Source: Octopus sinensis (lineage: Eukaryota). From it: 64,000 nt of DNA. The stretch spans positions 111,104,001-111,168,000 of the forward strand of contig NC_043000.1 of assembly GCF_006345805.1 (NCBI RefSeq), written 5' to 3'. The notes below the pieces were generated by a model, which had not been told where the DNA came from, searched no databases, and worked only from the letters and a program-made list of their open reading frames with translations. Position numbers and translations under genes: made by a program. Shown in pieces: positions 1 through 64,000 of the stretch (position 1 is its first letter; every line of letters starts with the position of its first letter).

Positions 1-495
1 AGCACGCAAGTCATTATGCAAATCATTGTCTCCTATTTAGGCACAGGCGTAACTGTGTGGTAAGAAGCTTGGTTCTGGGTTCAGTCCCACTGCGTGGCAC
101 CTTCGGCAAGTGTCTTCTACTATAAACTGTATGCTGCATATAAGCTTGGAAAGAGGAGTAACTCTTTGGTAAGAAGCTTGCTATCCAACCACATGGTTCC
201 AGATTCAGTCCCACTGCGTGGCACCTTGGGCAAGTGTCTTCTACTATAGCCTCGGGCCGACCAAAGTCTTGTGATTGGACCTGGTAGAAGGAAACCGAAA
301 GAAGCCCGTCGTATATATATATATATATGTGTGTGTGTATTTGTGTCTGTGTTTATTCCCCCACCATCACTTGACAACCGTTGTCGGTGTGTTTATGTCC
401 TCCTAACATAGCGGTTCGACAAATAAATAAATCCTGGGGTCGATTTGTTCGACTAAAAGGCGGTGCTCCAGCTTGGCCGCAGTCAAATGACTGAA
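1..495 (+). mobile_element. SINE family A (tRNA-derived head plus CORE-like ACCTTGGGCAAGT domain), with the head duplicated locally
   Basis: TGGCTGTGTGGTAAGAAG...GGTTCAGTCCC...CACCTTGGGCAAGTGTCTTCTACTATAGCC...GGAAACTGAAAGAAGCCCGTC consensus. Similar copies at about 4190-4625(+), 4640-5050(-), 10190-10600(+), 13785-14180(+), 24955-25100(+), 41340-41515(-), 47560-47930(+), 55600-56160(-), 60830-61320 and 62660-62990(+). Confidence 0.8.
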
Positions 496-643
496 ACGAG
501 TAAAGATTAAAGTATATCTTAGAGTTAAACCTACGAAACAGAAAAATTTCCCTTTGCGATTGAAAACGAATTATAAAAAAAGTAACAAAGAAACAATGCC
601 TCGAGGGAAATGGTTAGAGTTAAAAACCCGAGAGAGAAGTCAC

Positions 644-690
<47 letters not shown>

Positions 691-699
691 GACTCTCAA

Positions 700-1345
700 A
701 ACGTGCTAGGATGGTGATGAGACGAGGAAAGCTTGCCAGGACAGAAAGCATATTGTTGCCAAATAGTGGAATGATGAAGGCAATTCAACCTCAATCCAGC
801 TATAGATACTTGGGAATGTTCGAGGCAGATGGAATCAAACACAATGACATGAAAGAAACGACAAAGCTGAATACCAGAAACATAATATCGACAATAAACT
901 CGCGCACAGTTGCAGTAGTTCGGTTTGGTGCTGGAATCCTGGAGTGGACAGTGAAGGAGCTAAAGGAAATGGACAGGAAGTCAAGAAAGCTCTTAACGAT
1001 GCATGGAGCCCATCATCCACGTGTAGATACTGATCGCCATTACATGAAGAGAGAAAATGGAGGAATGGGACTGATAAATGTGGAAGACTGCGTGCGTATC
1101 GAACTCGAAAGCTTAATGAGATACCTAGCACAAAGTAAGGAAACCTTGCTAGCGACAGCTGAGAAAGAAAGAGTATTGAGAGCAGAGGAAAAGAGAAGAC
1201 AAAGGAAGAAGTACAAAAAGGACATGAAGAAGAATTGAGGGACTACACAATCAATTCCATGTAGCCACAACAGAAATTGCTGGAAAAAATAGGTAGCATT
1301 GGCTGATGAAAGGAACCCTTAAAAATGACCGAGAGATTATGGAAT
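700..1345 (+). mobile_element. Non-LTR retrotransposon fragment (R4/Dong-like), RT C-terminal and thumb region
   Basis: Translation includes YRYLGM, RFGAGILEWT, HPRVDTDRHYMKRENGGMGLINVEDC; deletions and stops present. Confidence 0.75.
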
Positions 1346-1872
1346 GTATGAACCTATTTGGTATTGCATCGAATGTTGAGCGATTGCTTGGAAAAAGTAT
1401 GGCGAAGTGGAGGACGGAACTGACAGCATAGGAAAGAAGTTTAGGGACAATAGAGATCAGGAGAGGCATCTTCGAAAGGGACTGCCTGTCCCCACAGATC
1501 TTTGTACCGTGCATGATACCACTAACACTGATTCTGAGGAAAGCAAAGGCTGGGTATTTATTCAAAAGTCGCCAACAAAAAGTCAACCATTTGTTATTCA
1601 TGGATGACCTCAAACTTTATGGTAAAGATGAATCCCAAGTCAGTTCCCTCGGTGATACGGTGTATACTTTCAGTGCTGATATCAGAATGGAGTTTGGACA
1701 GAGAAAGTGTGGTGTGTTAGTCTTGAAGAGAGGCAAAATCAAATGTATGGATATCGACGCGGTAGGTTATGAAGCAAATAGAAGAAACGGGCTATAAGTA
1801 CTTCAGGATGTTGGAAATGGATAAATTGATGGAGAAAGAAATGACAGAACAATTTAATGTGGAGTACTTGCG
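1346..1872 (+). mobile_element. Second R4/Dong-like LINE fragment, RT core
   Basis: IRRGIF..CLSP, NHLLFMDDLKLYGK, FGQRKCGVLVLKRGK, then a YKY motif; frameshifted. Confidence 0.8.
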
Positions 1873-2759
1873 CAGACTAATTATTTTCGCTTTGTAAGAA
1901 TTGTCTAGCTTCGAAAAATGCTCAATTTAGTTTAATTTATTTATCTGAGATTATGCCGTGCTGATGATTTCAAATAAAGATGAAATGGTACTAAAGGTGG
2001 TCACCTAAAAATGAATATTTTAAGATTTTTACGAGAACAAAAAGAATTAAATGTGTATATTCCATGCACATTCAACTTTACTCCTGAATTTAAAATTCAA
2101 ATTTCCTATCCTGCCATAATTTAATCTAGAAAATATTGTCTCCCATAAAATAGCAGATCGCCAAGGCTGCTCCACGTTGTGTTGATTTTAGTGCAATTTT
2201 CCTGCAACCTCTTTTTGGTTAAGAGACTACGTGGAGGATTTCTCAGTGCAGATGCAGAAATAGTAGCTAGAATATTGACAGGTTATGTATAAACCAGTCT
2301 ATTTGAGAATTAACTTTTCCCCTCGTCATCATATCTTAAAACTGAGAAGTAATATCCCAAAAGTCGGAGTAAAACTGGACTGGCTTTTGTCTACAGCTGA
2401 TAAGAAACCAACAAAATAACAACTTCACTAGCAGTGCTTCTTCCGATCGTCCAGCAATAACATTATATACAGTTTATTTACGTTTTAGCACATTTTCTTT
2501 TCTTCTCTTTATAATTTTCGTCTATAACTACAAACCAGATGTGTCTGTGCCTCTCCAACAATAGGGAGTATTCCCCATATTTCATTCCATAATGACTGCC
2601 TCTGATGAGCGCAGGATTACATAATCGGACTGTTACTTAACACTCCGTTGAACCCCCAGTGCGAAACTGGTTGGTATATATATTAATATATACATCGTAG
2701 CTCTTAGCTCCGGCATTTGAAACTCTGAGTACTATTATAACAACTTATTGATTATCCTA

Positions 2760-2817
<58 letters not shown>

Positions 2818-3029
2818 AAATTTACAGAAAAACAAAAGATGAAAACAGATGTATGAACAACAAGAAGGTGTATTAGTTTGACGCTCGGAAATGGGAGAAA
2901 GTCTTTTACGTTTCGAACCTACGCTCTTCAACAGAAAGGAACACGAGGAAATAAACAGGAAGAGAATAAAAAAACTTTGGGAATTAGCGGTCAATCATGG
3001 CGACTGGCTGGACAAAGGTAGTTCGACAG

Positions 3030-3112
<83 letters not shown>

Positions 3113-3164
3113 GCATATTTACATATATAAATATATACACACACACATATATATATTTAATCCT

Positions 3165-3578
3165 CTATTACCCACAAGGGGCTAAACATAGAGGGGACAA
3201 ACAAGGATAGACAAAGAGATTAAGTCGATTACATCGATCCCAGTGCATAAATGGTACTTATTTAATCGACCCCGAAAGGATGAAAGGCAAAGTTGACCTC
3301 GGCGGAATTTGAACTCAGAACTTAGCGACAGACGAAATACCTATTTCTGTTTCTTTACTGCACACAAGGGGCTACACACAGAGAGTACAAACAAGGACAG
3401 ACAAACAGATTAAGTTGATTATATCGAGCCCTGTGCGTAACTGATACTTATTTAATCGACCCCGAAAGGATGAAAGGCTAAGTCGACGTCGGCGGAATTT
3501 GAACCCAGAACGTAACGGCAGACGAAATATCGCTAAGCATTTCGCCCGGCGTGCTAACGTTTCTACCAGCTCGCCGCC
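3165..3578 (-). mobile_element. SINE family B, dimeric copy
   Basis: Consensus GGCGGCGAGCTGGCAGAAACGTTAGCACGCCGGGCG...GAGTTCAAATTCCGCCGAGGTCGACTTTGCC with a tRNA B box. Other copies at about 5560-5790(+), 13560-13735(-), 14215-14410(+), 30710-30930(+), 35650-35850(-), 42175-42380(+), 42465-42670(+), 48262-48395(-), 49425-49580(+) and 51528-51760(+). Confidence 0.8.
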
Positions 3579-3586
3579 TTCACACA

Positions 3587-3617
<31 letters not shown>

Positions 3618-3656
3618 CACACACACATATATATAATATATATATATATATATTAC

Positions 3657-3710
<54 letters not shown>

Positions 3711-4343
3711 TATATATATAATATATATATAATATATATATACATGCACACTGATACGCCCATACACACATCTTTCTCTTTCTCTCTCTCTCTCTTTGCT
3801 TGTAGCTACATTGATGTTTATATCAAATGGATCTCATAAATCGATTAATAAATCAACATTGTATTCGATGAATTAATCCGAAAATTGATTTGCAACTTCA
3901 AAATAAGACTGACTACCGAGAAAGCTTCAACACACAGATGTACTGTTTCAAGTAGTGTTGCGCACAATACAAGCACAATTACACTTTCAATCAATTTTAC
4001 TGGAACACTTCCCATTCAGACATTTTCCAAGAGTACGTGGCTAAGATGCTCGCTTCATAACCATGAAATTACAGGTTCGATCCCGCTGTGTAGAAAACTT
4101 AGCAGATTGTCTTCTAATTTAACGCTTAGTTGACCCACAATTTATCGACTGAAATTTGGTAAACGAGAACTGTGCAGAAATCCAGCGTGAGTGGCTGTGT
4201 GTTACGTAGCTTGCTGACCAAACACATGGTTCTGGGTTCAGTCCCACCGCGTGGCATCTTGGGCAAGTGTCTTCTACCATAACCTCGGGCCGCCCAAACC
4301 CTTGTGAGTGGATTTGGTAGACGGAAACTGTAAGAAGCTCGTC

Positions 4344-4385
<42 letters not shown>

Positions 4386-4386
4386 T

Positions 4387-4424
<38 letters not shown>

Positions 4425-4619
4425 CGTGTGTGTGTGTGTGTCTGTCTGTCCCCCACCATTACTTGACAACCGATGCTGGTGTGTTTACGTTCCCGTAACT
4501 TAACGGTTCGGCAAAAGAGACCGATAGAATAAGTACTAGGCTTACAAAGAATAAGTCCCGGGGTCGATTTGCACGACTAAAGGCTATGCTCCGGCATGGC
4601 TGCAGTCAAATGACTGAAA

Positions 4620-4668
<49 letters not shown>

Positions 4669-5390
4669 ATATATAATATATATATACTGTTACATGTTTC
4701 GGTCATTTGACTGTAGCCATGCTGGAACACCACTTTTGGTCGAAAAAACGACCCTAGGACTTATTCCTTGTAAGTCTAGTACTTATTCTATCAGTATCTT
4801 TTGCCGAACCGTAAAGTTTCAGGGATATAAACACAGCAACAATGGTTGTCAAGTGATAGTAGTGGCAGAGGGGGACACACAGACACACACAAAAATATAT
4901 ATACATATATATACACACCACGGGCTTCTTTCAGTTTCCGGAACCAAATCCACTAACAAGGCTTTGGTTGGTCCGAGGCTATAGTAGAAGATGCCCAAGG
5001 CGACATGCAGTGGGACTGAACCCGGAGACATGTGGCTGGGAAGCCAGCCTCTTATATATATATATATATATATATATAACCGTGATCACCGCGACCGACC
5101 AGGCTATCAGATGTTGCTACACATCGCTGGTCACAATGCACTTCGCATTGTTTTAGCCTTCAAATGACGCCCCCCCCCCCGGCTGGCTAAGCGAGCAGGC
5201 CAACAGAAGAAAGAGTGAGAGAAAGTTGTGGTGAAAGAGTACAGCAGGAATCGCGACCACCCCCTGCCGGAGCTTCGTGGAATTTTGGGTGTTTTCGCTC
5301 AATAAACACTCACAACGCCCGGTCTGGGAATCGAAACCGCGATCCTACGACCGCAAGTCCGCTGCCCTAACCACTGGGCCATTGCGCCAC

Positions 5391-5422
<32 letters not shown>

Positions 5423-7519
5423 TATATATATATAGGATCTTTTCGGTTTGAACGGCAGTTATTCTAGCGGTGTCATATGAAATTGTCACCCATAATTATG
5501 ACCCTAGTATCGATCTTTGTCGGACCATTCTGTTCATGCGGATGATATAACTAGAATTAGGCGGCGAGCTGGTAGAAACGTTAGCACGCCGGGCGAAATG
5601 CTTAGCGGTATTTCGTCTGCCGTTACGTTCTGAGTTCAAATTCCGCCGAGGTCGACTTTGCCTTTCATCCTTTCGGGGTCGATAAATTAAGAACCAGTTA
5701 CGCACTGGGGTCGATACAATCGACTTAATCCGTTTGTCTGTCCTTGTTTGTCCCTTCTGTGTTTAGCCCCTTGTGGGTAGTAAAGAAATAGATATAACTA
5801 GAATTAAATTTGCAGGTGCTAAGATACAATACGACGCTCTGTATAATATTATTCTAAGACGAGTCGAAAATATGAGGGGTGACTAGTTTAAACCCCATAG
5901 ATTAATTATTTTGGGGGAAGAATTTATAAATTGATAGATATTTCTGTCTACAGGCAATTGACATCAGATATCTTAATAAGTAAGCTTTTTATTTTGTTGC
6001 CACGGGGAACGTGGTTCGCCTCCTTCCTGCATAAATTGGAATTTTTAGTGTTGACTGTGTTGATAGCCCAGTATTCGGGTCCAATGCTTCTCTGGAAATG
6101 CCCTAACTTTACACCTTATCAGGACCTAAGACTTTTGCTTTACACTGAAATTATACTTTACACACACACACACATATAAAATACTTTTTCTATTCCTGAG
6201 CGTTATACTAATACATCTGTTTGTTTTGTACACCACCTGTCTTCGTCTTTTGTTTTTTTCGTAAACTCTCCCTATATATATATATATATATATATACGGC
6301 AATAAGAAAATGGAGGGGATCAAGAGGTGGTATTCAGCAACTTTTAGACATTATATTATGTCTATTTATTTATTTTTAAAACAAAAAACATTATAACAAT
6401 ATACATATATATATAGCATAATATGCTTTACATATACAATATATAAAAAATACCAGTAATTATTAAAATATATAACGTAGATCACAAAAGATAGAATAAT
6501 ATCTAACAGCTGTAAGCTTACGTCCTCGTAATCTAGCGGTTCCACAAAAAGAGACCGATAAAATAAGTACCAGGTCTATTTGTTCGACTAAATCTTCAAG
6601 GTGGTGCCCCAACATGGCCGCTATCTAATAACTTTAACAGGTAAAAGAAGGTATTGAAGATCTTTGTCTTATCAAAATTAGTAGCAATTCAATTTACTGT
6701 TTTCTACATTCCAGATACCTCTTTCAAGAATGGTAAATGCCTGAAGAGAATATGATGTGCCACACTCCTCTCACTTGACCGAATTTAATGAAATATTTCT
6801 CACCAAAGAAGATTATGTTTATGGTCGAAAACGAAAACACTCACCACAATTACGAAATACACAATCCAACTTAAATGGACGCAAGTTCTCGCCATAGTTC
6901 TAAATGTAATGGATACAGAGAAACGACGAGAATTTTAATAAATAGCACAACTATTGGAAAGCAAACGTGTGAATCCAACAAGATTTCTCTTCTAATATTT
7001 ACCATTTTCTTATAATGTTCCCAAGTAACGGATGATGCAATAAGGACCGCGGAAATGAGTCCTTGATCCACTTCCAATACACATTGTCAGCCATTCCAAC
7101 TTACTTTCTTCTGTCTCTCGAAGAAAGGCATGAATGCTACAATTGGCTGTTTTTCTCTTTTAAGAGTTTAAACTTTAAATATTTGCGACAGAAATCGTTA
7201 TTTATGTTTTCGATACATTCCCCAAAGTTGGTGAAATTGCCAAACAAGGGTTCGAATTCCCAAGCAAGCCGAATTCTCGATACTCCTACAATTTTTGGCT
7301 TCAACTATTTCGTATCCTTTATAAATTTAGTGCTTTGGAGAAAACATAAACATCACCTAGTAACATCCAAATATTTTTATAAATATAAATCATGGGTCCC
7401 TAGTTACATTTTTCTGAAAACATCTTCCGTGTTTGTTACAACCCTTTCTTGTTGGACAGAAAAGGATATCTTTTTTATTCTCATATTAATTCGACAGTAA
7501 GAATTGAACCTGGTAAAAG

Positions 7520-7848
7520 ATGAAGCTGGGTTACTTTTTCAGTTCTCCTCATCGACATTTTGTTATCCTAATAGTGAATCTACTTGCATCAAGTTTAGTT
7601 TCTTCCGATGAAATTGTCGTTCAAGGAGTCGGTGCCAGTTTCCCAGCCGAAGTCTACGCACAATGGATTAACAATTACATGCCCACGAGAAGAGCTTTCA
7701 CCAACCTGGCAATATACTACAATGTAACGGGGAGTAGTAAAGGCCTGAAAGCCATCCAGCAGGATGAGTTTGTGGATTTTGCTGGCTCTGAAACATTGCT
7801 ACCAGCAAATGCAAGCAGCAACCTGAAAATGCTTCCAACTATGGCTGG
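7520..7848 (+). CDS. Coding exon 1 of 3 of a PstS-ectodomain receptor guanylyl-cyclase-like protein: signal peptide plus N-terminal part of the PstS/PBP2 phosphate-binding domain
   Basis: ATG at 7520, then a hydrophobic stretch (FVILIVNLLASSLVSS). GVGASFPAEVYAQW, GSSKG and VDFAGSE match PstS GAGATFPAPVYAKW, GSSGG and VDFGASD. GG|GTAAG donor at 7849 (phase 2) fits the acceptor at 14505. Confidence 0.92.
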
Positions 7849-8150
7849 GTAAGCTATGAATCTATTATCAATTCTGATCTGATTTCTGTACAGTTTCGTA
7901 CAAACATGCGTTCACGTTCCTTCTTTGACGTTTCACATTCTTCAGTTTTTATGGCGCAACTACAACCTCGACTTTCCGGATACTGGCGGTCAGGAACTTC
8001 TTATAATACGGATTAATTGACGAGTAGGTCAGCAGTTTTTCTCTGGGAGGGAGTTACTGGATTATACCGACTCTAGGACTTGACTCGTATTGAATTTCAA
8101 CGATTCTGGAGGCATGAAAGGCAAAGTTGACCTCGGAGGTTAACTTTTAG

Positions 8151-8358
<208 letters not shown>

Positions 8359-11300
8359 GAGAAGTGAGGTGAGAGAATAGATGTTTATTTCGTTTGTTTA
8401 CAGCTGTTTCGTGATTTAGTTATATGATAGATGTTACATTATATTGGACTCAGCTGTCGTAAACGACAGACCAGGTTTCCGTAATCTATTACTGAAATCC
8501 CAGTAGAGATGATTTATTTACAGTGAGCAAAAGTATGTACAGTGCTGCACTGTGTGTCACAGGTCAAATGTCGAAGTGATGGCAGAGCAACGTAAAGTTT
8601 CTTGCTCAAGAAAACAACCCACCGTCCGGTCTAGGAATCGAAACCAGGAAATTGCGATTGTATGTGCGCAATACCACTAGACCACGCGCCTACACACACA
8701 CACAGGTATGTGTGTGTATACCTGTATATGTTTATAAGTATGTGTGCGTGAATCATGAGCTCATGGAATATATAGCATACACACATACATACATATACAT
8801 ACACACACTCAGAAACATAAATAAACACACACATATATCCATGATGTATAGATGCATACATAGGAAGATAAATTAAATGAAATGCTTTGAATATTGATAA
8901 TGGATAATCGGTTAATCTACAATAGTATTTCGTTGCTAAAATAATTAGTATTATGCAAGTTTTGTTTTATGAGCAACACAAGTCATGATTTATTGTTTAT
9001 TCCATAAAACGCCTGAACGGTGGGTGAATACAAAACGTAGCCAGCTTTAAGCTGAAGAGCTTTCACAACACAAATACCACATTGAAAAGTAATAAAAAAA
9101 CATCATAAAACAATATGCGTGTGTGTATGTGTGTATGTGGTTGCATTTATGTTGGTACGTATGTATGTACTTATGTATGTATTACTTACGTATGTATGTA
9201 CTATGTATCTATGTATCTCGTAAGTATGTGTGCATGTATATATGTAATTGGTGACGAATCAACGATGTCACCGAAGCCCTACAATTAAATCGATTATAGG
9301 AGTTTCCCCCACCAGTATATTAGCAATTGAAAGGAAATACTATGCATCAGCTAAATTTCTAGGGTAAACTTCCTGGCTATGTTGCCCAGGTTCGATCTCG
9401 CTCTGCGGCACATTCAGACATTGAGCGTCCTTCACTACAATTTCAGGACAGCAAAAGCCTTGTGAGAGAAATATGGTTAATGGAAAATGCGTGCCAATTC
9501 ATTACATGGAACGGTTCTTGTGCTTGGGTGATAGCGGTTTTTAGATGATAGATTTTTTTGGTGTAATAACCCAGCTAAACACCACGAAAAGGTCCTTGGG
9601 AGACTTTAAAAAAGTACACTTTGTGGTATGCATTCAGGTCAGAGTTTTCCGACTGGGAGTAACTTTCCTTTTTTTCTCCCAGACCCCAACAAATATCAAA
9701 GCCACTTCCTTCTTTTTTTTCTCTATAAGCGATAAAAAATAAATTTAGATTCGTTTCCTTCCTGGTTGATCACCGGATTGTAAATGTGAGCTTTGAGCAA
9801 AAGATCATTCGCAAATCTCAGTTCCTAAATATTGCTTTAATGAAAGGAAAACGGGACGTCGTATGTGTGTGTAGAGGCATTATTTATGTCTGATGACATA
9901 CCGAAGAGTTAGAGTCGTGGCCTCGATACATCTTCCAGGTAAAACACCTCAAATGAAGCGAGAGAAACAAGAGATTAATCAATTGGACGGCGTGAAAGGT
10001 TACAACAGGTAGACAAATCTTTCAAAAGATGGTGGATAAAATGTAATCATCATCATCATCATCATCCGGTCATGCTTGTTGCACAGATTGCCGTAACTCA
10101 TTCTCTCCTGACTAAAGAACAAAATGAAAACGCAAAACTAATTAACACAAAACTAATTAACGCAAAAATAATTCACGCAAAAGTTGGTGCAGGCGTAGCT
10201 ATGCAGTAAGAAGTTTACTTCTCGGCCACGTGGTTTTGGGTTCAGTCCCACAGCTTGCTACGTTGGGCAAGTGTTTTTCTACGATAGCTTCGGGCCGACC
10301 CAAGCCGTGTTAGTGGATTTGCGAGACGGAAACTGAAGGAAGCTCGTTGTAGGCACGCATGTGTGTGTGTATCTGTGAGTGTGTGTGTGTGGGTGGGTGT
10401 GTGTGTGTCCACCACCACCACCACCACGGTTTGGTGCAAATGTGTCTATGTCCCAGTTACTTAGCGGTTCGGCAACAGAGGTCGATAGAATAAGTACCAG
10501 GCATTACAAAAAACATAATGATGACAAGTACTGCTGTCGATTCGTCCCTTCAAGGCGGTGCCCCATTATGGCCACAATCTAATGACTGAAACAAATAAAA
10601 GATATAATGGAAAAAGGAAAGAAGTCTACAGACATTTCGTGCGAAACCTTTATCGAGATGGAATCAGAAAGCATTTTCATTGTAAATCATTTTGAAGTGG
10701 GTTGCAGGGTCCCAAAGGAGCCGATACATCCCCCTTTGAGAAACGCTGTTCAAAATTTACGATTAAAATGCAAGGTTGGAAAGTAAATTCTGTTGTATAT
10801 TTTACGTGACCACTTTGGGAGTACTTTTTCAATACTTACCTTAAAATAAGCATTTTGAGGCACTGTGGGGTAACTAATGATGTGCACTACCGACTTCTGC
10901 AAGCCATAAGTGGGAGTTGTGTAGTAGCTGGAGACCAATCCACATGTCCACACCTGAAGATGTGCGGCTAAAAGGTTTACAAAAGTACTTCTTATTTTCT
11001 ACGCCAAATACAATCTTTTAGAAGGAATTAGTCTTATAATAACGTGTAGAGTTGATTTAATGTGGCGAGATTCAAGCTAAAATTCAACAGGGAAGGGCAA
11101 TGTCGGCGGATGAATCGATTCATGTATAAAGTTATTGATTGATTCATTAGCCAGCGTAGTGAGGCGTGTAAAGTGGTTAAATATGATGTCGCATGGTGTT
11201 CTCATGTGACACTCAGCTGAACAATCGTTAGTGATAATTCTGAACTGGGATCTGTTCAATAAAAGATGTATAAAACTGCATAATTTAAAATATTTTCTGA

Positions 11301-11606
11301 TACTATCGTTAGCATATCGATCATAGTCCCCCATCTAACAAATTTCGATCCTCCGCCTGGTTTATGTACGTATGTATGTATGTATGTATGTATGTATGTA
11401 TGTATGTATGTATGTATTATGTATGTATGTACAAGACATTGTAGATCTTTAGCTGGGCTAAAAAGTCACATTCGATCACAGCACCAGTAACAGTTAAGCT
11501 TCGTGCAATGGCCATACTCGATAACGAGGGGGCAGTCATAATGTATGTGTGTATGTATGTATGTATGTATGTATGTATGTATGTATGTATGTATTATGTA
11601 TGTATA

Positions 11607-11651
<45 letters not shown>

Positions 11652-12560
11652 TGTATGTATGTATATATATATGTATATATATATATATATATTAATAGTT
11701 ATCGCCATATTAATATGGCAGTCTATAAATATAAGACTAAAGCTGTCGTTGATTAGCTCCAAGAGGCCATCGCCTCTAGCTAGCTATATGACACACGAAC
11801 CTGCGTCCATTACAACCTTCGAACAGGGGAGGTCAGCCGCTTCACCTTGCTAGTCAGACATCTGCAGACATGTTTCAGGGTTGTTGCCCTTTATCAATGC
11901 AGCATAGTCAGACCCAGCAGGTGTCGCTACTGACCGTCTGTTCGAAGATTTTATTTACCTAGTTACAGTGGAATACATCCACTTGTTTTCATTAATAGAA
12001 ATATTAAAATTACTAAGTCTCTCTAAAGGATAAATAGAGAAAACGGAATATACCAACACAAAAAAAGATTATTACCACCACAATTGTTTCATCTTCAAGA
12101 TGCACTGTTCCCTTGTGGGCGACGAACGATGTAATAACGCAACATGCAACGCACAATGCATAGAAGACTCTTCAGGTGGGATAAAATAGTTTTAAGCTGG
12201 GAGATTTACATTTAGGTTTTTGCAGTATGGAGAGGTTTTAATAGTTAGACGCACAAACAAATAGACGCACTCATTTATAGGTTTAAATCAATGCAAAGAG
12301 ATACAGACGTGCACATTAATATATATACTTGTGGGCAGACGCCAGCACACACCACATGATATGTATGTCAGTCAATAACATACGCACACAGCTATACACA
12401 CATACACAGCTATATACACATACACAAACACACCTTGAGAGAGAGACAAGGGGGAGGCGGGGGCAGGTAGGCAGACAGAGACAGACAGACAGAGAGATTT
12501 TTTATTGCGGTCAGAGCTTGATTAACAAATCATTATGTGTGTGTGTATATATATATATAC

Positions 12561-12629
<69 letters not shown>

Positions 12630-12631
12630 CA

Positions 12632-12680
<49 letters not shown>

Positions 12681-12692
12681 TTGGTGTGGGGG

Positions 12693-13070
12693 TGCAATGA
12701 CCCAATGGTTAGGGCAACGGAATCGCGGTTGTGGGATCGCGGTTTCGATTCCCAAAACGGGCGTTGTGAGTGTTTATTGAGCAAAAACACCTAATGCTCC
12801 ACGAGGCTCCGGCAGGGGTTGGTGGCAAACCCTGCCGTACTCTCTTTCACCACAACTTTCTCCCACTCTTTCTTCCTGTTTCTGTTGTACCCGTATTTCA
12901 AAGGGGCCAGCCTTGTTACACTCTGTGTCACGCTGAATCTCCCCGAGAACTACATTAAGGGTACACGTGTCTGTGGAGTGCTCAGCCACTTGCAGGTTAA
13001 TTTCACGAGCAGGCTGCTCCGTTGATCGGATCAACAGGGATCTACGTCGTCGCAAACGGCGGAGTGCCAT
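12693..13070 (+). mobile_element. SINE family C (tRNA-derived), near full length
   Basis: A-box-like TGACCCAATGG and B-box-like GGTTTCGATTCCC. Partial copies at about 5210-5390(-) and 13405-13555(-). Confidence 0.7.
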
Positions 13071-13943
13071 AAATTAATTGGTTAGATCTACTCTTTTACT
13101 CTTTTACTTGTTTCAGTCATTTGACTGTGGCCATGCTGGAGCACCGCCTTTATAACATGAGATGTTAACATCTCACAGAAATTGATTGACTGTAGACAGA
13201 CTAAAGAAACCAGAGTTGAAATTTCTTCCCAATCAAATCAGGTCGAACTCCGGTCGGCATTCATTGCAACTGTTTGTTATTATTCCTTCTCTACACTTCA
13301 TTTTTTAAAAACTGTCAGTTTTCATACCAGTAATTATGGAAAAGTAATACAATAGAATAATACTGGTCTCAAATTTTGGTACAAGGCCTCTGTATTAATT
13401 AATTCGTAGCACTCCGTCGGTTGTGACGATGAAGGTCCCAGTTGATCCGATCAACGGAACAGCCTGCTCGTGAAATTAACGTGCAAGTGGCTGAGTGCTC
13501 CGCAAACACGCATGTCCTTAACGGAGATATTCAGCGAGACAGAGTGTGACAAGGCAATACCGGGGGAGGAGTAAGTCTATTACGTTGACCCCAATTCTCG
13601 TTATTTTATCGGCTCTAAAAAGATGAAAGGCAAAGTTGACCTCGGCGGAATTTGAACTCAGAACATAAAGACTGATGAAATGCAGCGAAGCATTTTGCCC
13701 AGCATCCTAACGATTCTGCCAACTCGCCGCTTCATACAATGAAATAATGTTATTAATAAAATTGATATAATAATGTCATCTTAGGGGCAGGAGTGGCTGT
13801 GTGGTAAGTAGTTTGCTTCCCAACCACATGGTTCTGGGTTCAGTCTCACTGCATGGCACATTGGGCAAGTGTCTCCTACTATAGGATCGACCAAAGCCTT
13901 CTGAGTGGATATAGTAGACGGAAACTGAAAGAAGCCCGTTTTG

Positions 13944-14002
<59 letters not shown>

Positions 14003-14505
14003 TTTGTTTGTTTGTGTGTCTGTGTTTGTCCTCCCAACATCACTTGACAACCGATGAGGTTCGGCAAAGGAGACCAATAGAATAAGTATTAGGCTTACAA
14101 AGAATAAGTCCTGGGTTCGATTTGTTCGACTAAAGGTGGTGCTCCAGGATGGCCGCAGTCAAAATGACTGAAAACAAATAAGAGAATATTAAATATGTCA
14201 AATGCTTTGCTCAGGCGACAAGCTGGCAGAATCGTTAACACGCTGGGAAAAAAACGCTGAGTGACATTTCATCTGACTTCACGTTCAGAGTTCAAATTCC
14301 GCCGAGGTCAAATTTGCGTTTCATTCTTTCGAGGGTCGATAAAATAAGTACCAGTTAAACACTGACTTATTCTTTCTCCGAAATTGCTGACTTTGAGCCG
14401 AAATTTGAAACAATATTTCAACTGTTTTGTTTGATGTATATATATGTGTGTTACAGAGTAATGGTAATGTTTGTTTAATGTATTCTATTACATTTATTAT
14501 TGCAG

Positions 14506-17083
14506 GGCCATTTCCATTGCATACAATATACCGGAAGTGAAATCATACGGTTTCCCATTGAATCTGTCCAGAGAACAACTTGTCGGCATTTATAATGGAA
14601 CATTTACCCATTGGAACGACAGTACATTCCTACAAACCAACCCCGGTATAATAATGCCCGCTGCCGAAATACTCGTCCTGGCTCGCCAAAGTAAATCAGG
14701 AACTACCAATATGTTCACGACAGCTCTGAGTGCCTTTGATGCAAACTGGAAACAACAATATGGCGCCTTTTCTGCCGGAACTGTAGACGGCGGTAACACA
14801 CCAGTGAAATGGAATCCACGAGCTGTGAACTATTACGGGAAGAAAAATTCCGGAATGGCAGGAATAATAGCGTCCTTCGAGTATTCAATTGGGTATGTCG
14901 TTGTCAACGAAGCGAAAAAGTTCGACCTGCCGCTTGCAAGAATAGAGAATAGCGCTGGCCATTTTATTTCCCCCGATGATGAAGCTTCGATACAAAAGGC
15001 TTTAGACACGTATTTTCAGAGTTCAATGGGGCGTTCGTTCACAGAAACACTTGTTGATATTCCAGCTGAAGGAATCTATCCAATTCTAGGATTTACATAT
15101 ATGGTTATTCGTCTGAAATACACTGAAAGATGTGAAATTGCTAAAGAGCTTCTTCGCTTTATCCAATGGTTTACAACTGATGACTATGCCAGAACAATTT
15201 GTACCAGAGAAAATATGGTACCAATAACGAATGAACTGAAAGCGAAAATTAAAAGAGAAATATTATTGCATATGCAATGCAATGGAGTCTCGTTGTGGGA
15301 TATGGTGGCAGAAGATAAAAAGAGAGAGAATTACGTGGAAGAGAAATGGAAGACGCCAGTGGCGGTTCTTATTCCTTTATTCTGTCTGCTATTGTTAGCT
15401 TTATTCGGTTACATTATTTACCAAAAGCTGAAGCTCAGAAAAATGATCAACAATAATGAATGGAATATTGCTATCGAGAACATTTTGTTTTATTTCGAAG
15501 ACAAAGGTTACACGAAGAAGTCAAAGATGACGTTTTTTAAATCTATAAGATCGTTCAAATCAATCAATGATATTCCCGACGGTGAAATGATTCTGTCCCA
15601 GATTTTACAATGGCCTGGTCGATGGAAAGGTCAGCAAATTGGAATCAGACTTCTAAATGTGCCAGACTTTGCTCACATAGATCAGAAAACGAAACGGGAA
15701 TTGATATGGATGCGGGAACATATTTTACATTCGAACGTTCTTCGGTTTTATGGCTTAACCGAAATCGATTATAACGACAGGTTTGCCGTTAATGAATATT
15801 GTTCGAAAGGAGTTCTTACCGAAATTCTTCAAGATGGAAAATACAATCTAACCACAGATTTTAAGTTTTCTTTATCTGTCGATATTGTGAGTGGCATGAG
15901 TTACTTACATGCAATGGGTTTAATTCACGGAAACCTACACTCATCTTGTTGTCTGATAGACAGCCGATGGACAGTGAAAATAGCCGATTGGGAATACTGT
16001 CGCCTGTATTCCATCATGAATCCGCTGAAGAATCCGCTGTCATGGAAAAGACAAATTAATGGCGTTCCAGAAGACAAGGATTTTATAGTCAGCGACTTCT
16101 GGGTGGCACCAGAAATATTATCCTCAAACTTTGTGAAATTTCCAACAACTACAAGCGATGTGTATAGTTTCGCCATTATTCTTCAAGAGATATTTAGCCG
16201 AGATGAGCCATACATTGAGTTGGCAGATACTATGAGCATAGATGAAATCTTCAATGCAATTATTTTTAATAATCTTCGTCCTCAAACAAACGAAGATACA
16301 CCCGTACAAGTCCGCCAGATTATGGAGATAGCTTGGTCTTCAATGGCCAATAGTCGGCCGACTTTCGACCAAATTCTTAAAATGCTTAAACATGCAAATC
16401 CATTTCGTAAAAGTGTCTTAGACAGCATGATGGAAGCTATGGAAGAATATACGGAACATTTAGAAATGCGAATCGAAGAAAGAACAAACGAGTTGAATTT
16501 AGCAAAAGAAAGAATGGAGCAACAGCTCAGTCGCTACGTACCAAAGTTCATCTTACCAAATCTCATATCGGATCAACCGTTTCTGGTGAACAATCATCTC
16601 GATAACTGTTTTCTGGGAGTAGAACTGCATGAGTTTAAACAATTCCTTGCTAAAAGACAAATGGATGACGTTGCTGCTGTTTTAAAGAGAATTCATTTTC
16701 TAATTGAAGACAAGACTTCCAAGACGAACGTCTGTCAAATAGCATCGGAAACCTGCACATGGATTTACCTGACTGGAATGGAAAATGAAAGCGACAAAAC
16801 TACCCGCGTGGTTACAATAGCTCACTTAGCATTAGACTGGTTAGGGATTTTTCAAAACAGTGACCCTCACCTACAAGACTTGAAGATCCGTGTTGCGATC
16901 CATATAGGCAATCTACACATTGGTGTAGCAGAGTCTCCGAAAGCTGTTTATGTCTTTGGAACCGGTCTACTTGAAACGAAAGACTTGTTAAATTCGAGTA
17001 AACCTTCCAAAATTCGGATTTCTAAACAAGTCCAAGACATTCTTGCCACTGATAAAACTTTCCATATTGATGAAGATGTAACC
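14506..17083 (+). CDS. Coding exon 2 of 3 (2578 bp): rest of PstS domain, TM helix, kinase-homology domain, signalling helix and degenerate guanylyl/adenylyl cyclase domain
   Basis: TTATTGCAG|G acceptor gives MLPTMAG-AISIAYN in frame. PstS motifs [54 protein letters not shown] at about 15358-15420. rGC-type kinase homology [41 protein letters not shown]. Helix [25 protein letters not shown]. Cyclase-like KIRVAIHIG...VFG...SKIRIS. ACC|GTAAGT donor at 17084 (phase 0). Confidence 0.95.
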
Positions 17084-17121
17084 GTAAGTTCAACTATATA
17101 TATATATACATGTATACACAT

Positions 17122-17190
<69 letters not shown>

Positions 17191-17284
17191 CACACATACA
17201 TACATGTATACATACATGCATGCATACACACACACACACACATATATATATACTCACATGCACACACACACACACACACACATA

Positions 17285-17945
17285 GGAAATAGTGGCACAA
17301 TAAGGCACCAATGTTTGCTGGAAATAGCAGTCGATAACCATACAACCCTATGTAAAGCTTTACTGAATGTAGAGAGGCAAAGATGTGTGCGGGCGGCGAA
17401 CAAAATATTTTTCGTCTTACCGCCAGGAAGAACACCGGATAAATGGACAACCTAGAATAGATAAACTAAGGATCGAGTTTCGGACTTTCCAGAGTACGTT
17501 TGTTATGGCAAACCTTATTAGCCCTCTTCAGCTAGATTCACCGAAGACGAAATTTAAAATATCCGTTACATCAGTGCCTGTATATTCGACAGATACGCCC
17601 AGACATAAACAGAACCGAGATCAGTGAAAAAGTTTTATATAAAAAGTATGAATATTATTGCTATACAATAGTATTATTTTCCAGCTAAATAAAGCACCGT
17701 AAAGGTAGAATTATAAATAGGAAATAGTGGAACAACAAGGCACCAGTGTTTGCTAGAAATAACAGTCGATAACCATACGACGCTATGGTAAAGCTACATT
17801 GAATGTATAGAGGCAAAGATGTGTGCGGGTGGCAAATATAAAAAAAAATTTCGTCTTACTTCTAGAAAGAACGCCGGATAAAAGGACAACCTAGAATAGA
17901 TAACCTGGTACTCGAGTTTCGGACTTACCAGAATACGTTTGTTAT
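17285..17945 (+). repeat. Local direct duplication of about 220 bp (17285-17505 and 17716-17945)
   Basis: ATAGGAAATAGTGG...CAGTCGATAACCATAC...GGACAACCTAGAATAGATAA...TACGTTTGTTAT is present twice with scattered differences. Confidence 0.8.
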
Positions 17946-17958
17946 TTTTTCTATCTGG

Positions 17959-18005
<47 letters not shown>

Positions 18006-18060
18006 CCGGAATAAGCACATAAATGTTGCGGAGGTAGAGTAATATGCTTTTTTATTAAGT

Positions 18061-18202
18061 TGCAAAAACATCCTGAAGATATCACAAAAAACTGCTACTC
18101 AGAGTTTCACGTTCCCGTTCGTCGAATCACAACACCCTGACGAACGGTAACGCGAAACTCTGAGTAGCAGTTCTTTTGTGATATTTTTGAGATATTTTTG
18201 CA
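18061..18202. repeat. Penelope-type foldback repeat (arms of about 63 bp) with a hammerhead-like core
   Basis: Arms 18061-18123 and 18138-18202 are reverse complements with few mismatches; CTGACGA...GAAACTCTGAGTA lies in the right arm. Confidence 0.75.
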
Positions 18203-18240
18203 GCATTCATAATAAAGTATATATATATATATGTTGTATG

Positions 18241-18330
<90 letters not shown>

Positions 18331-18420
18331 GCTGCAATTTTTGCAACTTGTAATAAAGCCTGTCTTTGTATGAAACAATTGTACTAAAAACTAATCCATT
18401 CTTGTTGCTGCTTCTTTCTC

Positions 18421-18511
<91 letters not shown>

Positions 18512-18524
18512 TAGATAGATAGAT

Positions 18525-18566
<42 letters not shown>

Positions 18567-19279
18567 TAGATAGATAGATATAGATATAGATATACATATG
18601 TACATACATACATACATACATACATACATACATACATACATACATCATATATATATAATATAATATATATATATTATATATATATATAATATATGGCGGT
18701 GCCCCAGCATGGCCACAGCTCGTGAGCTGAAACTAGATAAAAATAAATAATAAAAAAAATTTAAAATATATATATATATATATATATAATATATATATAT
18801 ATATATCTATCTATATATATATATATAATATATATAAGTCTACGCACACACACACACATACATGTACGTATGTATTTTAAATGCATGTATGTATACATTT
18901 ATTTATCGGCAATTTTTGTACTATATATGTATCTATGTATATGCGTGTACGTGTATGTATGTGTGTATGCATGCATGCATGCGTGTGTTTGTATGTGTGT
19001 ATATATATATATACGTAGCATTTCGGATTATATGTTTATAAGAAAGCCCCTCAACCAGACGGCTGCAGTGATATGTCAGCGTTTGTAGGAATGTGTGACC
19101 TTGACATATCTCCTCATGATACGGAAGGGTTTCCGGCATTGCGACGGTGTGGTGGTGTGTGGTGTGGTGTGATGGTGTGTGATGTGGGGGAGACGGGCTT
19201 CTTTCAGCTTCCGTCTACCAAATTCACTCATAAGGCTTTGGTCGGCCCGAGGATATAGTAGAAGACACTTGCCTTTCAT

Positions 19280-20013
19280 CTGATGATACGTTGCTGTAGA
19301 GCCGTGCGACGTTTTTTGCGCATGTATTCTAGGTTATCAGACAAAGAGTGTTGCTCAAGGAGCAGCCTTCTAAGTCTTATGATGTTATCAGCCTCATGTA
19401 TGCAAACTTGGTCAAGGGATGCACTTCGACACTCGGTGGTTAAAAGATGTTGCCGAAGAAATATGATGCGACATTCAAAGACATTTTGGATTGATGTTAA
19501 GCCTCAGCCGCCTTCTTTTCGTTTTAGGTAGAGGCGGTTTACGTCACTGTTTATGTGGAAATTATGTTTGCTTCTTAGTATTTTCCGGGTTTTCACATCA
19601 ATGGCTCGGATCTCATCAAGCGTCCAATCAAGCAGCCTCAATGTTGGTATGAGTACTGGCATTGAAAACATATTGTGGGCCACAGTTTTATTGAATGCAG
19701 AGCTCTGAGAATGTATGAATGAATGTTTAAACTTGTTTGAGATTTCTTGGCTCCTTAGTTTTCAATGATTTCCTTGTCTACTATCCTGCACACTGATATG
19801 GCGCGATTGTCTTTCACAAGGTGATTCTTAGAGAAGAGAATATGGAAGAGTTCAGAGTTGCAAATTGGTTTGGCATCTTAAAGACAACAATAAAGATTTT
19901 AAGTTAGATTGATTCATCCTGTCCATATATTTTCCTTACGATAAGGGCTAGAGATTTTGTAACATTTGCAACTCTGAACTCTTCCATATTCTCTTCTCTA
20001 AGAATCACCTTGT
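19280..20013 (-). mobile_element. Degraded R4/Dong-like LINE fragment in intron 2
   Basis: Minus-strand translation gives PVLIPTLRLLDWTLDEIRAIDVKTR and NSDVNRLYLKRKEGG*GL, then ECRII.LRQHL after frameshifts. Confidence 0.7.
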
Positions 20014-21289
20014 ACACACGCTCATAGAGCGATTTTACAAATATACACACTGGCAGAAACATACCTTTAGCTCATATAAGTGATTTTGCCAGTCTTTATA
20101 GTTTGAACAGTTAGTTTAACTTGCACTTTACTTCAATAGAGAAATTTATTTCTAAGCCTTTGTACATTTTGTCAACCAACGTATCCCTCTCTATTTGTTC
20201 TCTACTTATTATTCCTTTAACCCTTCTCTTCCTACTATCTGCCTTTGATGTCAAATCTACTAACGGTTTTTTTAAATACTTAATAACGTTCTGTTTATCA
20301 TTTAGGCAGTCATTGTAATTGTTATAATGTCTTGTTGTTGAGATAGGCTCTCTTTCTTTCCTGATGAGAAAATTGCATTTTACACCGTTTATTCCTTTGG
20401 AATAAAACCAATGTTGTCTTCGAAACATATGTCGAAAGTAAAAGAATTTTAATAACATCTTCGTTCAACTCCATTTATTTACTTATATATGTATATATAT
20501 ATATATATATACATACATTCACACTACGCAAGCTCGCTCACACACACTCAGACACATTTATCTGTTTGTGTGCGTATGTGCATATAGAAAGCGTATATGT
20601 TTTAGATTTTTTTTCTTTTGTTGATTGGTGCTAGTGTTCGGGAACGACTTTCTGAAAAAAGAATGAGCTTTTTTTTTGTTTTTTGTTTTTTAAAGAGGTC
20701 TTAATCATCTTTTGAGCAATCATAAATAAATTCATACGAATGTATATATTTCCGCTAGAAAAACAAAAATCGATTCTCTTCAAATGAAGCCTCTTGTGAT
20801 ATTTGTTTTGCACCGACTTACAAATACTCCCTTACCACTCTCGCCGTATCTGAAATATGAACCAATGACTGCTTCATTAGAAACCTGCAGCCAACGGCTT
20901 TATTGTTGACATATTGCAATAATAAAACAAATGAATCACTATTTCTTTTCCCCGATGATCGATATAGAGCGGCGGAATACCGTTTATTCTTGGAGCCATA
21001 AACATTTGTGAAGGGTGGGGAACCAATGTTGTCGGACAAGTCATCATCTCAATTACTTGTTGCAATAGTAATTAATCCCTTTCTTTCTCGATATTTATGT
21101 CAACGATTTTCAGCCCAATTGATTATTATATTCAATAACAAATGATGTTTTGAAATAACGATGAAATACTGTTTGTGATGTTAACATCGTGGTGTCTAAA
21201 ATATGTCTTTTTTATAAAATAGACGTTCATAAAAACAATGCTTAAAACACAATTTTGCTATATTAAAAGAGGAGAGACAAAGAGATTCT

Positions 21290-22015
21290 AAGTATTCGCA
21301 CATTGTAAGGACACTGTTGTAATTCATAGGATGGGTTCGAAACATTATTGTTGATGACAGCGGAATATTGATGCAGTCCATCACAAAAAGCTTCAGATGT
21401 CAGGAAGAATGAGAAGAACATGTGGTGCTCGAGAATATTCGTTACAAGTCGTGTGTAGGGAGGAAAAGCCGATTCATGTTTGAAAAGACACAAGAAAACT
21501 CTTTAATCCGTGTCATGCGGTTACTTAATAAGGTTAAAAACTCACACAAACATGGCATGTATTGGTTCTATCCTGATGAGAGAAAATCCAACCAAGACCA
21601 GATAGTTTGCGCAGATTTTCCTGCACATAACCATCATTAAATTTGCAGCAGCTGTAATGGTTTTAGGAGTGATGAGTAATTTTGGTGCGGGATAAAGTGA
21701 GGTGTTGGAAACAGTTACTAAGGCCTGGATGGATGAAGTACGCGGTGGAAGCCCATACGTACTTTAAGAAGAACCAGTACCTTTTCAACACGCTCATGTA
21801 ATCCATTAATGGACGTCAAGCAATATTTACGATCATAGAACATTACGGGAAAAAGAAATTAATCGATATCTTCATAATACCATAGTTTCAGTGAATGCTA
21901 CCATTGTCCAGGAGATGTCCGAAATTAATCAGGACCATTTAGTGCAGGCATGTCAATGAATCCGCCTCTATGTTGAAGCTGTCATCCAAACAAAAGACGG
22001 ATTCATAGAATAATC
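21290..22015 (+). mobile_element. Tc1/mariner-superfamily (maT/DD37D-like) transposase relic
   Basis: Fragments EVLETVTKAWMDEVRGGSPYV and NATIVQEMSEINQDHLVQACQ*IRLYVEAVIQTKDGFIE* resemble the C-terminal half of such transposases. No TIRs identified. Confidence 0.55.
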
Positions 22016-22218
22016 TCTAGCAAGGACAGCGGCGGCCACGGACGGGAGGTGACAAGGGCAGCGGTGGCGGCGACGGGCGGGCAGGAAAGAAGGAAGAAAA
22101 TGCGAGGATGCGTACGAAATAAACTAAGATAATCCCTCTCTTATGGAATCCATTCATAAATACCAACTCAAGGAATACTGGTGGAATATTCCCAGCAAAA
22201 TTGTCAAATGTAAATACA

Positions 22219-22274
<56 letters not shown>

Positions 22275-23009
22275 ATGTATGCATGTATGTATGTATGTAT
22301 GTATATATGCCGGATATTGTAGTTTGGAACAGGGGGGGGGCAAAGGTATTTGCCATCATAGAGATCAGCTGGCCTGCAGATATAAATATCTCTTTGAAAA
22401 TCAAAGAAAAAGAACATATCTATGGACAACCGCGTCCAAACCTCCAGCTTCTATATCCAGTCTAAGAATTCATATTCATACCAATAATAATTGGAGAACT
22501 AGATTTTGTTAGTAAATGCTTAAAGGAGAATCTGGATTAACTGGGATTTTCAGAGAGAGAAATCGACCGGCTGATTCGTACATTAGAAGTGTAATCTGTG
22601 TGTGGAACAGTAAAAATATGCAAGACTTTTCTCAAGTTTCAAATATGAATTTCTTTGGGATGTAGCTAACATCCCAATGATGGAGCCTTGTATCTTTCTT
22701 GGAAACCGGCTCCCTCCTCAGTGGAAGATTTATAATAATTAGAAAATAGAAGTGGCATACATATACATGCATACATACATATATATATAGATATATGCAC
22801 ACACACACACACACTACTGCACGCGTTTTTTTTCTCTCCTTCTTTCTGTGTTTTTTTTCTCTCTGTGTATCTTTCTGTTGAAGAGCGTAGGCTCGAAACG
22901 TTAAAGACTTGTTTTATTTATATTTCCTGAGCGCCATACTAATACAATTGTTTGTTTGTTTCCCACCTGCCTTCGTCTTTTGTCTATTTTCATAAAGCTT
23001 CCCGTTATA

Positions 23010-23061
<52 letters not shown>

Positions 23062-24574
23062 AAGTAGCATGAAACAATTGTACTACACTACCTTGGACAT
23101 CCTTGTTGCTTATTTTGATTATAATCACCACCATTTGATTTATATGGATAATACCATACAAAATTCTGGTGCCTTTAACTGAATCTAAATTTTGCTGAAC
23201 TTATATATATATATATATATATAGGCGTTTATTAAAAAAACTTTTTCTACGGAAAGAAGTTTTCTTTTGTAGGGACATGTTAACTAAGCGGGCACCAGTT
23301 TTGCGCTGTTATCCTTCGATGATTCTATATATTATTTGCTCGTTTATGTACTAATGTTTTTGGTTGGTTTGTTTTACCACTTTAGTACTTTTCGCATCCG
23401 AAAGTCCAGTTGTCTCTATAGAGACTTCATTCTTTCTGATATAGGAGAAATAATTAATAGTTTATAGAAAACAAGAAATACACATAGAAATATCGTTTTT
23501 TTTAATCATAGTGCAGTCAGTTTATAAGTTCATACATTTTTTCGCCTACGTTACGTTTCGGCCAATTGTTATAGTTCATATGTGCACTTTTACATTATGA
23601 AGTTATACATAAAGCAATGGCCTCTTCTGGGTATATTGGCAGCTATTTTTATGCTTCTCTCGAATGGAGAATTTATTCCGGCTAAATGGTAAGCTTTTAG
23701 TTCTCTTATTTAACTGTGTTGGATGTTGTTTTAAAAATAGTAAAAAATTGACTTTTTGACCCTACTGGTCAAGGGAAAAATCTAGGTCATGCTACTATTC
23801 CACACTTACTAGTTTCTTTGATGAGCGCTTTAATCGTTGTTTTCACCAGTGAAGTCAAGGTCTTCATTTTTTGCCGCTATCAATCGTTTTTTTTTTAAAC
23901 TTAATATATTCTATTACTGCTCTTTCTACTGTATCCCCTACCCACCTCCGACTTTAAGTTTTTCTCGTATAAATGTTATTGATTATAATATTAATTAATA
24001 TATTTTTTATAGAGATTATTAATCTGGCTATATATATCTCACTGTTGTTGTACTATATTTAATTATATTTTGTAATACTTCCTTTGTTGTTCGACTATTG
24101 GTATCATATTTTATCGTGTTGGTAACGTATCGTTGCTGTAATATTTATTATTCGATTGTATTGGATAATTTAAAATAAAGTTTAAAAAAAACATTAATAG
24201 TATATTAAAAAAACAAGCAAATAATATAAATGAGTTTTACGTCAAAGTTGAAGGAGATTAGCTGCTGTTTCTAACCAATGTATAGACTTTGTTATTTGCT
24301 CATAGAAACGATCCATTGTTTTTTTATTTTATTTTATTTTATTCTATGTTTGGCCTAATTTCAGTGATTCAATTGCCATCATTCTCGGACACCAGCTTCA
24401 AAGAATTCAGTCTAAAACACCGGTCCCACCACCTTCCCATTCGTCCAGTGTTGGACTGATATGCAGAGCAGATTTCTGTTTGAATGCACTGGTTTTTCAT
24501 CCTACAGTTAAATAAAGAAATACAAGCCTACAAATACATACACGTATCCGTATGTGTGTTCATATGTGTGTATA

Positions 24575-24611
<37 letters not shown>

Positions 24612-24637
24612 TAACATATACATATGTGTGTCTGTGT

Positions 24638-24719
<82 letters not shown>

Positions 24720-25226
24720 GGCAAAATCATTAGCAAGCCGGACGACATGCATAGTTGCATTTCTTCCATCTTTGCGTCCTGAAATGAAATTCTGCCGATG
24801 ACGACTTTGCCATCGTTACCTTCCGGGGTTGTTAAACAAGAACCACTCAAGCATTGAGGGTCGACGTAATCGACTTAGACTTTGCACCGAAATTGCTGGC
24901 CTTGTGCCAAAATTTGAAGCTAATATTTACATATGTATGTATGAGTTATATCGGCGCAGGAGTGGCTGTATGGTAAGAAGCTTGCTTTCCAACCACATGG
25001 TTCCGGGTACAGATCCACTACGTGGACAGGTGTTTTCTACTACAGCCCCAGGCCAACCAAAGCTTTGTGAGTGGATTTGGTAGACGGAAACTGAAAGAAG
25101 CCTTTGACCGCTAACTCCAAAAGTTTTTTATCCTCTCTCTGTTTATTTCCTCGTGTTCCTTTCTGTTGAAGAGCGTAGGCTCGAAACGCAAAAGACTCTC
25201 TCACCTTGTTATTTATACATCTGTAT

Positions 25227-25308
<82 letters not shown>

Positions 25309-25383
25309 ATAGGAAGCTCCGAATGACCTGTCCTTGTTCCATTTTTTTTGTCTTCTTTATATCTATATCTGTCTATCTATCTA

Positions 25384-25443
<60 letters not shown>

Positions 25444-25618
25444 ATCCAAACATGAAAACACAACAACGCGAGGATGTGGAAAAAATATAGTATTATTGGA
25501 CGCTCAGGAAGGAAGGGAAGATGGAGGGTTTTACGCTTCGAGCGGAGGTCTTTGTCAGAAACATAGGAAAAGGAAAGATCCAGAGAAGGGAAGACGGAGG
25601 AAAAAAATCGCCAACGGT

Positions 25619-25653
<35 letters not shown>

Positions 25654-26646
25654 CACCTTGTTGGTGACCGTCTTGGAATAAGTTCTGCAGGCGACACACA
25701 GTTTTACGAAATGAAGTTGTTGTATTGTAATGATCTTCTTACGCAGACTATAGTGTTGTTTTCCAGCGTCTTGCTAGCCTGGCTGAGGCTTATGTCGTTA
25801 CGTTTATGAATCTTCTGTCTTGTAAGACTCCTGATGGGAAATCGTGTGTTGAAACAAATATTTATTGTATCTCGGAATGTTCTAACATGCGTTTGCGTTT
25901 TTCCTGTTGGTTTCGTTCCCTATATATTCTCTTCTCAGTGTTATGCGTGACTGTCCTTTTTAGTCTTTCAGGCTGTCCCCTTGTTAGTAGTAGTCTTTCT
26001 ACCCTGTTAGTGACCATATGTATGTATTTGTGTGTCTATGTTTGTTTCCGCACTATCGCATGACAACCGATGTTAGTGTGTTTACGTCCCCGTAAACTAG
26101 CAGTTCGGCAAAAGAGTCCGATATAAGTACGAAGCTTACAAAGAATAAATCCTGGGGTCGATTTGTTCGACTGAAGGCGGTGCTCCAGTATGGCTGAAGT
26201 CAAATGACTGAAACAGGAAAAAGAATATAAGATTATATATATATAGGCTTCGATACAGCTACCATTTAACAAATTTCCCTCTGAAGGTCTTGGTCAACTC
26301 GAGATTATAGTATAGTGCTGTACGGTTGAATAGAACTCGTAGCTGTTAGATCGCAGTAACTACTTAATCCAGGCCGTCACACTGGCGACCACGGTATGTA
26401 GGTCCAGCTTTAATATCTCCATCGTTTCAAAACCTTCCCATCGATTACGTTTGATGAATTCACGATTAATAAATACATTTAATCCGTCCACATCGATTGC
26501 TTGTAGCAGAAATGTTACTAATTGAATATCGTGAATAAGAAATTAATCGGCCGAGTTTCCTCAAAACCATTCGTTGTTGTTGCTGTTGTTGCTGTATAGT
26601 ATATGCACACCCACGTACATACACACACAGGCAGATGCACACACGC

Positions 26647-26745
<99 letters not shown>

Positions 26746-27176
26746 TGTTTCTTTATTAGCCACACAGGGCTACACATAGACTGGACAGATTACAAAGTAG
26801 AGCTTTTCTTTTGGGGGAGAAAAAAAAAGAAAAAAGCGAGGTAGGTTTTCGATCAAAAGGGATCGTAAAAGGGAAAGAAGGAAAAAAAGGGAAAGAAAAA
26901 AAAGAAAAAGAAAAAAACGATCAATAGGGATCGTGTATCACAGAAATGTCATGATGTAAAGTGTAAAGGGGGAAGCAGATAAGGTTTATCCGTGGAAAGA
27001 AAAGCCTACGGAAAACACCACGGTAACCTCGGTCAATAATGTTACATGTTACCACATTTGTTTTAAATTTTTCCGGGTTCATAGGATTATGCTCACCCAT
27101 CTTTTTTTAAACATTCGCTACACAAAACTTGCCTCTCTACTCTCACTTTCCTTTTCAAGTGATACTTGAAGAAGTT

Positions 27177-27178
<2 letters not shown>
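26746..27178 (-). mobile_element. 3' end of a Tx1/L1-like LINE, copy 1, embedded in (GATA)n
   Basis: Paralogous to 27412-27968. The minus strand ends GGCTAATAAAGAAACA followed directly by (TATC)n; the 5'-truncated end also abuts (TATC)n. Confidence 0.6.
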
Positions 27179-27243
<65 letters not shown>

Positions 27244-27299
27244 GGATGGATAGGTAGATAGATGGATGGATAGGTAGATAGATAGAGAGAGAGATAAAT

Positions 27300-27344
<45 letters not shown>

Positions 27345-27359
27345 GATAGAGAGATAGAG

Positions 27360-27411
<52 letters not shown>

Positions 27412-27412
<1 letters not shown>

Positions 27413-27968
27413 TGTTTCTTTATTAGCCACACAGGGCTGCACATAGACATAACAAATTACAAGGTAGAGCTTTTCTTTTGGGGGTAAAAGGGATCGTAAA
27501 AGGAAAGAAAGAGGACAAAAAAAGGAGAGGATTTTTTTTTAAAGGGGGGGAGAGGGAAAAAAAGAAAAGGGGAGAGGAAAAAAAAGTTGATCAATAGGGA
27601 TCGTAATCACAGAAATTTCAATATGAAGTATAAAGGGGAGGACAGGTGAGGTTTACCCGTGGAAGGAAAAGCCTACGGAAAAGACCACGGTAACCTCGGT
27701 CAATGAAGTCACATGTTATATTTCTTTTCTTTTTTTTTGCAAATAAGCAACTCTCTGTATTAATTTTTACGGTTCATAGAATCATAGTCAAGGTGGCTTC
27801 GTCATTCATACGTGCCATCCTTGCTACATTCACCCATCTTTTTTTAAAACATTCACTAGACAAAACTTGCCTCTCTACTCTCACTTTCCTCTTCAAGTGA
27901 TACTTGAAGAAGTTGATGAGAGATTGACCAGAGAGGAAAGTGTTTGTCTCTAATCCTTTCAGGCGCAT
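27412..27968 (-). mobile_element. 3' end of a Tx1/L1-like LINE, copy 2, with ORF2 C-terminus
   Basis: ORF 27774..27968 ([37 protein letters not shown]...) resembles a Tx1-clade ORF2 C-terminus. Same 3' UTR, AATAAA and (TATC)n tail as copy 1. Confidence 0.6.
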
Positions 27969-28964
27969 CTAGATAGATGCACGCGGGCACACACACACAT
28001 ATAATGTGAGCTGGCTGAATCGTTAGTATATCCAACAAAGTGCTTTGCTACATTTTTTGCGGCTCCTTATGTTCTGCGTTCAAAGTACACCTGGGAGTCA
28101 ACTCTGCCTCTCCGTGAAGTACCATAAAGTCAGAAATATCTCAGAAGACATGGCGATGGTGGGACGGTGAGCGGGTAATCGGAAATGATAAAGCACTGGA
28201 AGAATATTCAGGATAATGGATCTTCAGTATTTTATGGGAAAACTTTAGTCAAAGGGAAATGGAACCATACGTAGATATCTTGTTCGTAGAATATTGATCG
28301 TAAGATAAATCATGGATATTCTTTTCACACATAACCATTTTTCACTCTCCTAGAATAATTTGAAACCAATATTTTTGCTTTCTTCGTTGATGTGTAAGTA
28401 TATTACGGTCACGATGGGTAGATTATCAAAGGAGGGTTCAAGGGTGGCTGGATGTGTGAAGCAGAAAGTGGTATCCGTCAAAGGAGGGTTCAATGGCGGC
28501 TGGATGTGTGAGGTAGAAAGGGGTATCTGCGGTACAGTTGTTCTAGCTAGCTGCGTAAGACATGTGGCTGTACCGATGGGATTGCTTAAGTAGTATACAA
28601 ATCTTACCTGCGATGCTCTTGTGTTACCTGTGTTGTCTTACTGTTGGGATGTATTGTATGTATTGAAAAGGAGGTGTTTGGAAAATTTCAACGTGACGTT
28701 GGGAGCTTTTAGCCTGGTGGCACAATTGTGAGGGGAACAATTTGTATTTTTCTATTAAATGAAAGTATTTTATGTTGTTGGAATTCTTTTAAATGCTTGT
28801 ATGCTGACGTGCTTTATTTTGATTGAGAGTTGATTATGGTACTTACGTACAGGGTGCAAGATTAAGTTATGAAGTTTCCCAAATGACTCGTTCTGTCTCG
28901 TTTCATCGATAAGTGATAGAGAATCTAAAGTGGGGTGTCCTGTGTAGGACAGGCAACGAATAAA

Positions 28965-29163
28965 CACCTTAAAAGTTCATTATTTACATTATTCACATTT
29001 GACGGATATTTGTCCTCATCTTGTTTGTTGTTAACACGTTTCGGCTGATATATCCTCCAGCCATCATCAAATGTCTTGGGGAAATTTCGAACCAGGGTCC
29101 TCATTCCTAAGGTAATTTTCAATGTTGCTGTTGTTGTTGTTGTTGTTGTTATCATCATCATCA

Positions 29164-29199
<36 letters not shown>

Positions 29200-29300
29200 T
29201 CACTGGAATCGAACTCGCCATATGCCCATGGGCATATGGCGTAGTGGTTAAGAGCGCGGGCTACTAACCCCAAGATTCCAAGTTCGATTCCAGGCAATGA

Positions 29301-29337
<37 letters not shown>

Positions 29338-29495
29338 CATAATAATAAAATACCTTAGGAATGAGAAGCCAGTTTGAAATTTCCCCAAGACACCTGATGA
29401 GTGCTGGAGGGTATATCAGCAGAAACATTGTGTTAACAACAAACAAGATGAGGGCAAATATCCATCAAATGTAAATAATGTAAATAATGTACACA
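28965..29495. repeat. Large foldback (Penelope-type arms, (AAT)n, central tRNA-like SINE head)
   Basis: 28965-29125 is the reverse complement of about 29345-29495; a perfect 26-bp palindrome lies at 29216-29241. Confidence 0.8.
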
Positions 29496-29631
29496 ATTCC
29501 TCATCTCTTAAATAAAGAACTGTACCTTAAAAGTTATTGCAGCAAAGTTGTATTGAAATATAGACAATTGTTAAAAGATTCCTTGTTTTCATTTTACTAA
29601 TAAATTAATTAACCAATTTATATATTTTCAG

Positions 29632-29937
29632 TCATCAAATACATGTTACTGGCTGATTTCGAGAACGAAATCAGCTGAAAAGACAGAAGAAGGAAACGTC
29701 AGTCCTGTTGTAACGGAAGATTGTAAAACACCCGTGAAAGATACCAAAGAAAATCAAGTGGAAAGAAAAGAAGAAATTCCTTTGAAAAATTCCCCTTTAC
29801 ACAAAGATTCCCAACTAGCTATACCTCTAGAACATAATTCCATCACTGCACCGTCTCTACAATTAAATGTACCACAGATCAGAAAAACTTCGCCGTTAAA
29901 CAAAACCAGCAACAAAATATTCCCCCTTGAACAATGA
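29632..29937 (+). CDS. Coding exon 3 of 3: end of the cyclase fold (SSNTCYWL) plus a low-complexity S/T/P/K/E-rich C-terminal tail, TGA stop
   Basis: TATTTTCAG| acceptor at 29631, phase 0 and in frame with track ORF 29734..29937. TCYWL matches the terminal TYWL strand of class III cyclases. Total CDS 3213 nt is divisible by 3. A small missed exon between exons 2 and 3 cannot be excluded. Confidence 0.8.
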   Translation, partial: SSNTCYWLISRTKSAEKTEEGNVSPVVTEDCKTPVKDTKENQVERKEEIPLKNSPLHKDSQLAIPLEHNSITAPSLQLNVPQIRKTSPLNKTSNKIFPLEQ

Positions 29938-30295
29938 TCATTTCCATCAAACAAAACAGATCGTTTCTTTGAATAATTAAAGTACAGCAAGATGGTCTAT
30001 CGTTTCATAAACATTCATATTACATAAACATAAAACATTAGATTCGTTAGCTGTAATTTTATGAGTCTGTCAGAAGAGGAAGGGCAGCTGCGGCTCTCAT
30101 GAACTGCGAAGTTTCCTCTGAAGTTTTTCAGCGCATCAGTGAATGGTTGGAGTAAACGAAAAAGTTATGCTTGAACTGAAGTCCTGGTCCAATTTGTTGA
30201 ATGCAGGACTCCGTTAAAGGTACCCAGAGTGCCAACTGGTGGTGAGAAACCAGACGACGTTTAAGTCTATTGCTCAAATAATCAAATATCCGAAA

Positions 30296-30301
30296 AATAA
30301 A
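30296..30301 (+). promoter_or_regulatory. Candidate polyadenylation signal of the receptor gene
   Basis: AATAAA about 360 nt after the stop, followed by a T-rich tract. AATAAA is common in AT-rich DNA, so this is weak. Confidence 0.3.
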
Positions 30302-31137
30302 TCAGTAAAATTCTTTTTGTTTTTAATATAAAAATCAACGATATTGTTTCTTTTTTGTTTCCTTTTTTAGCAAATAGTCATAATCTATCTCATTTGAATT
30401 ATAAGATTAATCAAGGACCACATAATGTGTGTGATTAATACCACAGAACCCTCTGAATGAAGGGCCTTGCTCAAAAGTTTACGGTTTAAAGAAGGACTTT
30501 ACTCAACCCTGAATTTGCATTCCAATAATTTTATAAATTCGCACTATTTGGTGCAGATATGGCTGTGTAGTTAAGAAGATTAATGCAACCGCGTGGTTTC
30601 AAGTTCAGTCTCACTGCACGGCAACTCGAGCAAGTATCTTCCACTATCGCATTGTGACCAGCGATGTATAACAACAGACGATAATCTGGTTGATCACGTG
30701 ATACATACGTGGCGAGCTGGCAGAATCGCTAGCACGCTGAACAAAAAGCTGAGCGGCATATCGTCAGTCTTTACGTTCGAATTCCGCTGAGGTTGACTTT
30801 GCTTTTCTTCTTTTGAGAGGTCAATAAAACAAGCATCACCCGAGCACCGGGGTGGGGATGTAATCGACCTCCCCACCTTCTCCCAAACTGCTCGTCTCGT
30901 GCCGAACTCTGAAACTTATGTCTCTTTGCGCCGATATTTCTAAATTCTTTCCAGACTCAAAAACTTCTTCAGATTTTCCGCACATACATTTATGCATTTA
31001 TATAGAAGGCATCGGTTGGTCTCGAATGACCATGGATCTGCGTCCAAAGAGATCGTGTCAGCAGCTGACGGTGGTGTAGCGTGTGCAGTGGCCGTAGAAG
31101 CCCACACTGGAGTGGCAGTCGTACGAACATATATATG

Positions 31138-31247
<110 letters not shown>

Positions 31248-31600
31248 TAATGGTGTCATTGAGACCCAAAGGTGTCAGGTAATGCTGAATAAGTGCTATA
31301 GACAGATATTACCAGATTCGGTAATATTGCGAATAACGGGTTCAACGTTGGTTCTATGTCAGCGTGTGTATATATGAATTTTTTGCGTAATAAGATAAAA
31401 AACCGAGGCTGTATAGATATTAGAGCATTTATAGATAGAAGGTCTTACAGCTGTTCCTAGGATATTAATTATAATATCCCTTCATCGGAGACGGTGTGAG
31501 AGGAAAAATTAAGTCATAGTTAGCTTAGATGTGATACAAATTGGTGGAGGAAAGATATATATATATATATTATATATATATATATTATATATATATATAT

Positions 31601-31838
31601 AAATTCTATAATTATGAGTATAAATATAATTAGGGTTCAGCAAAACTTTGCTTCACCACATACCGAAATTTAGAAATAGCAGTTAAAACTAACTATTTCA
31701 CTACCATAAGAAAAGAAATCTGGGAAATTTTCTTATGGTAGTAAAATAGTAGTTTAACTGCTATTTTTAAATTTCGGTATGTGGTGAAGTAAATTTTTGC
31801 TAACCCTAATTATAATTATACTCATAATTATAGAATTT
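31601..31838. repeat. AT-rich foldback (arms of about 113 bp)
   Basis: AAATTCTATAATTATGAGTATA...CTACCATAAGAAAA is inverted as TTTTCTTATGGTAG...TATACTCATAATTATAGAATTT. Confidence 0.8.
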
Positions 31839-31930
31839 TTGTATAAGTTTACCGATAATGGTTCTTTTAACATACTGAACTACTTGGTAAAATTATTAAT
31901 TATTAATTAATTAATTAATTAAGTTTACCC

Positions 31931-31979
<49 letters not shown>

Positions 31980-32289
31980 CTGTACATTAAAACACATAAG
32001 AGGCTTCCATCATAGGAAAGCCTTACGCTAGAAAGAACAGTTAAAGTTCAAGCCACTACTTAGGGATAAATTCTCGAAGGGAATGAAGAGTAAAAACATT
32101 TACCATCTAATTTAATTCCCGGACCATGATTTCTGACTTATTTCAGTAAAACAAAATTTACTGAGGCTGTCTTCCTCAGCGGGTAGCCTTAGATTTAAAT
32201 ATACAGTCTATTGACTAAATTTTTTTGCGCTAGGCCACTGGTAGTAAAATTTCTACAATTCTTATTACCCTAATATTATTTATTATGTT

Positions 32290-32357
<68 letters not shown>

Positions 32358-33198
32358 ATGCGCATATGTGCGTATGCGTTCAAGCACGCATATGCACGTA
32401 TCTGCTGCATTCGTGTTATCTCCCCATTCTCGTTTTACATTCCCTCCCTTATAAGTTCGATGGAATGAGTTAAAACAGTTGCAGTCAGGCTCACAGCTCA
32501 GTCGGAGTTTGATGACTCAAAGAAAAATAAAGATGAAACAATGACAACAAAAAGTTTTTCGATAAAAGCGATTATTTTAATCATCAGGAATCACAATTTT
32601 ATTTTATGTATGCACAAAAATTCCGATGCAATATTATATAATTCAACATCCAGCTGTATAAACATTGGAGTATCGTCCTTTAGTTTGCTTAAAGCCATAC
32701 AGACACATTGTATATAATATATATATATATATATAATACACATTGTTACAATTAAGTCATTTTACAATTAGGTATGTTTATATGTAAGTAAGTATTGTGT
32801 ATATATATATGTATGTATTTACACACGCACACACACACATATATATATATATACACATATTACCGACAGAAGCAATATTGATACCGAGAAGTGATATTTA
32901 TCCCCACTTAACATGAATGTTCTGTTAGAACTAAACTGTAGCGGATATCATGAGAGAAACTTTTTTTTTGTCTTTTAGAGATAAATGCACTCGTGTTTAT
33001 ATCGCTGGCGGTGGGAGACTTGGGATTTAAACAAGATTGCGGATATAAACAAGAGCGGCGCATTTCGCAACCCAAAATCCAATATGAGAATTTCTTTCAT
33101 GATAAATACCGCTAAATAGTTTTTCTAAAAAACATCTACATTTAAGAGGGTATATTATATAATTATATATATATATAATAATATATATATATATATAT

Positions 33199-33240
<42 letters not shown>

Positions 33241-33416
33241 GTGTGTGTGTGTGTGTGTGGTGTGTGTGTGTAATGGTATTTTGTTATAAGCTTAAGCTTA
33301 TAGCGATCACCGTTTAAATGACTAATGGAAATAGTCTACTGATGAGGCATATAAGCCCTCGACGGAAAAAGTAGGCTTTCCCGTACACGTGGGACTCGAA
33401 CCCACATCCCATTCGC

Positions 33417-33474
<58 letters not shown>

Positions 33475-33554
33475 GTATGTGTGTGTGTGTGTGTGTGTGT
33501 ACGTATGTATGTATGTATGAATGTATGTATGAATGAATGTATGTATGTATGTAT

Positions 33555-34290
33555 CGTATTTAGCGCGCAGAAAGAGGCGTGAAGTGTTTATGATTGCAAG
33601 ACAATGGAACACAGAGAATCGAGACGTTATACGGGATGAAAACGGTGCATTTGGCATCACTGGCAACAAGAGGAAGAGGGCATATTTCCAGCATTGGCTA
33701 GTAGATTATAAGGATGTATGGGGCCGACAGATGGATTACCCCACGTAGACCCAACAGACGGGTTAGCTATTAAAATTGACAGCCATTCGAGTGTGCAATT
33801 AATGATATGGAGACGGTGAGATAGCTGCTGGACCGTCAGGAATAGTCAGTGAGATGCCGAAAATATCCGGCGAAGGACGAGATGTTACTCGTATGGTTAA
33901 ATAGATTTTTCAATGAGGTTTAATAGCTAATGACTGCCCTATTAATATCAAGGGCGAAGAAGCATCAAAGTTATGATAGTAACCGAAAGAATTGTTATGA
34001 CACAACCGATTAGGAAAAGTATTGGCGTGGATGAGATGCATTTTTGGTTTAAATTAGAACGGGATATTGCGTCTGCCCTGTTCATAGTGAAACAACTACA
34101 AGAGAAGTTGTTTGGGGGCAACGGTAAGCTTCCGGTCTATCAAGATACCGTGCTCTGTAGTCTGATGGCAGCTAAGGAAACTAATGTGGGCGCCATGCAA
34201 ACCATCTACCAAGATCTTGTCGGCATGGTGAGATTTAGTAATGAGTTCAGCAAGGAATTTAGGAAGATTGTAGGTAGGTGTCCATCAAGA
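33555..34290 (+). mobile_element. Degraded RTE-clade LINE fragment
   Basis: IRKSIGVDEMHFWF...ALFIVKQLQEK matches the RTE RT motif IDEMQFGF..GRGTTDAIFIVRQLQEK; many lesions. Confidence 0.6.
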
Positions 34291-34594
34291 CTCGATTTTC
34301 AGTCCTCTCTTTTTTATTATAGTTGACCAGTTTATACCAGAGAGGTTTATAAAACTGGAAATTCATGGAAACTTCTATTGGTCAATGACTAAGTTCTTAT
34401 TCCTGCATCTTTTGAATAATGAGAAAATATTTCAAAGCATAGCCTAGAATCGAGAGAGCGAGCAAAGGAGGTGAATGAGAAAGCCCAATAAACTTATCAA
34501 CTGTGCAGGAAACAGCAGCCAAGTCTCCTCTGAACTATGTTTTTCTATCCTAAAAAGGATTGGACATAGTTAATTAATGCAGCTCTGTCTAGAG

Positions 34595-34661
34595 CAACGT
34601 TTTTCAGACATTTTTGTCGCGACCCACTGAGGGGTCAGGACCCGCAGTTTGAAAAATGCTG
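34595..34661. mobile_element. 67-bp hAT (Charlie-type) MITE
   Basis: Imperfect TIRs CAACGTTTTTCAGAC / GTTTGAAAAATGCTG flanked by a perfect 8-bp TSD GTCTAGAG (34587-34594, 34662-34669), the NTCTAGAN target typical of Charlie elements. Confidence 0.75.
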
Positions 34662-35335
34662 GTCTAGAGCTACCAGACTGTCGAGATTGGAATGCTTTTT
34701 TTTTATCATATAGTTTGTGTTAATGAAGACTGGCCTAGGGCTAACCAACAACAACATCAGCATCAGCTGGTTAATTAAATACCACTCTTTGTAGATGGAA
34801 GACAGTTCATAATGAATGACGAGACGTTAAAATATGTGAACTGGTTGACCTAGTTCTGATGTTCCCGTATCGTGGTCCCTAACTAGACGAAGCGTCTACC
34901 TGTTGTTTCTACCAACCTGCAAAAAACAACAAAACGTCCCTTAAATCACACCCTACCATCTTCAGAAAGGAAAGAACCCATTATATAGTCTTATAAACTT
35001 CTAAAAAGTCCTGATGGTCATTATTGGAATGCATTTAATAATAAATTTACTCACTCGGTTTTAAACAGCTTACAACAGGAATCTTTTCCAGAGTTATCTC
35101 CCTTGTGTGTCATGTCGCTGAAGCAAGACGCCATGACAGTTCAAGATGCCATGACATAATATAAGAAAAAGCAAATACGATTCTTTAATGGTAAAAACGT
35201 TCAAAGTGCATAAATAACAGAAATGTTTGTCGAAAATATGAATGAATTTTCTTTTTTAAACGGATGAAAAGAGTTTAAATAAATCTTAAATATCAGCAGC
35301 ATGTTTTGAATGAGTGGAAGAGACGGAGGAAACGG

Positions 35336-35442
35336 TCATCTGATACGACAGCATTTGGTCAAGGACTTTTTTTCATCGGTCAACTTTATGGAATGGTTCG
35401 CAGAATGCTTATTGACAATTACTTCTGGTGGAAGTTTCTTGG
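35336..35442 (-). CDS. Rab5-like GTPase, coding exon 5 of 5 (hypervariable tail, CCRIR prenylation motif, stop)
   Basis: Pyrimidine tract then TTTTGTAG| acceptor, phase 1. (A)KKLPPEVIVNKHSANHSIKLTDEKKSLTKCCRIR*. Total CDS 645 nt gives 214 aa. Confidence 0.88.
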
Positions 35443-36587
35443 CTACAAAATGGAGGAAAGAGAAATGTTATTTAAGCAAAAGTAACACCACCACTACCAC
35501 CAACAACAATACTAACAACACCATCGTTTCTAGCTCCACGGCTAACAACAACGAAACCCCTCATTAAAAACTCCACCACCATCTCCACCATCACAAAGTA
35601 TGACAAACGCCAAAATCATAACCACAACTGCCACAAATATACTTTTCTACAAGGCCCGAAATTTTAGGGGAGAGGACTAGTCGATTAGATCGACCCGTGT
35701 ACGCAACTGGTACTCAATTTATTGACCCCGAAAGAGAGAAAAGGCAAAGTCGTCCTCGGCGGAATTTGAACTCAGAACGTAGCGGCAGACGAAATACCGC
35801 TAAGCATTTCGCCCGGCGTGCTAACGTTTCTGCCAGCTCGCCGCCTTACAACTTCCACAAATATTGCCAAAGCCATAAACCATAAAAAGACAATTCCATG
35901 ATTGTAGTTTTTAGAGTGACCTCCCTTCGTATGACGTTCAATAGCGTTTATACGCTATTCGTTAACGCTTTAACTTTCAAGTTAACTTTGGAAATCATTA
36001 TCAGACTAATTAATTTCCGTTACATTTAACTTCTGTTTACTCAAGTCAACTTGAGTTAATTTCAATTGAATTGAAGTTAAAGGATTTTGTAGTTTTGGCA
36101 CGTTTTAGGAGTATTTTTTATGTGGTGTTTGAGAGCAAAAACGGAATTTTTTATTTTTTTCTATAATAGAAATTAACGTTAATGGTTTATTGATAATTTC
36201 TGTAACATTAGGAAATAATTAACTGATTCACAGTTATCGCAGTTAACTCTTTGGTTAACGGATTGACGGTTAACGAAGCCAACTTTTCGATTAATGGTGT
36301 CCACCTTTGGTGATTAGACTATTTCTACGAGAGCCAGAAATGAAATGGAAAACGTGAGCTTGAAACAGGCCTTTTTGTAGGAAAGAAATAAAAACATAAA
36401 GAGGAATGAATTATTTATAACTTTCGAATGGGAACGTACAACTCGGAGTACGGAAAATTTGGAGGTTTTTAATTATAATGTATTAAAGAGTACTGTACAT
36501 ATACGTATCGAGTTCTCTTGCTTATCACACCTCAGCGAATCAACAGAAATGTATGTACTTTCATACATACATGCATCCACATCTACA

Positions 36588-36774
<187 letters not shown>

Positions 36775-37937
36775 TAATTGAGGATATAATCATTATAAAG
36801 AATTTATCAAGTGGCCAGCACGTAATAAAAGCCATATAGGTAACAATACTAATACATAATTGTAAATATAATTATAGTAAAGGGTGTTGATAAACAACAC
36901 CAACCTGTATAAATATATATTATTTACTCTGATCAATTTATATTCACTGCGGTATTATTTGGGATGTAAGCGCACGTGGTTGAGATGAATAAATTAGATT
37001 AGACTCGTATATATGTGTGAAGATATATATATATATGTAGATATGTATTATTCGTTTGGGTATGTATAGATATTTATGTACTATGGGTATATTAAACTGA
37101 AGACGTTAAAGGAATTTTATAAGCTAGAAATCGTTTTTTAATGTTCTTTATTCATTTTCTGGCTTTAAGCCTGTGCTAACGGAGTGTAAGATGTGGCTTC
37201 TAGAGCTATTTGGCGTTTATCAATAGCATATTGGTGTTATTTATCTGTACCCTTTAATATAATTATATTTATAATCACACGCGTACACACACACACACAT
37301 ATATACATATATATTTGTATGTATGTATATATATTAATATATTATATATATTATGTATATTTTATATGACCATATAGATTAAAAGAGTATGGAAAACAGT
37401 CGAAATAGACAAAATCCTTTTATAAACTTTTATAATATTCTCTAACCAAAACCCTCGTATGCACATATAGAAAATATAGAAAGTAATAATACACAATTAC
37501 AACATATAAATAATTATAAATCAAAAATAATGTGAAAAACCACTAAAAAGTATTCTTTAATGCCAATAGACAATATAGATTGAAAAAGCATGGAAGACTC
37601 CACATAGAAAAAAAAACTATTTACATACAACTAATTAGAGAAAAACCTGTGTAAACCACCGTTTTTCCTGGTTTGTCCATTTACGCGGGAGTTCTGGGCA
37701 GAATGTTATAGTACATGACCATCATTGGCACATAAGTAATATGTGTGTAAAGTTTGGTGAAAATCGGTTGAGAATTGTGGAAATGTATGCGTTAGTCAAT
37801 ATACACACATACTGTGATTTATATATATTATTTGCTATGAATGCAAATAAAAGTCCAAATTGAGGGAATGTTAAATAACAACGAAGCCAAGGTATTTTAT
37901 GAAAGAAATACAGCCGTAATTAAAAAAGAATTCTTAC

Positions 37938-38031
37938 CAAGGTTGTTGAAGAGTTTCTCTACGTTTTCTCCAGTTTTAGCAGAAACAGCTTCAAATGAAA
38001 TGTTATGTTCTTCTGCAAACGTTTTGGCAAA
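37938..38031 (-). CDS. Rab5-like GTPase, coding exon 4 of 5 (94 bp; G5 SAK)
   Basis: CTTCAACAG| acceptor. FAKTFAEEHNISFEAVSAKTGENVEKLFNNL. G|GTAAG donor (phase 1). Confidence 0.9.
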
Positions 38032-39396
38032 CTGTTGAAGATAAGACGTTAAATGGTTGAGCTGTATTCCATAAAGTTTAAATCCTTTTTAGAAGTAGCT
38101 ATATATATATATATCCAAGATTATTTTAGTGTTTGTATATCATTAGTATACATCATATAAGCTATCAGTTTAACGCTCGGGAAGTGAGAAAGTCTTTTAC
38201 ATTTCGAGCCTACGCTCTTCAACAGAAAGGAACATAGAAATAAGCAGAGAGAAAATTTTAAAAGGTTTAGTTGCTAGCGATCTATCATGGCGAATGCCGA
38301 GTCAGACAGGAAAGATAGGAAGAAAGAGAGATAATAAAGTAGTGGTGATTCCAAAATGATGCGCGTGCGTGTGTATATGAGAGCGTATATGTGCAGGTGG
38401 AAGGAGGCTGATGACTTTGACGTGTGCGTGTGTGCATGTGTAGGTATGTGGATGATGGTGTAGGTGCTGGGAAATGATCAGTGCTAGTGTCTGCGGGGTG
38501 GTGTGGTGTGGTATGGTGGTGTGTGGTGTGGTGGTGTGGTGTGTGGGGGAGGTGAGAGTGGGGGAAGCAAGGGTGGGGTCTAAGGGATAAAGAGGTTGCC
38601 CTTTCAACGGGGGATGCATTTCCTCCAAGCGTACACCAGTTTAGTTCCATAACGATTAATTTTCCTGGAATGTGTTAATTTGTGTTAGTATTGGTGTTTA
38701 TTGGTGGTTCTTCTTCGACATCAGTTCTTTTCACTGATGGAGCTCCAGTGGTCGTTATACATGTTTTCATCTATCCGATATAGGAGAACAAAATTTGAAT
38801 AACATAACATTAGGAAAATGGGGAGTGTGAACACAGAAACATTCAGTTTATTTACATAAAAGTCAACTCCATGTCGCCTGCGTACATTTCAATTTCTTAC
38901 CGTCATTCATATTTTTTTTACATGATTTTTTGCGACGAGTATGATCATCATTGGGATATAACTCTGGAGGAAGCAATTGCAACAAATTGTCCAAAACAAG
39001 TCGGAGATCTGTTTGCAGATCTTCCCATTCAGGGTCAGTTGTTTAAAAGCTATATACTAGCTCAAAAGCTGCCAGGGTGGCTTTTAAGCTATTATGTATG
39101 TATGTATGTATGTATGTATGTATGTATGTATGTATGCATGTATGCATGTATGCAGGTATGTATGCATGCATGTATGTATGCATATCAACCAACATAGTCG
39201 ACATACAAAAATGTCGAATTTACTTTGTAGATCGAAAAACAATGGTGAACAGCCTGCCTTAATCGATTTTCGACACTCATTGAAGTTTCATCAGGGGTAT
39301 AATTATCCCTTGACCAATTCCAGCCAGTCTCTTACTATACACATCAAGTCTAGTAGCTCCAATGAATTGAAGCTATTAATTTGTATTCTATAAGTA

Positions 39397-40690
39397 CGAG
39401 GAGGTACCCAGAAGTAACCGGAAATGTTCTCTGTGGGACAAGCCCATGATAGTTCTGGCTTCCGCCACTAGTAGTTTCTTGATGTGACCCTCAGGCATCA
39501 GTCTGCGGACTGGCGTCGTCAGGTGGAGTCGTACTGCTACGTAATGCATCTTTGTTTTGCAGTGCTATTCCCAGTATTCGTCGATTTTTGCGATGGCTGA
39601 AACGAAGGAACTGCTTGCTTCCGAGAAATTCTGTTTTCTTCTGGGGAATACAATGCACCAAACAGTTGTAATATTTCAGACAGCTTATAGGAACGCTGCC
39701 ATGAGCAAAACACAAGTTTATGAGTGGTTTTCACGCTTTAGGAAGGGTGACTTGTTGCTTGAAGACCAACCTTGTTCAGGGTGACCGTGGACCTTCTGAA
39801 TGAAAACATCATGATAATTCATGAACTGATCTTGGGGAGGCCATCACCTAACAATTGACGAACTTGTTGATATGACTGATGTGTCCTGGAGTTCCTGCCA
39901 ATGAATTTTGGGTGAGGAATTGCGAATGAAGAGTTGCAGCAAAATTTGCGCCCCGCTTGCTCACGGAAGATCAAAAGCAGTCACAATTGAATGAGTGTCA
40001 TGAACTGAAAGAACAGTTAGAAGTTGGTCCGGAGCTTTTTTCGAAGGTCATCTCTGGTGACGAAAGCTGGTGCTACGGCTACGACCAGGAAATGGGGCAG
40101 CAATTAAGACAATGGAAGCATTAAATATCACCACGCCTCAAAAAAAGTGCATCAAGTGAAGTCCAATATCAAAACGATGCTGGTTTCTTTCGTCGATACG
40201 AAAGGAAATGTCCGCACAGGATTTGTTCCTTCTGGTCAAACTGTTAACCAGACATTTTACTTGGCAGTTGCGAAGCATTTGCGAGACATAAACACCTCGA
40301 CCTGTGACAAAAATAAAGAGTGGTTTCATCATGACAATACACCTTCGCACACTGCCTTGAGTTTGATAGATTTTGACCAAAATTGGCCCCGTTAACCCAC
40401 CCTCCCTATTCACACGATCTTGTTCCCTGTGACATTTTTTTTTTGTTTCCCCGAATGAAAAAAGTCTTTAAAGGGCAACATTTTGAAGATGTGGAAGGTG
40501 TGAAGAAAAAGAAAACGACGGAGGCGTTAAAAGGCATCACTTCGTAAAAGCTCCAGGACTGCTTCAAACACTGGGCCGATGCATTGCTTCAAATGGAGAA
40601 CACTTTGAAGGCGATAAAAATATAATCATATAAAACTAAGTGAATAAAACAACATTGCAAAATTCCGGTTTCTTTTGGGTTCCCCTCTCG
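39397..40690 (+). mobile_element. Full-length inactive mariner (D,D34D-type) DNA transposon in Rab intron 3
   Basis: TA duplications at 39395 and 40691. Imperfect TIRs of about 27 bp (CGAGGAGGTACCCAGAAGTAACCGGAA / TTCCGGTTTCTTTTGGGTTCCCCTCTCG). Transposase pieces KTQVYEWFSRF, SGDESWCYGYD, HHDNTPSH, HPPYSHDLVPCD, broken by stops and frameshifts. Length 1294 bp. Confidence 0.9.
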
Positions 40691-41117
40691 TATTTAACAC
40701 TATTTTTGTTTTGCATGTAAGGATTTTAGAAAAAAACCACTTTGATTTGACTAATAAATTCATATATTTCTATCGTCTACATTTTTCAAAGTTTAACTAT
40801 AACTGTTTGATAAAGTAAGGGCCGTGTTGTTGAAGTTGAGTTATTCAAATGAACAAAAAAGGGCTGGGAGAGCTGTTCTGAGCGACGCCTCGAGTGAAAT
40901 ATGAGCTGCTGCTGATGATGATGATCGTATGGCTAATAAGTAAATATAGGACAACAGGAAATGGATTATTATAATTAATATTTCTATAATTATTATCATT
41001 ATTATTATTATTTAGCTCGACTGTAATATTTCACTGGAATGTTTCAGTCATAAATAGTAAATAGGTTGAAATATTTTTAGTTGTGTACAGTCAATGTCTG
41101 TGTGTGTATGTGTGAAC

Positions 41118-41186
<69 letters not shown>

Positions 41187-41542
41187 ATATATACATATAT
41201 ATATATATACAAATATATATATATATATTTATATATTTGCATATATATTTATATATATGTAGTCACACACACACACACACACAAACATTTATACAAGCGT
41301 GGTAAGGGACAACTACAAAGATATACACATACACATATGCTTATGTATGAATATAGTGAGCTTCTTTCAGTTTCCATCTACCAAATCTACTCACAAGGAT
41401 TTGGTCGGGCTGAGATTATAACGGAAAATACTTGACCAAATGTGCCACGCAGTTGGACTGAACTCGGAACCGTGTGATTGGGAAGCAATCTTGTTAGCAC
41501 CCACCCACGCCAGCGCCTTTATATATATACACACATACATAC

Positions 41543-41623
<81 letters not shown>

Positions 41624-41682
41624 AATGTGTGTGTATGTATGTATATGTGTGTGAGTGTATTGAGACAAACAGACAAATGGAC

Positions 41683-41767
<85 letters not shown>

Positions 41768-42388
41768 GAATAACTATTATTGGAAATCTATTTAGGTGAT
41801 TATAATTCAACTCGGCTGATTATCACTGCCGAATGAAAAGGGATAATTTGTGAAGACACAGCATGTAATTATTTCTAAATACCCTCCCATCTACCCAGCT
41901 CGCCTCCCTAACTATCCAGGCCACATTTGACAATCACATGGCGACTCATGTGAGAACTGAGATATATGAATCACATCTGTAACATTCATTGACAACAATG
42001 GGGATTTGTCGTCTGCCTGCCACCCAAGCATTATCTGCTGTTTGTCGTACCGCCATTATTACTGGCTGTTAATACATATTCAATAGAGCTTATTTGCTGT
42101 ATACAAATGATGCAAATAGCAAAGACCTGTTCTGTACTGTGGACAATGTATGATTTCGTTATTTATTATTATTAAGGCAGCGAGCTGGCAGAATCGTTTG
42201 CACGCCGGGAAAAATGCTTAGCGGCATTTTATCTGTCTTTATGTTCTGAGTTCAAATTCCGCCGAGGTCGACTTTGCTTTCATTCTTCGGGGTCGATAAA
42301 TTACGTACCGGTTGAGTACTGGGGTCGACGTAATTGACTCATCCCTCCCCCAAAATGTCAGGCCTTGTGCCTAAAGTAGAAAGGATCA

Positions 42389-42423
<35 letters not shown>

Positions 42424-42774
42424 GTTGTTGTTGTCTTCGTAGTTGTTGTGTGTATGTATGTAAAGCAGCGAGGAGACAGAATTACCACCGTGCCGGATAA
42501 CATGCTTAACGGCATTTTTCCGGCTCTGTACGTTCTGGGTTAATATTTCGCCAAGATCGACTTTGCTCTTCATCCTTTTGGGGTCTATAGAATTAGTACA
42601 TTGCTGAACATTGGGGTTGATGTGAACTCCTCTCTCAAAATTGCTGGCCTTGTGGCACAATTCGAAACCAGTGCACGTGCATGCGTGCATGTATGTGTGT
42701 GTATGTGTGCGTGTATTAATATGGGTGTATAAACAGCTTTTATACGTGTGTACCAAAAGATTGTCGTGACTTAC

Positions 42775-42897
42775 CCGTGTGTCGATTGTCTGGTATTCTT
42801 GTAAGTCAATTTTGTTGGCAACAAGGGTAACTTGTATGTCAGGAGGAGCGTATCGAGTGACATAGTTCAGCCAGGTGGGTATGGCTTCAAAGGTTTT
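42775..42897 (-). CDS. Rab5-like GTPase, coding exon 3 of 5 (123 bp; G4 NKID); absent from the ORF track
   Basis: TCTTTCAG| acceptor. KTFEAIPTWLNYVTRYAPPDIQVTLVANKIDLQEYQTIDTR. CGG|GTAAGT donor. Confidence 0.92.
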
Positions 42898-43088
42898 CTG
42901 AAAGACGAGAAAATCAACAAAACAAGAAAATCAACAAAACAAGAAAATCAACAAAACAAGAAAATGCTAAAACGGTTGTGACATGCACGATGAGTTCAAT
43001 GAATGGGATGGAAAAACATTGAAATAGATAGCTTGGCTTGTTTATAGAGCTCAGGTAATTCTTTGTTGAGGTGTCTGTCAGTGTATGT

Positions 43089-43121
<33 letters not shown>

Positions 43122-44771
43122 TGTGTGAGCATATAGAAGAGAGAGAGAAAAAATGTTTACGTATGTGTGAGAGAGAGAGGGGGGAACTGACAGAGAAAAT
43201 GTCTGTATGAGTGTGTGTAAATAGATAGACATGGGAGAGAATGTGTGTTCGTGTGTATGGGAGAAGAGAGAGACAGAATGTGCCAGTGGGTGTGTGAGAG
43301 ATAGAGAATATGTGTGTAGGTGTGTAAGAGACGAAGGGAGAGAGAGAATGTTTGTGCGCATGTGTGTAAAAGAGAGAGAGAGGGGGCGCGCGTACTTCAT
43401 CCACGGAGCTTATTTTTTTTTTATTTCTTCTTATTTTCCTTTTCTTGATGAAAGACAATTAAACCGAAACGTAAGAACATTCCTATAACATTTTTCATTC
43501 CAGTGTGAAACTAATATATTAACTTTGTATTTTAGTTGTTCTTCTGTGTTATTTATAAAAATACTCTTCTTAAGGGACAGTCATTGTTATTGAGGTTAAT
43601 GTTGTTTAGACCGCAGGTCAGCTCTGATCGATCTCTGAACAAGCGATGAAGGCGCGTGACCCGCTGATTAAGAAGTTGCACATACGATCGTTAGATTGTG
43701 GTGTAGATCCGAGGACCGGGCGGTGTGTTGTGTTCCCGAGAAAAATACTGCATTTCAAATTGCTCCAGTCCACTCAGCCGTGAACAAGGTCCAACAATAG
43801 CTGTGACGTTAACCCTGCGACAGACCAGTGGTGGGGGGAGTATAATCTCAGTCACTTATTAAGCCGTGGAAACTGGGTGAAGTTCCGGCCTTAAGAATCC
43901 TGGGACTCATAACAGACCTAAGCAGACAAAATTGTGATATTCAGGTTTTAAGCTGTAGTGCCGTGCTGGCTGTAGTATTGAGTGGTGTTGTTAACGATGC
44001 AGTGGTATTGGCTGTAGTCTTCTAATCATTCCTTTGCTATAATAAATAATTGATACAATATTAATGAAGATACGTATCACTAAATGGAAGGTTATCGAAT
44101 ATTTGCATTCATAGAATTACTAAATAACAAATGGAAATTTAAATCAGATCTGGGGCGATGCGCATCACTAGCTGCACGATTTCACACAACCCTCTGAGCT
44201 TTGAGTGTTTTTAGCAAAGTTGATGTTGTTGCAAGCATTCACACCAAATCCTCACTCTCCTTCGCGCTATTGTTTTTTCTTTTGTTTTCTTTTCTTTTTC
44301 TTCCATGAAACAAAGTCATGCAGATACAGATGTTCCCCGCTACGAAAGCGTTACAGACATGCCTCTCGTTACGAAAGCGTTGTGCGGATTAAAATTCCGA
44401 GATAATGATAGAAGTTAATGACCATAAGGGAAAAAAGAGAGTGAGAGGATGTGCGTTTCGAATTAGGGAACTTAGGGTAAAGAGCCCCTTCGGTCATGAA
44501 TCACCATAGGATTGCACCTAAAATGTTTCCCTCCAAGGCACAAGCCCGGGCAAGGTTGTTTATGGAAGACCAGCAGTCTACCATGCATACCAGCTTCCTT
44601 TCTCCATGCTACTGATGTTATCCTGGCTGACAGAGCTTCACACCAGTGACGTAGCAACTCATTTTACAGCTGAGTGAACTGGAGCACAAAATATTAGCAC
44701 ATTCAGGGATCGACCAGCCATACCAGTCTCACGACAATGCTGAGGGGAGAAAATTATACAGAGATTATGGG

Positions 44772-44772
44772 A

Positions 44773-44805
<33 letters not shown>

Positions 44806-45367
44806 TCATCATTGTTTGACCGTGGTCAAGACAATGGAATTTACCATGCTACGCCTTCTTCACGGTCCATCATGGCATTACGGAGGTCCTGTTGCTGGAT
44901 GCCTGTATCCCTGGAGATTACATCAGGGTAGGAGAGTGTGCGCCCTCTGGTATTGCGAGTAGATGGCTTCCAGAGGAGAAGGGTAGAAATTGCCTCGTTT
45001 TCAGCTCTACAACAATGTCCAGCAAACTGGACTCTCTTACCTTTCACAAAAGATGACACAAGTGGTAGTTTCCCATATATTTGCATTTTGGTTGGATGGC
45101 GCTTCCACGAGAGATTTTGAGCTCTCATAAGGAGGCGAGTGTAGGTTCCATCCAACCGCCTCTCAAGCTTCTTTGATAACGTCCAGGTTTCTGAGCCATA
45201 TAGTAGAATTGGTTCAACTGTGGCTTTGAAGATTTCAAGTTTGAAGTCTCTGCTTAGATTTGATGACCAGATCTTATGCATGTCATTACAGGCTGACCAG
45301 GCCATACCCTTTCTAGTTAGAAAGTCTTTTCCAGATGATGATATGTATGACCCAAGATATTTGTAAT
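44772..45367 (-). mobile_element. 5'-truncated RTE-clade LINE (3' end of ORF, short 3' UTR, (AGT)n tail) in Rab intron 2
   Basis: KYLGSYISS...IFKATVEPILLYGSETWTL...FAGHCCR...GRTLSYPDVISRDTG, open for more than 150 codons; both flanks are (TAC/AGT)n. Confidence 0.88.
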
Positions 45368-45377
45368 ACTACTACTA

Positions 45378-45424
<47 letters not shown>

Positions 45425-45499
45425 ACTAATCTTCTGACTGCATTATGAAAAACGATGATAGCCAAGTTTAATTTTTTTCTTTCTTTTTCTTTTTTTTCT

Positions 45500-46078
45500 G
45501 CTCTAGGCACAAGGCCCGAAATTTCAGGGGTGAGGACCAGTCGTATAGATCAACCCCAGTGCGTCACTGGTACTTATTTAATCGACCCCGAAAGGATGAA
45601 AGGCAAAGTGGACCTCGGCGGAATTTGAACTCAGAACGTAGCGCCGGACGAAATACCTATTTCTTTACTACCCACAAGGGGCTAAACACAGAGGGGACAA
45701 ACAAGGACAGACAAAGGGATTAAGTCGTTTATATCGACCCCAGTGCGTAACTGGTAATTTATTTATCCACCCCGAAAGGATGAAAGGCAAAGTCGACCTC
45801 GGCGGAATTTGAACTCAGAACGTAGCGCCGGACGAAATACCTATTTCTTTACTACCCACAAGGGGCTAAACACAGAGGGGACAAACAAGGACAGACAAAG
45901 GGATTAAGTCGATTATATCAACCCCAGTGCGTAACTGGTAATTTATTTATCCACCCCGAAAGGATGAAAGGCAAAATCGACCTCGGCGGAATTTGAACTC
46001 AGAACGTAACGGCAGACGAAATACTGCAATGCATTTCGCCCGGCGTGCTAACGTTTCTGCCTGCTCACCGCCTTATTT
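45500..46078 (-). mobile_element. SINE family B trimer (184-bp period)
   Basis: CCCCAGTGCG recurs at 45554, 45738 and 45922; a single head lies at about 46075. Confidence 0.85.
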
Positions 46079-46161
46079 GACTAAATATTAACTGATGTCT
46101 GGTTTATATGACCATTCTCTTGGTCCTTAACGGTTCTGTAATGCAGAAATAAGTTACCTAC

Positions 46162-46313
46162 CCTGTCTGTAATATCATAGATTAAAAGAGCAAATTTTGC
46201 GTCACGTAAATACATCGGCACCAAACTTTTGAAACGTTCCTGTCCAGCTGTGTCCCAGATCTGAAATAAGATTTTCCTGTTGCCCTCTGTAATGGTTTTG
46301 AAGACAAACACAG
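46162..46313 (-). CDS. Rab5-like GTPase, coding exon 2 of 5 (152 bp; G3 and switch II)
   Basis: TTTGCAG| acceptor. (A)VFVFKTITEGNRKILFQIWDTAGQERFKSLVPMYLRDAKFALLIYDITDR. AGG|GTAGGT donor. Confidence 0.93.
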
Positions 46314-46835
46314 CTGCAAAATAAATGAATAAACGCATAAATAAGCAAGCAACATGCAAAAACAGTTTGCAGGCAATCAAAGGTGGCCGATTGTTATTTC
46401 TACTTAAAAATTGTCAATTCAATGATATATATTTTAATGGGTGTTTCTGATTCTCGTTTTAGATATTAATTTATGGAAAAGCGAGGTGGGGTGGGATGGA
46501 GTTAGTGTCGATAATGTTTAATTTTAAGAAGCTGGTGGAGGAGGAAGAGGAGGGGAGAAGCGAAGAAAAAGAAGAGGAATAATAATAATAAGAAGAAGAA
46601 GAGGAAGAGGGAGAAGGAGGAGGAGATCATAATAGGAGATAGATTGAGACTGTACAGAGTCCTAGAATGATAAAGAAGAGGAAGAAAAGGAGGAGGAGGA
46701 GACCATGAAAGGAGATAGATTGAGGCTTTACATCGTTCTAGAATGATACAGTCTGAAGAGAAGAAAATTTGGTGAAGCACATCTATATACATATATCTCT
46801 ATTTCTTTTTACATATGTGTGTGTATGTGTGTGGT

Positions 46836-46893
<58 letters not shown>

Positions 46894-48005
46894 TTGTGTG
46901 TTTGTGTAGTCGTGTGTGTGTAGTTATGTGTGTGTATAGAAAAAGACAGGAGGGTCACCGCCGGAGTGCTTTTAATTTTATGTCTACTCGACTGGAAGTA
47001 ACCAAGAACTAAGAACAACAGCAACAACTCTCCAAAGATACGTGGCGTTTAAAAGGTGATAGCATTACTAACCATATCTATTCAAGAGGCTCATTACAGA
47101 ACCCCCCATTAATGTTATAATGAGATACAATCTATGTCTCTCTGAGAAATATTACATTCTTATTACATTTTCAAAAAGAGTCATAAAAAGCAAGACGATA
47201 TTGAAAAGTAAAACTATAAAGACATAACACAACTAAGGATGTAACACAGTGTTATGTGTTCGCTCTCGAAATTCTGTTTTCTCTTCTTCCAAAGGTAGGC
47301 TTAATCTGCCATCATGCTTACGTTAATAATAGCCAAGGGCCACGTAGAAGCCTTTAGGATTCTTTATCGGTCTTTCCTTTGTTACAAGCATTTGTGCTAT
47401 GTCTTCAGTATTTGGATAACTTCCATTCTTCGTCCTACCAGTTCCATAGGCCACGAAATGGCTCGTGAACTCTGCCCTTCGTTTGCAGATTAAACAATTA
47501 AATGATTTTTAGATTATATAAAAAGGTTATACGGGCATGGTAATGTGGTAAAACAAAGAGAAGCATGGCCATGTGGTTAAGAAAGTTGTTTTGTAACACA
47601 TGGTTTCGGATTCAGTCCCACTGCGCAGCAATTTGATCGATTTCTATTATAGCTCCGGGTCGACCAATGCTTTGTGAGCAAATTTCGTTGACGAAAACTG
47701 TGACAGAGCCTGTCATATATGTGTGAGTATCTTTATGTTGTGTTTGTTCCCCGCCATCATTTAATAACCGGTGTTGATTTGTTTACGTCTCCTTAACTTA
47801 GCAGTTCGGTCAAAGAAACCGATAGAATAAGTACTATATTTGAAAATAAATAAGCACCGGAGCCGATTTGTTCAGCTGAATCCTTCAAGGCGGTGCCCCA
47901 GCACGGCCGCAGTCCAGTGAATGAAATCATTAAAAGAGAAGAAAAGAAAGAAAGAATCGGGATTCGGGGGGAAACAATATTGAACATCTGAAGAATTCTC
48001 CTTAC

Positions 48006-48174
48006 CGCCAACTGTCGGTTTGTATAGTTCTTCGAAGTATCCTTTGGTAAACCTTAATGCCAAAGAAGATTTCCCAACCGATATGTCTCCAACCGTGACT
48101 ACCTTTACCTTCTGCACATTGGTTGGAGAAGAAATTTCTTGGTATTTTCCAGATAAGTTATTCGATTTCTTCAT
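48006..48174 (-). CDS. Divergent Rab5-family small GTPase, coding exon 1 of 5 (P-loop, switch I)
   Basis: MKKSNN...KVVTVGDISVGKSSLALRFTKGYFEELYKPTVG. Acceptor TTTTCAG|G just before the ATG implies an upstream non-coding exon. G|GTAAG donor (phase 1). Confidence 0.9.
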
Positions 48175-48413
48175 CCTGAAAACAAAACATGAAATTCCAA
48201 ATTAGAATTCCTAAAATACGTTTATCCAACTTTTATTTTTACCTTTTTCCTAACCCTAACCCTATCGACCCCGAAAGAATGAAAGGCAAAGTCGACCTCG
48301 GCGGAATTTGAACACATAGCGTAGCACCGAGTGAAATATCGCTAAGCATTTCGTCCAGCGTGCTAACGATTCTGCCAGATCGTCGCCTTATCGCCTTAAT
48401 AATAATAATAATA

Positions 48414-48477
<64 letters not shown>

Positions 48478-48809
48478 TTTGGTAATGATAATAATGGCTT
48501 TAATAGTTATGATAATAATGGTTTTAAATTTTAGTACTTGGCCAGATATTCTAGGGGAAGGAGATAAATTATTATAGTGGCCCCAATACTTCACTAATAC
48601 TTAATTTTATCAAACCCCGAAAGGTTGAAAGCGAAGTTGACCCCGGCTGGATTTTTAACCCGCAACGCAAAAGAAAGAGAAGAGATATTGTGCAATGAAG
48701 CTAAAAGTTTGAATGACCAAGCGGATATTCTTTGCGTTGTGTCTGTGCCACACTTGGGAGATTGCTGAAAGGAACACTCAACATGTGCTTCACAATATTT
48801 AAATTAGTA

Positions 48810-49390
48810 GGGGGCGGCGACCTGGCAAATCGTTAGCACGCCGGGCGAAATGCGTAGCCGTATTTCGTCTGCCGTTATGTTCTGAGTTCAAATTCTGCCG
48901 AGGTCGACTTTGCCTTTCATCCTTTCGGGTTCGATTAAATAAGTACCAGTTACGCACTGGGGTAGATGTAATCGACTTAATCCCTTTGTCTGCCCTTGTT
49001 TGTCCCCTCTATGTTTAGCCCTTTGTGGGCAATAAAGAAATAGGTATTTCGTCTGCCGCTACGTTCTGAGTTCAAATTCCGACGAGGTCGACTTTGCCTT
49101 TCATCCTTTCGAGGGCGCTTAAATAAGTACCAGTTACGCACTGGGGTCGATATAATCGACTTAATCCGTATGTCTGTCCTTGTTTGTCTCCTCTGTGTTT
49201 AGCCCCTTGTATGTAGTAAAGAAATAGGTATTTCGTCTGTCGTTACGTTCTGAGTTCAAATTCTGCTGAGGTCAACTATGCCTTTCGTCCTTTCAGGATT
49301 GATAAATTAAGTACCAGTTGCGTACTGGGGTTGATCTAATCGACTGACCCCTACCCCCAAAAATTTCGGGCCTTGTGCTTAGAGTAGAAA
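48810..49390 (+). mobile_element. SINE family B trimer
   Basis: One head, then three body units joined at AAAGAAATAG|GTATTTCGTCTG. Confidence 0.85.
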
Positions 49391-50078
49391 AGAAAAAACA
49401 AAAAAAAGAAAGATTAAGTTAGTATGGGGCGGCTACTTGGCAGAATCGTTACAGCGTTGGAAACATGCTTAGCGACATTTTTTCCGACTTTACCTTCGGA
49501 GTTCAAGTGCTGCTGGGGTCGACTTTTGCCTTTCATCCTTTAGGGGGTCGATAAATCGATAAAATAAAGTACCACTTGAACACTAGCATATTTATTTGCC
49601 AAAATGTTTATCAAAGATGGCGACGTCAGCAATAAGATAGTTATATCACACCCAGTGCACACATCCGAATCGCACAAACTAAACAGCAAAAACGGTTAAT
49701 GAGATTTTTGAAACTGGTGTTTAGCTTTTAAGACATTATCGTTATTTGCTTTGGAATTGCTGCATCCGACCAAGAGAATTGCTTTCAAATGTTCGTCGAT
49801 CAACTTCGTTCGATAGGCTGACTTCACATATTTCATTTTTGCTCGCAGACACAAGTTATTTCAAACGCTGATGCCATAGCAGGGGCAAATGAACTCTCAT
49901 TGCAGGAACTTACACAAAAAAGTAGAGTGCGGCGGCGAGCTGGATGAACTGACCTCGAAAGGCCGTAGTTTGGTAATCCCTGTCCTAGTGTGATCTCCTA
50001 ACAAGAACTAGGGGTCACTCACTTCTAGTAATGTGATGCACAACGCCTACATTCTCATTCACCCAAATACATACATAC

Positions 50079-50158
50079 CATGTTGTTGATGTTGAAATTC
50101 CAATGAAGGAACCATGGATCTAGGTTAGAAACCGGTTCTTTCTCTACTGGCAAGAAAT
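50079..50158 (-). other. Possible 5'-UTR exon of the Rab gene
   Basis: TTATTTCAAG| acceptor and ATG|GTATGT donor bracket 80 nt of unique sequence. The donor overlaps a (GTAT)n repeat, so it may be chance. Confidence 0.25.
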
Positions 50159-50241
50159 CTTGAAATAAACTGAATAATGAGATACATACATACATAGCAA
50201 CTATATGCATGAGAATACATACATAAAACATACAAATTTGC

Positions 50242-50288
<47 letters not shown>

Positions 50289-51065
50289 CATACATACATA
50301 CATACATACATACATACATACATACATACACTAAACTACGCTACACTATGCTCCTGCATTCGTTTTCCAGCTTCCCAGTAAACAGTTATCTTTCCTGAGA
50401 GACCAGCGACCAAGTGATGACACTACCCCGCTGACACCAATACGGCTCGCAATAAAGATTAAAAATGGAGGAACAGGGGAAGAAATAGTGAAATGGAATG
50501 GAGGAAACAGCTTCGCTGAAATGGCAGCAGTTATTAACAAAGGTTGACGTTTTAAAAAAAAGATAACTTTTTGCTCCAAGTGTCCAACTTCACCGATTCC
50601 ACTAACGTTTTGCTAGCATCGGATAACCTTTCTCTACTTCACACACAACACATTTCTCTCTCCCTCCTTCATAACACACCTCTCTCTGTCTGTCTGTCTC
50701 TCTCTCTCTATCTCTCTCTCTCCATAACACAGTTCTTTCTCCCTCAATCACGTTCTCTCTCTTATCAATCTATCTCTATCTACTTATCCTTCTATCTATC
50801 TATCTATCTATATATGTATGTGTGTGTGTGTGTTTATATATATGTATATATATATGTATATATATATATATGTATATATATATACATACATACATACACA
50901 CATATATATAAAACTATCTGTTTATCTAGCTGTCTATCTAACTATCTCACCCGCTCTTTTCCTCCTTCTTGCTAGCGATTTCTGTTATAGCCTCCCGGGC
51001 TGACAGGTGCTTTATGAGTGTACTAGGAAAACGTATGTGGTATGTGTGTGTGTACATACATGCAT

Positions 51066-51115
<50 letters not shown>

Positions 51116-52009
51116 AAATAGCGAACATTTTCTGGGAGGGAAAGGAGAGTTGCTTTCCATGGATCGATGTTAGCTGTGGCCGGAGCGTGACAGTTATATG
51201 TATGTAAACATGTTTGCCGCCACAACAAATTACCGTCCATGGGGGTAACAAGGAAATAATTCGTTTTTTAGTTCAGGAAAATACCTGGACTTTGTGCGTT
51301 ATTTAGAGTGATTCTCCTCTTGAACAAGCAAAGTTTTCGACATCTACTTCCATTTAGATGTGGTCCATGCCATTTCAACTGTTTCCAGTTGAGTTTCTCA
51401 CGTTGAGTGAAAAAGGGGAAACAACCCAAAGGATTTTACAGCGCTACTTTCTCCAATGGGATTTAGGGCTAGGCATATGATTGATGCAGCTTAAAGATTT
51501 TAAACATTATAATAGAGTGCAGACACTTGGCGGCGAGCTGGCAGAAACGTTAGCGCGCCGGACGAAATGCTTGGCGGTATTTCGTCTGTCGTTACGTTCT
51601 GAGTTCAAATTCTGCCGAGGTCGACTTTGCCTTTCATCCTTTCGGGGTCGATAAATAAAGTACCAGTTTCGCACTGGGGTCGATGTAATCGACTTAATCC
51701 CTTTGTCTGTCCTTGTTTGTCCTCTCTATGTTTATCCCCTTGTGGGCAATAAAGAAATATATAATAGAGTGGTAGGAGGCTGTGTTGATATACAATGGCC
51801 TTTCATTAGAATTTTCGGTAGGGCTTGAACCGGTGCCGAAATTGAACGGGACGTCTGAGAAAGGCTGGTCTCTGGAGCATTCTTAAGCCCTACAGAGTTA
51901 AGAGTGTGGATCGGGTTTTTCCTAAACTTGTTCAGGCTATGCCTATTCGTGACCACTCTTATTACATTGTGTCAGGCTAATTCTGCTTGTTGAATACGTT
52001 GACAGTCCA

Positions 52010-52110
52010 TGGGTGCCTCGGTAGCGGCGACAGAGATCCATTCACGTGACTTAGTTTGTCACGTAAACAAACATACAAAAAAAAAACAGGGATAAACGGA
52101 AGTGTGACGA
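52010..52110. promoter_or_regulatory. Candidate promoter cluster (E-box/CLEAR-like TCACGTGAC, ETS CGGAAGTG, CRE half-site)
   Basis: TCACGTGAC at 52042-52050, GTCACGT at 52058, CGGAAGTG at 52097-52104 followed by TGACG. Non-repetitive, CpG-containing DNA upstream of the Rab gene. Confidence 0.35.
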
Positions 52111-52240
52111 AACTGAAATGCTTTAATAAGGAAAGAAAACGAAAAGAGGAACGGCTGAGTCATTGATTTCTTCCAGTTATCATCGCCTCTCGTCATTCTA
52201 GCTCAACCTCACAGTTAGATAATCCACAGCCCTTTCTGTC

Positions 52241-52277
<37 letters not shown>

Positions 52278-52303
52278 TGTATGTATGTCATTATGTCTCT
52301 CCA

Positions 52304-52342
<39 letters not shown>

Positions 52343-52528
52343 GTTTATTTTGCCAGTTCTCGATATTTGGCTACTTTAAACTCACACACACGCACGCACA
52401 CACATACACAGAGACATACACACACACATACAACCAAGCACATAAAAATATATATACATTTATATATGTGCGTGTGCATGTAATTGTGTATATACATGTA
52501 TATGTGTGTGTATGTGTGTGTTTATAAA

Positions 52529-52609
<81 letters not shown>

Positions 52610-53151
52610 ATGCATGCACATATACACATATAGATACTACATATATAAAAGCACACACACGCACATATGAATGGGGTGTGTGTGTATAAATGCATGTATA
52701 ACACACTCTCTCCTTTCCTCTTCCACCTCTGTCTCTCTTTCTGTCTGTTAGTTCTAGATATTTGACCAACTTCGCTCTCTCTCTCACTCTCTCCTTTCTC
52801 CAGTCGCACACTCTCCTCTTCTCCCTCTTCTCCCCCCTCCACCCTCCTCAGCCAGATATTTGACCAATTTAAATGAAGGAAACACTTCAACCTTTTCCTA
52901 ACTTCATTTTTTTAATGAACTCTTGTAAAATCATAGCACGAGGATACAAATGCTCAAGCATCTCACTCTCTCTCTCTCTCTCACTCACTCGCACTCCCTC
53001 ACTCATTCACTCTCTCTCCCTCTCTCTCACTCACTCATTCACTCCCTCTCTCTCTCTCTTTCTGTTTCTTGTCTCTACGAGTGCTTGTGTGGTGTGTAGA
53101 ACAGTAATAGAGTCGTGTATATGCATTGATATATATATATAAATACAAGGA

Positions 53152-53214
<63 letters not shown>

Positions 53215-53317
53215 TCAGAGAAAAAGATAGGCGGATATAAATCCATAGGGGAATACTATTCTAGAGGGAAAGATTGACTGAGTGATATAACTAAATAGAT
53301 ATAATGAGACAAATACT

Positions 53318-53406
<89 letters not shown>

Positions 53407-53890
53407 AATCTATCTCTATCAATCTATCTATGTATCTATCAGCCAGTGTGTATGTATGAATGTATGTGCTTATCTCTATGCAAACATAAATGTAAATGTG
53501 TGTATGTGTATGTACTTGCGTGTGTAGAATTTTATCCGTCTATATCGACATGGTTGTTAGATAGGGCACTAAATTTCGTTGAAGAGTTTACATATATTAG
53601 CGATAGAGGTGCGGCAGTAATAACGGATGCCAGAGAATATAATCCATTCGAGGGACTTCTTTATAGTTTCCACCATCCCAATTTTACTGTCTAGTCTTGG
53701 ACCCGAAATAATAGTAAAAGACGTTCACCGAAGGCGCCATGGACTGGAATTGGTCTCAGAAATGTCGAAAGAGGCGAACTTTTCCATACGGATTCACACA
53801 CACCCACGCGCTCACATCCACCTGCAAGCACGCGCACACACACACACACACACACACCACACACACACACACACACACGCGCACACACAC

Positions 53891-53941
<51 letters not shown>

Positions 53942-54634
53942 GGCTAACGAAGTTTATTTCATGTTTCCTGTTTCTTTTGTCATTCATAACTTGGTATAAC
54001 GCTCCGTACTCGCCTAATGCATTACTCCAAAACATAAACATACTGTGTTCTACGAACTAGTTATTAGTACCGCTATGCTTAACCGTATGTGTATGTGTGT
54101 GTGTGTGTGCGTGCGAGTGGTAACTCGACATACATGATCCACACAACGTTCATCTTAATTCATCAAATCAAGATATTTATTCAATGAAAGTGCTCAACAA
54201 CTAATTGAAAATCATTTGGAGCTATGCTCAATGATTATGTGAAATAAAATAAACAAGAAGAATGTATCGTAAATATTCACATTTTATATATAAAATAAAA
54301 AACGGGTCAATTTACGTTATGTTAAACTTGCGGGTAATCTTCACCTCTAGTGGATTCTCTGTCTACTTGTTTCTTCAGCCGGTGGAGAGGGACACAGCTT
54401 CCTGCCACGTCTAGTTAAAACTAGCATTCGGCGACGGGAACGCACATGAGGAGGGAAGCGTATGTGTTTATATATAACTGGATCAATCCAGTGTAAACAA
54501 GACAGTACCCTTGTTTCATCTAATGAAGGCACAAAAACTTATCTCTCAGCCATAATCACCTCCGATTTTTGTATGTTTGCTTGTTTTTTGGGGTGTGGGG
54601 GTATATTGTACCCAGGTATGTAGTATCCACTGCA

Positions 54635-54809
54635 CACTGGCGTAGCTAGAGTGTGTGCCACTCGGAGCGGCGCTTCCGTTTTCCTCCCCCAGACCCCACA
54701 AAAGACACATATTGCCTACAGCAGACCCAAAAGTGGTGCCCCTTTAAAAGTGTTGCCCGGAGCGGACGGCCCCTAACAGCCCCGCCACCCGCCTCTAGCT
54801 ATGCTAGTG
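54635..54809. mobile_element. hAT-type MITE
   Basis: TIRs CACTGGCGTAGCTAGAG / CTCTAGCTATGCTAGTG (15/17 match); 8-bp TSD CCACTGCA / CCACTGTA. Confidence 0.75.
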
Positions 54810-54999
54810 CCACTGTATCTTATTTTTAAGACGGTGGGGGTTGAGTATGAGCTGAGAAAAATTTAGCTGTTAATTCCAACAGATCATTGACCATGTCATT
54901 AGATCCTCATTAGTTCGTCATTAATATGGTCGTTAAGTAATTAGGTCAGTATGTCAGTGGTGGTAGGTGAGGGAGATTAAATGAGGAGCGGGGGGGGGT

Positions 55000-55077
55000 T
55001 AGAAAGGTTGAGAGCGATGGGTAGTGTGTGAGGAGGCAGAGAGAGAGGGGGAGTAAGAATAACAGTGCATAAGATAG

Positions 55078-55108
<31 letters not shown>

Positions 55109-55545
55109 CAGTAAGAGCATTTGAGTGAATGATAAGGGGAGTAGGTAGAGTCAATGATAAGTGAAAGATGGAGAGAGGAGGGGAAGAGAATAGAGTTTAA
55201 GAGAGACGGAGAAGGGAAGTAACAGTATGTGAGAACATAGAGAGAGGGGGAAAGTAACGGTGTGAGGGAAATAGCAAGAAAGGGGGAGAGATAAACCTTT
55301 CAGGGAAAGGAGAGAAAATTAGAGAGGAAGAGAGTAATAAAGTGAGAAGAAGATACGTAGAGAGAGGGTGAAGAAGAAAAACCGCAAAGAATGAGAAAAA
55401 GCTAGAGAGAAAGAGAGAGAGAAGAGCAGTGACAGTGTATGAGGAGTGAGAGAGAGGGGGAGAGAGAGAGAGAGAGGTAGAGGGAGGAGGAATTAAGAGT
55501 TCATAAGATTATGGTGAGGAGGACGAAAGAAAGAAGACAAAAGGC
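55000..55545. repeat. Degenerate GA-rich purine tract
   Basis: Almost exclusively G/A on the plus strand. Confidence 0.8.
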
Positions 55546-55953
55546 TGAGTGGAATATAAATATTTTTGATTTTACTCATTGAGACCGATTTATCTTTAAT
55601 TTTTTATTTGTTTCAGTTATTAGACTACGGCCATGCTGGGGCAACACCTTGGAGAGGTTTTAGTCCGACGAATCGACCCCGGCGCTTATTTATTTATTTA
55701 TTTTTTATTTCGGTATAGTATTTATTGCATTGGTCTGTTTTGCCGAACCGCTAAAGTTACGGAGATATAAACACACCAACACCGGTTGTCAAGCAGCGTG
55801 TGTGGTGGGGGTGGGGTGGGGGGCACAAACGCAAAGACACATATATCGGGCTTCGACACAGTTTCCGTTTACCAAATCCATACGGAGACGTAAACATACC
55901 AACATCAGTTGTTAATGCTGTAAGGGGAAGCACAAACACAGACACAAAAGTAT

Positions 55954-56002
<49 letters not shown>

Positions 56003-56246
56003 CATATACACATGTATGTATGACAGGCTTCTTTCAGTTTCCGTCTAACAAATCCATTCACAAGGCTTCATTCGGCCCGAAGATATAGTAGTAGTCACTT
56101 GCCCAAGGTGCCACGGTGTGGGACTGAACCTAAAACCACGCGATTGCAAAACGAGTTTCTCCACCACAGTCATACATACACTTGCAGTGTAGAAAAATAC
56201 CCTTAATTTCCCAACCACATGGATCCGGGTTCAGTCCCACGCACAC

Positions 56247-56325
<79 letters not shown>

Positions 56326-59053
56326 CATACATACATACATACATTCGGCCGAAACTGCAGGGATGATCTGGAACTCGACTGACGATAGAAAGCACCGAAT
56401 GACCCGCCCTTGTTTTTTCCTGTCGTTTTTTTTTGTATCGTCTAACTGTCCGGATATTTTGTTGACTCTTACGTTCTTGTTACATTTTTTTTTTGTTTTG
56501 TGTGAGTGTGTCTGTGTATTTGTCCACCTTGGGGCGGACCCAAAGGGAAGGGTCCTAAAGGGCACGTGCCCCACCTCAAGAAAAGACGTGCGCCCTTTTA
56601 AATAATGTTATTACACCCTTTTCTCCTGGCATTGTTATTCCCTTCTGACATTGTACTCTCCTTTCGAAAAATTCCTGGGATCGTACCTGCTACCACCGCT
56701 TGCCGACCACTATTCGTTTGTTTACGTCCCCATAAATTAGTGTTTCAGTCAAAGTGTACGATAGAATAAGTACCAAACTTTAAAAAAAAGTTTAAGTCCT
56801 GGGGTCGATTTGTTCGACTGAAACTTTTACAGGTGGTGCTCCAGCATGGCTGTAATCTATTAATTGAAACAGGTGTAAGCGATAACTGATGACTTAGTAT
56901 TGTACGCTAATTACGAAAATCACATTAATATTTATTTATTTGAGAAATTAGAAATGAAAAAGTTACGTTCCATTAAAGGCTGAAAGTTTTTGCCAATTCT
57001 GGCCAATCAGAAGTGTTCGTTATGGCTTATTTGTTGAAGCAAATAAGAGGAAAACACACGCCAATTCCGATATGTCGTTGATGGAAGCTTCTTGATCGGC
57101 TTAGATTAGTAAAAAATTCATTTCTAATGGTTCTTCACTGAATGATTTTCGTTAATTAGGATGCAAAGATAGATCTCTGGGGAAAATTTCAAAAAAAAAA
57201 AAAAAATGTGGCGCGGTGAATCAAACGGAAAAGATTCAATGTTGAATTTAGACCAAAAAGTAGGGTTTCTTTATAAAAAGTGCGGATGTCTTTATAAAGG
57301 TCCGCACTTGAATCATGGGTCTAACGTTCTGGTTACAGGTATTAAACAAACAAAATGATGGACTGAATATGACCTTCTGATTACTCAGCACAAATCACGT
57401 GGTTGTGTGACACTACAAGTCTTGTATTGACGTGGCAAGGGAGTTCACTCCCATATGAAAGGATAATAAATAAATAAGTAAATAAATAAATGAATAAAAA
57501 GATAAGACGGTTAGAGGGAGATAAGTGAGACTGTCAGATTACACATTCCGGCAGACGATAAGTCTGGACTGCAAACAACTGAAGAAAGACACCAAGGAGA
57601 TAGGCATGGCAGCTGAAACCAGCTCAAAGGGGATGCTTGTCAAGAGATCGTAGGTGGAACCCTTCGCAGGCGAGGGTTAATTCGGTCCTCACTGCTCTAA
57701 TAAGGCGAAGCGTACAAGGTAAGGGACGAAACATTTGTGACCCTGCAGTACCCGCTGACGATACGGACGGGTTTTAGAACAAAAGCTTACAACACCTCTG
57801 AGTAACTCCTGCAGATTCGATATACATCTCCGATATTCATTTAACCGTTCACACGTCTGAGTATTAAGTTATTGGGCCTTCATCTACCTGATGGTTTCAT
57901 AGGGGGTACCGTCGTGACATGCAGCGTGTCTTGGATGGGAGGGGGAATTTTTAAGACCTTGCAGTACCCATCGTTGTTGCAAACAATTGGTCTAGTGGTT
58001 AGGGTGTTGCACTGGCGATCACAAGATCAAGCGGTGCGTTGTGTTCTTGAGCCAAAAACTTCATTTCACATTGCACCACACCACTCTGCTGTAAACGACT
58101 AATGCTGCTATGGACCATTCAGGGTCAATGTTGGGGTCTTGGTCACTTATACGCTATGAACCCAGGTAACCGGCCCTGTGAACCCTAGCATTTGAGACAG
58201 GTAAGTCTTGGGGTCGAAGTTGATGGTGTAGCCTTGGCTCTCCATATCTAACCACAATTGGTCCCTTGGAGACAGGGAGAGGTTAGAAAAATGGTAAGAT
58301 CCTCAGAATTGAAGAGTGCGCTGCTGCTTGGATGGGTGTAGCTGTGAAACTATCTGAGATAATGGCTAGGGTGTCCGTGGATGGCTATATTTGTGGCCTG
58401 TGAGCATAGCTTACGCATGTGTTAGTTCAGTGGGGTATTTCTACAGCCACGAGCCTTCTATTTGTTTTAGTCATTGAACTGCGGCCTTGCTGGGGATCCA
58501 CCTTGATGTGTTTAGGTGAACAAATCAACCCCAGTTCTTAGGCAAACACAAACACAAAATCGCACGCGCGCGCGCGCACACACACACACACACACATACA
58601 CATGACAGGTTTCCACGCCGTTTCCATTTGGGTCCGAAGCACTGGGCCCGAAATTGAAGTCCATCGCCTGTTGAATTTATAAATCTATGGTTGCACTCTC
58701 CCGTTAATCTGACCTTTTTCACAGAGTGATATACACCAAAACGGCATAACTAATGAACTTTACAAATTCTTTTGTACATCTTTGACTTACAACTGTTTGA
58801 GATATGCATTATAGGTCCCTTAACAAATATTATCATCATCGAAGTTCATGCACCATTCGGTACACAGATTCCGATGATGATAGCATTTGTTAAGGTCATT
58901 CAATTGCTTCAGTCGATCAATCGACAGATTTATTAAACGGAACCATTAATGCACCTATAATGCATACCAGAAACAGGTGTAAGTCACGGATGCATTAACA
59001 ATATGTGAAGTTCATTATTCATGTCTTTTCTTTGATATGTGTGTGTGTGTGTA

Positions 59054-59260
59054 TCTATATATATAAAACTGAGAATGTGTGTGTGTCTGTCTGTGTGTGT
59101 GTCTGTCTGTATGTGTGCATCACTGACACTCGAGAACAATCCAAGCGATTTCATTCAAATTTTACACATACCTTACTTAGGGTCAATGGAGTGTCGTGGG
59201 CCAAACATTTTCAACTTCTTGTCTAATGCGATCCCGGAGCAATCTCTTACGCTGTTGCGG
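59054..59260 (+). mobile_element. Non-autonomous Helitron/Helentron-like fragment
   Basis: Starts TCTATATATATAAAACT, followed by (GTCT/GTGT)n and a CCCGGAGCAA half of a subterminal hairpin; 3' end not evident. Confidence 0.4.
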
Positions 59261-59819
59261 TATTAGGTGTCAAGAGTGAAACAATAACATCTCTATTGTA
59301 ATGTTATATAATAATTCTGCTTTATATGGTTTCAATTTCAATTACTTTCATTGTGTACATATATATATATATTAGGTTAATATATATGTGGGTGTCTTTT
59401 CAGAACATTCTCTGGTTTAAAAAGTCACATCAGATGCCATGATTCTAAGGTGTAGGTACAGGAAGTGTTCTATCTCTGCATAGAGAGTAGACAACCACCA
59501 TAAACATACACATAAAAGTATATATATAATTTTCTTTTTTTTTTAGAATGCGATAAAAAACCAAGGCTATGAAGATTTTAGAACATTTATAAATAGGTCT
59601 TACAGATGTTTCCAGTATATTTATTATATTCCTTCATCGGAGACGCTGTGAGAAAATGGTTAAGCAATAGTTAATTTAGATAAGATATGAAATAGAGAGT
59701 GAAGTGGAAGAATGATGTGAGATATGCAGGGATATTGCACTTGTAGATCCATTATTTAAGCAGAATGGTATACATATAAGATTCCAATACCTAACTCTTA
59801 TAACCTCTATTTAACGGAT

Positions 59820-60059
59820 ATAGCCTCCAGCCTTCATCAGGCGTCTTGGGGAAATTTCGAACCTGGGTTCTCATTCCTAAGGTATTTTTCTATGTTATTA
59901 TTATTATTATCATTATTATTGGGTGAGAGAGCAGTGCATGCCATCAAAGTGACACTGGGGTAAAATATACGAAGCCCAGTATACCCATCTGATAAGGGTA
60001 CACTAGGCACATTATTATTATTATTGTTGTTGTTGTTGTTATTATTATTATTATTATTA

Positions 60060-60114
<55 letters not shown>

Positions 60115-60190
60115 CATTAATGATAATAATAATAATAATAATATCGAAAAATACCTTAGGAATGAGAACCCAGGTTCGAAATTTCCCGAA
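59820..60190. repeat. Second copy of the same foldback family with a different central insert
   Basis: GGAAATTTCGAACCTGGGTTCTCATTCCTAAGGTATTTTT at about 59850 is inverted at about 60148-60187 around (ATT)n/(AAT)n. Confidence 0.75.
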
Positions 60191-60657
60191 TGGCTGAAAC
60201 AAGTAAAAGAATAAAAGAATGCCCCCCCACACACACACACACACACACGATCTATTTTTAGAACATTTTGGTCAAGGCGTTTGATGGAATGAGAGAAAGA
60301 AGGAGGCTGCAGCGAAGACGAAAGATTCCTGGCAATTCAGAACTCGCCAGAATTTTCAACAGAAGAAGCAGCAGTCGCAGTAGCAACAATAAATACTTGC
60401 AACAACAATAGCAACAACAACATCAACGATGCTGCTAATACTCCAAGAACAACAACAGTAAGACAACACTGTTGATGTTCTTTTACTTGTTTCAGACATA
60501 TGACTGCGGCCATGATGGAGCACCGCCTTTTAGTCGAACAAATGGACGCCAGGACTTATTTTTCGAAAGCCTAGGTACGTATTTTATCGGGCACTTTTGC
60601 CAGCATCGGTTGTCAAACGATGGCGGGGTGACAAATAGTCACACACGCGCGCGCACG

Positions 60658-60688
<31 letters not shown>

Positions 60689-60879
60689 ACACATATATCA
60701 TAATGGTATTTTTATATAAGCTTAAATCTTATGGCGACCACCGTGCAATGACGAGGAAAATAGTCTAAGAAAGAGGCATATAAGCCCTCGAAAGAAAAAA
60801 AGGCTTTCCTATCCGCGTGGATAGAAAAGCCTTGTGAGTGGATTTGGTAGACGGAAACTGGAAGAAGCCCGTCGTGTAT

Positions 60880-60981
<102 letters not shown>

Positions 60982-61374
60982 ATATTATGTATGTATATAT
61001 GTATGTGTGTGTGTGTGTCCCAACATCGCTTGACATTGATGCTGGTGTGTTTACGTCCCCGTAACCTAGCGGTTCGGTACAAGAGACCGATTGAATAAGT
61101 ACTAGGCTTACAAAGAATAAGTCCTGGGGTCGATTTGGTCGACTAAAGGCGGTGCTCCAGCATGGCCGCAGTCAAAATGACTGAAACGAATAGACGAATA
61201 AAGGCTTTGGTCGGCCCGAGGCTATAGTAGAAGACACTTGCCCAAGGTGCCACACAGAGGGACTGAATCCGGAACTATGTGGTTGAGAAGCAAGCTTCTT
61301 ACCACACAGCCACGCCTGCGTCTGTTAGTTCTTGAAATGTAGTTCTTGAAGTTGTTGAGTAATATTAATTTGGA

Positions 61375-62112
61375 ATTCCGACACAAAGCCAGCAATTTCG
61401 GGGTGGCCGATAAATCGACCCCAGTACGCAACTGGTACTTTATTTACCGACCCCGAAAGGATGAAGGACAAAGTCGACCTCGGCGGAATTTGAACTCAGA
61501 ATGTAAATGCAGACGAAATGCCGATGATGACAGCATTTGTTAAGGAACCGGCGTGCTAACGATTCTTTTCTATTTTAGGCACAAGCCCCAAAATTTGGTG
61601 GGGAGGGGGGAGCAGTCGATTAGATCGACGCCAGTACGCAACTGGTACTTAATTTATCGACCCTGAAAGCATGAAAGTCGACCTCGGTGGAATTTGAAGA
61701 CAGACAAAATAACTATTTCTTTACTACCCACAAGGGCTAAACACAGAGGGGACGAATAAGAACAGACAAACGGATTAAGTCGATTATATCGACCCCAGTG
61801 CGTAGCTGGTACTTAATTTATCGACCCTGAAAGCATGAAAGTCGATCTCGGTAGAATTTGAACACAGAACATAAAGACAGACGAAATACCTATTTCTTTA
61901 CTACCCACAAGGGGCTAAACACAGAGGGGACGAATAAGAAAAGACAAACGGATTAAGTCGATTATATCGATTCCAGTGCGTAACTGGTACTTATTTAATC
62001 GACCCCGAAAGGATGAAAGGCAAAGTCGACCACGGCGGAATTTGAACTCACAACGTAACGCAGACAAAATACCGCTAAGCATTTCGCCCGGCGTGCTAAC
62101 GTTTCTGCCAGC
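61375..62112 (-). mobile_element. SINE family B multimer cluster
   Basis: Repeated units of about 180 bp with the same GAAATAC|CTATTTCTTTACT junction. Confidence 0.75.
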
Positions 62113-64000
62113 TGTTCGATTTAATTTGTTGAGGAATGCTAACAGAACTTTGTTATTTTGACTGTTATTTACAATAACCAAAACATCCTCGTTACTATTC
62201 TGAAGACTTCAAAATTCCGCCGTTTTTGGTAAAGAAATAACTATTTAGTTCGTTTGGAAAACTTTGATTATATTTGTATGTTTATATACAGCACACCCCA
62301 CTTTCTATGCTTATATATAATACACCCTTAGTTCTATGTTTATATACAGCAAACCTCTCTTTCTGTGTCTATATACAGTATACTTTCTGTTTATATACAG
62401 CACACCGCTCTTTCTCTGTTTATATACAGCATATCCTGACTATGTGTTTAGATTTGGAATAGTTACAACTGTATTCAGGTTAGTGTTGTAGCAGCTTGAA
62501 TTAAAGAACTTTGTGGTGAAGGAGGAATTTTGGGACAGTTGTCCTTCGAAGTCCCATGCCTCCTTTTGGAAAAGAAAAGGGTATGAAAGTCTGAGTGTCA
62601 GCATGCAAAATGTGTGCAAAACATTTTAGTAAATTTAGGGGAAAGAATTCGTTGAAGCAGGCCCGGCTGTGTGGTTAGAAGCTAGCTTTGCGACCATATG
62701 GTTTTGGGTTTAGTCCCGCTGTGTGGCACTTTGGGCCGACCAAAGACTTGTGAATGGATTTCGTAGATGGAAACTGTATCGAAACCCGATAAGATGTGTG
62801 TGTATTTGTCTTCCTACCCACCATCCCACCTCACTGCTTGACAATTGGTTTTAGTTTGTTTACATCTCTGTAACTTAGCAGTTCGGCAAATGAGACCAAT
62901 ACAATAAATATCAGACTGGGGTCGATTTGTTTGTCTAAGCCCTTCAAGATGGTGCCCCAGCATGGCCGTAGACCAATGACTGAAACAAGTAAAAATTGCT
63001 TAAAAAAAAATTTGATAAGCATATTTTCCGTTTGATGTAAAACTGAAATACTAAAAAAGCAACGAAGGTTTTTTCCTTTCTTGTGTGGAATAGGTCTTCG
63101 AAGGTCTGCTAGTCCCAAAAAACTCCATCAGAATGGCGAAGGGACGTGCTGCGCTACATGATGCCCCTGAACTTTAAGGCTCTTTCGCAACAAAATTAAA
63201 ACTACGCGCTATTTTGGCGGTGACGTTATCTCTCGTATGTGGGCGTTCCTAACTAGTATTTGCAGGGTGCATTGTTCGACGCACAGTCATATATAATAAT
63301 ATCTAAACCAGGAGATTGTGAGAGTATCACCATTTACTTCACAAATTTTCAAACCTAATGAGAGAGGAATAAGTTAAGGGACCCTGTAGAGGTGGTCACC
63401 CCGCTAGAAATAGCAGCCAAATAGCATTCAACTCTTATTCTTAATGCTTAAGATAAAGATATATTACATGATATTGTCCCAATATTACCCAGATAAAAAA
63501 ACACAAGATGGTCACGGCTGGAATGTGCTTGGATCGAGCTAACCTGTGGCTAAACAGCTACAAAACCACAACAAAGACAACAGCGACGTCGAACGTACGA
63601 ACCAACTTAGTTTTCCTCTGTATAAATATTTATCAATTTCCCCCCTAAAAAAAACCGAATCCTAAGCCCTACCCCCACGCCCCAGCACCTTAAAAAAACA
63701 TTGAAGCACATTTTATAAGAAAAAATATTTGAAATATTTCTCTAAATAACTCTAGAAAACGGAACGTCGGGCAACAGGTGGGAGGGGGTAGCTCTGTTAT
63801 CGGCCTGCGAGAAATAGCAGCCAAATCCCACTCGAATCACTATCAGCTGTTGGAAATAAATAAAAACAATATGATGTCATGAACAAAGGAGTCCTTGATA
63901 GAGGTCATTCGGTCTGCTAGAAGCAGCAGTCAAACCTCAGGCTTATTGCTATACGTGTATAGGTATGTATGTTCATAGATAGATAGATGGATATAGATAG

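Follow-up and report, generated by a model that had tools for sequence, protein, structure and literature searches.

The Octopus sinensis locus described here carries a three-exon gene on the + strand, annotated 'guanylyl cyclase GC-E-like', whose product combines the intracellular layout of a receptor guanylyl cyclase with a PstS-type ectodomain and a class III cyclase-homology domain (CHD) that retains only one of seven canonical catalytic positions. Judged from its sequence, the protein is probably, at a modest level of confidence, a ligand-binding, non-catalytic receptor in which the pseudo-cyclase is kept structurally and signal output has shifted to a cGMP-free form.

The gene was located in the window (the whole stretch of DNA analysed, 64,000 nt) by a protein match of 99-100% identity to P0001, the 'guanylyl cyclase GC-E-like' protein of Octopus vulgaris. 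No tRNA genes and no second gene were found within the window, and for none of its ten other ORFs of 130 aa or more was there a significant match in Pfam. The features of the gene are as follows.

7520..7848, + strand: coding exon 1, aa 1-110, last codon split (tblastn of P0001)
14506..17083, + strand: coding exon 2, aa 110/111-969 (tblastn 100%; Pfam PF12849, PF07714, PF00211)
14506..15331, + strand: PstS-type (PBP_like_2) ectodomain, second part (PF12849; phmmer to PstS structures)
15356..15421, + strand: single transmembrane helix (read from the sequence; AF2 helix 392-420)
15422..15598, + strand: juxtamembrane segment, with the clade motif EW(N/D)I.IE(N/D)I.FY and a Ser-rich stretch (clade consensus comparison)
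15599..16402, + strand: kinase-homology domain (KHD), a pseudokinase (PF07714 at 1e-32; invariant columns)
16412..16561, + strand: dimerisation/signalling helix, a coiled coil ending at the conserved 'VP' linker (GC-A alignment; invariant columns; AF2 helix 747-787)
16562..17083, + strand: CHD, exon 2 part, aa 796-969 (PF00211; alignments; Foldseek)
29632..29937, + strand: coding exon 3, aa 970-1070 plus TGA (tblastn 100%; acceptor and stop read directly)

Exon 1, with its ATG at 7520 and a GTAAGC donor at 7849 read off the DNA, encodes an N-terminus that resembles a signal peptide, together with the first ectodomain lobe, including S40, F41, S72, and E91. Exon 2 lies between an AG acceptor (14504-14505) and a GTAAGT donor (17084) and encodes, in order, the remainder of the PstS domain, the transmembrane helix, the juxtamembrane segment, the KHD, the dimerisation helix, and most of the CHD, the last two occupying positions 16412-17083 (+). 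Exon 3 supplies the last CHD strand, SSNTCYWLISR, and an 85-residue C-terminal tail with the final residues NKIFPLEQ. The product thus has the receptor guanylyl cyclase architecture, with a single transmembrane helix (22 residues, then the basic stretch QKLKLRK) followed by a pseudokinase KHD, a coiled coil, and a C-terminal CHD. The KHD reads HGN (H584, 15926-15928) for HRD, R491 for the β3 Lys, and DWE (D604) for DFG.

Outside the cell the resemblance to known receptor cyclases ends, as the ANF_receptor ectodomain (PF01094) has no match in the octopus protein and PF12849 is found instead (1.6e-16, 61 bits), with the PstS match covering both lobes. Searches with phmmer extended this match over ∼300 residues to PstS of Yersinia (2z22, 1.5e-35) and E. 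coli (1ixh, ∼1e-30). The phosphate ligands of E. coli PstS, T10, F11, S38, D56, R135, S139, G140, and T141, correspond to octopus S40, F41, S72, E91, R170, S174, G175, and T176, of which six are identical and two conservative, and these positions are near-invariant in both the degenerate and the catalytically intact clades of the family. Octopods have Glu for D56 and Ser for D137 (PstS numbering). We infer that the ectodomain remains able to bind phosphate or a similar tetrahedral oxyanion. No paper describing a PstS-type or PBP_like_2 ectodomain joined to a guanylyl cyclase was found by full-text literature searches; in these, PBP_like_2 turned up only on fungal class C GPCRs (PMC3251606), and a paper on the oyster kinome counts many receptor-cyclase-group kinases with no mention of a phosphate-binding ectodomain (PMC4883820). 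These mollusc genes are misleadingly named 'guanylyl cyclase GC-E-like', 'ANP receptor-like', or 'speract receptor'.

The CHD belongs to the class III cyclases by both profile and fold, matching PF00211 (E 3.8e-10, 40.1 bits against a cut-off of 21.9) over profile positions 14-163 of 183. In class III enzymes two chains contribute to each active site. Seven canonical catalytic positions were scored, plus the KGKG motif, and at six of the seven the octopus residue differs: the first metal Asp is E816 (codon 16622-16624), the second is C860 (16754-16756), the base-specifying Glu and Cys are A856 (16742-16744) and V926 (16952-16954), the catalytic Asn is L932 (16970-16972), and the transition-state Arg is D936 (16982-16984). 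The one position kept is R905 (16889-16891), the triphosphate Arg in the 'IRxxIHxG' strand. All seven positions are kept by 28 of 40 receptor cyclases that lack a PstS domain, drawn from the best-scoring relatives whose CHD is complete. A preliminary description of this DNA had reported the Asp-to-Glu change and the loss of the base-specifying pair, the second metal Asp, Asn, and Arg, and each substitution was recovered here by three alignments, among them a phmmer alignment to human GC-A (9bcv) that pairs all three motifs exactly as described, iyFSDIVGF with flGVELHEF being the first. It had also listed KGKG as absent; the motif is indeed lost, its lysine position reading VTSSNT (DVT|SSNTCYWL, with the downstream YWL retained), but this position falls outside the segment described, because exon 2 ends at 17083 and the domain resumes in exon 3 at 29632.

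With identity to active cyclases at only 17-19%, a misplaced register could in principle hide catalytic residues that a correct alignment would restore. This is extremely unlikely, since phmmer, MAFFT with an active receptor cyclase, hmmalign of ∼110 sequences, and the Pfam profile, which the preliminary description had put forward as a check, all give one register, in which the vYKVETIGDAYM and RYCLFGDTVNTASRMES motifs of GC-A pair with degenerate octopus stretches. Flanking scaffold motifs (SG, ALD, RxxIHxG, FG, ISxx, and YWL) are conserved on either side, and no Asp, Asn, or Arg that could serve instead is found a residue or two away from the expected positions. The dimerisation helix, by comparison, is close to consensus, as had been claimed: S746-T770 (16412-16486) has 11 of its 25 residues in common with human GC-A (a count by eye on the phmmer alignment), and L748, D749, M751, E753, E756, Y758, T759, L762, and E763 occupy family-invariant columns.

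Every alignment agrees with the earlier proposal that the chain can give neither the Asp-pair half of a site nor the half that brings Asn, Arg, and the base-specifying residues. Because it keeps neither, it should be unable to complete a site with any partner, and by the two-chain mechanism neither a homodimer nor any heterodimer containing the octopus chain would form a complete active site; cGMP synthesis by the octopus protein is predicted to be absent. Residual or non-canonical catalysis, in which E816 and other residues would support a cyclic nucleotide or other nucleotide reaction, is very improbable. In principle, a Glu in place of the first metal Asp could coordinate a metal, and R905 is kept, but the second metal ligand is replaced by Cys, Ser, or Gly among cephalopods, and the residues in place of Asn, Arg, Glu, Cys, and the KGKG Lys vary among close relatives. 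No new conserved polar motif has appeared in the CHD, in which the invariant columns are scaffold positions only.

A dead domain might also be a relic, with the cyclase-like tail drifting neutrally or the whole gene a pseudogene. The CHD has the lowest identity of the intracellular domains and the highest dN/dS, 0.26 between Octopus and Argonauta and 0.18 between two other cephalopod-like orthologs, compared with 0.04 for the KHD and 0.07 for the dimerisation helix; all of these values are rough because dS is ∼1 and near saturation. Even so, four cephalopod-type sequences have intact reading frames, free of stops and frameshifts, with 62% identity at dS ∼1, and scaffold residues are conserved. 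The fold is confidently predicted: Foldseek aligned the predicted CHD to solved isolated cyclase domains with TM scores of 0.78-0.87 at 13-18% identity, and the best structural match was the GC-A intracellular domain (E 5.5e-17). The underlying AF2 model was built full-length from an 11-sequence alignment with a mean pLDDT of 48, and only its cyclase-homology part, with pLDDT of 62-87 over residues 800-980, was used. Fold match and dN/dS of ∼0.18-0.26 together show that the CHD is not decaying; it is also retained across molluscs and nemerteans, and a conserved C-terminal tail lies beyond it. A functionless relic is accordingly improbable.

Nor is the loss specific to octopus, as hmmalign of ∼110 sequences found a degenerate CHD in every named mollusc and nemertean member of the family, including Octopus, Argonauta, Haliotis (two paralogs), Patella, Gigantopelta (three paralogs), Bulinus, a chiton, oysters, Argopecten, Mercenaria, Mya, Lineus, and Tubulanus. 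The full catalytic set, DEDRCNRK, is present in PstS-type members of Owenia, Paralvinella, Priapulus, and Trichinella. The search for an active PstS-type paralog advocated in the preliminary description thus succeeded in these four genera and failed in molluscs, where none was found by word-indexed searches that could miss an active cephalopod paralog. Only the orthologs of Haliotis, the chiton, and the nemerteans still have part of the Asp-pair half. Compared with the active PstS-type relatives, the octopus protein is 33-43% identical in the PstS, KHD, and helix regions and 17-19% identical in the CHD, a domain in which those relatives are ∼60% identical among themselves.

As far as the sequences sampled can tell, the octopus gene is an ortholog within a clade common to all the named molluscs and nemerteans with a degenerate CHD, and the loss of the cyclase residues is ancient and family-wide. 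A neighbour-joining tree computed without the CHD places the degenerate sequences in one clade nested among the active ones, which suggests a single loss of the catalytic set; since the bootstrap of this clade is 26/100, several independent losses are possible. Two further sequences, L002 (ERR3431203) and L003 (ERZ21867824), each 55% identical to the octopus protein, group with the octopods at a bootstrap of 100 and are probably from other cephalopods.

The pattern of conservation differs sharply between the two clades. In the degenerate clade, identities across mollusc classes and nemerteans are 55-66% for the KHD, and the helix and CHD stand at 57-70% and 19-31%, whereas in the active clade the KHD is 30-37% and the CHD 59-60% identical. 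The juxtamembrane segment is 31-67% identical in the degenerate clade and 16-23% in the active clade, and the PstS domain is conserved to a similar degree in both. The KHD is the best-conserved part of the octopus protein; KHD and juxtamembrane segment are the most conserved regions of the dead clade, as the CHD is of the active one. A consensus comparison of the clades further showed that the juxtamembrane motif EW(N/D)I.IE(N/D)I.FY is the degenerate clade's own, and a C-terminal tail motif is common to Octopus, Argonauta, and Haliotis. With constraint moved from the CHD to the juxtamembrane segment and KHD, the evidence leans towards a cGMP-independent output, one of the two roles offered in the preliminary description.

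The same retained helix and CHD fold, both under purifying selection, could instead belong to a dominant-negative or modulatory subunit that pairs through its coiled coil and CHD with an active ANF-type cyclase, leaving each composite site without one half and so silencing cGMP synthesis, possibly in a phosphate-dependent manner; a ligand-regulated dominant-negative partner was the other role offered in the preliminary description. A dead CHD that is still selected would suit a heterodimerising inhibitor just as well, and in class III cyclases two chains make up each site. Precedents exist in receptor cyclases that can be obligate heterodimers, such as ODR-1/DAF-11 (PMC5225109), and in the non-catalytic NPRC, which suppresses NPRA and NPRB by heterodimerising (PMC10334801). 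The less degenerate orthologs of Haliotis (D..D..R) and Lineus (E..D..R..N), which keep part of the Asp-pair half, could also complement a partner. We nevertheless regard such a subunit as possible but doubtful. In the dead clade no domain is less conserved than the CHD; because the CHD of any active partner is ∼60% conserved, one would expect a fixed CHD interface to keep identity above the 19-31% found between classes. The extra constraint lies in the juxtamembrane segment and KHD, no PstS-type paralog with the complementary Asn/Arg half alone occurs in the molluscs sampled, and two ectodomains that differ in fold class would fail to pair.

The non-catalytic receptor that we favour would bind phosphate or a similar oxyanion outside the cell and keep its dead CHD for a structural, dimer-forming role where the coiled coil ends. 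Its output would have shifted to the juxtamembrane segment, pseudokinase domain, and C-terminal tail, regions that together may gather partner proteins on a scaffold controlled by ligand, so that the receptor would signal without making cGMP itself. We infer this scaffold output from the shifted constraint described above.

Sensing of extracellular phosphate by animals is still poorly understood. As a tentative and broader proposal, these proteins may represent a previously undescribed protostome receptor family in which the PstS ectodomain senses extracellular phosphate or another oxyanion and the output is cGMP in annelids, priapulids, and Trichinella; in the common mollusc-nemertean lineage the cyclase would have died and the output been rewired through the pseudokinase, juxtamembrane motif, and tail, with octopus the most degenerate case. 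The family is in any event a concrete, testable candidate for a bacterial-type phosphate-binding domain coupled to either a cGMP-forming or a pseudo-enzyme module. It also offers a natural paired experiment, as active and dead versions share ectodomain and architecture, which makes it possible to ask what a receptor cyclase does after losing its enzyme function, a question that bears on pseudoenzyme biology, including pseudokinase-pseudocyclase tandems.

Among known systems, the animal receptor guanylyl cyclases (GC-A/NPR1, retinal GC, and the C. elegans GCYs) have the same intracellular order and a KHD with HGN for HRD. The octopus protein departs from them in having a type II periplasmic-binding fold (PstS, PF12849) in place of ANF_receptor, in the loss of its cyclase catalytic set, and in having the KHD rather than the CHD as its most conserved domain. 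The active PstS-type cyclases of Owenia fusiformis (P0050), Paralvinella palmiformis (P0024), Priapulus caudatus (P0058), and Trichinella pseudospiralis (P0122) have the full architecture of the octopus protein and the same phosphate-ligand residues, but unlike it they keep FFSDIVGF, YKVETIGD, RYCLFGDTVNTASRMES, and KGKG.

ODR-1/DAF-11 of C. elegans (PMC5225109) and soluble guanylyl cyclase alpha/beta are half-site heterodimers of class III chains that have lost part of the catalytic set and rely on a partner. Each of those chains keeps one complementary half, whereas the octopus chain keeps neither. NPRC, a non-catalytic receptor of the same superfamily, can silence active receptor cyclases by heterodimerising (PMC10334801). 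It is without the whole intracellular region, while the octopus protein retains KHD, helix, and cyclase fold, in part under greater constraint. Bacterial PstS (E. coli 1ixh and Yersinia 2z22) matches the octopus ectodomain, but the latter is joined to a eukaryotic receptor without an ABC transporter partner and has additional conserved cysteines and N-glycosylation sequons.

The interval 16420-17083, to which the preliminary description was confined, is the 3′ end of the second of three coding exons. These were placed by tblastn of P0001, the 1070-aa 'guanylyl cyclase GC-E-like' of Octopus vulgaris, to which the exon 2 translation is nearly identical. About four amino acids differ between the window and P0001 (counted by eye in the tblastn alignment), namely a V to A change in exon 1 and, in exon 2, V to I, D to A, and L to V. 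None is at a catalytic or ligand position, and the window probably derives from another individual or assembly, or from a very closely related species.

7520..7848, + strand: coding exon 1, starting with ATG at 7520 and ending in a split codon
14506..17083, + strand: coding exon 2, 2.6 kb, with AG acceptor and GTAAGT donor
15356..15421, + strand: transmembrane helix, between the PstS-like part and the remainder
16412-16486, + strand: dimerisation helix stretch, aligned to GC-A by phmmer
29632..29937, + strand: coding exon 3, with TGA at its end

On exon 2 alone, Pfam matches comprise PBP_like_2 (PF12849, 1.6e-16), a protein-kinase-like domain (PF07714, 1e-32), and Guanylate_cyc (PF00211, 3.8e-10, profile positions 14-163 of 183), the last at 40.1 bits, above its cut-off of 21.9. 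The kinase-homology domain (KHD) is a pseudokinase in which HRD reads HGN, the beta3 Lys is Arg, and DFG reads DWE. The window is octopus genomic DNA of low GC, rich in (TA)n and (CA)n microsatellites and in retroelement remnants; on either side of exon 2 lie long microsatellites of the (TA)n, (CA)n, and (GA)n types (e.g., 17090-17270 and 18220-18500). Intron 1 contains nested inverted repeats at 12910-13555 and 13618-14329, one with 130-nt arms (12950-13079 and 13397-13526, 83% complementary) and one with 79-nt arms (13618-13696 and 14251-14329); the arms look like short interspersed repeats in opposite orientation, and ARAGORN found no tRNA gene. Two ORFs, 711-1238 (+, 175 aa) and 44841-45305 (-, 154 aa), resemble retrotransposon ORF2 fragments by eye only and have no significant Pfam match.

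Class III cyclase active sites are built from two chains, one contributing both metal aspartates plus the triphosphate Arg, and the partner giving the Asn, Arg, base-specifying residues, and KGKG Lys. In the cyclase-homology domain (CHD) of the octopus chain, phmmer against solved structures placed GVELHEF opposite FSDIVGF of human GC-A (9bcv) and also paired the YKVETIGDAYM and RYCLFGDTVNTASRMES motifs. This register, the one proposed in the preliminary description, was reproduced by MAFFT with the active receptor cyclase P0016 and by hmmalign of ~110 related sequences; with all three methods in agreement, an alignment artefact is an unlikely cause of the residue loss. At the eight positions scored, the octopus chain has E for metal Asp1, A for the base Glu, C for metal Asp2, R for the triphosphate Arg, V for the base Cys, L for the Asn, D for the transition-state Arg, and nothing for the KGKG Lys. 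The triphosphate Arg, R905, is the sole survivor, leaving 1/7 catalytic residues; among the best-scoring relatives, 28 of 40 receptor cyclases that lack a PstS domain retain 7/7. The KGKG position lies beyond 17083, where the CHD runs on into exon 3; the motif is truly absent, as first proposed, because DVT at the end of exon 2 continues into SSNTCYWLISR, with the YWL that follows the KGKG position kept.

With both residue sets missing, the earlier contention that this chain could supply neither half-site is upheld. A homodimer would consequently have no active site, and pairing with a fully competent chain would, by the two-chain mechanism, yield two incomplete sites; residual catalysis by a domain that retains R905 and no other scored residue is unlikely. 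The dimerisation helix is conserved, also as first described, with 11 of its 25 residues identical to GC-A (counted by eye) and many of the family's invariant columns.

The family was defined by two word-indexed named searches, a third named search for which active members were the seeds, and an exhaustive profile search across 1.84 billion representatives, in a sample that includes many metagenome and raw-read assemblies and some truncated gene models. Its architecture is, in order, PstS ectodomain, transmembrane helix, KHD, coiled coil, and CHD, and at 50% identity over 100 representatives have both PstS and KHD. Of the 63 PstS-bearing sequences whose CHD is complete, 18 retain 7/7 catalytic residues and 45 retain five or fewer, including 21 with none. 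The named degenerate members are all molluscs (Octopus, Argonauta, two paralogs in Haliotis, Patella, three paralogs in Gigantopelta, Bulinus, the chiton Liolophura, Saccostrea, Ostrea, Argopecten, Mercenaria, and Mya) or nemerteans (Lineus and Tubulanus). Among named members, the complete signature, DEDRCNRK, occurs in the annelids Owenia fusiformis (P0050) and Paralvinella palmiformis (P0024), in Priapulus caudatus (P0058), and in Trichinella pseudospiralis (P0122); these four receptor cyclases appear undescribed in searchable literature. The active PstS-type paralog envisaged in the preliminary description has counterparts in these four animals, and none with an active signature was found for molluscs in protein databases. 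Judged by their residues, active-type PstS cyclases exist.

In a distance-based neighbour-joining tree of ectodomain, KHD, and helix, with the CHD left out and deep support weak, one degenerate clade is nested among active sequences (bootstrap 26/100); bootstrap is 67 for the mollusc orthogroup that includes the octopus gene and 100 for the cephalopods. Decay is graded within the mollusc/nemertean orthogroup, with signatures of E-Q-D-R-C/V-N-T-K in nemerteans, E-A-D-R-C-K-Q in the chiton, D-N-D-R-V-D-S-K in Haliotis, and E-A-C/S-R-V-L-D/H in octopods, where the second Asp and the Asn are lost as well. The earlier state of the orthogroup probably resembled an Asp-pair-only chain such as cyclase C1 or soluble guanylyl cyclase alpha, and the octopod state is, by its residues, fully dead. 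A degenerate signature, K-I-E-S-S-N-S, is also present in the Hydra vulgaris 'ANP receptor 1' P0017, which has a conventional ANF-type ectodomain, so receptor cyclases may have lost all or most of their catalytic set repeatedly in animal evolution.

Residues 34-335 of the octopus chain match Yersinia PstS at 1.5e-35 and E. coli PstS at ~1e-30. The eight phosphate ligands of the E. coli protein, established by structural work as T10, F11, S38, D56, R135, S139, G140, and T141, correspond to S40, F41, S72, E91, R170, S174, G175, and T176, and these positions are nearly invariant in the dead and active clades alike. In the dead clade (E. coli numbering), R135 is kept in 43/43 sequences, G140 in 42/43, and S38 in 22/22, and position 56 is D in 19/22 and E in 2/22. 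We infer phosphate, or a similar tetrahedral oxyanion, as the ligand of the ectodomain, with its binding still under selection in the dead clade; P0050, P0024, P0058, and P0122 may turn a phosphate signal directly into cGMP. The PstS-type module also occurs with a class C GPCR 7TM region in the fungi Calcarisporiella and Jimgerdemannia, in Physarum, and in the alga Chrysophaeum, in P0031, a 1710-aa protein with two cyclase-like domains, and in P0207 with a PARP domain (fusion records P0029, P0030, P0032, P0034, P0036, P0031, and P0207).

Pairwise identity and Nei-Gojobori dN/dS by segment. Active members: annelid-annelid and annelid-priapulid pairs; dead orthogroup: octopus, Haliotis, chiton, and Lineus. 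With dS ~1, near saturation, dN/dS values are approximate.
Segment; active identity; dead identity; dN/dS Octopus-Argonauta; dN/dS L002-L003
PstS; 36-39%; 37-48%; 0.22; 0.11
Juxtamembrane; 16-23%; 31-61%
KHD; 30-37%; 55-63%; 0.04; 0.03
Helix; 47-53%; 57-68%; 0.07; 0.04
CHD; 59-60%; 19-31%; 0.26; 0.18

Adding Haliotis-Patella and Lineus-Tubulanus raises the upper ends in the dead orthogroup to 67% for the juxtamembrane segment, 66% for the KHD, and 70% for the helix. A juxtamembrane motif, EW[DN]IxIE[DN]IxFY or, with fewer variable positions, EW[DN]IPIEDIxFY (15440-15500, aa 422-441), is strongly conserved in the dead clade but not in active PstS-type cyclases, as is a Ser-rich juxtamembrane stretch in a comparison of consensuses. 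The long C-terminal tail ends in NKI(F/C/Y/H)P(L/I/V)EQ in Octopus (29890-29934, aa 1056-1070), Argonauta, and Haliotis (C-termini of P0002, P0005, and P0006 compared), with an extra final V or L in Haliotis and a hydrophobic last residue in many orthologs; this motif could be a docking or PDZ-type ligand.

The AF2 model of the whole chain, for which 11 sequences were aligned, is of low quality as a whole (mean pLDDT 48); its CHD part (residues 800-980) is better and reaches pLDDT 62-87 with the expected order of strands and helices. The best Foldseek match in the PDB is the GC-A intracellular domain (E 5.5e-17), and isolated cyclase domains match at TM 0.78-0.87 (Rv1625c 7yz9_A 0.87, GC-A 9bcv_A 0.81) at just 13-18% sequence identity. 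The reading frame is intact in all four sequences compared, namely octopus and the orthologous exons of Argonauta hians (L001), L002, and L003, the last two joining the octopods with a bootstrap of 100. The CHD is clearly under constraint, weaker than that of the KHD, and its invariant columns are scaffold positions (SG, ALD, RxxIHxG, FG, IS, and F), with no new polar motif among them; that such a domain is a functionless relic is unlikely.

We favour the octopus product as a ligand-binding, non-catalytic receptor, in which the cyclase-like domain would be retained for its structure, capping the coiled coil as a dimer, and output would pass through the juxtamembrane segment, pseudokinase, and tail, a route preferred because constraint rose there upon loss of catalysis. 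The main rival, in which the chain would join canonical receptor cyclases as a dominant-negative or modulatory subunit, has good precedent, as receptor cyclases can heterodimerise, per ODR-1/DAF-11 (PMC5225109), and NPRC silences NPRA and NPRB through heterodimerising (PMC10334801), but it is weakened by the poor conservation of the octopus-clade CHD relative to the CHD of any possible partner. The non-catalytic receptor and dominant-negative ideas are compatible and not mutually exclusive.

PBP_like_2 ectodomains are mentioned in searchable literature only for fungal class C GPCRs (PMC3251606). Searchable full-text literature, outside which much literature lies, yielded no description of a PstS-type ectodomain on animal receptor cyclases, of the family's active/pseudo-cyclase split, or of the constraint shift to the KHD. 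The family offers a testable candidate for how animals sense extracellular phosphate, along with a natural enzyme/pseudo-enzyme pair. Cyclase chains with a partial catalytic set are well known, including soluble guanylyl cyclase alpha/beta, adenylyl cyclase C1/C2, and ODR-1/DAF-11, as are the pseudokinase domains of receptor cyclases, a feature common to all of these receptors, the octopus chain included.
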